DNA of 35,497 nt from a virus. Lineage: Duplodnaviria; Caudoviricetes. This document shows, in pieces, positions 1 to 35,497 of the stretch. Location of the stretch: positions 1 to 35,497 of the IMG/VR virus record IMGVR_UViG_3300032295_000660; one strand, written 5' to 3'. Both the position numbers and the translations under genes were made by a program. Each line of letters starts with the position of its first letter. The stretch's first letter is position 1. The notes beneath the pieces are model-generated. The model saw nothing but the letters and a program-made list of their open reading frames with translations. It had not been told where the DNA came from and did no database searches.

Positions 1-123
1 AAGATGGCGTTCGGGTCTTGCTGCTGGCCAGCGGCTTGCATCTCGGCCATGAGCGCTTCGGCTTCTGCGTCGGTCGGTTTGACCACGCCCATGCGAATCA
101 GGCGCTTGCGGAAGTAGTCCTGC
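1..123. repeat. Terminal direct repeat, copy 1 (circular assembly overlap)
   Basis: 1-123 is identical to 35375-35497 and lies inside the portal reading frame. Confidence 0.97.
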
Positions 124-1856
124 ACATCGCCAACGCCCTCGCCTTCCATGTTTATCATGGCCATGGCACCAAGCACTTGCAGGGTCTCTGGGTCTTGGGT
201 GATCTGCATCATGCCGGTCAAGGCGCGAACGGTGGCCGCACGCTTGGAGCTGGAGGACGGGCCAACGTCCACATCCACGTCGAACTTGGCTGCGCCCAGG
301 TCGTTGGCCATCTTGACCTCGCCGGTCTCCTGGTCGATGGTCGGCTGCATCAGGGTGACGGAGTCGGTGTCGCCGTTGTCGGTGATCACCTTCATCTGGC
401 GGCCTTCCTCGACGTAGACGTCCTTGGCCATGCTCAGCCAGATTTCGCCGCAGCGCTTCATGGCCTTGGCAAAGTTGCTCATGTAGATGAAGGTCTGCAT
501 GTCCAGGCGCTGCTGGATCATCTCCACTGCCTTGCCTGACACGTTGCTGACGACTTTCTCGCCTGCCTGAGGGTTGCCCAGAATGTCCTGCATGTCCTGC
601 TCGGTCACTTGCAGCAGGGCTGCCATGGCCGGAGGGATTGCCGGACTGCGGGTGTAGGCCACCGGGCCGCTGATCGCCTGGCTGCCGTCTGCGTTGGTGA
701 TCGGGTTGATCAGCAGGTAAGGGTAATCCTTGAGGTTGTCCTCGGCCCACATGAGCTGGTGGCCAGCGATCTGCTCTGGCGTGAGGATGGGCTTCTCGAC
801 GCTGGACAGGGCGCTGATCTCGCCCAGCTTGGACAGCTGCATGTTCTTGAGGCGCTGCGCGTCCTTGGCCAGGCGCACATGGCCCATGCAGCGCTCGACG
901 TTGTCCACGAACCAGCGCTTGCCGTAGACCGGCACGATGGGAATGCACTTGCCTGCAATGTAGCCGCAGTCTTCCAGCACCTTGCCACCGGACATGATGT
1001 ACTTGTGAATCTTGCGCGACTTGATCTTGCGCTGGCGCACCTCGACGCTGCCAATGGCAGCAAGGGTTTCTTCCAGATTCGGGTCTTCGGTGAAATCGCT
1101 GGACTTGTAGCGTTCCTCAGTGCCATCGATGGCACGGAAGATGCGGATTGTCTCTGTGACATCTTCGACCTTGTAGTATTCCGCGATGTAGACCACATCG
1201 GGTGTGCACCAGTCGAACTCGTACTGGTGGATGATCTTCGGCCAGTCGGTCGGGTCGTCGTTCCACTCTTCCTTGTAGGACTCGTAGGTCATCGAGTAGA
1301 TGACATAACAGAAACGGGCGTCGGCCTTGTCCTGGCGCTTGGCGTTCAGGTCAAAGAACACGGAGCTGTCGGCATCAAAGATCGGCTCGATCTGGATGCG
1401 CTGGCGCTCGTTGTCCTCGTCCTCGTCGTCCTCGTAGGTGGTGCGCAGACGCCAGGCACCAAAGCCACCGCCAACAGCTTCCTCGAAGGCGTTGTCGTAG
1501 GCCTCGTTGGCCACGCTGTCGTGCTCGTCGGCACGGTACAGGCCATCGCAGGTGTCGGCCAGCTTGTCGTTTTCCGCGCCGTCCTTGGACACGAAGTCAA
1601 CCGTGATGCGGTTGTTGCGGTATTCCGAGATGATGCGCATGACCGCCAATGCGATCTTGTTCACCTCGAACTTGGGCTTGTTCTCGTAGATGTCCCAAAG
1701 TGGGCCTTCCCATTGAGCACCGGCCAGCGAATAGAAGCGCCGATCTTGCAAGCACTGAAGGCGCTCGTCACGCAGCGCCGTTTGGACGTTGTCAAACTGT
1801 GAGAGCGCTTCTGCGTGGAGATTAGCCAGTCGCTGCTCTTTGGAAATGCGTGCCAT
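1..1856 (-). CDS. Portal protein, P22 gp1-like, N-terminal part (continues across the junction to 35164; about 688 aa)
   Basis: ATG at 1856 (MARISKEQRLA...RFYSLAGAQWEG...ENKPKFEVNK); the frame joins the ORF ending at 35164; lies between terL and scaffold; absent from the ORF track because it runs off the edge. Confidence 0.9.
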   Translation of the reverse strand, partial: MARISKEQRLANLHAEALSQFDNVQTALRDERLQCLQDRRFYSLAGAQWEGPLWDIYENKPKFEVNKIALAVMRIISEYRNNRITVDFVSKDGAENDKLADTCDGLYRADEHDSVANEAYDNAFEEAVGGGFGAWRLRTTYEDDEDEDNERQRIQIEPIFDADSSVFFDLNAKRQDKADARFCYVIYSMTYESYKEEWNDDPTDWPKIIHQYEFDWCTPDVVYIAEYYKVEDVTETIRIFRAIDGTEERYKSSDFTEDPNLEETLAAIGSVEVRQRKIKSRKIHKYIMSGGKVLEDCGYIAGKCIPIVPVYGKRWFVDNVERCMGHVRLAKDAQRLKNMQLSKLGEISALSSVEKPILTPEQIAGHQLMWAEDNLKDYPYLLINPITNADGSQAISGPVAYTRSPAIPPAMAALLQVTEQDMQDILGNPQAGEKVVSNVSGKAVEMIQQRLDMQTFIYMSNFAKAMKRCGEIWLSMAKDVYVEEGRQMKVITDNGDTDSVTLMQPTIDQETGEVKMANDLGAAKFDVDVDVGPSSSSKRAATVRALTGMMQITQDPETLQVLGAMAMINMEGEGVGDVQDYFRKRLIRMGVVKPTDAEAEALMAEMQAAGQQQDPNAI

Positions 1857-1883
1857 ATTTTTGCCCTCGTTTCAAGTATTTTC

Positions 1884-3350
1884 TCACCATTTCGACACGT
1901 TCGGCAATGGTTTGACCGTTGCCGCCCGATTGGCCGGGAGACGCTGCACCAGGTTGATGGCGTCGAACATCGGGTCAAGCTGGTCATCATGAGCGCCAGC
2001 CGGGAAAGCTGCAACCTCGCTCAGGAAGTCTGAAAGCCATGGCGCGTCCTGCGGCAGCACCACGTTGCCGGACGCGATGAACGGAGCCGCGTCATAGCCT
2101 CTGCTGATCTTGTCCTTGCTGCGTTGCACAGCGACAACAGGGATGCCCTCGCGCCGCAGGGTCTGGATCAGGCCGGTGCCGGACACCTTGTCTTCCACGT
2201 ACATGCCGCGCAGGGCAGAGCCTTGGGCCGCCGGGCGCATGTCGTTCAGGTGCTTGAGCCAGAAAGCCCTGGCGTTGATCAGAAGCTCTGGAGCCTCCCA
2301 CTTTCCGCGCACCTGGTCGAGCTTGACCGCCTGGCCAACGGTCGAACGCGCCCAGCACTGCAGCACCGACCAGTCGTTGTGGTCAGCGGTCTTTTGGGCC
2401 GTGTCCACGGTGATGAAGCGGAACTCGAGCTGCGGGACGCTAGCCCAATACTTGAACCACTCGGTGTTGATGATGCCGCCGCCACGGGGCGCAGGCCGCT
2501 GCTGGAGCTGGCCAGCCGTGCCGTAGGGGCCGAGGGTTTTCTCCAGCTCGGACACCTGGGCTTCACCAAAGCGCTCGGGGAACATCAGCTCGCCTTCCTT
2601 GGTGCGCGGGTCAGTCCAGCCGATGCTGGTGGTGCAGCGGTGCTCAGGCTCGAAGCGCATCGGGATGCACAGGTGCACGTAAGGCAGGCCCATGTCTTTG
2701 ATGACGCCGGAAATGTCCTTCTCGTTCAGGCGCTGCATGATGACCACGATTGCCGACTTGTCGGAGTTGACGCGGGTCGGCAGCGTCTCGGTGAAGGCGA
2801 TCTTGGCCGCCTCCAGCTTGGCCTGGCTGTTGGCATTGTCGGCGCTGATCGGGTCGTCCAGGATGACCCGGTCGCCTCGCACGCCGGTCATGCTGGTGAA
2901 GGCTCGGGCCTGTCGGATGCCCTTGCGGGTATTCCCGAACTCGCGCTTTCCATCCAGGTCGGCCAGCAGGTCAAGCGGCCAGAGCTTCTGAAACCACTCG
3001 GACTTGATCAGGTCGCGGCAGCGTCGGCTGTCACGGATGGCCAGCTGCTCCTCGTGGGCCGTACCCACAAAGCGCATCTCAGGCAGGCCAACTGGCCCCC
3101 ACTCCCAAGCTGGCCAGATCACGCCGGTCAGCAAAGACTTCATGGAGCCGGGTGGCACGTTCATCAGCAGACGGTTGATCTCGCCCTTGGTCACAGCTTC
3201 TAGGTGCAGGCAGATGGCATCCAGCGCCCAGCCCCACTTCAGCTGGGCAGCCGGTTCAAGCACACGCCAGGCACGCTTGGCAAACTCAGCCAGGCTGCGC
3301 TTGCACAGCTCACGCTCGATGGCCAGCAGGTCAGCTTCGGTCAGTTGCAT
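1884..3350 (-). CDS. terL: Terminase large subunit
   Basis: NVPPGSMKS Walker A-like, VILDDP Walker B, VIMQRL motif III, C-terminal nuclease TVDTA...HDDQLD; ATG at 3350. Confidence 0.95.
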   Translation of the reverse strand: MQLTEADLLAIERELCKRSLAEFAKRAWRVLEPAAQLKWGWALDAICLHLEAVTKGEINRLLMNVPPGSMKSLLTGVIWPAWEWGPVGLPEMRFVGTAHEEQLAIRDSRRCRDLIKSEWFQKLWPLDLLADLDGKREFGNTRKGIRQARAFTSMTGVRGDRVILDDPISADNANSQAKLEAAKIAFTETLPTRVNSDKSAIVVIMQRLNEKDISGVIKDMGLPYVHLCIPMRFEPEHRCTTSIGWTDPRTKEGELMFPERFGEAQVSELEKTLGPYGTAGQLQQRPAPRGGGIINTEWFKYWASVPQLEFRFITVDTAQKTADHNDWSVLQCWARSTVGQAVKLDQVRGKWEAPELLINARAFWLKHLNDMRPAAQGSALRGMYVEDKVSGTGLIQTLRREGIPVVAVQRSKDKISRGYDAAPFIASGNVVLPQDAPWLSDFLSEVAAFPAGAHDDQLDPMFDAINLVQRLPANRAATVKPLPNVSKW

Positions 3351-3900
3351 TTTTGCAGTTCTCAAAGTGATAACGCTTCATGATCGGAGCGCCACCTATA
3401 AGCAAACAGTGCGGACATTGAATTTTTGGTTTTGGTTGACCAGACATGGTCTCGCTGATCTTTTTTTTGGTGTTTGAATCTCTTGGTTTACCGGCCATGT
3501 GTTTGTTGCCTATTTTTTTGGCGCTCAACTTTTCTTTGGTTTCATGGCTAAAAACTTTTCCGATGTGTGAAATCGAAAGTTTTTTTCTTGTTTCAGCGGT
3601 TGGGACATAACCAGAACATCCTTCGCCACCATCAGTCATGTTGCAAAGCCGAATGCCAATGGAACGAAGCTGGTCGATTCGTTCAGCCTCAGCAAGAAAA
3701 GCAAGTTCCTCTGTCACGTTTTGAATCGTCATGCGCACAGAAAAACCACCGGATTTGTCAACAATGCTTTTCCAATGTTTGCTTCTTTTGCCGATAACGT
3801 AAGCGCGTTTTTTGCATCCTTTACCAACGTAAAAAACATTTCCAGTGTCATTGCGGATGTGCTCATACACGTAAAACATTTTTTCTTGAGCCTGAATCAT
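3331..3900 (-). CDS. Free-standing GIY-YIG homing endonuclease with NUMOD3-like repeats
   Basis: YVYEH...FYVGKG...R, conserved E, N.TDGGEG, repeats ETRKKLS/ETKEKLS/NTKKKIS; AT-rich; inserted between terS and terL. Confidence 0.85.
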   Translation of the reverse strand: MIQAQEKMFYVYEHIRNDTGNVFYVGKGCKKRAYVIGKRSKHWKSIVDKSGGFSVRMTIQNVTEELAFLAEAERIDQLRSIGIRLCNMTDGGEGCSGYVPTAETRKKLSISHIGKVFSHETKEKLSAKKIGNKHMAGKPRDSNTKKKISETMSGQPKPKIQCPHCLLIGGAPIMKRYHFENCKNATDRS

Positions 3901-3903
3901 TGC

Positions 3904-4386
3904 TTACTCGCCACCAGTTGCATCTTTTGCGGCCATGATCTGCGCCAGCACCTCAGTGCCAAGTTGGGAAACGTCCAGGGTGGCCACGGCAATGGGTGCG
4001 CCGTCCTTGCCGGTGTGCTCCAGCTGCCTTGGCGGTTCTTTCCAGCCCATTTGGCACTTCGACCACCAAATCTGCGCGGTCGTGTCGCCTGCCATGGCTT
4101 TCTGGAAGATGCCCTTGCCGATCTGGGCGTTGGCCTTGGCCTTGCCGTTCACCAGCTCGGTGGCGAACTTGTCGCGCAGTGTGTCGATGCAGATGCCTTC
4201 CCGAATCAGGGCAGCGATCTGCTCAAACGGCACGCCGTAACCGGACATTGCCTCCACCTGCTTGCGCTCGGCATCGGTCGGTTCAAAGGGTTTGCGGCCA
4301 GCGCCAGGACGTGCGCCGCCGTTCTTTTTGGGTTGAACTGCCTCTTTTTTAGGCAGTCGGGTGGATTTTTCAGGTGTTTTTGCCAT
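3904..4386 (-). CDS. terS: Terminase small subunit
   Basis: GGARPGAGRK N-terminus, HTH-like middle, AQIWWSK..MGW and EHTGKDGAPI C-terminal motif; upstream of terL. Confidence 0.8.
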   Translation of the reverse strand: MAKTPEKSTRLPKKEAVQPKKNGGARPGAGRKPFEPTDAERKQVEAMSGYGVPFEQIAALIREGICIDTLRDKFATELVNGKAKANAQIGKGIFQKAMAGDTTAQIWWSKCQMGWKEPPRQLEHTGKDGAPIAVATLDVSQLGTEVLAQIMAAKDATGGE

Positions 4387-5608
4387 TTGTAACCTCCGCG
4401 AAAGGTTCGCCAGTTTCTGCGTGAATTGCTATTTTGCCTGTGAAATCCTGCCAACGCTTCACGATCACATCGCAATACTTCGGGTCGAGTTCCATCAGGC
4501 GTGCGACGCGGCCGTTCTTCTCGGCTGCGATCAGGGTGGTGCCGGAGCCGCCGAAGCTGTCCAGGACTTGGTCGCCGCCCTTGGTGTTGTTCAGGAGCTG
4601 GTACTCGAACAGGGCAACCGGCTTCATAGTCGGGTGCTCGCCGTTGCGACTTGGCTTCTCGAACTCCAGGATGGTGGTCTGTTTGCGGTCGGCTGCCCAG
4701 AGGTGCCCGGCTCCTTCTTTCCAGCCATACAGGCATGGCTCGTGCTTCCAGTGGTAGTCCTGCCGCCCCATGACCATGCTGGACTTCTTCCAAATCAGGC
4801 ACTGGCGAACTTTCCAGCCTGCGTCCTGGGCAGCGCCTCGGAAGTTGTAGCCCTCGGAGTCTGCGTGCCAGATGTAGAAGACCGCGCCTGGCTTCATCAC
4901 CATGTCGGCAGCCGTGTAAGCATCGCGCAAGAACTGGCGGAACTGATCGTCGCCCATCTCGTCGTTCTTGATCTTGAGAGCGTCCTTGGTCTTGCCCTCA
5001 TAGGCCACGTTGTAAGGTGGGTCGGTCAGCCACATGTCGACTAGCTGGCCATCGGTGAGCTTTTCCAGATCGCTGACGCTGGTGCTGTCGCCGCACAGAA
5101 GGCGGTGCTTACCCATAACCCAAATGTCGCCGGGCCGGGTGCGCGGGTTCTCGGGCAGCGGTGGGGCATCGTCGGGGTCGGTCAGGCCTTCGGTGCCCAC
5201 GGGCGCCAACAGCTCCTTGATCTCGTCCAGGTCGAAGCCAGTCAGCTCGAGGTCGAAACCAAGCTCCTGCAGGTCAGCAAACTCCACCTTCAGCATTTCA
5301 GTGTCCCAGCCGGAGTTCAGCGCCAGCCGGTTGTCGGCAATGACGTAGGCGCGTTTTTGAGCGTCGGTCAGGTGTTCCAGTCGTATGCATGGAACCTCGC
5401 TCAGGCCCAACTTGCGTGCAGCAAGCACTCGGCCATGTCCGGCAATGATGCCCCCCCCCGCGTCAATCAGCACCGGATTGGTGAATCCGAATTCCTTGAT
5501 GGATGCCGCGATCTGGGCCACCTGCGCGTCGCTGTGTGTCCGGCTGTTGCGTGCGTAAGGGATGAGCGCATCGATCTGGATGGCTTCGAGTGTGTCTGGA
5601 AGTTTCAT
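4370..5608 (-). CDS. ParB-like domain fused to an N6/N4 DNA methyltransferase
   Basis: LIPYARNSRTH...IIAGHGR (ParB-N); DPPY catalytic motif, HPTMKPV, DSFGGSGTT SAM-binding motif. Confidence 0.93.
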   Translation of the reverse strand: MKLPDTLEAIQIDALIPYARNSRTHSDAQVAQIAASIKEFGFTNPVLIDAGGGIIAGHGRVLAARKLGLSEVPCIRLEHLTDAQKRAYVIADNRLALNSGWDTEMLKVEFADLQELGFDLELTGFDLDEIKELLAPVGTEGLTDPDDAPPLPENPRTRPGDIWVMGKHRLLCGDSTSVSDLEKLTDGQLVDMWLTDPPYNVAYEGKTKDALKIKNDEMGDDQFRQFLRDAYTAADMVMKPGAVFYIWHADSEGYNFRGAAQDAGWKVRQCLIWKKSSMVMGRQDYHWKHEPCLYGWKEGAGHLWAADRKQTTILEFEKPSRNGEHPTMKPVALFEYQLLNNTKGGDQVLDSFGGSGTTLIAAEKNGRVARLMELDPKYCDVIVKRWQDFTGKIAIHAETGEPFAEVTNGKNT

Positions 5609-5622
5609 TTTGCTGGCCTTGG

Positions 5623-5751
5623 TCAAAAGCCGCCGTTGCGGGTGGTGGTGCAGGTAACGCTGCCGTCCCAGTTTTTAACGCACCGGGTGGTGGTCTGTGC
5701 TTGGGCGAAGGTGGCGGCCAGGGTGATGGCGAGGATGATGATGGCTTTCAT
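5623..5751 (-). CDS. Small secreted peptide, 42 aa (MKAIIILAITLAATFAQAQTTTRCVKNWDGSVTCTTTRNGGF)
   Basis: Translated by hand; ATGA overlap with the ninG stop; AAGGT upstream; signal-peptide pattern. Confidence 0.72.
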   Translation of the reverse strand: MKAIIILAITLAATFAQAQTTTRCVKNWDGSVTCTTTRNGGF

Positions 5752-6314
5752 GGTTTACCTTTCTTGGTTGAGAGCGCTGCCGCCCGATAGTGTTTGGCCA
5801 GTTCGATCAGGCCTTCGTGAGAGTATTTGCGCACCGTGTTGTCGCTTTCGATGCTTTCCACGGCTTGCAGGCCGATTCGTTCGACCAGGCGCTTGCGGTA
5901 TTCCACGTGGTTCCCGGCCAGGTAGTTGTTGCAGTGCTTGCATTGGCCGTGGCAGTTTTCCTCGACAAACCTCATGTTCGGTGCGCTGCCGACTGATCGG
6001 TAGTGTCCTGCATCGTAGGTGTTCGGCTCACTGCTCAGTGGAGTCCCACAGGAAATGCAGGGTTTACCCGCATCTCTGGCACGGATGAATGCGTTGAAGG
6101 CCGTCTGCGCTTTCTTGGTCAGCTGCGGCTTGGTTTGCATGGCGTCAAGCTTCTGGCGGGTTTCCTTGCGGTCTTTGGCCTGCTCCTTGGCTTGGGCCTT
6201 CTCCGTAGTTTTTCGGGCCAACACAAGGGCGCACGGTGGGCTGCACACCGTTTGCAGTGGCCTGGTCTTGGTGTAGGCGCACTGGCAGACTTTGCACTTT
6301 GCGGGTTTTGTCAT
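5748..6314 (-). CDS. ninG: NinG/Rap-family recombination endonuclease
   Basis: CKVC..CS..C zinc motif; FNAFIRARD..KPCISCG..DAGHYRSVG..N.HGQC..CN. Confidence 0.9.
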   Translation of the reverse strand: MTKPAKCKVCQCAYTKTRPLQTVCSPPCALVLARKTTEKAQAKEQAKDRKETRQKLDAMQTKPQLTKKAQTAFNAFIRARDAGKPCISCGTPLSSEPNTYDAGHYRSVGSAPNMRFVEENCHGQCKHCNNYLAGNHVEYRKRLVERIGLQAVESIESDNTVRKYSHEGLIELAKHYRAAALSTKKGKP

Positions 6315-6598
6315 TTGACGCCCCTGTCGTCCAGCCAAAGCATGAACAGCAAACAGCATCCAGCGTGGGCCAGGTGGTGCAAGCCGCTTTCAGGGTCGTT
6401 CTTCTCGCCATCGCGCCAGGCGTGCACATGCCGCATCAAGGCGTCGTAGTAACGCTCCGGGCCTCGGTCAACGTGCTGCCAGTTGTTCTCGGTGTACTTT
6501 GCTGCGCCGAACTCCAGCACGGCAATGATTTGTTGGACGGTTCCGGCAGGCAGAAGGCTCCAGCGTGGCTTTTTCCCGTCGTGCTTCGTGCCGATCAT
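6311..6598 (-). CDS. dATP/dGTP diphosphohydrolase N-terminal-domain protein (DUF5664-like)
   Basis: KHDGKKPRWSLLP, VLEFGAAKY..NNW, DALMRH, DPESGLHHLAHA. Confidence 0.85.
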   Translation of the reverse strand: MIGTKHDGKKPRWSLLPAGTVQQIIAVLEFGAAKYTENNWQHVDRGPERYYDALMRHVHAWRDGEKNDPESGLHHLAHAGCCLLFMLWLDDRGVK

Positions 6599-7305
6599 AA
6601 TACTGCCTCGATCTTGTAGTCGTGAAAGATTGCACCTTTGCTGGCGTCACCGACCTTGCAGGCCTTGACCCAGACGTTTTTTCCGGTGGTCAGCCTGCGA
6701 AGGTGTCCTCGGCGGTCGTGCAGCCTGGGTGATGCGTGTGTTCCGCCTTTGCTGTCCGATCGTGGTTTTGCAGGCTCAATGTAGACCGTCGTCCAGTCGT
6801 ATGTTGGTGCTTTGCCTTGCTGCATTTTCCTTCGATTCGTGAAGGTGTCACGCACTGTTGGAATGTATGCCTCGATTCGACGATCCATCAGGCCGTACCA
6901 AACGCCGACCTGCGCTAGCATCAATTCTGCCAACTCCTTGTCCACCGGTTCGTCATCATTGACAGCGCCGTAGCGGATTTGGTCGCCTTCTATGAAGTAA
7001 AACATGGCCGGGATTGGCCGAAGCCTGGTTCCGGTTGGGCCTTTCCACATTGAGACGGTGATTCCGTCCTCTGGGTCATTTCCAGCCACCAGCATCAGCA
7101 CTTCGTAGCTGGCGTGGGTTTTGGTCTTTCCTTTCCAAACCACAAAGCATTTATCAAATGGCGGTCTGTGCGTCATCACTGGGTCCAGGTCTGCGCGTTG
7201 CTGATCGGTGAATCCGCCGCTAAGGTCAAACCATTTGATGTCCACAATGTCAATGCCTGCATCGGCCATGAGCTTCATGGAGTCTCGGACCAGTTGCGTC
7301 GTCAT
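6595..7305 (-). CDS. Hypothetical phage protein with C-terminal HASPRLHDRRGH motif
   Basis: ATGA overlaps on both sides; basic C-terminal H..RGH.R...VWV motif. Confidence 0.75.
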   Translation of the reverse strand: MTTQLVRDSMKLMADAGIDIVDIKWFDLSGGFTDQQRADLDPVMTHRPPFDKCFVVWKGKTKTHASYEVLMLVAGNDPEDGITVSMWKGPTGTRLRPIPAMFYFIEGDQIRYGAVNDDEPVDKELAELMLAQVGVWYGLMDRRIEAYIPTVRDTFTNRRKMQQGKAPTYDWTTVYIEPAKPRSDSKGGTHASPRLHDRRGHLRRLTTGKNVWVKACKVGDASKGAIFHDYKIEAVL

Positions 7306-7739
7306 GTGATCTCCCCGGTGTCTGGGTCGATGAATTCTGGCGCGGTGAACTTGACGCCTTGCTGCACACCAAAGGCCTCGATCAGTTCTTGAAGCTCGCA
7401 CATCTCGGGCTTGGTCATGTTGCTGGTGGACTTACCCAGGGCAACAAAGCCGCCGTCGATGCCTGGCACGACGTCCTGTTTGGTCAAGGCTGCGGTCAGC
7501 ACGTCCTTCCAGTTTTCAGGGGTCAGCTTCCTGCCGTACCAGTTCACTTGCTTGCTGACGTCGGTCAACATGGCCCAGAGCCTGCGGTTTTGTTCCAGGC
7601 TGCGCGTTTCCTTTCTGACCTCGACGACCATCCGGTGGCCAGCCATCAAGGATGCCTTGATCAGCGGCCAGATTTGCTGCGTAAGCACCTTGTGGGCCTG
7701 CACCGGTTCGAACATGGTCATTTTGATGCGGTCGGTCAT
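7302..7739 (-). CDS. ninB: NinB/Orf-family recombination protein
   Basis: RSLEQNRRLWAMLTDVSKQV.WYG.KL..ENWKD...VVPGIDGGFV.LG.STS.M. Confidence 0.9.
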   Translation of the reverse strand: MTDRIKMTMFEPVQAHKVLTQQIWPLIKASLMAGHRMVVEVRKETRSLEQNRRLWAMLTDVSKQVNWYGRKLTPENWKDVLTAALTKQDVVPGIDGGFVALGKSTSNMTKPEMCELQELIEAFGVQQGVKFTAPEFIDPDTGEIT

Positions 7740-7740
7740 G

Positions 7741-7995
7741 TCAGGCACTCCCGGACTGCGATCCAGCACTCGTCGGCGCTGAGGGGTGTTTCGTCAAGTT
7801 CTGGCGCACGGACTCCAAGATGCGCTCCCGGCCAGGGTTGTCTGGAAATCGCTCGATGGCCGCCAGCATGGACGCAGCCAGGCGTTTGTCGGGGCGGGCG
7901 CTCAGTACCAGCCTGCAGCAGCACTCCACGCATTTGAACGAATACGCCCCACTGTGCGGCCGTTGTTTCGATGATTCGCATTGCTGGCATGTCAT
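7741..7995 (-). CDS. Small Cys-rich hypothetical protein
   Basis: CQQC...CVECC; ATGA overlap with upstream gene. Confidence 0.6.
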   Translation of the reverse strand: MTCQQCESSKQRPHSGAYSFKCVECCCRLVLSARPDKRLAASMLAAIERFPDNPGRERILESVRQNLTKHPSAPTSAGSQSGSA

Positions 7996-8522
7996 TCTCC
8001 CTCCTGCAGGCGCAGTGCCTTCTTGGCCATGTCAACGCTGCCAGCGCTGATTCGCGCACCAGCTGCCTGCCTGGCCATAATCTTTCTCGCCCAGTCTCGC
8101 CCGTCGTTCATAACCACAAACTCCACCGGGCCGATGGGCTTTTCATCTGGCGGTGGAAGTCTGCGAGGCTGGTCATCGCTGAAGGTCTTGCGCGGCATCA
8201 CGGCTTTGCAGATCGATTCAAACTGCGGAAGGTTCGGCGGAAACTCTGGACAAACCTCGGTCAGGCGCTTGGCGGCAGTCTCGATGGTGTCCGGTGAATA
8301 ATTGGCCAGGGTCGATTCCCAGACCAGCATGGCAGCGCGGATTCCCTTGTCCTTGCCGTTGGCGTCGCGCTCGCCTGTGGAAAACTTAGTGGTGAACAGG
8401 CTTCCGTAAGACCCGTGCAAGACCAGAAACAGCTTGCGGATGGTCGGATTGTCTCCGCGTGGCGCGGGTTGTTGGCCAGCGTTCTGGATGGCCTGGCTTG
8501 CCATTTCAGCGAGGTTATTCAT
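7992..8522 (-). CDS. Putative replication accessory protein (P-like/helicase-loader position)
   Basis: Directly downstream of and overlapping the initiator; W...L...EFPPNLPQF motif. Confidence 0.55.
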   Translation of the reverse strand: MNNLAEMASQAIQNAGQQPAPRGDNPTIRKLFLVLHGSYGSLFTTKFSTGERDANGKDKGIRAAMLVWESTLANYSPDTIETAAKRLTEVCPEFPPNLPQFESICKAVMPRKTFSDDQPRRLPPPDEKPIGPVEFVVMNDGRDWARKIMARQAAGARISAGSVDMAKKALRLQEGE

Positions 8523-9219
8523 CGTCGAACACCCCATCAAAGATTGCGCGGGAGGCTGCAGCGTGCTTGTGCTCGTTGCGGCCAGCCGTCCTAGCCTGGT
8601 TCTGTCGCCTCACCCAGTTGCGCCAGGTTGCATCCCAGTCGGTCTTGACGCCTTTCTGTCCAGGCTGGGCGATCCAGTAATCCCTGAACTCGTCAAACAC
8701 CTGTTTGGGCACAAGGTCGGGACGTTCCTGTTTGCAGAAGTGAAACCAGTCAGTCGGCAGAAGGCAGTCTGCTGGCAAGCGCGAGCCGCGCTGCTTTCCT
8801 GTCTCCTGTTTCTTGGTTACTGGTTCTTGGTTTATGGTTATTGGTTCATGGTTAGGTGGCGCTTCGTTCACGCTTGGTGCACGGTTCGTGCTTTTCTCTC
8901 TACGCTTCGTTTCACGATCAAGGGCGATCTGTTTGTTTTTGTCGGCCTTGGCGTGGTAGTCCAGAAGCTCGGCCAGGATGCGGTCTTGCACATACTGGCC
9001 ATCGTCATCCAGTTTGAAAAACCGGCTGAGCACAAACTTAACCGCCTCAACTTCGGCATCAGTACTGGCCCAAGTCCACTCGATGGCCTCTTCAAGCGTG
9101 GGGAACTTCTCACGGTCGTAGCACGAATCAATCAGAAGCGTGTACGCACCGTGCTGCAACATGGACAGCCGTCCGCATTTTTTGGCGTAGTCGCCTAGGT
9201 TTCTTTTGTAATAGTGCAT
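8515..9219 (-). CDS. Replication initiator, DUF1376 (YdaU-like)
   Basis: MHYYKRNLGDY...LSMLQHGAYTLLID..Y N-terminus; FRDYW...DW.ATWRNW C-terminus; internal repeats. Confidence 0.85.
   Translation of the reverse strand: MHYYKRNLGDYAKKCGRLSMLQHGAYTLLIDSCYDREKFPTLEEAIEWTWASTDAEVEAVKFVLSRFFKLDDDGQYVQDRILAELLDYHAKADKNKQIALDRETKRREKSTNRAPSVNEAPPNHEPITINQEPVTKKQETGKQRGSRLPADCLLPTDWFHFCKQERPDLVPKQVFDEFRDYWIAQPGQKGVKTDWDATWRNWVRRQNQARTAGRNEHKHAAASRAIFDGVFDDE
8812..8916. repeat. Putative replication origin: six 7-mers (NNTGGTT) plus iteron-like AC(G/C)AA(G/C)CG repeats
   Basis: CTTGGTT ACTGGTT CTTGGTT TATGGTT ATTGGTT CATGGTT at 8812-8853; 11-bp-period repeats from about 8860. Confidence 0.6.
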
Positions 9220-9230
9220 TGCACTTCCTC

Positions 9231-9310
9231 GCAAACCCTCCAGAAAGACTTACGGCAGGCGGGAGGTTCGCTTTTCGAGTGGGTAGCTACTCCCACCCTA
9301 GCCGGGTCTT
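9231..9310 (-). ncRNA. Structured 5' leader of the initiator gene (three-way junction with possible pseudoknot)
   Basis: AAGAC/GTCTT, CGGC/GCCG, GTGGG/CCCAC, GCG/CGC pairings; loop CCTCC complementary to downstream GGAGG. Confidence 0.55.
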
Positions 9311-9315
9311 GCATC

Positions 9316-9344
9316 ACTTTACCTCAGGCGACCATGTCGCTCAA
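9316..9344 (-). promoter_or_regulatory. Sigma70-type promoter TTGAGC-17-TAAAGT
   Basis: 17-bp spacing; predicted start about 9310, the first base of the structured leader. Confidence 0.55.
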
Positions 9345-9536
9345 GGACTTTCGGAAAGCTTGCCCAAATTTCTTGTCCAAAACTGGCCGCCACTTGTGCG
9401 CCACGCCATTGTTGGCCCAGGCTTGCACGGCAGGGCCGCTGACATCTCCCAAAGCCTTGGCCAACTTTGCATAGCTGCCCGCCTGCTTATGAGCAAAGTC
9501 ATAGACGTGAAGGTAATAGGTGTCATCTTTTTTCAT
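9324..9536 (-). CDS. Cro-like HTH regulator
   Basis: AGSYAKLAKALGDVSGPAVQAW HTH; first gene of the leftward arm. Confidence 0.75.
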   Translation of the reverse strand: MKKDDTYYLHVYDFAHKQAGSYAKLAKALGDVSGPAVQAWANNGVAHKWRPVLDKKFGQAFRKSLSDMVA

Positions 9537-9659
9537 AGACCAGACTATAACAGAAGTTTTTAACGTGACTAAAAATTTATTTTTGCGGAATCCTGTAAAA
9601 TTTTCTTGTAATGGTGTATGATTCGTTTCACCAACAACCACCCACGAAAGGTAAACACG
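9537..9659. promoter_or_regulatory. Divergent AT-rich control region
   Basis: Leftward TGtTATAGT (-10 at 9549-9544); rightward TATGAT at 9617-9622; lies between the two arms. Confidence 0.65.
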
Positions 9660-9845
9660 ATGCAAGACGACTTTTACATAAACGCGGTGGACGGCAATGC
9701 CGCCATCGTCAGCCAAAACGAGGAGCACATCTCGCTTGGCCTGCACATCCGAGGCGGCAGCTGCCGCATAGACCTGACGCCAGCGCAGGCCCAGGAACTG
9801 ATCAACGCAATCACCCAGACTTTGAACCAGGAGACAACAGCATGA
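9660..9845 (+). CDS. Hypothetical protein
   Basis: AAAGGT SD; ATGA overlap with ERF. Confidence 0.65.
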   Translation: MQDDFYINAVDGNAAIVSQNEEHISLGLHIRGGSCRIDLTPAQAQELINAITQTLNQETTA

Positions 9846-10423
9846 AAGAGATCGCAGCCGCATTGGTCAAGGCCCAGAAAGCCTTTGGCCCAGCCCTCAA
9901 GACAAAAACAAACCCGCACCTCAAAGCAAAGTATGCCGACCTGGGCGACTGCATTGAGGCCGTGATCGATGGACTGAACAACAACGGCATCGCCCTGATG
10001 CAACAGACGCACGAATGCGAATCTGGCGTCCTGGTCGAAACAGTCTTCATCCACGAATCCGGTGAAACGTACTCGGCCGGCAAGTTCCACGTTCCAGCCG
10101 TCAAGCATGACGCGCAAGGGTACGGCAGCGCCCTGACTTACGCACGCCGCTACAGCCTGATGGCCGCCTGCGGCATTGCCCCAGAAGACGACGACGGCCA
10201 GGCCACCAGCAAGAAAACTCCGAAGCAGCTGGACGGTTACCCAGAATACGAAGCCGAGACACTTCCAGCCATGCGAGAAGCCGCGCTGCAGGGCAACGAG
10301 ACGCTGGTCTCAGCGTTCCAGGCTTTGCCCAAGTCGGCACACAAGGCCGCGTTCTGGCAAGCCCAGGGGCCAGCCCTCAAGAAGGCCGCCAAGGCCGCTG
10401 ACGAGCAGGAGACAACAGCATGA
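9842..10423 (+). CDS. erf: ERF-family ssDNA-annealing protein
   Basis: AAALVKAQ...NPHLKAKYADL...HESGE...QGYGSALTYARRYSL...EDDDG. Confidence 0.92.
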   Translation: MKEIAAALVKAQKAFGPALKTKTNPHLKAKYADLGDCIEAVIDGLNNNGIALMQQTHECESGVLVETVFIHESGETYSAGKFHVPAVKHDAQGYGSALTYARRYSLMAACGIAPEDDDGQATSKKTPKQLDGYPEYEAETLPAMREAALQGNETLVSAFQALPKSAHKAAFWQAQGPALKKAAKAADEQETTA

Positions 10424-10620
10424 AACGCATCTATGACGACCACCTGCACATGATGGAAGCGATGGGCGGAAGTTTTGTCAAATCGCTGGCCGCGTGCTAC
10501 TACTGTGCGGACAGCTCCAACAAGCCACGCCTAGAGGCGGCATTTCCAGAGTACTTCAATAAGTACCGGGAGATGTGGAAAGAGCACAAAGCCAAATTGA
10601 ATGAGCAGGAGGCAGCATGA
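10420..10620 (+). CDS. Hypothetical protein
   Basis: SD and ATGA overlaps on both sides. Confidence 0.7.
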   Translation: MKRIYDDHLHMMEAMGGSFVKSLAACYYCADSSNKPRLEAAFPEYFNKYREMWKEHKAKLNEQEAA

Positions 10621-11243
10621 GAGTCATCACAGCAGATCAAGGCACCGAAGAGTGGAAGCAAGCCCGAGTCGGTGTGCCATCCGGCTCAAAGTTCAGCGAC
10701 ATCATGGCCAAGGGAGGTGGGGCAACTCGCGCCACTTACCTGACCGCCTTGGCTTTGGAGCGCATCACAGGGGTGCGCGAAGAGTTCAAGACAACCTTTG
10801 CCATGGATCAGGGAACCGAGCGCGAGCCTTTCGCACGGTCAGCATACGAGGCCCACACAGGCCAGTTTGTCACCGAGATAGGCTTTTGCATGCACGACAC
10901 GCTGCAGGTCGGTGTCAGCCCTGACGGCCTGGTTGGCAAGGACGGCATGACCGAATACAAGTGCCCGATGCCAAAGACCCACCTGGAGTATTTGCGGCTT
11001 GAGGCAGGCAAGTGCCCGACGGCTTACCGCTGGCAGGTGCAGGGCCAGCTCTGGGTGGCCGAGCGCGAGTGGTGCGACTTCGTGTCCTACAACCCAGACT
11101 TCCCAGAAAATGCCCAGCTCATCATTCGCCGGGTGATGCGTGACGAGAAGGCCATCAAGGAGCTGGAGATCGAGGTGCTCAAGTTCCTCGGGGACATCGA
11201 GCGCGAGGTCGAGTTCATCAAGTCTTACAAGGATGCAGCATGA
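10617..11243 (+). CDS. YqaJ/lambda-exonuclease family protein
   Basis: QGTEEW..AR.G..SGS, GTERE..AR..YE, SPDGLV, EYKCP, QVQGQLW, CDFVSY. Confidence 0.93.
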   Translation: MRVITADQGTEEWKQARVGVPSGSKFSDIMAKGGGATRATYLTALALERITGVREEFKTTFAMDQGTEREPFARSAYEAHTGQFVTEIGFCMHDTLQVGVSPDGLVGKDGMTEYKCPMPKTHLEYLRLEAGKCPTAYRWQVQGQLWVAEREWCDFVSYNPDFPENAQLIIRRVMRDEKAIKELEIEVLKFLGDIEREVEFIKSYKDAA

Positions 11244-11443
11244 GCGACACAAACACAGGCGGCCCAGCGTTTCCGTCACCAACGGATGGAATGCTTGATA
11301 ACGAAGGCATGACATTGCGCGATTACTTTGCGGCCAAAGCGATGCAGGGCTTCATAGCGGCCGGTCGATTTCAAGGGCACGCGTCTTGCGCAGTCGATTC
11401 TTACGCCATGGCCGATGCCATGCTGAAAGCGAGTGCAGCATGA
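11240..11443 (+). CDS. Conserved small phage protein (GGPAFP...GMTLRDYFAAKAMQG)
   Basis: Recognisable widespread phage motif; ATGA overlaps. Confidence 0.8.
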   Translation: MSDTNTGGPAFPSPTDGMLDNEGMTLRDYFAAKAMQGFIAAGRFQGHASCAVDSYAMADAMLKASAA

Positions 11444-11727
11444 AAGGCCGAGATCTTCGAGACGCTGGCATCGCTGCCGTGTCCATTGGCCGCGAGGACT
11501 GGATCGCCAAGGCACGCGACATGGCCATCTGGATTGCCAAGGAATCCGGTCAAGTCAGCATCAACGACGTCCGGCATTTGATCGACCTGCCGGGCGATTA
11601 CCACCCAAGCACTTGGGGTGCTGTTTTCAAGAGCAAAGATTTCAAGGCAGTGGGTTACTGCCAAGCCACCCACCCATCGGCCCACGCTCGGGTCGTTCGG
11701 GTTTACAAACTGAAGGAGCAAGCATGA
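11440..11727 (+). CDS. Hypothetical phage protein
   Basis: ATG at 11440, ATGA overlaps; MKGRDLRDAGI...WGAVF. Confidence 0.7.
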   Translation: MKGRDLRDAGIAAVSIGREDWIAKARDMAIWIAKESGQVSINDVRHLIDLPGDYHPSTWGAVFKSKDFKAVGYCQATHPSAHARVVRVYKLKEQA

Positions 11728-12146
11728 AAGCACAAGGACTGGCACGCATCGGCAAGGACGCCGAGGTGCGATTTACACCAGGCGGCACGGCCGTAGCCAA
11801 CGTTTCGCTGGCATTCACCTACGGCAAGAAGGGCGACGACGGAAAACGCCCAACGCAGTGGGTTGACGCATCGATATGGGGCCAACGCGCCGAGCCGATG
11901 GCACCTTACCTGCTCAAGGGCAAGCAGATCGTGGCGTACCTTGAGGACGTGCACCTGCAGACCTACACCAAAGGCGACGGCACGCAGAACACAAAAATGG
12001 TGGCACGCCTGTCCGATCTTGAATTTGTTTCTGACAATTCAGACCACAAACCAACACAAAAGCCGCAAAGTGCGCCACAATCACGTCCAGCGCCAGCACA
12101 GCAAGGCTCAGGCTTTGACGACATGGACGACGACATTCCCTTCTGA
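11724..12146 (+). CDS. ssb: Single-stranded DNA-binding protein
   Basis: RIGKDAEVRFTPGG.AVANVSLA...TQWV...WG; acidic tail DDMDDDIPF. Confidence 0.93.
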   Translation: MKAQGLARIGKDAEVRFTPGGTAVANVSLAFTYGKKGDDGKRPTQWVDASIWGQRAEPMAPYLLKGKQIVAYLEDVHLQTYTKGDGTQNTKMVARLSDLEFVSDNSDHKPTQKPQSAPQSRPAPAQQGSGFDDMDDDIPF

Positions 12147-12157
12147 TGGAGACAAAA

Positions 12158-12664
12158 ATGGAAGAGCAACAACCAAAGCGGCCACCGTTCAAGGTGTCTG
12201 GGTCGGCAGCGATCAAGCACCTGAACGTGCGCAAGGAAGGGCCAGAAGACGAGAAGATTCTGGCCGTGGACATCAAGATGGAGATCAAAGGCATCGACAA
12301 AGCGCTGTGCGGGTACTTTGACGACTCCCTGGAGGCCTTCTTGTGGCGAGGTGATACCAATGCCCTGATCGTCCGCAATCTCTGGCTGACGCCGGTGCAA
12401 TACGGCAACCTGGTGTCGTCGGCCACGGCGGAGATCGGCAGCCAGACCTTTTTCGGTGCCGAGATCAAGAAGTTCAGCATCGCACCGCGTGACGGTGGAG
12501 TGATTGCGCTGACCTGCAGCGTGACCATCTACCCCACCGCGCAAGAAGTCTCGCAGCTGGCCAAGCTGGTGCAAGACGAAACCCGCGTCCTTCTTGAAGG
12601 GCCGCCAGACCTTTTCGATTCATCAACTACAACGGAGCAACCATGCACGAACAACGTCAACTGA
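12158..12664 (+). CDS. Hypothetical protein
   Basis: GGAG SD before 12158 (alternative start 12146); fills the operon. Confidence 0.7.
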   Translation: MEEQQPKRPPFKVSGSAAIKHLNVRKEGPEDEKILAVDIKMEIKGIDKALCGYFDDSLEAFLWRGDTNALIVRNLWLTPVQYGNLVSSATAEIGSQTFFGAEIKKFSIAPRDGGVIALTCSVTIYPTAQEVSQLAKLVQDETRVLLEGPPDLFDSSTTTEQPCTNNVN

Positions 12665-12879
12665 CTTTTGGAGAGAAGGCTGTCGGCCTGACATTCAACC
12701 CAAGCGGAGACCCAACGGTCGAAGCCATCAAACGCAAGTGCGCAGACCTGATCGACGAGATTCACGAATTGCGCACCAATCAGCCAAACGCTGAGATCGC
12801 ACGGATGGCAAGTTTGGCCATCACGGAAATTCAGGCTGGCCAAATGTGGGCAGTCAAAGCAGCCACTTGGAAATTTTGA
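12643..12879 (+). CDS. Acb2/Tad1-like helical hairpin protein (putative immune-signal sponge)
   Basis: GEKAVGLTFNPS...IK..CADLID...R.ASLAITEIQAGQMWAVKAAT. Confidence 0.65.
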   Translation: MHEQRQLTFGEKAVGLTFNPSGDPTVEAIKRKCADLIDEIHELRTNQPNAEIARMASLAITEIQAGQMWAVKAATWKF

Positions 12880-12889
12880 GGAGAAACCA

Positions 12890-13117
12890 ATGAGCACACG
12901 CATTTACCTGGTCACCGACGTGGAGACCAACAAGCACCGCCTGATTCGCGCAGGCAATCAGGCCCAGGCCATCCGACACGCCGCCCAAACCCGGTTCGAC
13001 ATTGAGGTTGCTGGCCAGGACGATCTGGTGAGTCTGCTGACCAATGGCATTCCGGTCGAGCTGGCTGGCGCTGGCGCCACAGTGGACATGTTTGAAGAAG
13101 CGCAGGAGGCAGCATGA
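12890..13117 (+). CDS. Hypothetical protein
   Basis: GAGGAG SD; RIYLV...RLIRA.NQAQAIRH.A. Confidence 0.75.
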   Translation: MSTRIYLVTDVETNKHRLIRAGNQAQAIRHAAQTRFDIEVAGQDDLVSLLTNGIPVELAGAGATVDMFEEAQEAA

Positions 13118-13548
13118 GAATCTTCATCGATGGCGAGTGGAACAGCTACGGTGGAGAACTGATCTCGCTGGCGCTGGTTGCTGAGGATGGCCGCAGTTTT
13201 TATGAGGTGCTTGGCTGCGAAAACCCAGACCCATGGGTTACTGAAAACGTCATGCCAAAGCTAGCAAAGCCATGGATCGTCATGCAATCTCTGCAACAGC
13301 AGTTGGAATATTTTCTCAGCCAGTTTGACAGCGTGCACATCATTGCCGACTGGCCAGAGGACATCATGTGGTTTTGCAAGGTCTTGATCACTGGCCCAGG
13401 CACACGGCTGGACACGCCGCCATTGACGATGCAGATTCTGCGCGTCGACACGGTTTCCCAAAATCCACACAATGCGCTGGCAGATGCCCAGGCACTGCGC
13501 GACTGGTATGTCAGCGTGGACATGAATGAAGTAAGGAGTGAAGAATGA
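13114..13548 (+). CDS. DEDDh 3'-5' exonuclease (Rv2179c/DUF5051-like)
   Basis: FIDGEW, LISLALV...FY, ADWPED, HNALADA. Confidence 0.85.
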   Translation: MRIFIDGEWNSYGGELISLALVAEDGRSFYEVLGCENPDPWVTENVMPKLAKPWIVMQSLQQQLEYFLSQFDSVHIIADWPEDIMWFCKVLITGPGTRLDTPPLTMQILRVDTVSQNPHNALADAQALRDWYVSVDMNEVRSEE

Positions 13549-13697
13549 CCACAGGAAACAAACGCCAATACGTGACCGTCCGGCTGCCGGACGACATCAT
13601 GGCCAAGCTGAAGGCTGAGGCCGAGCGCAACACCCGCAGCCTGTCTGCCCAGGTGCTGCACTTCCTGAAACAAGGCTTGGAAAAGGTGAAAGCATGA
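13545..13697 (+). CDS. Arc-like ribbon-helix-helix regulator (50 aa)
   Basis: Hand-translated VTVRLPDDIMAKLKAEAERNTRSLSAQVLHFL; AAGGAG SD; not in the ORF track. Confidence 0.85.
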   Translation: MTTGNKRQYVTVRLPDDIMAKLKAEAERNTRSLSAQVLHFLKQGLEKVKA

Positions 13698-13822
13698 AGA
13701 GAGGCTGGCAGTTCGACGTGGAGTGGTTCACGCACCGCTGGCCGCTGTTTGTGTGCGGCATTCACCAAGGCCAGTTCTGCCTGTGCCTTTGGGTGGTCGA
13801 TGTGACCATCTGGAGGTACTGA
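13694..13822 (+). CDS. Small Trp/Cys-rich hypothetical protein (42 aa)
   Basis: MKRGWQFDVEWFTHRWPLFVCGIHQGQFCLCLWVVDVTIWRY; ATGA and TGATG overlaps. Confidence 0.55.
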   Translation: MKRGWQFDVEWFTHRWPLFVCGIHQGQFCLCLWVVDVTIWRY

Positions 13823-13974
13823 TGGACAAACGGCACATGCTGATGGCATACCTTAAGCCATCGAAAATGCACCTGGCCGTCTGCAAGGCCGCTGGCTGCG
13901 GGTGCCGTCCCGCGCTGGCGGTCTTTTTCGACCGAGTGGAAAAAACCTTCAGCATTTTGGAGTTCAAGCCATGA
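13822..13974 (+). CDS. Small hypothetical protein (50 aa)
   Basis: GGAGG SD; overlaps on both sides. Confidence 0.55.
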   Translation: MDKRHMLMAYLKPSKMHLAVCKAAGCGCRPALAVFFDRVEKTFSILEFKP

Positions 13975-14522
13975 ATGAAAACGAAGCCAAACTGGACATG
14001 CTGGTGGCAGAGCTGGACTACGAGAACCGGCTTTTACGCGCCAGAAACGACCGCCTGATGCGTGAGGCCGAGGCGACCAACTTCGACCGTACAGCGGCCT
14101 GGCTGAAGGCCTGCGGCAAGGAGCAGCTGAACCCTGCGAACCTTTCCACACAGATTGGATGCCACTTGGAAGAGTTCTGGGAGTTCCTGGATTGCATCAA
14201 GCTGGACAGCGAGGACGACGAGCAGCTGTTGCACTCCATCATCGATGACATGGGCAGGCTTTCAAATGCCATCAAGCGCGGCCTAATCCAGGCACGCATC
14301 AGCGAATCCATGCGGGTTCATGCGCTCGATGCACTGTGCGACAGTGAGGTGACCGGCAACGGCATCGCCTACCTTGCGAACTTCGACAAGAACGGAGCCG
14401 ACAAGGAGGTGCTGGCCAGCAACGAGTCCAAGCTGGTCGACGGAAAGCCAGTTCTGATGCCAGGCGGCAAGATCGGCAAAGGCCCGAACTATAAAGCGCC
14501 AGAACTGGAGAAGTTCGTGTGA
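13971..14522 (+). CDS. MazG-like/all-alpha NTP pyrophosphohydrolase
   Basis: LEEFWEFL, LDALCD..VT, EVLASNESK...GKIGKGPNY. Confidence 0.8.
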   Translation: MNENEAKLDMLVAELDYENRLLRARNDRLMREAEATNFDRTAAWLKACGKEQLNPANLSTQIGCHLEEFWEFLDCIKLDSEDDEQLLHSIIDDMGRLSNAIKRGLIQARISESMRVHALDALCDSEVTGNGIAYLANFDKNGADKEVLASNESKLVDGKPVLMPGGKIGKGPNYKAPELEKFV

Positions 14523-14995
14523 AGCGCAAGTGGCACAAGCGGTACACGATGATGGACGAGCTCCTGGCCAGTCCGACCGAGCCTTTGCCAGAGGCTTGGC
14601 GGGTTGGCCAGCTCACCAAGATGTACGAAGGCCTGCACCAGCTCGAGCAAGGCGACGATCCGCAGCCGGACGACTGGCGTCTGGTTTCGGACGCCGTGAA
14701 CCTGGTCGAGACGCTGGTGGTCGAGATGAAGGTCTGCGAGGACGCCAATGGCCTGCTGATGGACGCCATCACAGCCTTGGCCAAGGCAGGAAAGCGCAGC
14801 AAGGCCGGGCAAGGCCTGCGCCTGGACGGTGAAGGCATCGTGGCCGTGCGTTCGATCCTGCGCGACTACGCCGAGTTGATCGATGTGCTGCCAGCCAGGA
14901 CGATGGTGAGGTGTCATCGGCTGACCGAGAAACGCATCCAGGACATGCTGGACGGGAAGAAGCGGCCAAACGACATTGAGATTTGCGATCTCTGA
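14519..14995 (+). CDS. Hypothetical phage protein
   Basis: GTGA overlap, GGAG SD. Confidence 0.7.
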   Translation: MKRKWHKRYTMMDELLASPTEPLPEAWRVGQLTKMYEGLHQLEQGDDPQPDDWRLVSDAVNLVETLVVEMKVCEDANGLLMDAITALAKAGKRSKAGQGLRLDGEGIVAVRSILRDYAELIDVLPARTMVRCHRLTEKRIQDMLDGKKRPNDIEICDL

Positions 14996-15021
14996 TTAGT
15001 AAAAACCCCTACAAAATAATT

Positions 15022-15051
15022 TTGCAGCTTTGTGGGTGAATGTGGTACTAT
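15022..15051 (+). promoter_or_regulatory. Sigma70-type promoter TTGCAG-18-TACTAT with extended TG
   Basis: AT-rich intergenic gap; consensus-like boxes. Confidence 0.6.
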
Positions 15052-15076
15052 CAAGGCATCAACACAGGAGAACTCG

Positions 15077-15241
15077 ATGAAGCACTGGAAACACACGCAA
15101 CACCCCTACAGCGACGAGATCAAGCGCCGTCTGTTTGTCACCAAGACCGAGCGCCGCTGCGAGGCTGCAGCAGACTATCTGCTGGCCTTGGCCATCGGAT
15201 GCGGCCTGGCCGCCCTGCTGGTTGCCTGGTGGAGCTCATGA
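15077..15241 (+). CDS. Small membrane protein
   Basis: AGGAG SD; hydrophobic C-terminus. Confidence 0.6.
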   Translation: MKHWKHTQHPYSDEIKRRLFVTKTERRCEAAADYLLALAIGCGLAALLVAWWSS

Positions 15242-15489
15242 TGGAAATCGAAAGCCGCATCTCAGGAATCCCCTGCCTCATCCGAGTGACCCACTTCGAG
15301 AGCGTGCGCGGGTCGTACAGCTACAACGCGCCCAGCGACATGGACTATTACGGCTACAGCGAGTGCGAGTGGGAAGTGCTCGACCGCAATGGCAGACCGG
15401 CTGCGTGGCTGGAGCGCAAGCTCACCGACGCCGACCGCAGCCGTATCGATCAGGAGATCGAGGAAGCCATGACCGAGGATGCGTACTGA
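15238..15489 (+). CDS. Hypothetical phage protein
   Basis: GIPCLI.V...APSDMDYYGY.E.EWEVLDR.GR.A.WLERK. Confidence 0.75.
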   Translation: MMEIESRISGIPCLIRVTHFESVRGSYSYNAPSDMDYYGYSECEWEVLDRNGRPAAWLERKLTDADRSRIDQEIEEAMTEDAY

Positions 15490-15713
15490 TGGACGCGCTC
15501 GGCCACTACGACAGGCTGTATGGCGATCTGGGCTTGTCTCCAAAGGACGCCGCCCAGTGGGTGTTCGTCTCAGGCTGGAACAGCGCCATGCAGGAGGCTC
15601 TGGAGCGCATCCAGGCCATGCCGCTGCAACCGGACACCAATGCATCGTTTGCGGTCTATTTCCAGCAGATGATGGTGATTGACGCATCGACCATTCAAGC
15701 GAGGATGCAATGA
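15489..15713 (+). CDS. Hypothetical protein
   Basis: GAGGA SD; TGATG and ATGA overlaps. Confidence 0.6.
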   Translation: MDALGHYDRLYGDLGLSPKDAAQWVFVSGWNSAMQEALERIQAMPLQPDTNASFAVYFQQMMVIDASTIQARMQ

Positions 15714-16381
15714 CCAAAGACGAAGCATTGAAACTGGCGCTGGAGGCGTTAATGCACACGCCAACCCTTAGCCCTGCCGTGGAAGAATTGTGCGATGACG
15801 CAATTGACGCCATCGAGCAAGCCCTTGCAGCACCTGTGCAGGAGCCGGTTGGCACGTTGAACATCTGGTTTTACAAGGGCCACGGGAACTACGACTTTGA
15901 TTATTGGGGCAGCCTTGGCGAGGGAACCTACACCGTTCACGTTGCAAAATCCGAAGCGCCTTCTCATAACAGCACCTGCAACGAAACTTTGCGTGCGCAA
16001 GGAAAGCCATACCCCAGAACTTGTAAGAAATGCGGCCTTGGCCCTTGCATCGGGAAGCCTAAGTCTGACACCACCCCACCCGCAGCACCTGTGCAGTATG
16101 AGCTTTCGCCAACAGATATTTACGACTTTGCTGGTTGGTTGACGACGCGCAATGGCGTGATGAAAGTCGGAAGTTCTTGTGAAGCTGGACCGATGGCAGA
16201 GGCTGTCGGCGAATATCTCAAAACATTTCCAGATCGCTTTACCGCAGCACAGCGGCAGTGGGTTGGGCTAAACGAGGATGAGATCGACAAACTCAAACAC
16301 CTAAATGACTGGACAGCAAGCTGGTCACACACGGCATTTGCGCACGCAATTTCGCATCTTTTGAAAATTAAAAACGCATGA
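15710..16381 (+). CDS. Mosaic hypothetical protein (MTKDEALKLALEAL...)
   Basis: Modular ORF with repeated AAPVQ linkers. Confidence 0.7.
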   Translation: MTKDEALKLALEALMHTPTLSPAVEELCDDAIDAIEQALAAPVQEPVGTLNIWFYKGHGNYDFDYWGSLGEGTYTVHVAKSEAPSHNSTCNETLRAQGKPYPRTCKKCGLGPCIGKPKSDTTPPAAPVQYELSPTDIYDFAGWLTTRNGVMKVGSSCEAGPMAEAVGEYLKTFPDRFTAAQRQWVGLNEDEIDKLKHLNDWTASWSHTAFAHAISHLLKIKNA

Positions 16382-16791
16382 GCAATCCTTACCCAACGTA
16401 CAAAACCAACCGAATTTTTACTGGAGCAACGAGCATGAACTTCACACTTGAGCAAGCAATGGAAAAATTTCCACAAATCAAACATTGGCATGAACAATAT
16501 ATGAAATCAAACTCAAAATTTGTTGATTTGTACACAAGCGAAGAAGACACAGCAGAACTGCTGCGCTTAGGCCAAATGCCAAAACCTTTGCGCCTTGCCG
16601 CAGGATTAGAAAAGACGATGCAGTGGCCTTTGCACGGCAAGGCTGCTGACTGCTTGCGCGAAATGTATGTGTTATTTCAACACTGCGCAAACGAGATGCG
16701 TTACGCAGGGTGGGATAAGCGCGAAGCCGACAACTATGTGAGGAACGATGTGTACGAGGAAGTCAAAAGCCTTCTTGGAAAAAACACATGA
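16378..16791 (+). CDS. Hypothetical protein (AT-rich)
   Basis: ATGA overlaps. Confidence 0.6.
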   Translation: MSNPYPTYKTNRIFTGATSMNFTLEQAMEKFPQIKHWHEQYMKSNSKFVDLYTSEEDTAELLRLGQMPKPLRLAAGLEKTMQWPLHGKAADCLREMYVLFQHCANEMRYAGWDKREADNYVRNDVYEEVKSLLGKNT

Positions 16792-17003
16792 GCAACGTCA
16801 TCCCATTCAACGGCATCACCAAGCTCGACCTTGATCCTGACATCGTGCTGGAGAACACCAAGGGCAAGCTGGAAGGCTTTGTCATCTGTGGGTACGACAA
16901 AGACGGCCAGGAGTATTTCGCCAGCACCTATGCCGACGGTGGCGATGTGCTGTGGCTGCTGGAGCGCATGAAGCTGCGCTTGCTGACGGTAGAGGTGGAT
17001 TAA
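16788..17003 (+). CDS. Hypothetical phage protein
   Basis: T.LDLDPD.VL...GYDKDG.EYFAS..ADGG.VLWLLER; last gene of the plus arm. Confidence 0.75.
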   Translation: MSNVIPFNGITKLDLDPDIVLENTKGKLEGFVICGYDKDGQEYFASTYADGGDVLWLLERMKLRLLTVEVD

Positions 17004-17215
17004 CGCTTTCCAGCCCTCTGCCTGGCGTTGGTATCAGCCTGCCACTGATCGCGGCACTCAGGGCCGCAGAAGCGCCTGTCAGCGACCACAGGCTCTTCGC
17101 AGTAGTGGCACAGGCCAGTCGGCTCAAGTCGCTGGTGTGGTTGCCTGGCGGTGGTCAGGCAGGCCTCGCGCTCTTGCTCTTCGCGTAGGGTAGCTTGATC
17201 GGAAACGTCGGTCAT
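17000..17215 (-). CDS. TraR/DksA-like C4 zinc-finger protein
   Basis: N-terminal DVSDQA (DxxDxA), helix, CHYC...FCGPEC. Confidence 0.7.
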   Translation of the reverse strand: MTDVSDQATLREEQEREACLTTARQPHQRLEPTGLCHYCEEPVVADRRFCGPECRDQWQADTNARQRAGKR

Positions 17216-17242
17216 AAAAAAGACCCGGCACAGAGGCCGGGC
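17216..17242 (-). terminator. Intrinsic terminator after the lysis genes
   Basis: GCCCGGC-CTCTGT-GCCGGGT-CTTTTTT. Confidence 0.7.
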
Positions 17243-17274
17243 AAGGCGGCTGAAGCCGCGGTGGAGACAACTGG

Positions 17275-17664
17275 CTATTTCTTCAACGCCGCGGCAATGG
17301 ATGGCGCGACCTTCTCGACGCTGCGGCCTACGACATACCCACCAAGGCCAAACTCGACGATGCTCCAGAGCTTGAGGTATTCGGCCTCTTGCAGCCCAGG
17401 AGCAGCCCAGCCAAACCACCTGGCCACGATCAGGCCGACAAACACCAGCATGGTAAGTGGTCGCCAGTTGGCCGCCAGCCAGTGCGTGCTGGCTGCCTCG
17501 GTGTTGATAATCTTGGCCGCAGCAGATTCAATCTCAGCCTGGTGGCTCAGCAGTTGGCGCATTGCCTCTGCCTCTGCCTTGGCCTTCTCGGTCGGGTCAG
17601 GAAACAGGCTGCCAACGATCTGGCCAATGATCGGAGCCAGCGCCGGGACGAGTGCTTGGATCAT
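17275..17664 (-). CDS. Holin (3TM holin, GTA-holin-like)
   Basis: FPDP.EKAKA...EA.S.HWLAANWRP, hydrophobic segments, LGGYVVGRSVEK. Confidence 0.8.
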   Translation of the reverse strand: MIQALVPALAPIIGQIVGSLFPDPTEKAKAEAEAMRQLLSHQAEIESAAAKIINTEAASTHWLAANWRPLTMLVFVGLIVARWFGWAAPGLQEAEYLKLWSIVEFGLGGYVVGRSVEKVAPSIAAALKK

Positions 17665-18032
17665 TGGTACTCCCAGATCACGTTGGACGGCAGACCATGG
17701 CCACCCAGGCCAAGGTGCACGAAGTTCTTGGCAATGCCGATGCGGTGGAATCCGTGCTTGAGCGCCAGGCGAATCAGGTCGAATCGGTCGCTGCCAGAGG
17801 TGCACGCAACGTCGCAGCACATGCCACGAGTGTGCTCGCCATCAGATCGGCCCTTCCCGGCCTCCACGGGGTGCGTTGGGTGCCTGTAGCCGCTGGTGAT
17901 GGTCATGGGCCGACCGTACTCAGTGCGCAAGGCCTGAAGGCGCTCCATGAAGTCAGGGAGCATGCCATTCAGTCCGGTGTGCTTGCAGTCGAACTCGGCC
18001 TTGGTGAAGTTGGGGTAGTCAGACCAATTCAT
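17661..18032 (-). CDS. Endolysin, peptidase M15 family
   Basis: NF...EF.C, ITSGYR...H, H..G...D, RIGI..NFVH. Confidence 0.88.
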   Translation of the reverse strand: MNWSDYPNFTKAEFDCKHTGLNGMLPDFMERLQALRTEYGRPMTITSGYRHPTHPVEAGKGRSDGEHTRGMCCDVACTSGSDRFDLIRLALKHGFHRIGIAKNFVHLGLGGHGLPSNVIWEYQ

Positions 18033-18217
18033 TTTGCAACCCAGTGAACGACAACAACAGGACGGCCACGGCCGCCATGGCTGACCGTGCGCACCTCTTG
18101 AACAGGCAGACCAGACAGATGTGCAAGAACGGCCTGCTTGGACAAGCCAAGCGCATCGGCCATGTCTTTGACCGTCCTCGGGTTTTCACGAACCATCTGC
18201 ATAATCTGCTCGCGCAT
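18029..18217 (-). CDS. Small winged-HTH protein (62 aa)
   Basis: TVKDMADALGLSKQAVLAHL...GRGRP; TGATG and ATGA overlaps. Confidence 0.7.
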   Translation of the reverse strand: MREQIMQMVRENPRTVKDMADALGLSKQAVLAHLSGLPVQEVRTVSHGGRGRPVVVVHWVAK

Positions 18218-18438
18218 CAGTGACCCTTCCAGTGGCTGGCCATGAAGCCAACCAGCGCAGAAAATCCTGACGCAATACTCATTCCAAGCCAAAGGCCACC
18301 CTTGGACTTGTTGGCCAAGGCCACAAGTTCTTCAAGCTGGCGCTCCATCTTGTCCATCTTCTTGTCCATGTCCTGCACGCGCTGCCACAGAACTCCATAC
18401 TTCACGAGGTCAATGCCGCCATCCTTCTCTTCAGCCAT
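18217..18438 (-). CDS. Coiled-coil plus C-terminal TM protein (holin/antiholin-like)
   Basis: DLVKYGVLW..V...LANKSKGGLWLGM; single TM segment. Confidence 0.6.
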   Translation of the reverse strand: MAEEKDGGIDLVKYGVLWQRVQDMDKKMDKMERQLEELVALANKSKGGLWLGMSIASGFSALVGFMASHWKGH

Positions 18439-18456
18439 GTCAGGACACTCCATCGA

Positions 18457-18810
18457 TTACAAGCCCTGGCCGGGCGTGACGTAGACGGTGGTCGCGCCAG
18501 AGGCAAGACCGCTGAAGTAGGTGTCCTTGTTGAAACGCAGGATTTCAACAGCGCCAGGTACCAGCACTACGGCAGGCGAAGGGTTGCCAGCCACAGGAGC
18601 CACAGCATTGGCTTGTGCCTCGGATGCAGTCGGGCCTGTGCCCAAGAATACGGTGTCGCTGCCTGCGTTCACGAAGCGGTACTGGCCAGCGTTCTGAGGA
18701 TTGAACTTCTCGTAGACCGGAGCCTGAACGCCAGCAGGAGCAACTGCTGCAGCCGCCACGACGACGGTTTCGCCTATCGGGTTGAATGCAATCTGGGAAT
18801 TGGTGGACAT
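18457..18810 (-). CDS. Hypothetical virion-associated protein
   Basis: AAGGAG SD; beta-rich; end of the tail module. Confidence 0.7.
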   Translation of the reverse strand: MSTNSQIAFNPIGETVVVAAAAVAPAGVQAPVYEKFNPQNAGQYRFVNAGSDTVFLGTGPTASEAQANAVAPVAGNPSPAVVLVPGAVEILRFNKDTYFSGLASGATTVYVTPGQGL

Positions 18811-18820
18811 ATCAGACTCC

Positions 18821-19060
18821 TTATGCAGCGCTAGCTGCCTTGTATTTTTCGATCACATCAGAATTGTGGATTGCTGAGCAAATAGCCTGCACTCGATCAG
18901 TCTCTCTGCTGTAGTCATCACCAGGGGCGACAACATGACGGTGGAAAGTTCCACTGATTTGTTTCCCATCCTCCAATATGGCTGTCTTTGTGCGAACGTG
19001 CACACAGCCATTCTCTACAACCTCAATTCGATCAACAATTTCAACTTTTTCCAATGCCAT
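18821..19060 (-). CDS. Small tail-fibre-associated protein (putative chaperone)
   Basis: MALEK...DRIEV...VRT...EDG..IS..FHRHV..PG.D.S; follows the tailspike. Confidence 0.7.
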   Translation of the reverse strand: MALEKVEIVDRIEVVENGCVHVRTKTAILEDGKQISGTFHRHVVAPGDDYSRETDRVQAICSAIHNSDVIEKYKAASAA

Positions 19061-19141
19061 TTTGATCTCCAATCAAAACCAAAACCCGGTGTTCTGCGCC
19101 GGGACAGTACTTAGATTCTGCACCAAAAACAACACGCAAAA

Positions 19142-20821
19142 TCACAGCAACGTTGTGACATCCGTCGGCGGCAGTTGATTGCGGCTATCAATACCGGAAT
19201 ATGTGATTTCAGCCCAGCCTTGTATTGACGAAGACACAAGATTGCCACCAGAGTCACAGCCACCAAACCAAATCACGTTTTCATTGTTTCCCATGTTGTT
19301 TGGAACAGAGATTCCGTACTTTCCAGCAGGGATAAGTTCTGCAACCGTTGGCACAGAACTGCTCAGATTGACTGTCGCAAGTGGAGTTGTTGCAGATGGG
19401 CCAAAAAACACACCGATTTTTGCAATGACCGTTGCCGCGACATTAACCTTGATGGAGGTTATCAAGGTATTGCTCGGGATTTGCACATAAGGTGCAGTTG
19501 TTGGATTGTCAGCAATGTACGAATATCCAGAATATCGAGTTAGCTCATATCGCATTGAGCACTGATTTTCTGATGTCGAACTTCTCGCAACTCCATTGAT
19601 GGAGTTCACAAAGTTACTGTTGACAGACCGAACAATAGGAGTGATGAGTCCGTTTTCAACACAATATCTGAATGTACGAACCGTGTTGCCAGTGTCAAAG
19701 AATGACGGGATCAGTAGACCAGATGCAAAAATGCAGTTATCAAACATCAACTGCGTCCCAACAAGCCCGTTAGCATGCGTCACATCCCATTCAGCAATAG
19801 TCTGCGCCTCAATACCGTAGACAGAAGGAAGAACGCAAGCACGGAATGTAGCTTCCGCAGAACCACGAATGCTTGCCGAACGGCCATCCGATGCGCCGCC
19901 GCCAGCATAAAAGTTCATTCCAACAATTTCGTATCTGCCATGTGTTGCATCTACGATTTGCACGAATGTGGTTGGGGATGCGCCAGATGTGCCTGTCTCA
20001 AGACGCGAGTTGCAGTACACATACCCATTATTTGATGTTGTGACAGTACCCGTTGCGTAAAAAATCACGCCACTGGATCGAGAGCCAAGTTCGCAGCCGA
20101 TGATTCGCATACCACCAGCCCACTGGCCTGCGTGGTGGAAAAATCTGAAGTTGTCCACATCAGGGAACGCAGAGCACCCAATGAATGTCCAATCAACAGC
20201 TTCCGGGTTGCTGGAGTAGTAAAGCGTTTCCCACCCGATGAAGTACGAGTTGCTGACTGTGGTTTGATCGCAGTGCGTTGCACCTGTGATGTTGAAAACT
20301 TTGTTCAGCTTGTAGGTGCCACCTTTGACTTTCAGGTTGTCATAGACGTGTCGTATAAATACATTGGCGACTGCAGGATTCTGAGGATTCGCAGAAACCA
20401 AGTATCCGTTCACAGATGTGTTGTAGTCGTTTACGACAACAACGGTTCCGTTGACAAGTCCAAAATTGAAGATGTAGGCAGCGTAGTCAACCAACGCATC
20501 GTTTGCGCCAGTTTGATGCCATTCAAGCTGCGACCCACACAAGTCAATTTGATACGAAGTGCCATTGGTTCCGCTGGTAACATAGTTATGCCCAAGCACG
20601 TTGTTGCCACTGACAACATACGTTTTACCGGGAGCAAAAACAACAACAGGCTGTTTTGAAATGTGCGGAAACGAAGGAACACTGCTCAATGATTGCGCGT
20701 AGTCGATTGCTGCACGAATGGCAGCAGTATCGTCAGTTACGCCATCACCAACAGCACCGAAGTCCGATACATTGATCGGAGCGCCTTCGATCATTGAGTA
20801 GGAAACTTTTGTCAAACTCAT
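19142..20821 (-). CDS. Tailspike/depolymerase (pectate-lyase-3-like beta-helix)
   Basis: NVSDFGAVGDGVTDDTAAI..AI; AT-rich body. Confidence 0.85.
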   Translation of the reverse strand: MSLTKVSYSMIEGAPINVSDFGAVGDGVTDDTAAIRAAIDYAQSLSSVPSFPHISKQPVVVFAPGKTYVVSGNNVLGHNYVTSGTNGTSYQIDLCGSQLEWHQTGANDALVDYAAYIFNFGLVNGTVVVVNDYNTSVNGYLVSANPQNPAVANVFIRHVYDNLKVKGGTYKLNKVFNITGATHCDQTTVSNSYFIGWETLYYSSNPEAVDWTFIGCSAFPDVDNFRFFHHAGQWAGGMRIIGCELGSRSSGVIFYATGTVTTSNNGYVYCNSRLETGTSGASPTTFVQIVDATHGRYEIVGMNFYAGGGASDGRSASIRGSAEATFRACVLPSVYGIEAQTIAEWDVTHANGLVGTQLMFDNCIFASGLLIPSFFDTGNTVRTFRYCVENGLITPIVRSVNSNFVNSINGVARSSTSENQCSMRYELTRYSGYSYIADNPTTAPYVQIPSNTLITSIKVNVAATVIAKIGVFFGPSATTPLATVNLSSSVPTVAELIPAGKYGISVPNNMGNNENVIWFGGCDSGGNLVSSSIQGWAEITYSGIDSRNQLPPTDVTTLL

Positions 20822-20830
20822 GGAATGTCC

Positions 20831-21367
20831 TTAAACGGTATACGTCAGGCAAAACCCAAAGTATGTGTTGTTTGCAAAAGCCACATTTGTCATTGCAGAT
20901 GTCGCTCCGTTGTTCATCACGTTCAGCTTGATGACGGTTGAATTTGCATCGGCAACGGCGTAAGGTACTCCGACCACTGTCAAACTACCAGTACCACCAA
21001 CGATGCCGTTTTCGTTTTTGAAGGCTGCATTCGATACAGTAAACGGGAGCCCTGCAATCGTGGCGTCACCAGTTGCAGACCCTTTGTTCGACAAATACAT
21101 TCCGACCTGGACAAAAACTTGTCGTCCAATTCGTGTGTATGTTGCTTGGCGAACCGCATAAGTTATTCCAGTAGCTGCACCACCAAATTGCAAATCAGGT
21201 GTCCATGCTCCCTCTTCATAATCGTCCAGCAGTTCACTAGTCATGCCTGGTGCATTTGAGTCGGCAGAAAAATCAATGCCTTTACCAGCAGTTCCAATGA
21301 CCAGGTTTCCATTGATGATTGTTTGATCGCCAGTTCGCGTTGATGGGAATCCAACTGTCTTGAGCAT
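20831..21367 (-). CDS. Tail fibre-related protein
   Basis: GIDFSA...ELLDDYEEG.WTP...YTRIGRQV...GLPF. Confidence 0.75.
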   Translation of the reverse strand: MLKTVGFPSTRTGDQTIINGNLVIGTAGKGIDFSADSNAPGMTSELLDDYEEGAWTPDLQFGGAATGITYAVRQATYTRIGRQVFVQVGMYLSNKGSATGDATIAGLPFTVSNAAFKNENGIVGGTGSLTVVGVPYAVADANSTVIKLNVMNNGATSAMTNVAFANNTYFGFCLTYTV

Positions 21368-21377
21368 TTCGGTCTCC

Positions 21378-21881
21378 TTAAACCAAGAATTCGATCACAG
21401 AATTGATTGGTGGCGCTTCTGTAAACGTCACTGAACCAGCTGCAAATGTGTAAGTGTTTTTGTTCTGATATACGCCATTGATGTAAATAAATGACGGCTC
21501 AGATGCAACGGCAAATATTGTTTGAACTCCATCACCAGTTGCATTTGATGGAATAAATGTGACATCGACAACAATTCGGTTGTATCGCTCAGTTGCAGAC
21601 GGTGCGCTGTAAACAACGCTGCCGTTCTTGTTCATCACACGGATGCTGTAGTCGCTGTTGACATACAGGCGTGCAGGCGTGCCATTTCGTGATGGGTAGC
21701 CGTTGATCGTTCGAATTGGCTGCGCGGCCTGAATGGTCAATGCAGCGTCAAAATAAACGTTGATCGGGTTGACCTGTGGATCAAGATTGGTCTGGCCGAT
21801 CCAGATGTAGCCGTCTTCCAGCGGCTGCCCATCCGTCTCTGTAAAGATCGGATACGTGGGCTGAATGCTGAGTGCGGACAT
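21378..21881 (-). CDS. Stand-alone tailspike head-binding/adaptor protein
   Basis: P.F.E.DGQPL..GYIWIG..NLDP..NP..VY.D...QPIRT..GY (P22 gp9-like head-binding domain) plus GDG...YINGVYQ...FTEAPP domain; TAATG overlap. Confidence 0.78.
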   Translation of the reverse strand: MSALSIQPTYPIFTETDGQPLEDGYIWIGQTNLDPQVNPINVYFDAALTIQAAQPIRTINGYPSRNGTPARLYVNSDYSIRVMNKNGSVVYSAPSATERYNRIVVDVTFIPSNATGDGVQTIFAVASEPSFIYINGVYQNKNTYTFAAGSVTFTEAPPINSVIEFLV

Positions 21882-24295
21882 TACTGGTTCTCCTGATCGA
21901 ATTGGCGTCCTGTCTGGACAGCGGATTGCAGCCACTGCACTCTCGCGTCCAGGGATTGTGGCAGCTTTGCTGCGTTTGCGAAATCGGCAAATGCCTTGCT
22001 TGCAGCAGTGCGACGGATAGCGGCCTGGCTTGGCTCGGTCTTAGTCGCGGCCTCGATGGCGAGCTTCTGGAAGTCGTCGCTGGCGAATAGCTTACCGGCA
22101 GCTTTCACCGCATCTGCATTGCCCTTGGACATGAACTGCACGATGTCAGGTGCAACGAAGCCGCCACCAGGGATTGCACTTGCTGCACCTGTGACGACGC
22201 GTTGAGCTGTCGTGCTTTGCATGACCTTACCGATCAAGCCTTCGGCCTTCATGGCCTCCACCAGCGCCTGGTTGGCCTTTCCGGTGGTGAGCACCTGGGC
22301 GCGTGCGTCGGTGATCCTGCGCGAGATCTCGAACAGGTCGCGCAGCACTGGATCAGCATCCTTGCCAAGCACCTCGATCACCTGCTTGTAGACAGGTGGG
22401 TTGGCACGCAGGCCACGGTAGGTCTTGGCGAACTCGGCAAAACCGAAAGCGCCTTCTTGAGCAGCGCGGCTAGAGCTTGCAACAGATGCCAGCGCAGTGG
22501 CGATGGTCTCCTTGCGCAACTCAGGAGGCACGACCTTGATCAGCTTGTTGAATTGAGCCGCATCACCCTTGGCCGCCGACTTGATGGCCGACTGCATGAG
22601 GGTTGCCACACTGCCGTCGCTTTCCTTGCCAAAGGCACCGACGATGCGGTTTTCCAAGGCCTTGCGCTTCGCTGTCAGCAGGTTGGCTGCGCGGAGTTCT
22701 TGGCGCAGTGCATCGCCGCCGATCTGGCCAACGTTGGTCAGCTGGTCTTCGGCCAAAGCACCATAAAGGCGTTTGAGGTCACCAGCGGCCATGTTGCCGT
22801 ATGGGGACTCCTTGCCAGCCATCGCTTGGCCGATCAGGTTCTTCTCACGCAGCAGACGGCCGTAGGTCACAGCCGGGTCGGTGGCCAGCTCGTAGAGTTT
22901 CTTTTCCTGTGCAGATAAGCCTTTTTCACCGACCTCAGCCAGTACATCGTCGAGCGTTTGCGTCAGGCGAGGAAATTGGACTGTCGCAGTCTTTGGAATT
23001 GTGGCGTCCACGCGCTTGTAGATCACATCGGCATCGTTGAACAGCTGAGTGCGTGTCGAATTCAGGCTGTCCAGGATGCGCTGAGACGTTGCGCCAGGAG
23101 CAGGACGGCCCTCGATGAAGGCCGCGTCGAACTGCTGCACCACGTCGTCAGCTTTCCCGATGGCGGTGCGGACAGTATTCACCCAAGCAGCCTCAGCCTC
23201 ACCACCAGCAACAGACCGGGTCAGGCCAACGGCCGCACGCACCTGTGGGTTGTCGCTGAACACATCGAAAGGCAAGTCCATGCCAAGGCGCTCGGCTGCG
23301 GCACGGGCATCAGGGTTTACCTGGGCAACGTCGGCCAGCTTGGCTTTGGCTGCGGCAGAGCCTGGGCCGCTGCCGGAGGCCTTGCGCACCAGGTCTCCAA
23401 CTTCTTCGAAGGCCTCGGTGGCCACCTGAGCCACAGGAGCAGCTTCGGGCGCCATAGCGGTGCCAATTGGTGCGCCAGCAGGGGCCGCAGGAGCCGTCGG
23501 TGCAGCTGGTGCAGGCATTGGCTCAAGCGTTGGCTCAATTCGCGCAGCAGGGGCTGCTGCGGGGGCCGCAGCGGGTGCGGCAGGCGCTGGCGTCACAGGG
23601 CGACCTGTTGCGCGTTGGACGGTGCGTTTTACGGCAGGGGCAGCCGCCTGTACGGCACGTTGCACGACTTGGCCAGCACCACCTGCAGCGCCAGCGGTGA
23701 CAACCTCGCCAGTGTCAAATCGGCCGCCCGTGCCTGCCTGTGTTGCCTCGATCACGGCTTGCGTGCCTGCGCCAGCAGCTACAGCACCAGGAAGCGTGGT
23801 GGCGCGTCCAGCAGGCGTGAAGGCCAACAATCCGCCCAAAGCACGCGGAATGTCGCCAACCGAGAAACCGGGTGGGATGGCGTACTCTCTCTGATCAACA
23901 GACGATTTCAGGATGAAGTTTCCCTTGGCGTCTTGGCGTGCCTCGATGCCTGGAAAGTTGGCCTTCAAAATTTGCACGGTCTCCTGTGGGTTTGAAACCA
24001 AGGTGCCCAGGGCAGACTTCAAAGAAGCCACGCTTAGCTGGTTCAGCTCTGGCATGCCAGTCCACTCAGGCAGCGCTTGGGTTTCAGGCGTTGCGCGTCG
24101 TGCGCCAGTGACCATCTCGCCAACGGACTCGAAGAAGCCCATTTTCTGAGGCTCAGCTTGGCCGCCGAACTGCGTGGCCATAGCCGCATAGTCGACGGTC
24201 GGAGCCGCGGCAGGTGCGGCAGCCGGAGCAGGCGCAGCCGGGCTTGTGGCCGTGCCACCGAACTGTCGTGCGAGTGCTGCGTAATCGGTTGCCAT
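21881..24295 (-). CDS. DNA ejection/transfer protein (gp16-like position)
   Basis: 804 aa, Ala-rich; third of three coupled genes before the tailspike. Confidence 0.65.
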   Translation of the reverse strand: MATDYAALARQFGGTATSPAAPAPAAAPAAAPTVDYAAMATQFGGQAEPQKMGFFESVGEMVTGARRATPETQALPEWTGMPELNQLSVASLKSALGTLVSNPQETVQILKANFPGIEARQDAKGNFILKSSVDQREYAIPPGFSVGDIPRALGGLLAFTPAGRATTLPGAVAAGAGTQAVIEATQAGTGGRFDTGEVVTAGAAGGAGQVVQRAVQAAAPAVKRTVQRATGRPVTPAPAAPAAAPAAAPAARIEPTLEPMPAPAAPTAPAAPAGAPIGTAMAPEAAPVAQVATEAFEEVGDLVRKASGSGPGSAAAKAKLADVAQVNPDARAAAERLGMDLPFDVFSDNPQVRAAVGLTRSVAGGEAEAAWVNTVRTAIGKADDVVQQFDAAFIEGRPAPGATSQRILDSLNSTRTQLFNDADVIYKRVDATIPKTATVQFPRLTQTLDDVLAEVGEKGLSAQEKKLYELATDPAVTYGRLLREKNLIGQAMAGKESPYGNMAAGDLKRLYGALAEDQLTNVGQIGGDALRQELRAANLLTAKRKALENRIVGAFGKESDGSVATLMQSAIKSAAKGDAAQFNKLIKVVPPELRKETIATALASVASSSRAAQEGAFGFAEFAKTYRGLRANPPVYKQVIEVLGKDADPVLRDLFEISRRITDARAQVLTTGKANQALVEAMKAEGLIGKVMQSTTAQRVVTGAASAIPGGGFVAPDIVQFMSKGNADAVKAAGKLFASDDFQKLAIEAATKTEPSQAAIRRTAASKAFADFANAAKLPQSLDARVQWLQSAVQTGRQFDQENQ

Positions 24296-25674
24296 CAGCG
24301 AATCCCTGCTGCTTTCTTGAAGGCGTCAGCCGCCTGCTGATTTGGGAATGTAAGCACCTGGCCATTTGGAGCTGTAACTCTCACAGCAGCTGCTGCGGGA
24401 GCAGGTGCTGGAGTTGGAGCACCAGGTGCGGCCGGAGGTGGAGTTCCAGGCGCGGTCGGTGCTATTTCGGTTGGCGTGTAGAAGATGTTTTCCGTCTTTA
24501 AGCCGTAGCCCTTGGCGATGCGCTCGATGCCCTGGCGAACCTGGGCTTCTTGTTGCTGCGCGGTCGTGTACAGCTTACCAGCTTGGCCTTTGAAGGCGTT
24601 GCGCTGTGATGCGGAAAGACGTTCGCCGCTGATGACCTTGTTGTACACGTTTTGGATGCGCTCAGGAACACCGGCCGCGTTTTGAGCTGTGGCGAATTCG
24701 CCCTCGCGCACGACAGAACCGGGGTCGAGCATTTTCATATAGCCAAAGATCAGCGACAGATCACCAACCGCGTTGTCCTCAGAGGAAAGCACACGGCCAT
24801 AGGCAGACTTGACCTCTTGGTAGCCTTTGGTCTGGTCACTGTATTCCCTGCGAAACTTTGTTTCGGCCTCTGGACGCTTGTCGGCAGGAATGATGCCGGC
24901 ACTGATTTGATCGGCTTCTGCTTGAGCACGTCTTGCATCTGCGCCGGACTTTGCAGCCGCGGCTTCAGAAGCACGACGGGCAGCCTTGGATGCTTCGATC
25001 TGAGCCTGCGTGAGGCCCAACTCTGCGCCAAACTTGTCTGGCGCAAACTTGGCCTCGGCCTCTTTGATGATGGCCTCTGATGTGGCTTTGCGAAGCGTGA
25101 ATGGTTGCAGCTCCTGCTTGCGACGGTCTTCTTCCAGCTTAACAGCGCTTTCGATGACCTTGTCACCACCTGGCATCTGTGAGATGGTAAAGCCAAAGTA
25201 ATCCTCGGCTGCCTTTGGGTTTTCCTTTGCCACGTCGCGCCATGTCTCCAGGAACTTTGCGCCTTCCTCGTCGCCGCTGTTGCGTCGCGCCGTGATCTGC
25301 TGGTCGAGCAGATTCACAGCAATGTCAGGCTTGCCGGACTTGAAGGCCGAAAACACCTGACCAGAGCGCTGCAGGGCATTTTGCTGCTGGTCAGCGTTGA
25401 TCAGGCTGAAGCTCTCGCGCACCGCCTTGGCCTGCGTCTCTGGCAGCATCATGGCCAGGTCGGCGTAGTCCTTGGCCGTTGCACCAGGCTGGCGCAAACG
25501 CTCAAAGGCCTGCATGACTGTCTTTTGCTGTTCAGCTTGTCGCTGAGCCTGCTCTTGCGCCATGCGGGTTTCGGTGATGGCTGTGCCAGTCTTGAAAGCC
25601 TGCAGGAATGTCTGCGACGGATCTGGCACGTCAATGCCATAGTTGATTGGGCCCATTGGGAGTTGAAGTGCCAT
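24295..25674 (-). CDS. DNA ejection/transfer protein (gp20-like position)
   Basis: PINY...Q-rich coiled coil; MKMLDPGSVVREGEF motif. Confidence 0.65.
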   Translation of the reverse strand: MALQLPMGPINYGIDVPDPSQTFLQAFKTGTAITETRMAQEQAQRQAEQQKTVMQAFERLRQPGATAKDYADLAMMLPETQAKAVRESFSLINADQQQNALQRSGQVFSAFKSGKPDIAVNLLDQQITARRNSGDEEGAKFLETWRDVAKENPKAAEDYFGFTISQMPGGDKVIESAVKLEEDRRKQELQPFTLRKATSEAIIKEAEAKFAPDKFGAELGLTQAQIEASKAARRASEAAAAKSGADARRAQAEADQISAGIIPADKRPEAETKFRREYSDQTKGYQEVKSAYGRVLSSEDNAVGDLSLIFGYMKMLDPGSVVREGEFATAQNAAGVPERIQNVYNKVISGERLSASQRNAFKGQAGKLYTTAQQQEAQVRQGIERIAKGYGLKTENIFYTPTEIAPTAPGTPPPAAPGAPTPAPAPAAAAVRVTAPNGQVLTFPNQQAADAFKKAAGIR

Positions 25675-26321
25675 CAGAATTTACCTCCAAGGCCAGAGAA
25701 GATGCCAAGGCCGCCAGAGATGGCAGACGGGATCGACGCAAAAGCCTTACCTGCAGCCATCTGGCCGCCAGCAGTTGCAGCGCCCTGTGCTGCAAGAAGT
25801 GACGCAATGTTGCTGCCAGTTTCCTGTGCTGCAGCGCCGGTGCCTGCTGCCGATGCTTGGCCAAACTTGGCCAGGCCACCGAGCTGACCATATTGCTGCT
25901 CAATCAGTTGGCTGAGAATTTGTGGCCGGAATTGGGCCAGGGCTGCCTGCACGTTGCCACCACGCAGACCACCAGTGGCAGATGCGCGTTGCAGCAGGGC
26001 GTTTTCACCTTGCTGTGTGAGCGCCTCAAACGCCGGGCCTTGCTCGATGGCCGAGATCGCGGCTCGCTGTGCCTCTGGGCCTTGCACGCCGACAAGGGCT
26101 TGCTGCTGCTTGAATGCCTCAGTGCCTCCGGTGACATACGGCTCGAGCAGTTTTTGCACGACGTCAAACTGGCGACGCTGCTCTTCAATACCAGCTTGTG
26201 AGGCGCCAGCCTGCGTCGCGGCTGCGTCTTTTGCTGCCTCGCCTTGCATGTAGCCAGAAACCAGCGTCGCACCGCCAACGGCAACGCCAGCCAGTGCGGC
26301 TCCAGATAATCCAAAAGTCAT
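25674..26321 (-). CDS. DNA ejection protein (gp7-like)
   Basis: Gly/Ala-rich; PY..GG, ASATGGLRGGN motif. Confidence 0.8.
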   Translation of the reverse strand: MTFGLSGAALAGVAVGGATLVSGYMQGEAAKDAAATQAGASQAGIEEQRRQFDVVQKLLEPYVTGGTEAFKQQQALVGVQGPEAQRAAISAIEQGPAFEALTQQGENALLQRASATGGLRGGNVQAALAQFRPQILSQLIEQQYGQLGGLAKFGQASAAGTGAAAQETGSNIASLLAAQGAATAGGQMAAGKAFASIPSAISGGLGIFSGLGGKF

Positions 26322-26776
26322 TTTGCGCCCTCCAGGTGCGGGTGTTGGACGGCCTCCAAAGCCAAAGCCGGTGCCGGGACGGTGTACATGTCCCAGATGG
26401 TCTTCGGGTCAGTTTCGTTTGTGGGGTTCGCGTGGAACGTGGTCACTTCAACGTCAGTCAGCGCAACGCCAGCACGCTTGGTGTGGGGTTTGGTGACGCT
26501 CATGAAGCCGGGACCAACATTGGCCGAGCCGTCGTCAGTAGTGACGATCAGGTGGCCTTTGCGAACAACAAAGAAGGACTCGTCCTTGTGCACTGCGCCG
26601 GTCAGGACTGTGCCAGCCGGGATGTGCATGGTGCGAGCGTAGAGGCCATTGCAGAAGTCGTGATCGACTGGCATCTCAACCTGGGGCAACTTGAGCAGTT
26701 CGGCCTCCAGGCGATAAATCGGCAGGTGCTCTGCTGGCACTTGCTCCTCAATTTCCTGAACCGCAGCATTGCTCAT
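26318..26776 (-). CDS. Cupin-like protein in the tail module
   Basis: H.F..GLYARTMHIPAGTVLTGAVHK; AGGAG SD before 26776. Confidence 0.7.
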   Translation of the reverse strand: MSNAAVQEIEEQVPAEHLPIYRLEAELLKLPQVEMPVDHDFCNGLYARTMHIPAGTVLTGAVHKDESFFVVRKGHLIVTTDDGSANVGPGFMSVTKPHTKRAGVALTDVEVTTFHANPTNETDPKTIWDMYTVPAPALALEAVQHPHLEGAK

Positions 26777-26854
26777 GGGGCACTCCTGTGAAGGGTGAGC
26801 CACTGGCAGCTCGGACAGCTCAGTGCCGTTATTGTCCCACATTTGCATGGCCTG

Positions 26855-27253
26855 TCAATCCATCTCAAAGTCGCGCTCTTCCCAGGCTTGGCAAGAACGG
26901 AGGTCGTGACAGATGAAGTCAAACTTGCGGCAGTAACCGCGGAATCCAGCGTCGGTGTCCCAATCGTTGCGCGGGATGCGCTCCATCAAGGCCTGCTTGT
27001 AGGTGCTGTTGTCGTAATACTCGCAGTTTGAGCAGCGACGACGACGAGCCTCTTTTTCGTCCACCTGCATGGCCTTGCCAAGTGCAACCCAGTAGACCTT
27101 GTTGGCGGTTGGCTCGTTGCTTGGGTTTTCAGGGCCAAGCATCCAGTCGTCGATGACGGTCTGGGTGTTTTTTTTGTTCTCGGCCGTGGTAATGAACGGC
27201 ATCGAATCTGGCAGGCCAGTGAATCCAGCCATCATGATCTTTGGCATTTCCAT
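26855..27253 (-). CDS. Cys-rich protein with HiPIP-like motif
   Basis: RCSNC...GYC...C..RSCQAW. Confidence 0.7.
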   Translation of the reverse strand: MEMPKIMMAGFTGLPDSMPFITTAENKKNTQTVIDDWMLGPENPSNEPTANKVYWVALGKAMQVDEKEARRRRCSNCEYYDNSTYKQALMERIPRNDWDTDAGFRGYCRKFDFICHDLRSCQAWEERDFEMD

Positions 27254-27263
27254 GGTGTTTTCC

Positions 27264-27596
27264 TTAAGTGATTTCGCGGCCTGATGCGCGGATGGTCAGT
27301 GCAGTAGCTGTGCCAGTGGTTGAGATAAATCCACCAGCGGCCAGCACTTGGCCAACCAGCTCTGGGAAAGTGTATGTCTCGTCCGGTGCGATTGCGCGGC
27401 TGTCCACGATCAAGTTGGTCGCTCCTGCGGTGCCGCCGACACTCACCAGGTTGACGCTGATCAGCGCATTGCTGGCGCTGGTGTTGGTGGCGGTGAATTT
27501 GTCGATGATGGCCGTGCAGTTGGTGGCGGTGTATTGCGTGGTCTGCGCCGCCTCCATCTGCTTGGAGCCAATGAGGGGTTTTGCTGTGACTGCCAT
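27264..27596 (-). CDS. Hypothetical virion protein
   Basis: AAGGAG SD; beta-rich; resembles its neighbour. Confidence 0.75.
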   Translation of the reverse strand: MAVTAKPLIGSKQMEAAQTTQYTATNCTAIIDKFTATNTSASNALISVNLVSVGGTAGATNLIVDSRAIAPDETYTFPELVGQVLAAGGFISTTGTATALTIRASGREIT

Positions 27597-27606
27597 GTCG
27601 TTCTCC

Positions 27607-27942
27607 TTAAGTGGCTTCTGCGCCGCTGGCGATGATGGTCAGGCCTACCGATGCGGCCTGGATTTGAATGGTGTCGCCTGCGTTCAGCACCTCTATGCCG
27701 TTGTACTGCAGGGTGTTGTTTGCAGGGACGGAAACGTCGTACAGAAACGCATTGCCAGTTCCAGCCGATCCTGCCAAAGGAACCAAGAACACGCGCACAT
27801 TGATGGCAGTGCCTGTGGTGTTGGCGATGCTGAATTCTTTGAGCAGCGTGCGAGTGCTGGCCGGGACGGTGTACAGCGTGGTGACGCCAGTCGTGATGGC
27901 GGCTTGGCCGAGTTTAGTGGGTGTGATTACATCGAAAGCCAT
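27607..27942 (-). CDS. Hypothetical virion protein
   Basis: TLYTVPA....ANT...VL.AGD.I. Confidence 0.75.
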   Translation of the reverse strand: MAFDVITPTKLGQAAITTGVTTLYTVPASTRTLLKEFSIANTTGTAINVRVFLVPLAGSAGTGNAFLYDVSVPANNTLQYNGIEVLNAGDTIQIQAASVGLTIIASGAEAT

Positions 27943-28340
27943 GTGAGCACCTGATTAGATCGCACGGATGCGGGAAGGTTGGCCAAAGGCAAGATGCCGT
28001 TCACATCATGCGCCAGCTCGACATTGTTGCGCACTGGAGCAAGCGCCAGCATTTCAAGAGCGTTTTCAATTCGCCCAATGCTGTCCAAAGCCTGCGCAGC
28101 CTTCTGATCTGCATTGTCTGCATTGATTGCGACATCCTTGGCCAAGCTCGCGATCTGAGCCAGTGCCTCATTTGCTGCCGCACCTGCATTGCTTGCCTCG
28201 ATGCTGATGCCTTCCGTGTCAGTTGCTGGAGATACTTCATCAGCGACCTGAAACAGGCGCTCGAACTGCCTGATCTGCTCGTGGTTCTTGAGGAACGTGG
28301 CGAGCTGATCGCGGGTGAGGTTGAGTTTTTGAGTGGCCAT
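27927..28340 (-). CDS. Hypothetical tail protein (needle-like position)
   Basis: LTRDQLA.FL...IRQFE.LF; helical; follows gp10. Confidence 0.65.
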   Translation of the reverse strand: MATQKLNLTRDQLATFLKNHEQIRQFERLFQVADEVSPATDTEGISIEASNAGAAANEALAQIASLAKDVAINADNADQKAAQALDSIGRIENALEMLALAPVRNNVELAHDVNGILPLANLPASVRSNQVLTWLSM

Positions 28341-28342
28341 GG

Positions 28343-29752
28343 TCAGTAGGCCAGCGGCTCAAGTTGCGCCTCAAGACGGGCAAACGACAAATGCGCTTGG
28401 CTGTCGCCACGAAATCTTTGGATGCGCCAGTTGCGCATGTGGCCCTGCTGAAACCAGGCCAGGCGCTTCGTGGTGTTGCCGGTCGTGCCAACTCGCACAC
28501 CGCGGTCTTGGCTCCATGCCATGCCGTCCACCGAGTAGCTTGTTGTGATGATCGGGTCAATGCCTAAGGCCACGCGGCCGGTGAGGCTTACCAGCTCCAG
28601 CTTGTTGAAGATCGCGCCATTGCCTTCGTTGTAGACGATGATGGTGCCAAACTCCCAGCGAACTATCTGGCCCCAGTGCGTGCCGATGTTGTCCACCAGA
28701 TAGCCAATGCTCGAGGATTGAGGATCGCCAACCAGCCACTTGTCATATGCCCAGACAAGGTTTCGCGCACGGTACTGACTGAATCCAACGGTCGAAGTTG
28801 TCAGTGTGAACCAGACCTGAGTCTGCAGCTCCTGCGATGCGGCTGCATCATAGACCAGCGTTTTGTCTGGCAGGTGCACATACAGATGCTCATGCGCTTT
28901 GTCGTTGCGCGCCTCCAGCTTTACCTGGGAAAGTTGCGTCTCGGTGTAGTCCAGAAGCAGATCGTCGATTTCCTGCGTGCTGATTTTTTGAGCAGTTGCA
29001 TTTGCGCCGATGTAGATGCCTGGGGCCTCGTTGCGGCCGCTGCCTAAGAAGGCGATGGTGTCCACATAAACGCAGCAGGCAAATGTGCCAACGACGCCTT
29101 TCGTGACCTGTGCGCCATCGATGCGCTGAAATGGGAAAAACTCGCCGCCAACGTTGTCGAACACCTCGATGGTGTTGCGGTTCAGTGCATAAACCTCGTT
29201 GCGCAGCTTGAGCAAAGCCACCACGGGGTCGGGGTCAACCTCGGAGCTGCCGTACTTCAGCGGGTTGACCTGGGTGGGGTCTGACAGCTCGGTTACCACC
29301 AAGAACTCGCCATCGGTGGTCATGAAGTAGCCATCCACCCAGACCACATCCAGCACGACGCCAAGGTCGGGGTCGGTGACTTGCACCAGGCCAAGTGCGC
29401 TGTTCCAGTAGTACAGGCGGCCACCTGACGCAATGGCCAGTCGGTCGAAGCTGTAGTCCATGGTCACCAGGGTGTTGACTGGGCCGCCAACGTCACCCAG
29501 CACGGTCACAGCGCCATTGCTGGCCACGGTCACCAGCTTGGTGCCCATAACCCGATAGCAGACGCCGTTCCAGTTGATGCCGCCACGGTCGATGCCTGGG
29601 CCAGTGCCGTTGGCCACGATGCCATCACCAGGACGCAGAAAACCAGCGCTGATGCCGGACTGCTTTGGCACGGGCACCATGTTGACAGGGTAGCTCGTGC
29701 GCAGATCAGGGCCGTTGTCGGTGTAAATGCCGTTGAGGATTTGAATTTGCAT
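28343..29752 (-). CDS. Packaged-DNA stabilization/tail hub protein (P22 gp10-like)
   Basis: P.NMVP...LRP..GI, YRV.GTKL, DGYF, E.DPD, TIEVF.N.G. Confidence 0.88.
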   Translation of the reverse strand: MQIQILNGIYTDNGPDLRTSYPVNMVPVPKQSGISAGFLRPGDGIVANGTGPGIDRGGINWNGVCYRVMGTKLVTVASNGAVTVLGDVGGPVNTLVTMDYSFDRLAIASGGRLYYWNSALGLVQVTDPDLGVVLDVVWVDGYFMTTDGEFLVVTELSDPTQVNPLKYGSSEVDPDPVVALLKLRNEVYALNRNTIEVFDNVGGEFFPFQRIDGAQVTKGVVGTFACCVYVDTIAFLGSGRNEAPGIYIGANATAQKISTQEIDDLLLDYTETQLSQVKLEARNDKAHEHLYVHLPDKTLVYDAAASQELQTQVWFTLTTSTVGFSQYRARNLVWAYDKWLVGDPQSSSIGYLVDNIGTHWGQIVRWEFGTIIVYNEGNGAIFNKLELVSLTGRVALGIDPIITTSYSVDGMAWSQDRGVRVGTTGNTTKRLAWFQQGHMRNWRIQRFRGDSQAHLSFARLEAQLEPLAY

Positions 29753-29755
29753 GGC

Positions 29756-30043
29756 TTATTTCCACTTAACGCGATCTGCCCAGTATGCCGCGCTCATCTT
29801 TCCCTTGGCAATGTTCTCTGCGTGCCTGGCCTTGAATGATTCGCGCCGGGCCTTGTCCGCTTTGGACTCGCCTTCGCGCTTTGGTGACCCAGACACACCC
29901 TGCTGGCCAAAACGAATGGTCTTGACCTGGTCGCCAACCTTGGCCACGACAACGTGGCTCTTGGTTGGATGCGAAGGCGTGCGCTTGGGCTTGTTGTAGC
30001 TCTCGACGCCTGCGCGTGCCAGTCTGGTGTCTTTGGTGGCCAT
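29756..30043 (-). CDS. Small basic protein (KSHVV...IRFGQQG...F.ARH...SAAYWA..KW)
   Basis: Recognisable basic viral protein motif. Confidence 0.75.
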   Translation of the reverse strand: MATKDTRLARAGVESYNKPKRTPSHPTKSHVVVAKVGDQVKTIRFGQQGVSGSPKREGESKADKARRESFKARHAENIAKGKMSAAYWADRVKWK

Positions 30044-30045
30044 GA

Positions 30046-31236
30046 TCAGAAGATAGCTTGCAAGCTGTAATATTCCAATTGAACCAACTCATTTGCAGTT
30101 GTTGGTTGAGCAGTGATTGCAAATGTCTGATCCACATTAGTGTTAACACTTAGTGTCAAGACAGTACCTGTTGACGCTCCATGGCCAGTTGCGCCAACTG
30201 CACTTGAGACAATTTGCGATCCGCCACGGTTAACGATCTCTTTTTGAATCGATACGCTTGCATTGTTAGCCGCAGCCAATGTGAAGATTGCGCTTCCACC
30301 AAAAGTCATATTCAGGTTTTTGGCATTGGCGCTGTTGGTCAAGCTGAAAAGTGCATTTATTTCTATCTGTCCACCAGTTCCGACTGACCAGCCTGGCACA
30401 GTGACGGAGGCAAGAGTGACTGCTGTGTTAGCCACTGCGACCACTGCTGTTCCGTACCAGACCAAGGCTGTTTGAGTGCCTGACTGTGTGCCGCTGGTTG
30501 TAACTGCTGCGCCGCCTGCTGAGGTGGAGACGGTGAAGGTGTTGGCCGACAGCACGGTTTTGACGTAGTACGTGGTGTTGATGGCCAAGCCTGTGGGCAG
30601 TGCACCTGTGGTGGTGAAGCGGATCGTGTCATTGACCGATAAGCCGTGGCCAGTCCATGTGACCACGCCAGGCGCTGCAATGCTGATCGTGACGGTGGCG
30701 CTTTTGTAAGCCAGATCGATTGTGACTGCTGTTCCGGTGGTGTCGGTGTCCAATGCTGTGACTGGGTACAAACCAGTCACACCTGTGCCACCAGTCCATG
30801 TCACATAGACATTTTCACCAACTGCCACAGCTGCTGTGAGGCCGTGAGCTCCAGCGCTGTTCAAGCGAACTTTGCCTGCGTTGTTGTTGTAGGTCAGCGT
30901 CGTGAATGTGCCAGCAGGCTCGACCAGTCCGATTGGGCCTTTGTTCTCAAGCATCAATTGAGGAAAGCTGCGCAACTTGGGCTGTGTGCTGATGTCGTAC
31001 TCGACCTGAGCGTTGCGGCTGGAGATGCGAATCACACGATCTTGACCGTAGGGGCCAAAGGTCTGGGCGCTGTTGAACAGGCTGCCGATGGTGGTGTAGA
31101 TCCAAGCCTGGCCTGGGTAGGCTGTTTGCAGTTGGACGGTGGTGGGCTCGTCGCCCGTGTTGCCGATGCTGATCAACTGGCCTGCTGGGATTGGCAGATC
31201 AACGTCGTTGGTGGTGGCTGATGGCTGAATGAACAT
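30046..31236 (-). CDS. Thr-rich virion surface/decoration protein
   Basis: HGL..ND.I.F.T.G.LPTGL...TYYV repeat-type domain. Confidence 0.65.
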   Translation of the reverse strand: MFIQPSATTNDVDLPIPAGQLISIGNTGDEPTTVQLQTAYPGQAWIYTTIGSLFNSAQTFGPYGQDRVIRISSRNAQVEYDISTQPKLRSFPQLMLENKGPIGLVEPAGTFTTLTYNNNAGKVRLNSAGAHGLTAAVAVGENVYVTWTGGTGVTGLYPVTALDTDTTGTAVTIDLAYKSATVTISIAAPGVVTWTGHGLSVNDTIRFTTTGALPTGLAINTTYYVKTVLSANTFTVSTSAGGAAVTTSGTQSGTQTALVWYGTAVVAVANTAVTLASVTVPGWSVGTGGQIEINALFSLTNSANAKNLNMTFGGSAIFTLAAANNASVSIQKEIVNRGGSQIVSSAVGATGHGASTGTVLTLSVNTNVDQTFAITAQPTTANELVQLEYYSLQAIF

Positions 31237-31257
31237 GGGGATCTCCTTGGATGGGGT

Positions 31258-31713
31258 TTAGGCGACGCGATACCAGCTGTTGGTGGCCTGGTAGAAGCGC
31301 ATGGTAAAGAAGGCATTGGCGGCCAGCGTGGTGGGTGCGCCGAAGGCTGCTGCTGCGCCGTTCAAGGCCAGCGTGAAGCTGGTGATGATCTGGGTGGTGG
31401 TGACCAGTACCTGTGTGCCGTCTGGCACGCCAGTGTTCAATGGCAGCGTGACTGTGCCTGCGGCCAGAGTTCCGGCAGGCTGGATGACCATCCACTGCTG
31501 TTCGCTGGTGGGCGTGGGCACTGTGATGTTGAATCCGGTGGCTGGGGTGTAGAGGTTCGTGGCCACGGTAGGGGCTGCGAAGGTCTGCTGGAAATACTGC
31601 AGCAGCGCACCGATGGGAAGACGTCGTGCGTCGCCGTTGTTCGGGGTGTAGACGGGAATCTGGTCGCCTGGTGAGGCAACAGCGAGCAGCGGCAGTTGGT
31701 TGATGTAGGCCAT
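31258..31713 (-). CDS. Hypothetical virion protein
   Basis: AAGGA SD; between gp4 and gp10 homologs. Confidence 0.75.
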   Translation of the reverse strand: MAYINQLPLLAVASPGDQIPVYTPNNGDARRLPIGALLQYFQQTFAAPTVATNLYTPATGFNITVPTPTSEQQWMVIQPAGTLAAGTVTLPLNTGVPDGTQVLVTTTQIITSFTLALNGAAAAFGAPTTLAANAFFTMRFYQATNSWYRVA

Positions 31714-31722
31714 GGTGAATCC

Positions 31723-32205
31723 TTAGTTGAACTGGAGTGGGCCGTCTGGGCCAGCGTCGACAGGATCGACGGGTGGACGGATGAAAGGGTTGTCGTAGAC
31801 GCGCCATGGCTTGTTGCCAGCGCCAGCAGGCATGGTGGCTGGGAGCTGTTGCTCGGGCGGCATGGTGGCACGTTGCAGCAGGGTGTTGTAGCTGTCCTTG
31901 GCCACGGCCTTGGTCTCAGGCATCACCACCTTGCCGTAGCCAGGAGCGAGCCGAACAGCACCATTGGTGATGATCGCTTCATTCGCCCAGTCTGGCACCA
32001 GTGTCGGCTCGTCCAGGTCGCTGTCTTGTGGGCTGTTTGGCAGTGGGTAGCCAAGACGGATGCCCTTGCCGTTCCAGTCGGCCATCATGGCATCGATGCG
32101 ACGCATGGCGGACTGGAGTTGTTCTGGCTGCAGGTCAAAGACATAGGACGCAAGGCCGATCTCTTCAAATGCCGCAGCGACGAATTGGCGCTTGCTGTAC
32201 CCCAT
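31723..32205 (-). CDS. Head-to-tail adaptor (P22 gp4-like)
   Basis: D.QPEQ...A....D.MMA.W...GI.LGY...A.RLAP.YG...MP.GAGN. Confidence 0.88.
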   Translation of the reverse strand: MGYSKRQFVAAAFEEIGLASYVFDLQPEQLQSAMRRIDAMMADWNGKGIRLGYPLPNSPQDSDLDEPTLVPDWANEAIITNGAVRLAPGYGKVVMPETKAVAKDSYNTLLQRATMPPEQQLPATMPAGAGNKPWRVYDNPFIRPPVDPVDAGPDGPLQFN

Positions 32206-32206
32206 G

Positions 32207-32509
32207 TCAGGCCTCCTGCTTGTTGAGTGCTTCGGTGATCATGGCCAGCAGCTTCTCGTCGCTGGTGCGCTTGGTGAATGTCAGGCCGAGTTCTTTGGCC
32301 TTCTCGACCAGCTCGATGCGGGTCGGCGCTTCGCTGTCGTCAGGCACTGAGGTCTCCACGACTTTGGACACTTGAGGTGCGGCTGCAGCTGCGGCTGCCT
32401 GCTCGCGCAACAGACGGTGATTGATGCCGTCGATGGGCTTGGAGGGCTTGCGCACCTTCACTGGCTTTTTGCCCTTGCGGTGTTTAGGCATGAGGATGTT
32501 GTCTTGCAT
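32207..32509 (-). CDS. Hypothetical protein with HeH/Rho-N-like C-terminal motif
   Basis: TRIELVEKAKELGL.F..RTSD.KL. Confidence 0.65.
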   Translation of the reverse strand: MQDNILMPKHRKGKKPVKVRKPSKPIDGINHRLLREQAAAAAAAPQVSKVVETSVPDDSEAPTRIELVEKAKELGLTFTKRTSDEKLLAMITEALNKQEA

Positions 32510-32670
32510 CACTTGGCCTTCTTCTTCATGGGCTTGGCGGTCTTGGCAGCTGCCTTGAAGTCTGCGGCTGTGGGTGCACCTTTGGCACCTGCTTTGCGCA
32601 TCTTTTCTTTGCTGCCTGCTTCAATGCGCTCGCGTTTGGCGTTGATGTTGGCGTAGAGACCTGGCTTCAT
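32509..32670 (-). CDS. Small Lys/Ala-rich basic protein (53 aa)
   Basis: Hand-translated MKPGLYANINAKRERIEAGSKEKMRKAGAKGAPTAADFKAAAKTAKPMKKKAK; overlaps on both sides. Confidence 0.8.
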   Translation of the reverse strand: MKPGLYANINAKRERIEAGSKEKMRKAGAKGAPTAADFKAAAKTAKPMKKKAK

Positions 32671-32837
32671 TTCATGGCCCTCTTGGGTGCTTTGCTGGGT
32701 TTGCCTGCTGCCTTAGCTGCTTTCTCGGCTGTGCTGAGTGCAATGGCCACGGCTTGCTTCATGGGCTTGCCTGCTTTCTTTTCCATCTTGATGTTCTTGC
32801 CGATGGACTTGCTCGAATAACCTTTGGTCAATGGCAT
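32667..32837 (-). CDS. Small Lys/Ala-rich basic protein (56 aa)
   Basis: Hand-translated MPLTKGYSSKSIGKNIKMEKKAGKPMKQAVAIALSTA...; AGGAG SD. Confidence 0.8.
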   Translation of the reverse strand: MPLTKGYSSKSIGKNIKMEKKAGKPMKQAVAIALSTAEKAAKAAGKPSKAPKRAMK

Positions 32838-32853
32838 GGGGTTCTCCTATTGC

Positions 32854-32885
32854 AAAAAGGGGGGCCGAAGCCCCCCAGTTTTTTG
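32854..32885 (-). terminator. Intrinsic terminator after coat gene (possibly bidirectional)
   Basis: GGGGGGC-TTCG-GCCCCCC followed by TTTTT; A-tract on the other side. Confidence 0.88.
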
Positions 32886-32891
32886 GCCAGA

Positions 32892-34172
32892 TTACTGGTT
32901 GAACAACAAGATGCCGGACATCTCTGGGTTCTTGTTGACCACGCCGAACAGGGTGTCCATGCGGTACTTGATGGTCATGCTGTCGATGTCGTAGAACTTC
33001 TGCAAGACCAACTCGATGCCTTGGTCGGTGGTGGCACGCATCACTGCGACGCCAGCATCGGAAGGCACTGCATAACGGCCAGGCAAGATTTCCAACGAAT
33101 CACGCTGCCAGAACACGTTGACCGAAGCGGCATTCACGTTCAAGAAGGTGATGGCAGAAGTGTTGGAAGGTGTTGCCACCTCCACGTTCTTGTACTGCAA
33201 CTGAGCATCGGTGGCAACGCTTTGAGCGCCGATGATCGGAGGAGTGATCACCATGGTGGTGCTATTGGTCACGCTCACGACACGGAATGTCTTGAGTTGG
33301 CCAGTGCTTTGCTTGGTGATGTGGTGCACAGCGAACACGCCAGCAATCGTGAAGGCATCGCCAGCAGCCACGTTGGTGGTTGAGGAAACGGTCACGGTCT
33401 GGAAGCGGTTGTCCACGTTGATCTGGCCGCCGACAGAAGTCGAAGTGGCCTGAGGCGTGTAGTTCGCTTGAGTGCCTGCACCGCTGGTGTCGATGGTGAT
33501 GGAACCACCGCCTGCTGCAGCAGTTTGACGGTTGGCGTAGTCCATCTTGTAGGTGTCGAAGCCAGCGACCATGCCGACATAGCTGCGCTCGTAGGCTTTG
33601 TCAGACTTCTGATTGCCGAACGAACGGGCGGTGCCAACCAGGTTACCAGCCAAGCCGTTGTAATCGCGGCTGGACAGGGCCATGAAGCGGTCGTAGTCAG
33701 GCACGCCTTGCTCGTTCATGATGGCGTCGCACAGGGCCACGTCGTCATAGTCACCAGCAGCGGCTGCAATCGGCACAACCAAAGAACCCAAGCTTGCGGC
33801 AGAGTTCATGATGGCGATGTTGATGTCGCTGGCCAGCTTTTGCTTGGCGGACTCGCCAAGGCGGCCTTCTTGCAGGGCATCGCGCAGTTCAAGTGAAGTC
33901 ATTTCCCAAGGCACGGTCTTGCTGAAGCCAAGAGTGGCGGGTACGGCCAACTGTGTCATACCCTGATAGCCAGGGATCGCAGTACCAGGGGTGCTGTTGA
34001 TCGACTGAGCGATATAGGGCTGGGGACGCCAGATGGTGTTGTTGGCGCGCTCCATCATCGTCTGATCTGTGTTGTAGATGTTGACGTGACGAGATAGCAC
34101 GAGAGCGTCCTGGAAGCCTTCGAGGAGGTCTTCAAACGCAACGCGTTCTTCTTTCGAGAAACTATTGGACAT
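32892..34172 (-). CDS. Major capsid protein (P22 gp5-like coat)
   Basis: MERANNTIWRPQ, ELRDALQEGRL...A.QKLASDIN, FRVVSV...I.PPI, YR.D.LFGV..PEM.G. Confidence 0.93.
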   Translation of the reverse strand: MSNSFSKEERVAFEDLLEGFQDALVLSRHVNIYNTDQTMMERANNTIWRPQPYIAQSINSTPGTAIPGYQGMTQLAVPATLGFSKTVPWEMTSLELRDALQEGRLGESAKQKLASDINIAIMNSAASLGSLVVPIAAAAGDYDDVALCDAIMNEQGVPDYDRFMALSSRDYNGLAGNLVGTARSFGNQKSDKAYERSYVGMVAGFDTYKMDYANRQTAAAGGGSITIDTSGAGTQANYTPQATSTSVGGQINVDNRFQTVTVSSTTNVAAGDAFTIAGVFAVHHITKQSTGQLKTFRVVSVTNSTTMVITPPIIGAQSVATDAQLQYKNVEVATPSNTSAITFLNVNAASVNVFWQRDSLEILPGRYAVPSDAGVAVMRATTDQGIELVLQKFYDIDSMTIKYRMDTLFGVVNKNPEMSGILLFNQ

Positions 34173-34192
34173 GATTTTTCCTTAAAAAATGG

Positions 34193-35086
34193 TCATTTTG
34201 AAGCTGCACGCTTCTGCGCCTTGTACTGGATGACTTTGGTCATGTTGCCAGTACGGGCAGCTTCTTCGCGCAGCCGTTCGAGGGTTGAGTCCACCGCGCC
34301 AGACACTCGACCAGTTGAGCTGATCATGCGTTCGGGTGCAGGGGCTGCCTTCCGGTTCGTAACTTTCAATTCCTTCTCCAGTTTCGCTACCGCAAAGGCA
34401 AACTTTACGGGGTCTTCGATCTTGGCCAGCTCTGCCGCCTTCTTCGGGTTCTTGCCGAGTGCGTAAATCACCAGAGCAGGATTGTCTGCACCTTGCAGCA
34501 CGACGCCTTGTTGCGTGATGTTGAAGAGTTCCTGGGCGACTGCCTCGGCATCCTCAAAATCTCGCACCTTCAGCTCAGCTTTCGCTTTGCCGTAGCCGTC
34601 GAGCTTTTCCTGCCAGGCTTGTTTTTGCGCTTGCTCGGCCTGCTGCAGCTTTTGGGCTTCAGTGTCGGCTTGGCGTTTGCGCTCGAACCAGTCTGCCAGG
34701 GCAGATTCAAACTTGTCAGCGTCATAGTCGAAATCTTCCAGCTTTGGCTTTGTCCCAAGTGCGACCGGCTTTTTCTCAGTCGTCTGGGTCAGCTTCGCTT
34801 CGAGTTCTCGAATGCGCTTTTCCTTTTCGCGGTTTGCTTTACGCAGCTCTTTCACCCAACCAGGTGCATGAGCTTGCTCATCGGGAGGTGGCGCGTCCTC
34901 ACCAATGGAAACGATCACTTCGTTGTCGTCGCCTTCTTGATCTTCGCCGGATTGCTGGTCGTCCTGGTCGGTGCCGGAATTTTGCTCGTCACCCACGTTC
35001 TCAGAATCGTCCTGGCTTTCCTGATCGTCGATCACCAAGGTGTCGTCGTCGAGGTTTTCATCTCCTGTTGCTGCCTTTTTGTTCAT
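34193..35086 (-). CDS. Scaffolding protein
   Basis: Acidic N-terminus, coiled coil, KP.LED.DYD, LERLREEA..TG C-terminus; between portal and coat. Confidence 0.85.
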   Translation of the reverse strand: MNKKAATGDENLDDDTLVIDDQESQDDSENVGDEQNSGTDQDDQQSGEDQEGDDNEVIVSIGEDAPPPDEQAHAPGWVKELRKANREKEKRIRELEAKLTQTTEKKPVALGTKPKLEDFDYDADKFESALADWFERKRQADTEAQKLQQAEQAQKQAWQEKLDGYGKAKAELKVRDFEDAEAVAQELFNITQQGVVLQGADNPALVIYALGKNPKKAAELAKIEDPVKFAFAVAKLEKELKVTNRKAAPAPERMISSTGRVSGAVDSTLERLREEAARTGNMTKVIQYKAQKRAASK

Positions 35087-35103
35087 TCAAATACCCCATT
35101 TAA

Positions 35104-35136
35104 CTCATCCACTTCAAACGGCTGGATGGATACCGT
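35104..35136 (-). promoter_or_regulatory. H-type pseudoknot in the scaffold gene leader
   Basis: ACGGT/GCCGT stem 1; CATCCA/TGGATG stem 2. Confidence 0.55.
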
Positions 35137-35163
35137 GTACCCACATTCTCCACCATATCGATG

Positions 35164-35497
35164 TCATCTGACAACAGGCTGCACTTGTTCTCCAATTGCT
35201 GCTTGTTCCAGCGCCTCGATTGTGGTCAATGCGATGTTCTGATCGATCTCGCTGGCCTTCGCGATGGTCTCGGCCGTCTGGGCGCGTTTGAGTTCGGCGC
35301 TTGCGATGGTCTCCACCGTGTCGGCACGTGCCCTGGCGGCCTTGGCCACGGCTTCTTCGGCTGCGGCTTGCAGGAAGATGGCGTTCGGGTCTTGCTGCTG
35401 GCCAGCGGCTTGCATCTCGGCCATGAGCGCTTCGGCTTCTGCGTCGGTCGGTTTGACCACGCCCATGCGAATCAGGCGCTTGCGGAAGTAGTCCTGC
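35164..35497 (-). CDS. Portal protein C-terminal part
   Basis: In frame with 1856->1 after removing the overlap; ends ...QVQPVVR*. Confidence 0.88.
   Translation of the reverse strand, partial: QDYFRKRLIRMGVVKPTDAEAEALMAEMQAAGQQQDPNAIFLQAAAEEAVAKAARARADTVETIASAELKRAQTAETIAKASEIDQNIALTTIEALEQAAIGEQVQPVVR
35375..35497. repeat. Terminal direct repeat, copy 2 (circular assembly overlap)
   Basis: Identical to 1-123. Confidence 0.97.

What the first reader, a model, noticed from the sequence alone, without database searches (positions are those of the whole stretch)
9219..9344. Promoter-initiated structured RNA switch in front of the replication initiator
Seen on the minus strand: a TTGAGC-17-TAAAGT promoter puts +1 at about 9310, the first base of a fully pairable 66-nt element. 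The pairings are AAGAC/GTCTT, CGGC/GCCG, AG/CT, a GTGGG/CCCAC hairpin around AGTAGCTA, an unpaired CGAAAA junction, and a GCG/CGC hairpin. The strand GCGAACCTCC, which includes that hairpin's loop, is nearly complementary to GGAGGGTTTGC at 9241-9231, directly beside the GAGGA SD and ATG (9219) of the DUF1376 initiator. Inference: a cis-acting riboswitch-like or antisense-responsive pseudoknot that sets initiator translation, analogous to the rep pseudoknots of IncI/IncB plasmids. I cannot assign it to a named RNA family.
Basis: partly seen in the sequence, partly recalled or inferred. Interest (0 to 1): 0.78.

Follow-up and report, generated by a model that had tools for sequence, protein, structure and literature searches.

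The report
Self-pairing int-alpA-like leader before phage initiator
A small three-armed RNA sequence in front of this phage's predicted replication-initiator gene is a divergent form of a catalogued but unexplained RNA family (Rfam int-alpA); one loop matches both a nearby decoy site and the ribosome-binding site and another loop matches itself, so it likely pairs with a second copy of itself to turn down initiator synthesis as phage genomes accumulate.

Summary
The element is real. It matches Rfam int-alpA (RF02996) over the whole model at 24.6 bits, below the 35.8 cut-off; long-arm relatives reach 36.5 and 37.0. Across 265 clustered homologues:
(1) loop L3 is complementary to two downstream sites, A (pseudoknot site, inside the Rfam model) and B (ribosome-binding region, beyond it), both well above swapped controls;
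(2) loop L2 holds a palindrome in 176 of 265 against 65 shuffled, and its two adjacent central bases covary (AU 68, GC 38, other 3 of 109 long-class rows), which cannot be a same-chain pair;
(3) a -10 box sits just before the first stem.
Best reading (0.45): the monomer pairs L3 with A and leaves translation open; a symmetric kissing dimer moves L3 to B and represses the initiator, sensing gene dosage. Transcription, dimer and direction are untested. The scan found this family before on other DNA (eight notes, one with the self-pairing loop). My searches found no paper on its function; the original supplement was unreadable.

The parts
9324..9536 (-). 70-aa Cro-like helix-turn-helix gene; its last codons contain the -35 box
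   Evidence: ORF; weak YdaS hit, E 0.0089, below the curated cut-off; the Cro-like label is inference
9339..9344 (-). predicted -35 box TTGAGC
   Evidence: 26 of 55 long-class representatives with a -10 box have 4 or more of 6 TTGACA matches at 16-18 nt spacing, against 5 at control spacing
9316..9321 (-). predicted -10 box TAAAGT; predicted +1 at 9310 or 9309
   Evidence: positional enrichment of TAnnnT in homologues; start site not measured
9245..9310 (-). three-way-junction core. P1: AAGAC 9310-9306 / GUCUU 9249-9245 and CGGC 9304-9301 / GCCG 9256-9253. Junction: UA 9300-9299, GAAAA 9276-9272, CU 9258-9257
   Evidence: int-alpA alignment; P1 pairs kept in 115-116 of 116 long-class cores, and the outer helix is GAAAC/GUUUC in most and AAGAC/GUCUU in this lineage
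9277..9298 (-). P2, 7 bp (GGGUGGG/CCCACUC), the long-arm form
   Evidence: 6 of 7 pairs show changes on both sides, 93.6% of cells paired
9284..9291 (-). L2 loop AGUAGCUA with the self-complementary hexamer UAGCUA (9289-9284) and central G9287-C9286: predicted symmetric kissing loop
9259..9271 (-). P3 (GCG/CGC) with L3 loop AACCUCC (9268-9262), the two-target loop
   Evidence: middle pair varies CG 52, AU 46, GC 14, UA 4 of 116, all paired (partly fixed by the search patterns)
9237..9241 (-). site A, GGAGG: predicted pseudoknot partner of L3 (decoy), ending 17 nt before the ATG
   Evidence: duplex -8.6 kcal/mol here; long class own -7.7 against swapped -4.7
9226..9230 (-). site B, GAGG, within the Shine-Dalgarno-like GAGGA, 6 nt before the ATG: second L3 partner
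   Evidence: duplex -5.9 kcal/mol here; long class own -6.9 against swapped -4.3; coding-region control shows no difference
9219..9234 (-). possible P4 hairpin UUGC/GCAA that would hold site B in its loop
   Evidence: enriched family-wide (0.49 against 0.14 swapped) but only 0.19 in the long class, so weak for this copy
8515..9219 (-). 234-aa DUF1376 protein, predicted replication initiator
   Evidence: Pfam DUF1376 E 2e-20; PHROGs primosomal protein E 2.7e-45 and replication initiation protein E 7.7e-12

Best explanation
The element is a divergent, long-arm form of the int-alpA three-way-junction RNA that likely starts at its own promoter and likely works as a self-counting translational switch: a lone transcript would pair loop L3 with site A and leave the ribosome-binding site open, while two transcripts would dock through their self-complementary L2 loops and move L3 onto site B, blocking initiator translation when the RNA is abundant. 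Shown by sequence comparison: the junction and stems, the match of L3 to both A and B, the position of B at the ribosome-binding region, the self-complementarity of L2, and the -10 box before P1. Inferred: transcription from 9310, dimer formation, coupling of the dimer to the A-to-B switch, whether B is bound in cis or across the dimer, and the direction (dimer = off). The likely result is negative feedback that holds initiator output steady as genome copies rise.
For: L3 against two sites: best helix 15.0 own against 10.9 swapped, second helix 12.3 against 8.8, second helix at least 11 in 77% against 17% (265 representatives). Both sites score at least 10 in 226 of 265 and use 3 or more of the same loop bases in 218 of 226, so they exclude each other. 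B ends 0-12 nt before the called start codon in 176 of 226, and 77 of these 176 are unlike an SD by my criterion, so the match is more than anti-SD composition. Fixed windows with a coding-region control give the same answer. L2: palindrome of 4 nt or more in 176 of 265 against 64.8 +- 6.2 shuffled, 63 of 90 distinct loops against 25.0 +- 3.9, 13 different tetramers, and L3 loops depleted (22 against 45.8). Central dinucleotide self-complementary in 181 of 189 representatives with a defined register, against 44 of 265 for L3. Adjacent columns 25 and 26 are AU 68, GC 38, other 3 of 109; columns 24 and 27 are AU 37, CG 36, GC 24, other 12. PMC12286853 (passages) takes covariation of adjacent loop bases, including swaps among GGCC, GAUC and AGCU, as support for symmetric kissing loops seen by cryo-EM in OLE and GOLLD. 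The largest non-palindromic class is the GACG tetraloop (35 of 265), which forms loop-loop contacts in MuLV RNA (PMC5874298, passages). Downstream genes suit dosage control: 36 DUF1376, 18 homing-nuclease-like, 3 antirepressor/KilA-N, 3 ParB/Dam, 2 Prim-Pol of 148 scanned.
Against: No experiment: no start site, dimer or reporter data. Nothing here links the L2 dimer to the L3 switch. In this copy B gives only 4 bp (-5.9 kcal/mol) against 5 bp at A (-8.6), P4 is weak, and the predicted minimum-energy fold is a rod that buries L3. The palindromes are not independent events: loop types need 43 changes on a DUF1376 tree against 47.6 shuffled (quick tree, 91 columns, 42 of 82 inner branches open), and one P3 occurs with five loop types, so a dozen or so alleles are being reshuffled. 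The registers of the fixed-position counts were chosen. 27 of 78 DUF1376 relatives lack the element in the 115 nt before the ATG, so it is dispensable or replaceable. 75 of 148 downstream proteins have no Pfam family, and three look like host housekeeping genes, probably false calls.
Confidence: 0.45

Rival explanations
1. Cis-only switch: L3 moves between A and B within one transcript, driven by folding kinetics, a small molecule or a protein that binds the conserved junction; any L2 dimer serves another purpose.
Against: Does not account for the adjacent-base covariation in L2; downstream genes are unrelated initiators, nucleases and antirepressors with no shared metabolite. Junction conservation could not be measured here because the search patterns fixed it.
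Confidence: 0.2
2. Trans-acting small RNA: some transcripts end or are cut after P1; the short RNA lacks site A, docks through L2 on full-length leaders and blocks site B with its free L3, in the manner recalled for the P1 C4 and P4 CI RNAs.
For: Rfam types the family 'Gene; sRNA'; a U-rich tract follows P1; 222 distinct L3 loops in 265 representatives and freely reassorting L2 alleles look like specificity codes.
Against: A run of 4 or more T follows P1 in only 70 of 265, so there is no general intrinsic terminator; no C4 match in Rfam; no short RNA observed.
Confidence: 0.15
3. Same dimer, opposite sign: the monomer rests with L3 on B (off) and dimerisation shifts L3 to A, giving a threshold or timer that turns the initiator on.
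For: Uses the same covariation evidence; the direction is not fixed by sequence.
Against: A is made first and pairs at least as strongly (mean score 14.9 against 13.7; -8.6 against -5.9 here), which favours A in the monomer; positive feedback fits nuclease genes poorly (inference).
Confidence: 0.1
4. The L2 palindrome acts in DNA, as a methylation, restriction or dimeric-protein site beside the promoter.
For: All the tetramers are 4-bp palindromes; the phage encodes a DNA methylase.
Against: Flanking pairs tolerate mismatches (UGCU, CGCU, AGCA) while the central pair does not; GACG and UAGC tetraloops are not palindromes; the palindrome is off-centre to the P2 stem; the loop's own tetramer is not consistently less avoided in flanking DNA (71 loci).
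Confidence: 0.05
5. IncI/IncB-type control: an antisense RNA from the opposite strand binds L3 and prevents an activating pseudoknot.
For: An activating pseudoknot upstream of the ribosome-binding site of an initiator gene is the repZ arrangement (PMC8383071, passages).
Against: No positional peak of antisense -10-like boxes; no plus-strand promoter hit in 9000-9900; no PK-repZ match; a reading frame through the leader in only 21 of 129 long-class sequences.
Confidence: 0.04

Closest known systems
int-alpA RNA motif, Rfam RF02996 (typed 'Gene; sRNA'; attribution to the Weinberg et al. 2017 survey PMC5737381 is recalled, the main text does not name it)
   Same: Full-length alignment to model positions 1-71; CUAG, CGAAAAGCG and CGCCUG; three-way junction; U-rich tail ending in the site-A purines.
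   Different: 24.6 bits, under the 35.8 cut-off; 7-bp P2 with an 8-nt loop instead of 4 bp and 5 nt; 3-bp P3; internal loop in P1; lies before a DUF1376 gene in a phage with no integrase match. Site B and P4 lie beyond the model, and the consensus line shown marks neither pseudoknot nor L2 self-pairing.
Symmetric kissing loops of OLE (L9.3, bridge B3) and GOLLD (L21a, bridge B8), PMC12286853
   Same: Covariation of adjacent loop bases among palindromes, including GGCC, GAUC, AGCU and GC/CG.
   Different: Those are large free-standing RNAs with solved multimers; this is a 66-nt mRNA leader whose dimer is only predicted.
IncI ColIb-P9 repZ pseudoknot with Inc antisense RNA (Rfam PK-repZ)
   Same: A pseudoknot upstream of an initiator's ribosome-binding site, likely permissive for translation.
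   Different: No sequence match, no sign of a conserved antisense promoter or leader peptide; here one loop has two direct-repeat targets and a second loop is self-complementary.
Phage P1 C4 and P4 CI RNAs (mechanism recalled; search listing only)
   Same: Leader-encoded RNA whose loop matches repeated targets in its own transcript.
   Different: No Rfam C4 match; both targets lie downstream within 30 nt; no evidence of a released small RNA.
Retroviral dimer-initiation loops and the MuLV GACG tetraloops (PMC5874298)
   Same: A palindrome in a hairpin loop; GACG tetraloops in 35 of 265 homologues.
   Different: Those link genomes for packaging; the proposed output here is translation.

Membership tests
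int-alpA RF02996 | covariance-model score at or above the gathering cut-off of 35.8 bits | tested here: not met
   24.6 bits; nearest variant L124 34.9; long-arm relatives L092 37.0 and L027 36.5 pass; 10 of the 20 loci scanned pass. Filed as a variant, not a formal member.
int-alpA RF02996 | full-length match to the model | tested here: met
   positions 1-71 of 71, E 1.1e-4 for this genome
int-alpA RF02996 | three-way junction P1/P2/P3 with G after CUA paired to C before GAAAA | tested here: met
int-alpA RF02996 | conserved words CUAG, CGAAAAGCG, CGCCUG | tested here: met
   all present at 9301-9298, 9277-9269 and 9261-9256
int-alpA RF02996 | neighbouring integrase or alpA gene (read from the family name; recalled) | tested here: not met
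   no PF00589 match in this genome; 1 integrase and no AlpA hit among 148 downstream proteins
int-alpA RF02996 | features described in the authors' supplement (context, pseudoknots, notes) | not testable with these tools
   supplement of PMC5737381 could not be read
IncI/IncB repZ pseudoknot system | match to Rfam PK-repZ | tested here: not met
   no hit
IncI/IncB repZ pseudoknot system | cis-encoded antisense RNA over the leader | tested here: inconclusive
   no conserved antisense -10 position; no stranded reads available
IncI/IncB repZ pseudoknot system | translated leader peptide coupled to the initiator (recalled) | tested here: not met
   a frame through the element in 21 of 129 long-class sequences; here it starts upstream of the predicted +1
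C4 / CI antisense RNAs | match to an Rfam C4-type model | tested here: not met
C4 / CI antisense RNAs | processed small RNA acting in trans | not testable with these tools
   only contigs were available
symmetric kissing-loop homodimers | compensatory change between adjacent central loop bases | tested here: met
   AU 68, GC 38, other 3 of 109; GC, AU, CG and UA all seen
symmetric kissing-loop homodimers | physical dimer | not testable with these tools
   needs native gels, mass photometry or a structure
metabolite-binding riboswitch | selective ligand binding that changes structure | not testable with these tools
   no riboswitch family matched; downstream genes suggest no metabolite

The most novel reading that the evidence does not exclude
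int-alpA RNAs are protein-free gene-dosage sensors: mRNA leaders that measure their own concentration by symmetric kissing-loop dimerisation and convert it into ribosome-site blocking, with swappable L2 and L3/A/B sequences acting as self/non-self codes among co-infecting phages. The ligand of this switch would be another copy of itself.
Probability: 0.4. Interest if true: 0.85.

Novelty: new variant of a known kind. Interest (0 to 1): 0.62.

Why it matters
It gives a common but unexplained RNA family (about 5,100 IMG/VR stretches estimated for one pattern; also in bacterial genomes of many groups) a precise, cheap-to-test mechanism. If right, it is a form of replication and nuclease control that needs no repressor protein and no separate antisense gene, in a phage where neither an integrase nor an HTH_3 repressor was found. 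Natural alleles of both loops supply ready-made compensatory mutants, and the module would be a compact dosage compensator for synthetic circuits.

Tried and rejected
Rfam at gathering level over the whole window: 0 hits. Single-sequence folding gives a rod that covariation does not support. Extended L3 pairing: not above the swapped control. Antisense promoter and conserved leader peptide: not supported. Restriction or methylation reading of L2: no pattern. General intrinsic terminator after P1: T-run of 4 or more in 70 of 265. A second copy in this genome: four loose pattern matches besides 9301, none passing the element filter, and one Rfam match only. Expression: 4 of 23 listed runs were laid, all low-depth contigs; one contig of run X12 spans 9150-9379, across the predicted +1, but contigs cannot show strand or start and may be DNA, so no conclusion. 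Literature: 'int-alpA' gave 2 papers, neither on its function; 'RF02996' gave 0; searches on palindromic or dimerising phage leaders gave nothing on this RNA (listings); no mention of alpA or DUF1376 in the main texts of PMC10690425 and PMC11109978 (supplements not searched). Look-ups of earlier findings by sequence and by relatives were empty. Rows dropped: 269 of 799 sources gave no element call (pattern noise, short flanks or no leader); 39 of 265 representatives lacked A and B both at score 10 or more; 62 of 210 eligible downstream proteins were not scanned.

Full report
Setting. The window is a complete 35,497-base virus record with direct terminal repeats. It has P22-like head genes, ERF, YqaJ and SSB genes on the plus strand, and NinB, NinG, a DNA methylase and a terminase on the minus strand. 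No integrase (PF00589) or HTH_3 match was found. The element lies on the minus strand between a 70-aa Cro-like gene (9536-9324; weak YdaS hit) and a 234-aa DUF1376 gene (9219-8515) that PHROGs calls a primosomal or replication initiation protein.

Observation. The words and coordinates given are in the sequence. Folding does not prove the structure: the minimum-energy fold is a rod at -28.1 kcal/mol (z -3.36), the three-way junction scores -22.3, and the 96-145-nt versions have z between -0.7 and -1.3. The promoter was not listed by the consensus scan.

Family. No Rfam family reaches its gathering score in the window, but int-alpA (RF02996) aligns over positions 1-71 at 24.6 bits against a cut-off of 35.8. 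Of 20 homologous loci scanned, 18 gave an int-alpA hit and 10 passed the cut-off, among them the long-arm forms L092 and L027. L124, which differs from this copy by three substitutions and a 3-base insertion, scores 34.9. I therefore file the element as a long-P2 variant of int-alpA, not as a formal member.

Homologue set. Six pattern scans and one protein-based scan gave 799 sources including the window. An anchored caller that needs P1, P2 and P3 pairing found 543 elements in 530 of them, 429 exact-unique, in 265 clusters. The patterns fixed the junction words and some closing pairs, so their conservation is not a result of mine. Of 78 DUF1376 relatives with enough upstream DNA, 51 carry the element in the 115 nt before the ATG and 27 do not.

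Stems. In 109 distinct long-class rows, 6 of 7 P2 pairs change on both sides and 93.6% of cells pair; the whole-structure covariation score is 0.674 against 0.206 shuffled and at most 0.272 when slid (the shuffle ignores relatedness). P1 and P3 pairs hold in 115-116 of 116 cores.

Promoter. TAnnnT ends 10-17 nt before CUA in 57 of 70 long-class and 92 of 195 short-class representatives, against 6 and 20 in a control window, with a peak 4-5 nt before the first P1 base. A -35-like word sits at 16-18 nt in 26 of 55 against 5 at control spacing. A transcript that starts at P1 is likely but was not observed; the RNA runs laid were contigs and uninformative.

Two targets for one loop. L3 varies widely (222 distinct loops in 265), yet its best and second-best downstream helices both beat swapped controls (15.0 against 10.9 and 12.3 against 8.8) and start in two clusters, 12-17 and 24-32 nt after CUG. 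Both sites score 10 or more in 226 of 265 and share loop bases in 218 of those. Site B ends 0-12 nt before the called start in 176 of 226. With fixed windows the long class gives -7.7 against -4.7 kcal/mol for A, -6.9 against -4.3 for B, and no difference in a coding window. A hairpin P4 around B is enriched overall (0.49 against 0.14) but not in the long class (0.19). In this copy A is GGAGG 9241-9237, ending 17 nt before the ATG, about at the edge of the 30S footprint (established knowledge), and B is GAGG 9230-9227 in the SD.

The self-complementary loop. L2 holds a palindrome of at least 4 nt in 176 of 265 representatives against 64.8 +- 6.2 shuffled, and in 63 of 90 distinct loops against 25.0; L3 loops are depleted. 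The tetramers include AGCU, CAUG, GAUC, GGCC, UGCA, CGCG and AAUU. At registers chosen, the central two bases are self-complementary in 181 of 189, and in the long class they are AU 68, GC 38, other 3. Variants mostly break the flanking pair, rarely the central one. Adjacent bases cannot pair within one chain; PMC12286853 (passages) uses this signature, with GGCC, GAUC and AGCU, as support for symmetric kissing loops seen by cryo-EM. Another 35 representatives have GACG tetraloops, which make loop-loop contacts in MuLV RNA (PMC5874298, passages). The counts overstate independence: loop types are nearly random on a quick DUF1376 tree (43 changes against 47.6 shuffled, 86 rows, weakly resolved) and one P3 occurs with five loop types, so about a dozen alleles are reshuffled by recombination. 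A DNA-level reading found no support.

Regulated genes. Of 148 downstream proteins scanned (of 210 eligible), 36 are DUF1376 (6 came from the DUF1376-based scan), 18 homing-nuclease-like, 3 KilA-N/antirepressor, 3 ParB/Dam, 2 Prim-Pol, 1 integrase, 1 HTH_36/DnaD, 9 other and 75 without a family.

Mechanism. The parts are one loop, two mutually exclusive targets of which one covers the ribosome-binding region, and one loop built to pair with itself. The simplest reading that uses all of them is concentration sensing: the monomer forms the L3:A pseudoknot and is translated, and an L2:L2 dimer favours L3:B and is silent (0.45). Rivals: a cis-only ligand, protein or kinetic switch (0.2), a released short RNA acting in trans (0.15), the opposite sign (0.1), a DNA-level site (0.05), and IncI-type antisense control (0.04; mechanism from PMC8383071, passages; no antisense promoter signal). 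Dimer, coupling and direction are inferred.

Novelty. The family is catalogued. Searches of the held library found no paper on its function, but the library lacks most subscription journals and the supplement of PMC5737381, which may describe the pseudoknot or the palindrome, could not be read (main-text passages). The scan noted int-alpA-type leaders with a decoy and a ribosome-site target in eight earlier notes on other genomes, one with the self-pairing loop. My reading was recorded before that look-up, and those notes are not independent evidence.

Verdict. Real element, new variant of a known kind, interest 0.62: known family and no experiment, but a strongly supported anatomy and a sharp, testable mechanism.

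Noticed in passing
L140:1880-2003, L162:1885-2003, L186:1883-2003 (similar in L141, L191, L194): A different structured leader fills the same slot before DUF1376 relatives: a 5' hairpin whose loop region UUGGCGG matches a junction CCGCCAA, a three-way junction and a long closing stem with a U-run. Folding z -2.5 to -3.9; no Rfam hit at E 0.5 in the three scanned.
   Followed up: partly
L156:1875-2003 and L159:655-769: Two more unrelated, strongly folding leaders before DUF1376 relatives (z -3.6 and -4.0; no Rfam hit); L159 shares the word CUGGUACUG with the L140 type.
   Followed up: partly
L165-L168, L170-L172, L181, L197, L199: These DUF1376 genes follow directly on another gene; in L166 an int-alpA-like element lies about 280 nt further upstream (1679-1724), so it may head the operon instead.
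   Followed up: partly
window 9195-9317 (-): A 40-codon frame runs through the leader and ends inside the initiator gene; two groups of close relatives keep it open through 3-base insertions, but it occurs in only 21 of 129 long-class sequences.
   Followed up: partly
window 9544-9640: AT-rich divergent control region with a promoter-like site at 9571-9544 (-); no cI-like gene lies between the two transcription units, and no integrase or HTH_3 match was found.
   Followed up: partly
L022, L033, L182, L441, L564: Loci with two elements in front of different genes; 4 of these 5 pairs differ in their L2 core, as insulated self-regulation would need, but the sample is too small to test.
   Followed up: no
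window 3331-3900 (-): Free-standing GIY-YIG/NUMOD3-like gene next to the terminase gene, with no int-alpA element called in front of it.
   Followed up: no
window 6311-6598 (-): 95-aa protein matching a dATP/dGTP pyrophosphohydrolase family (PHROG 801, E 2.6e-37).
   Followed up: no
window, whole: CTAG is under-represented (observed/expected 0.45, 12 sites) yet is kept in the junction of the element.
   Followed up: no
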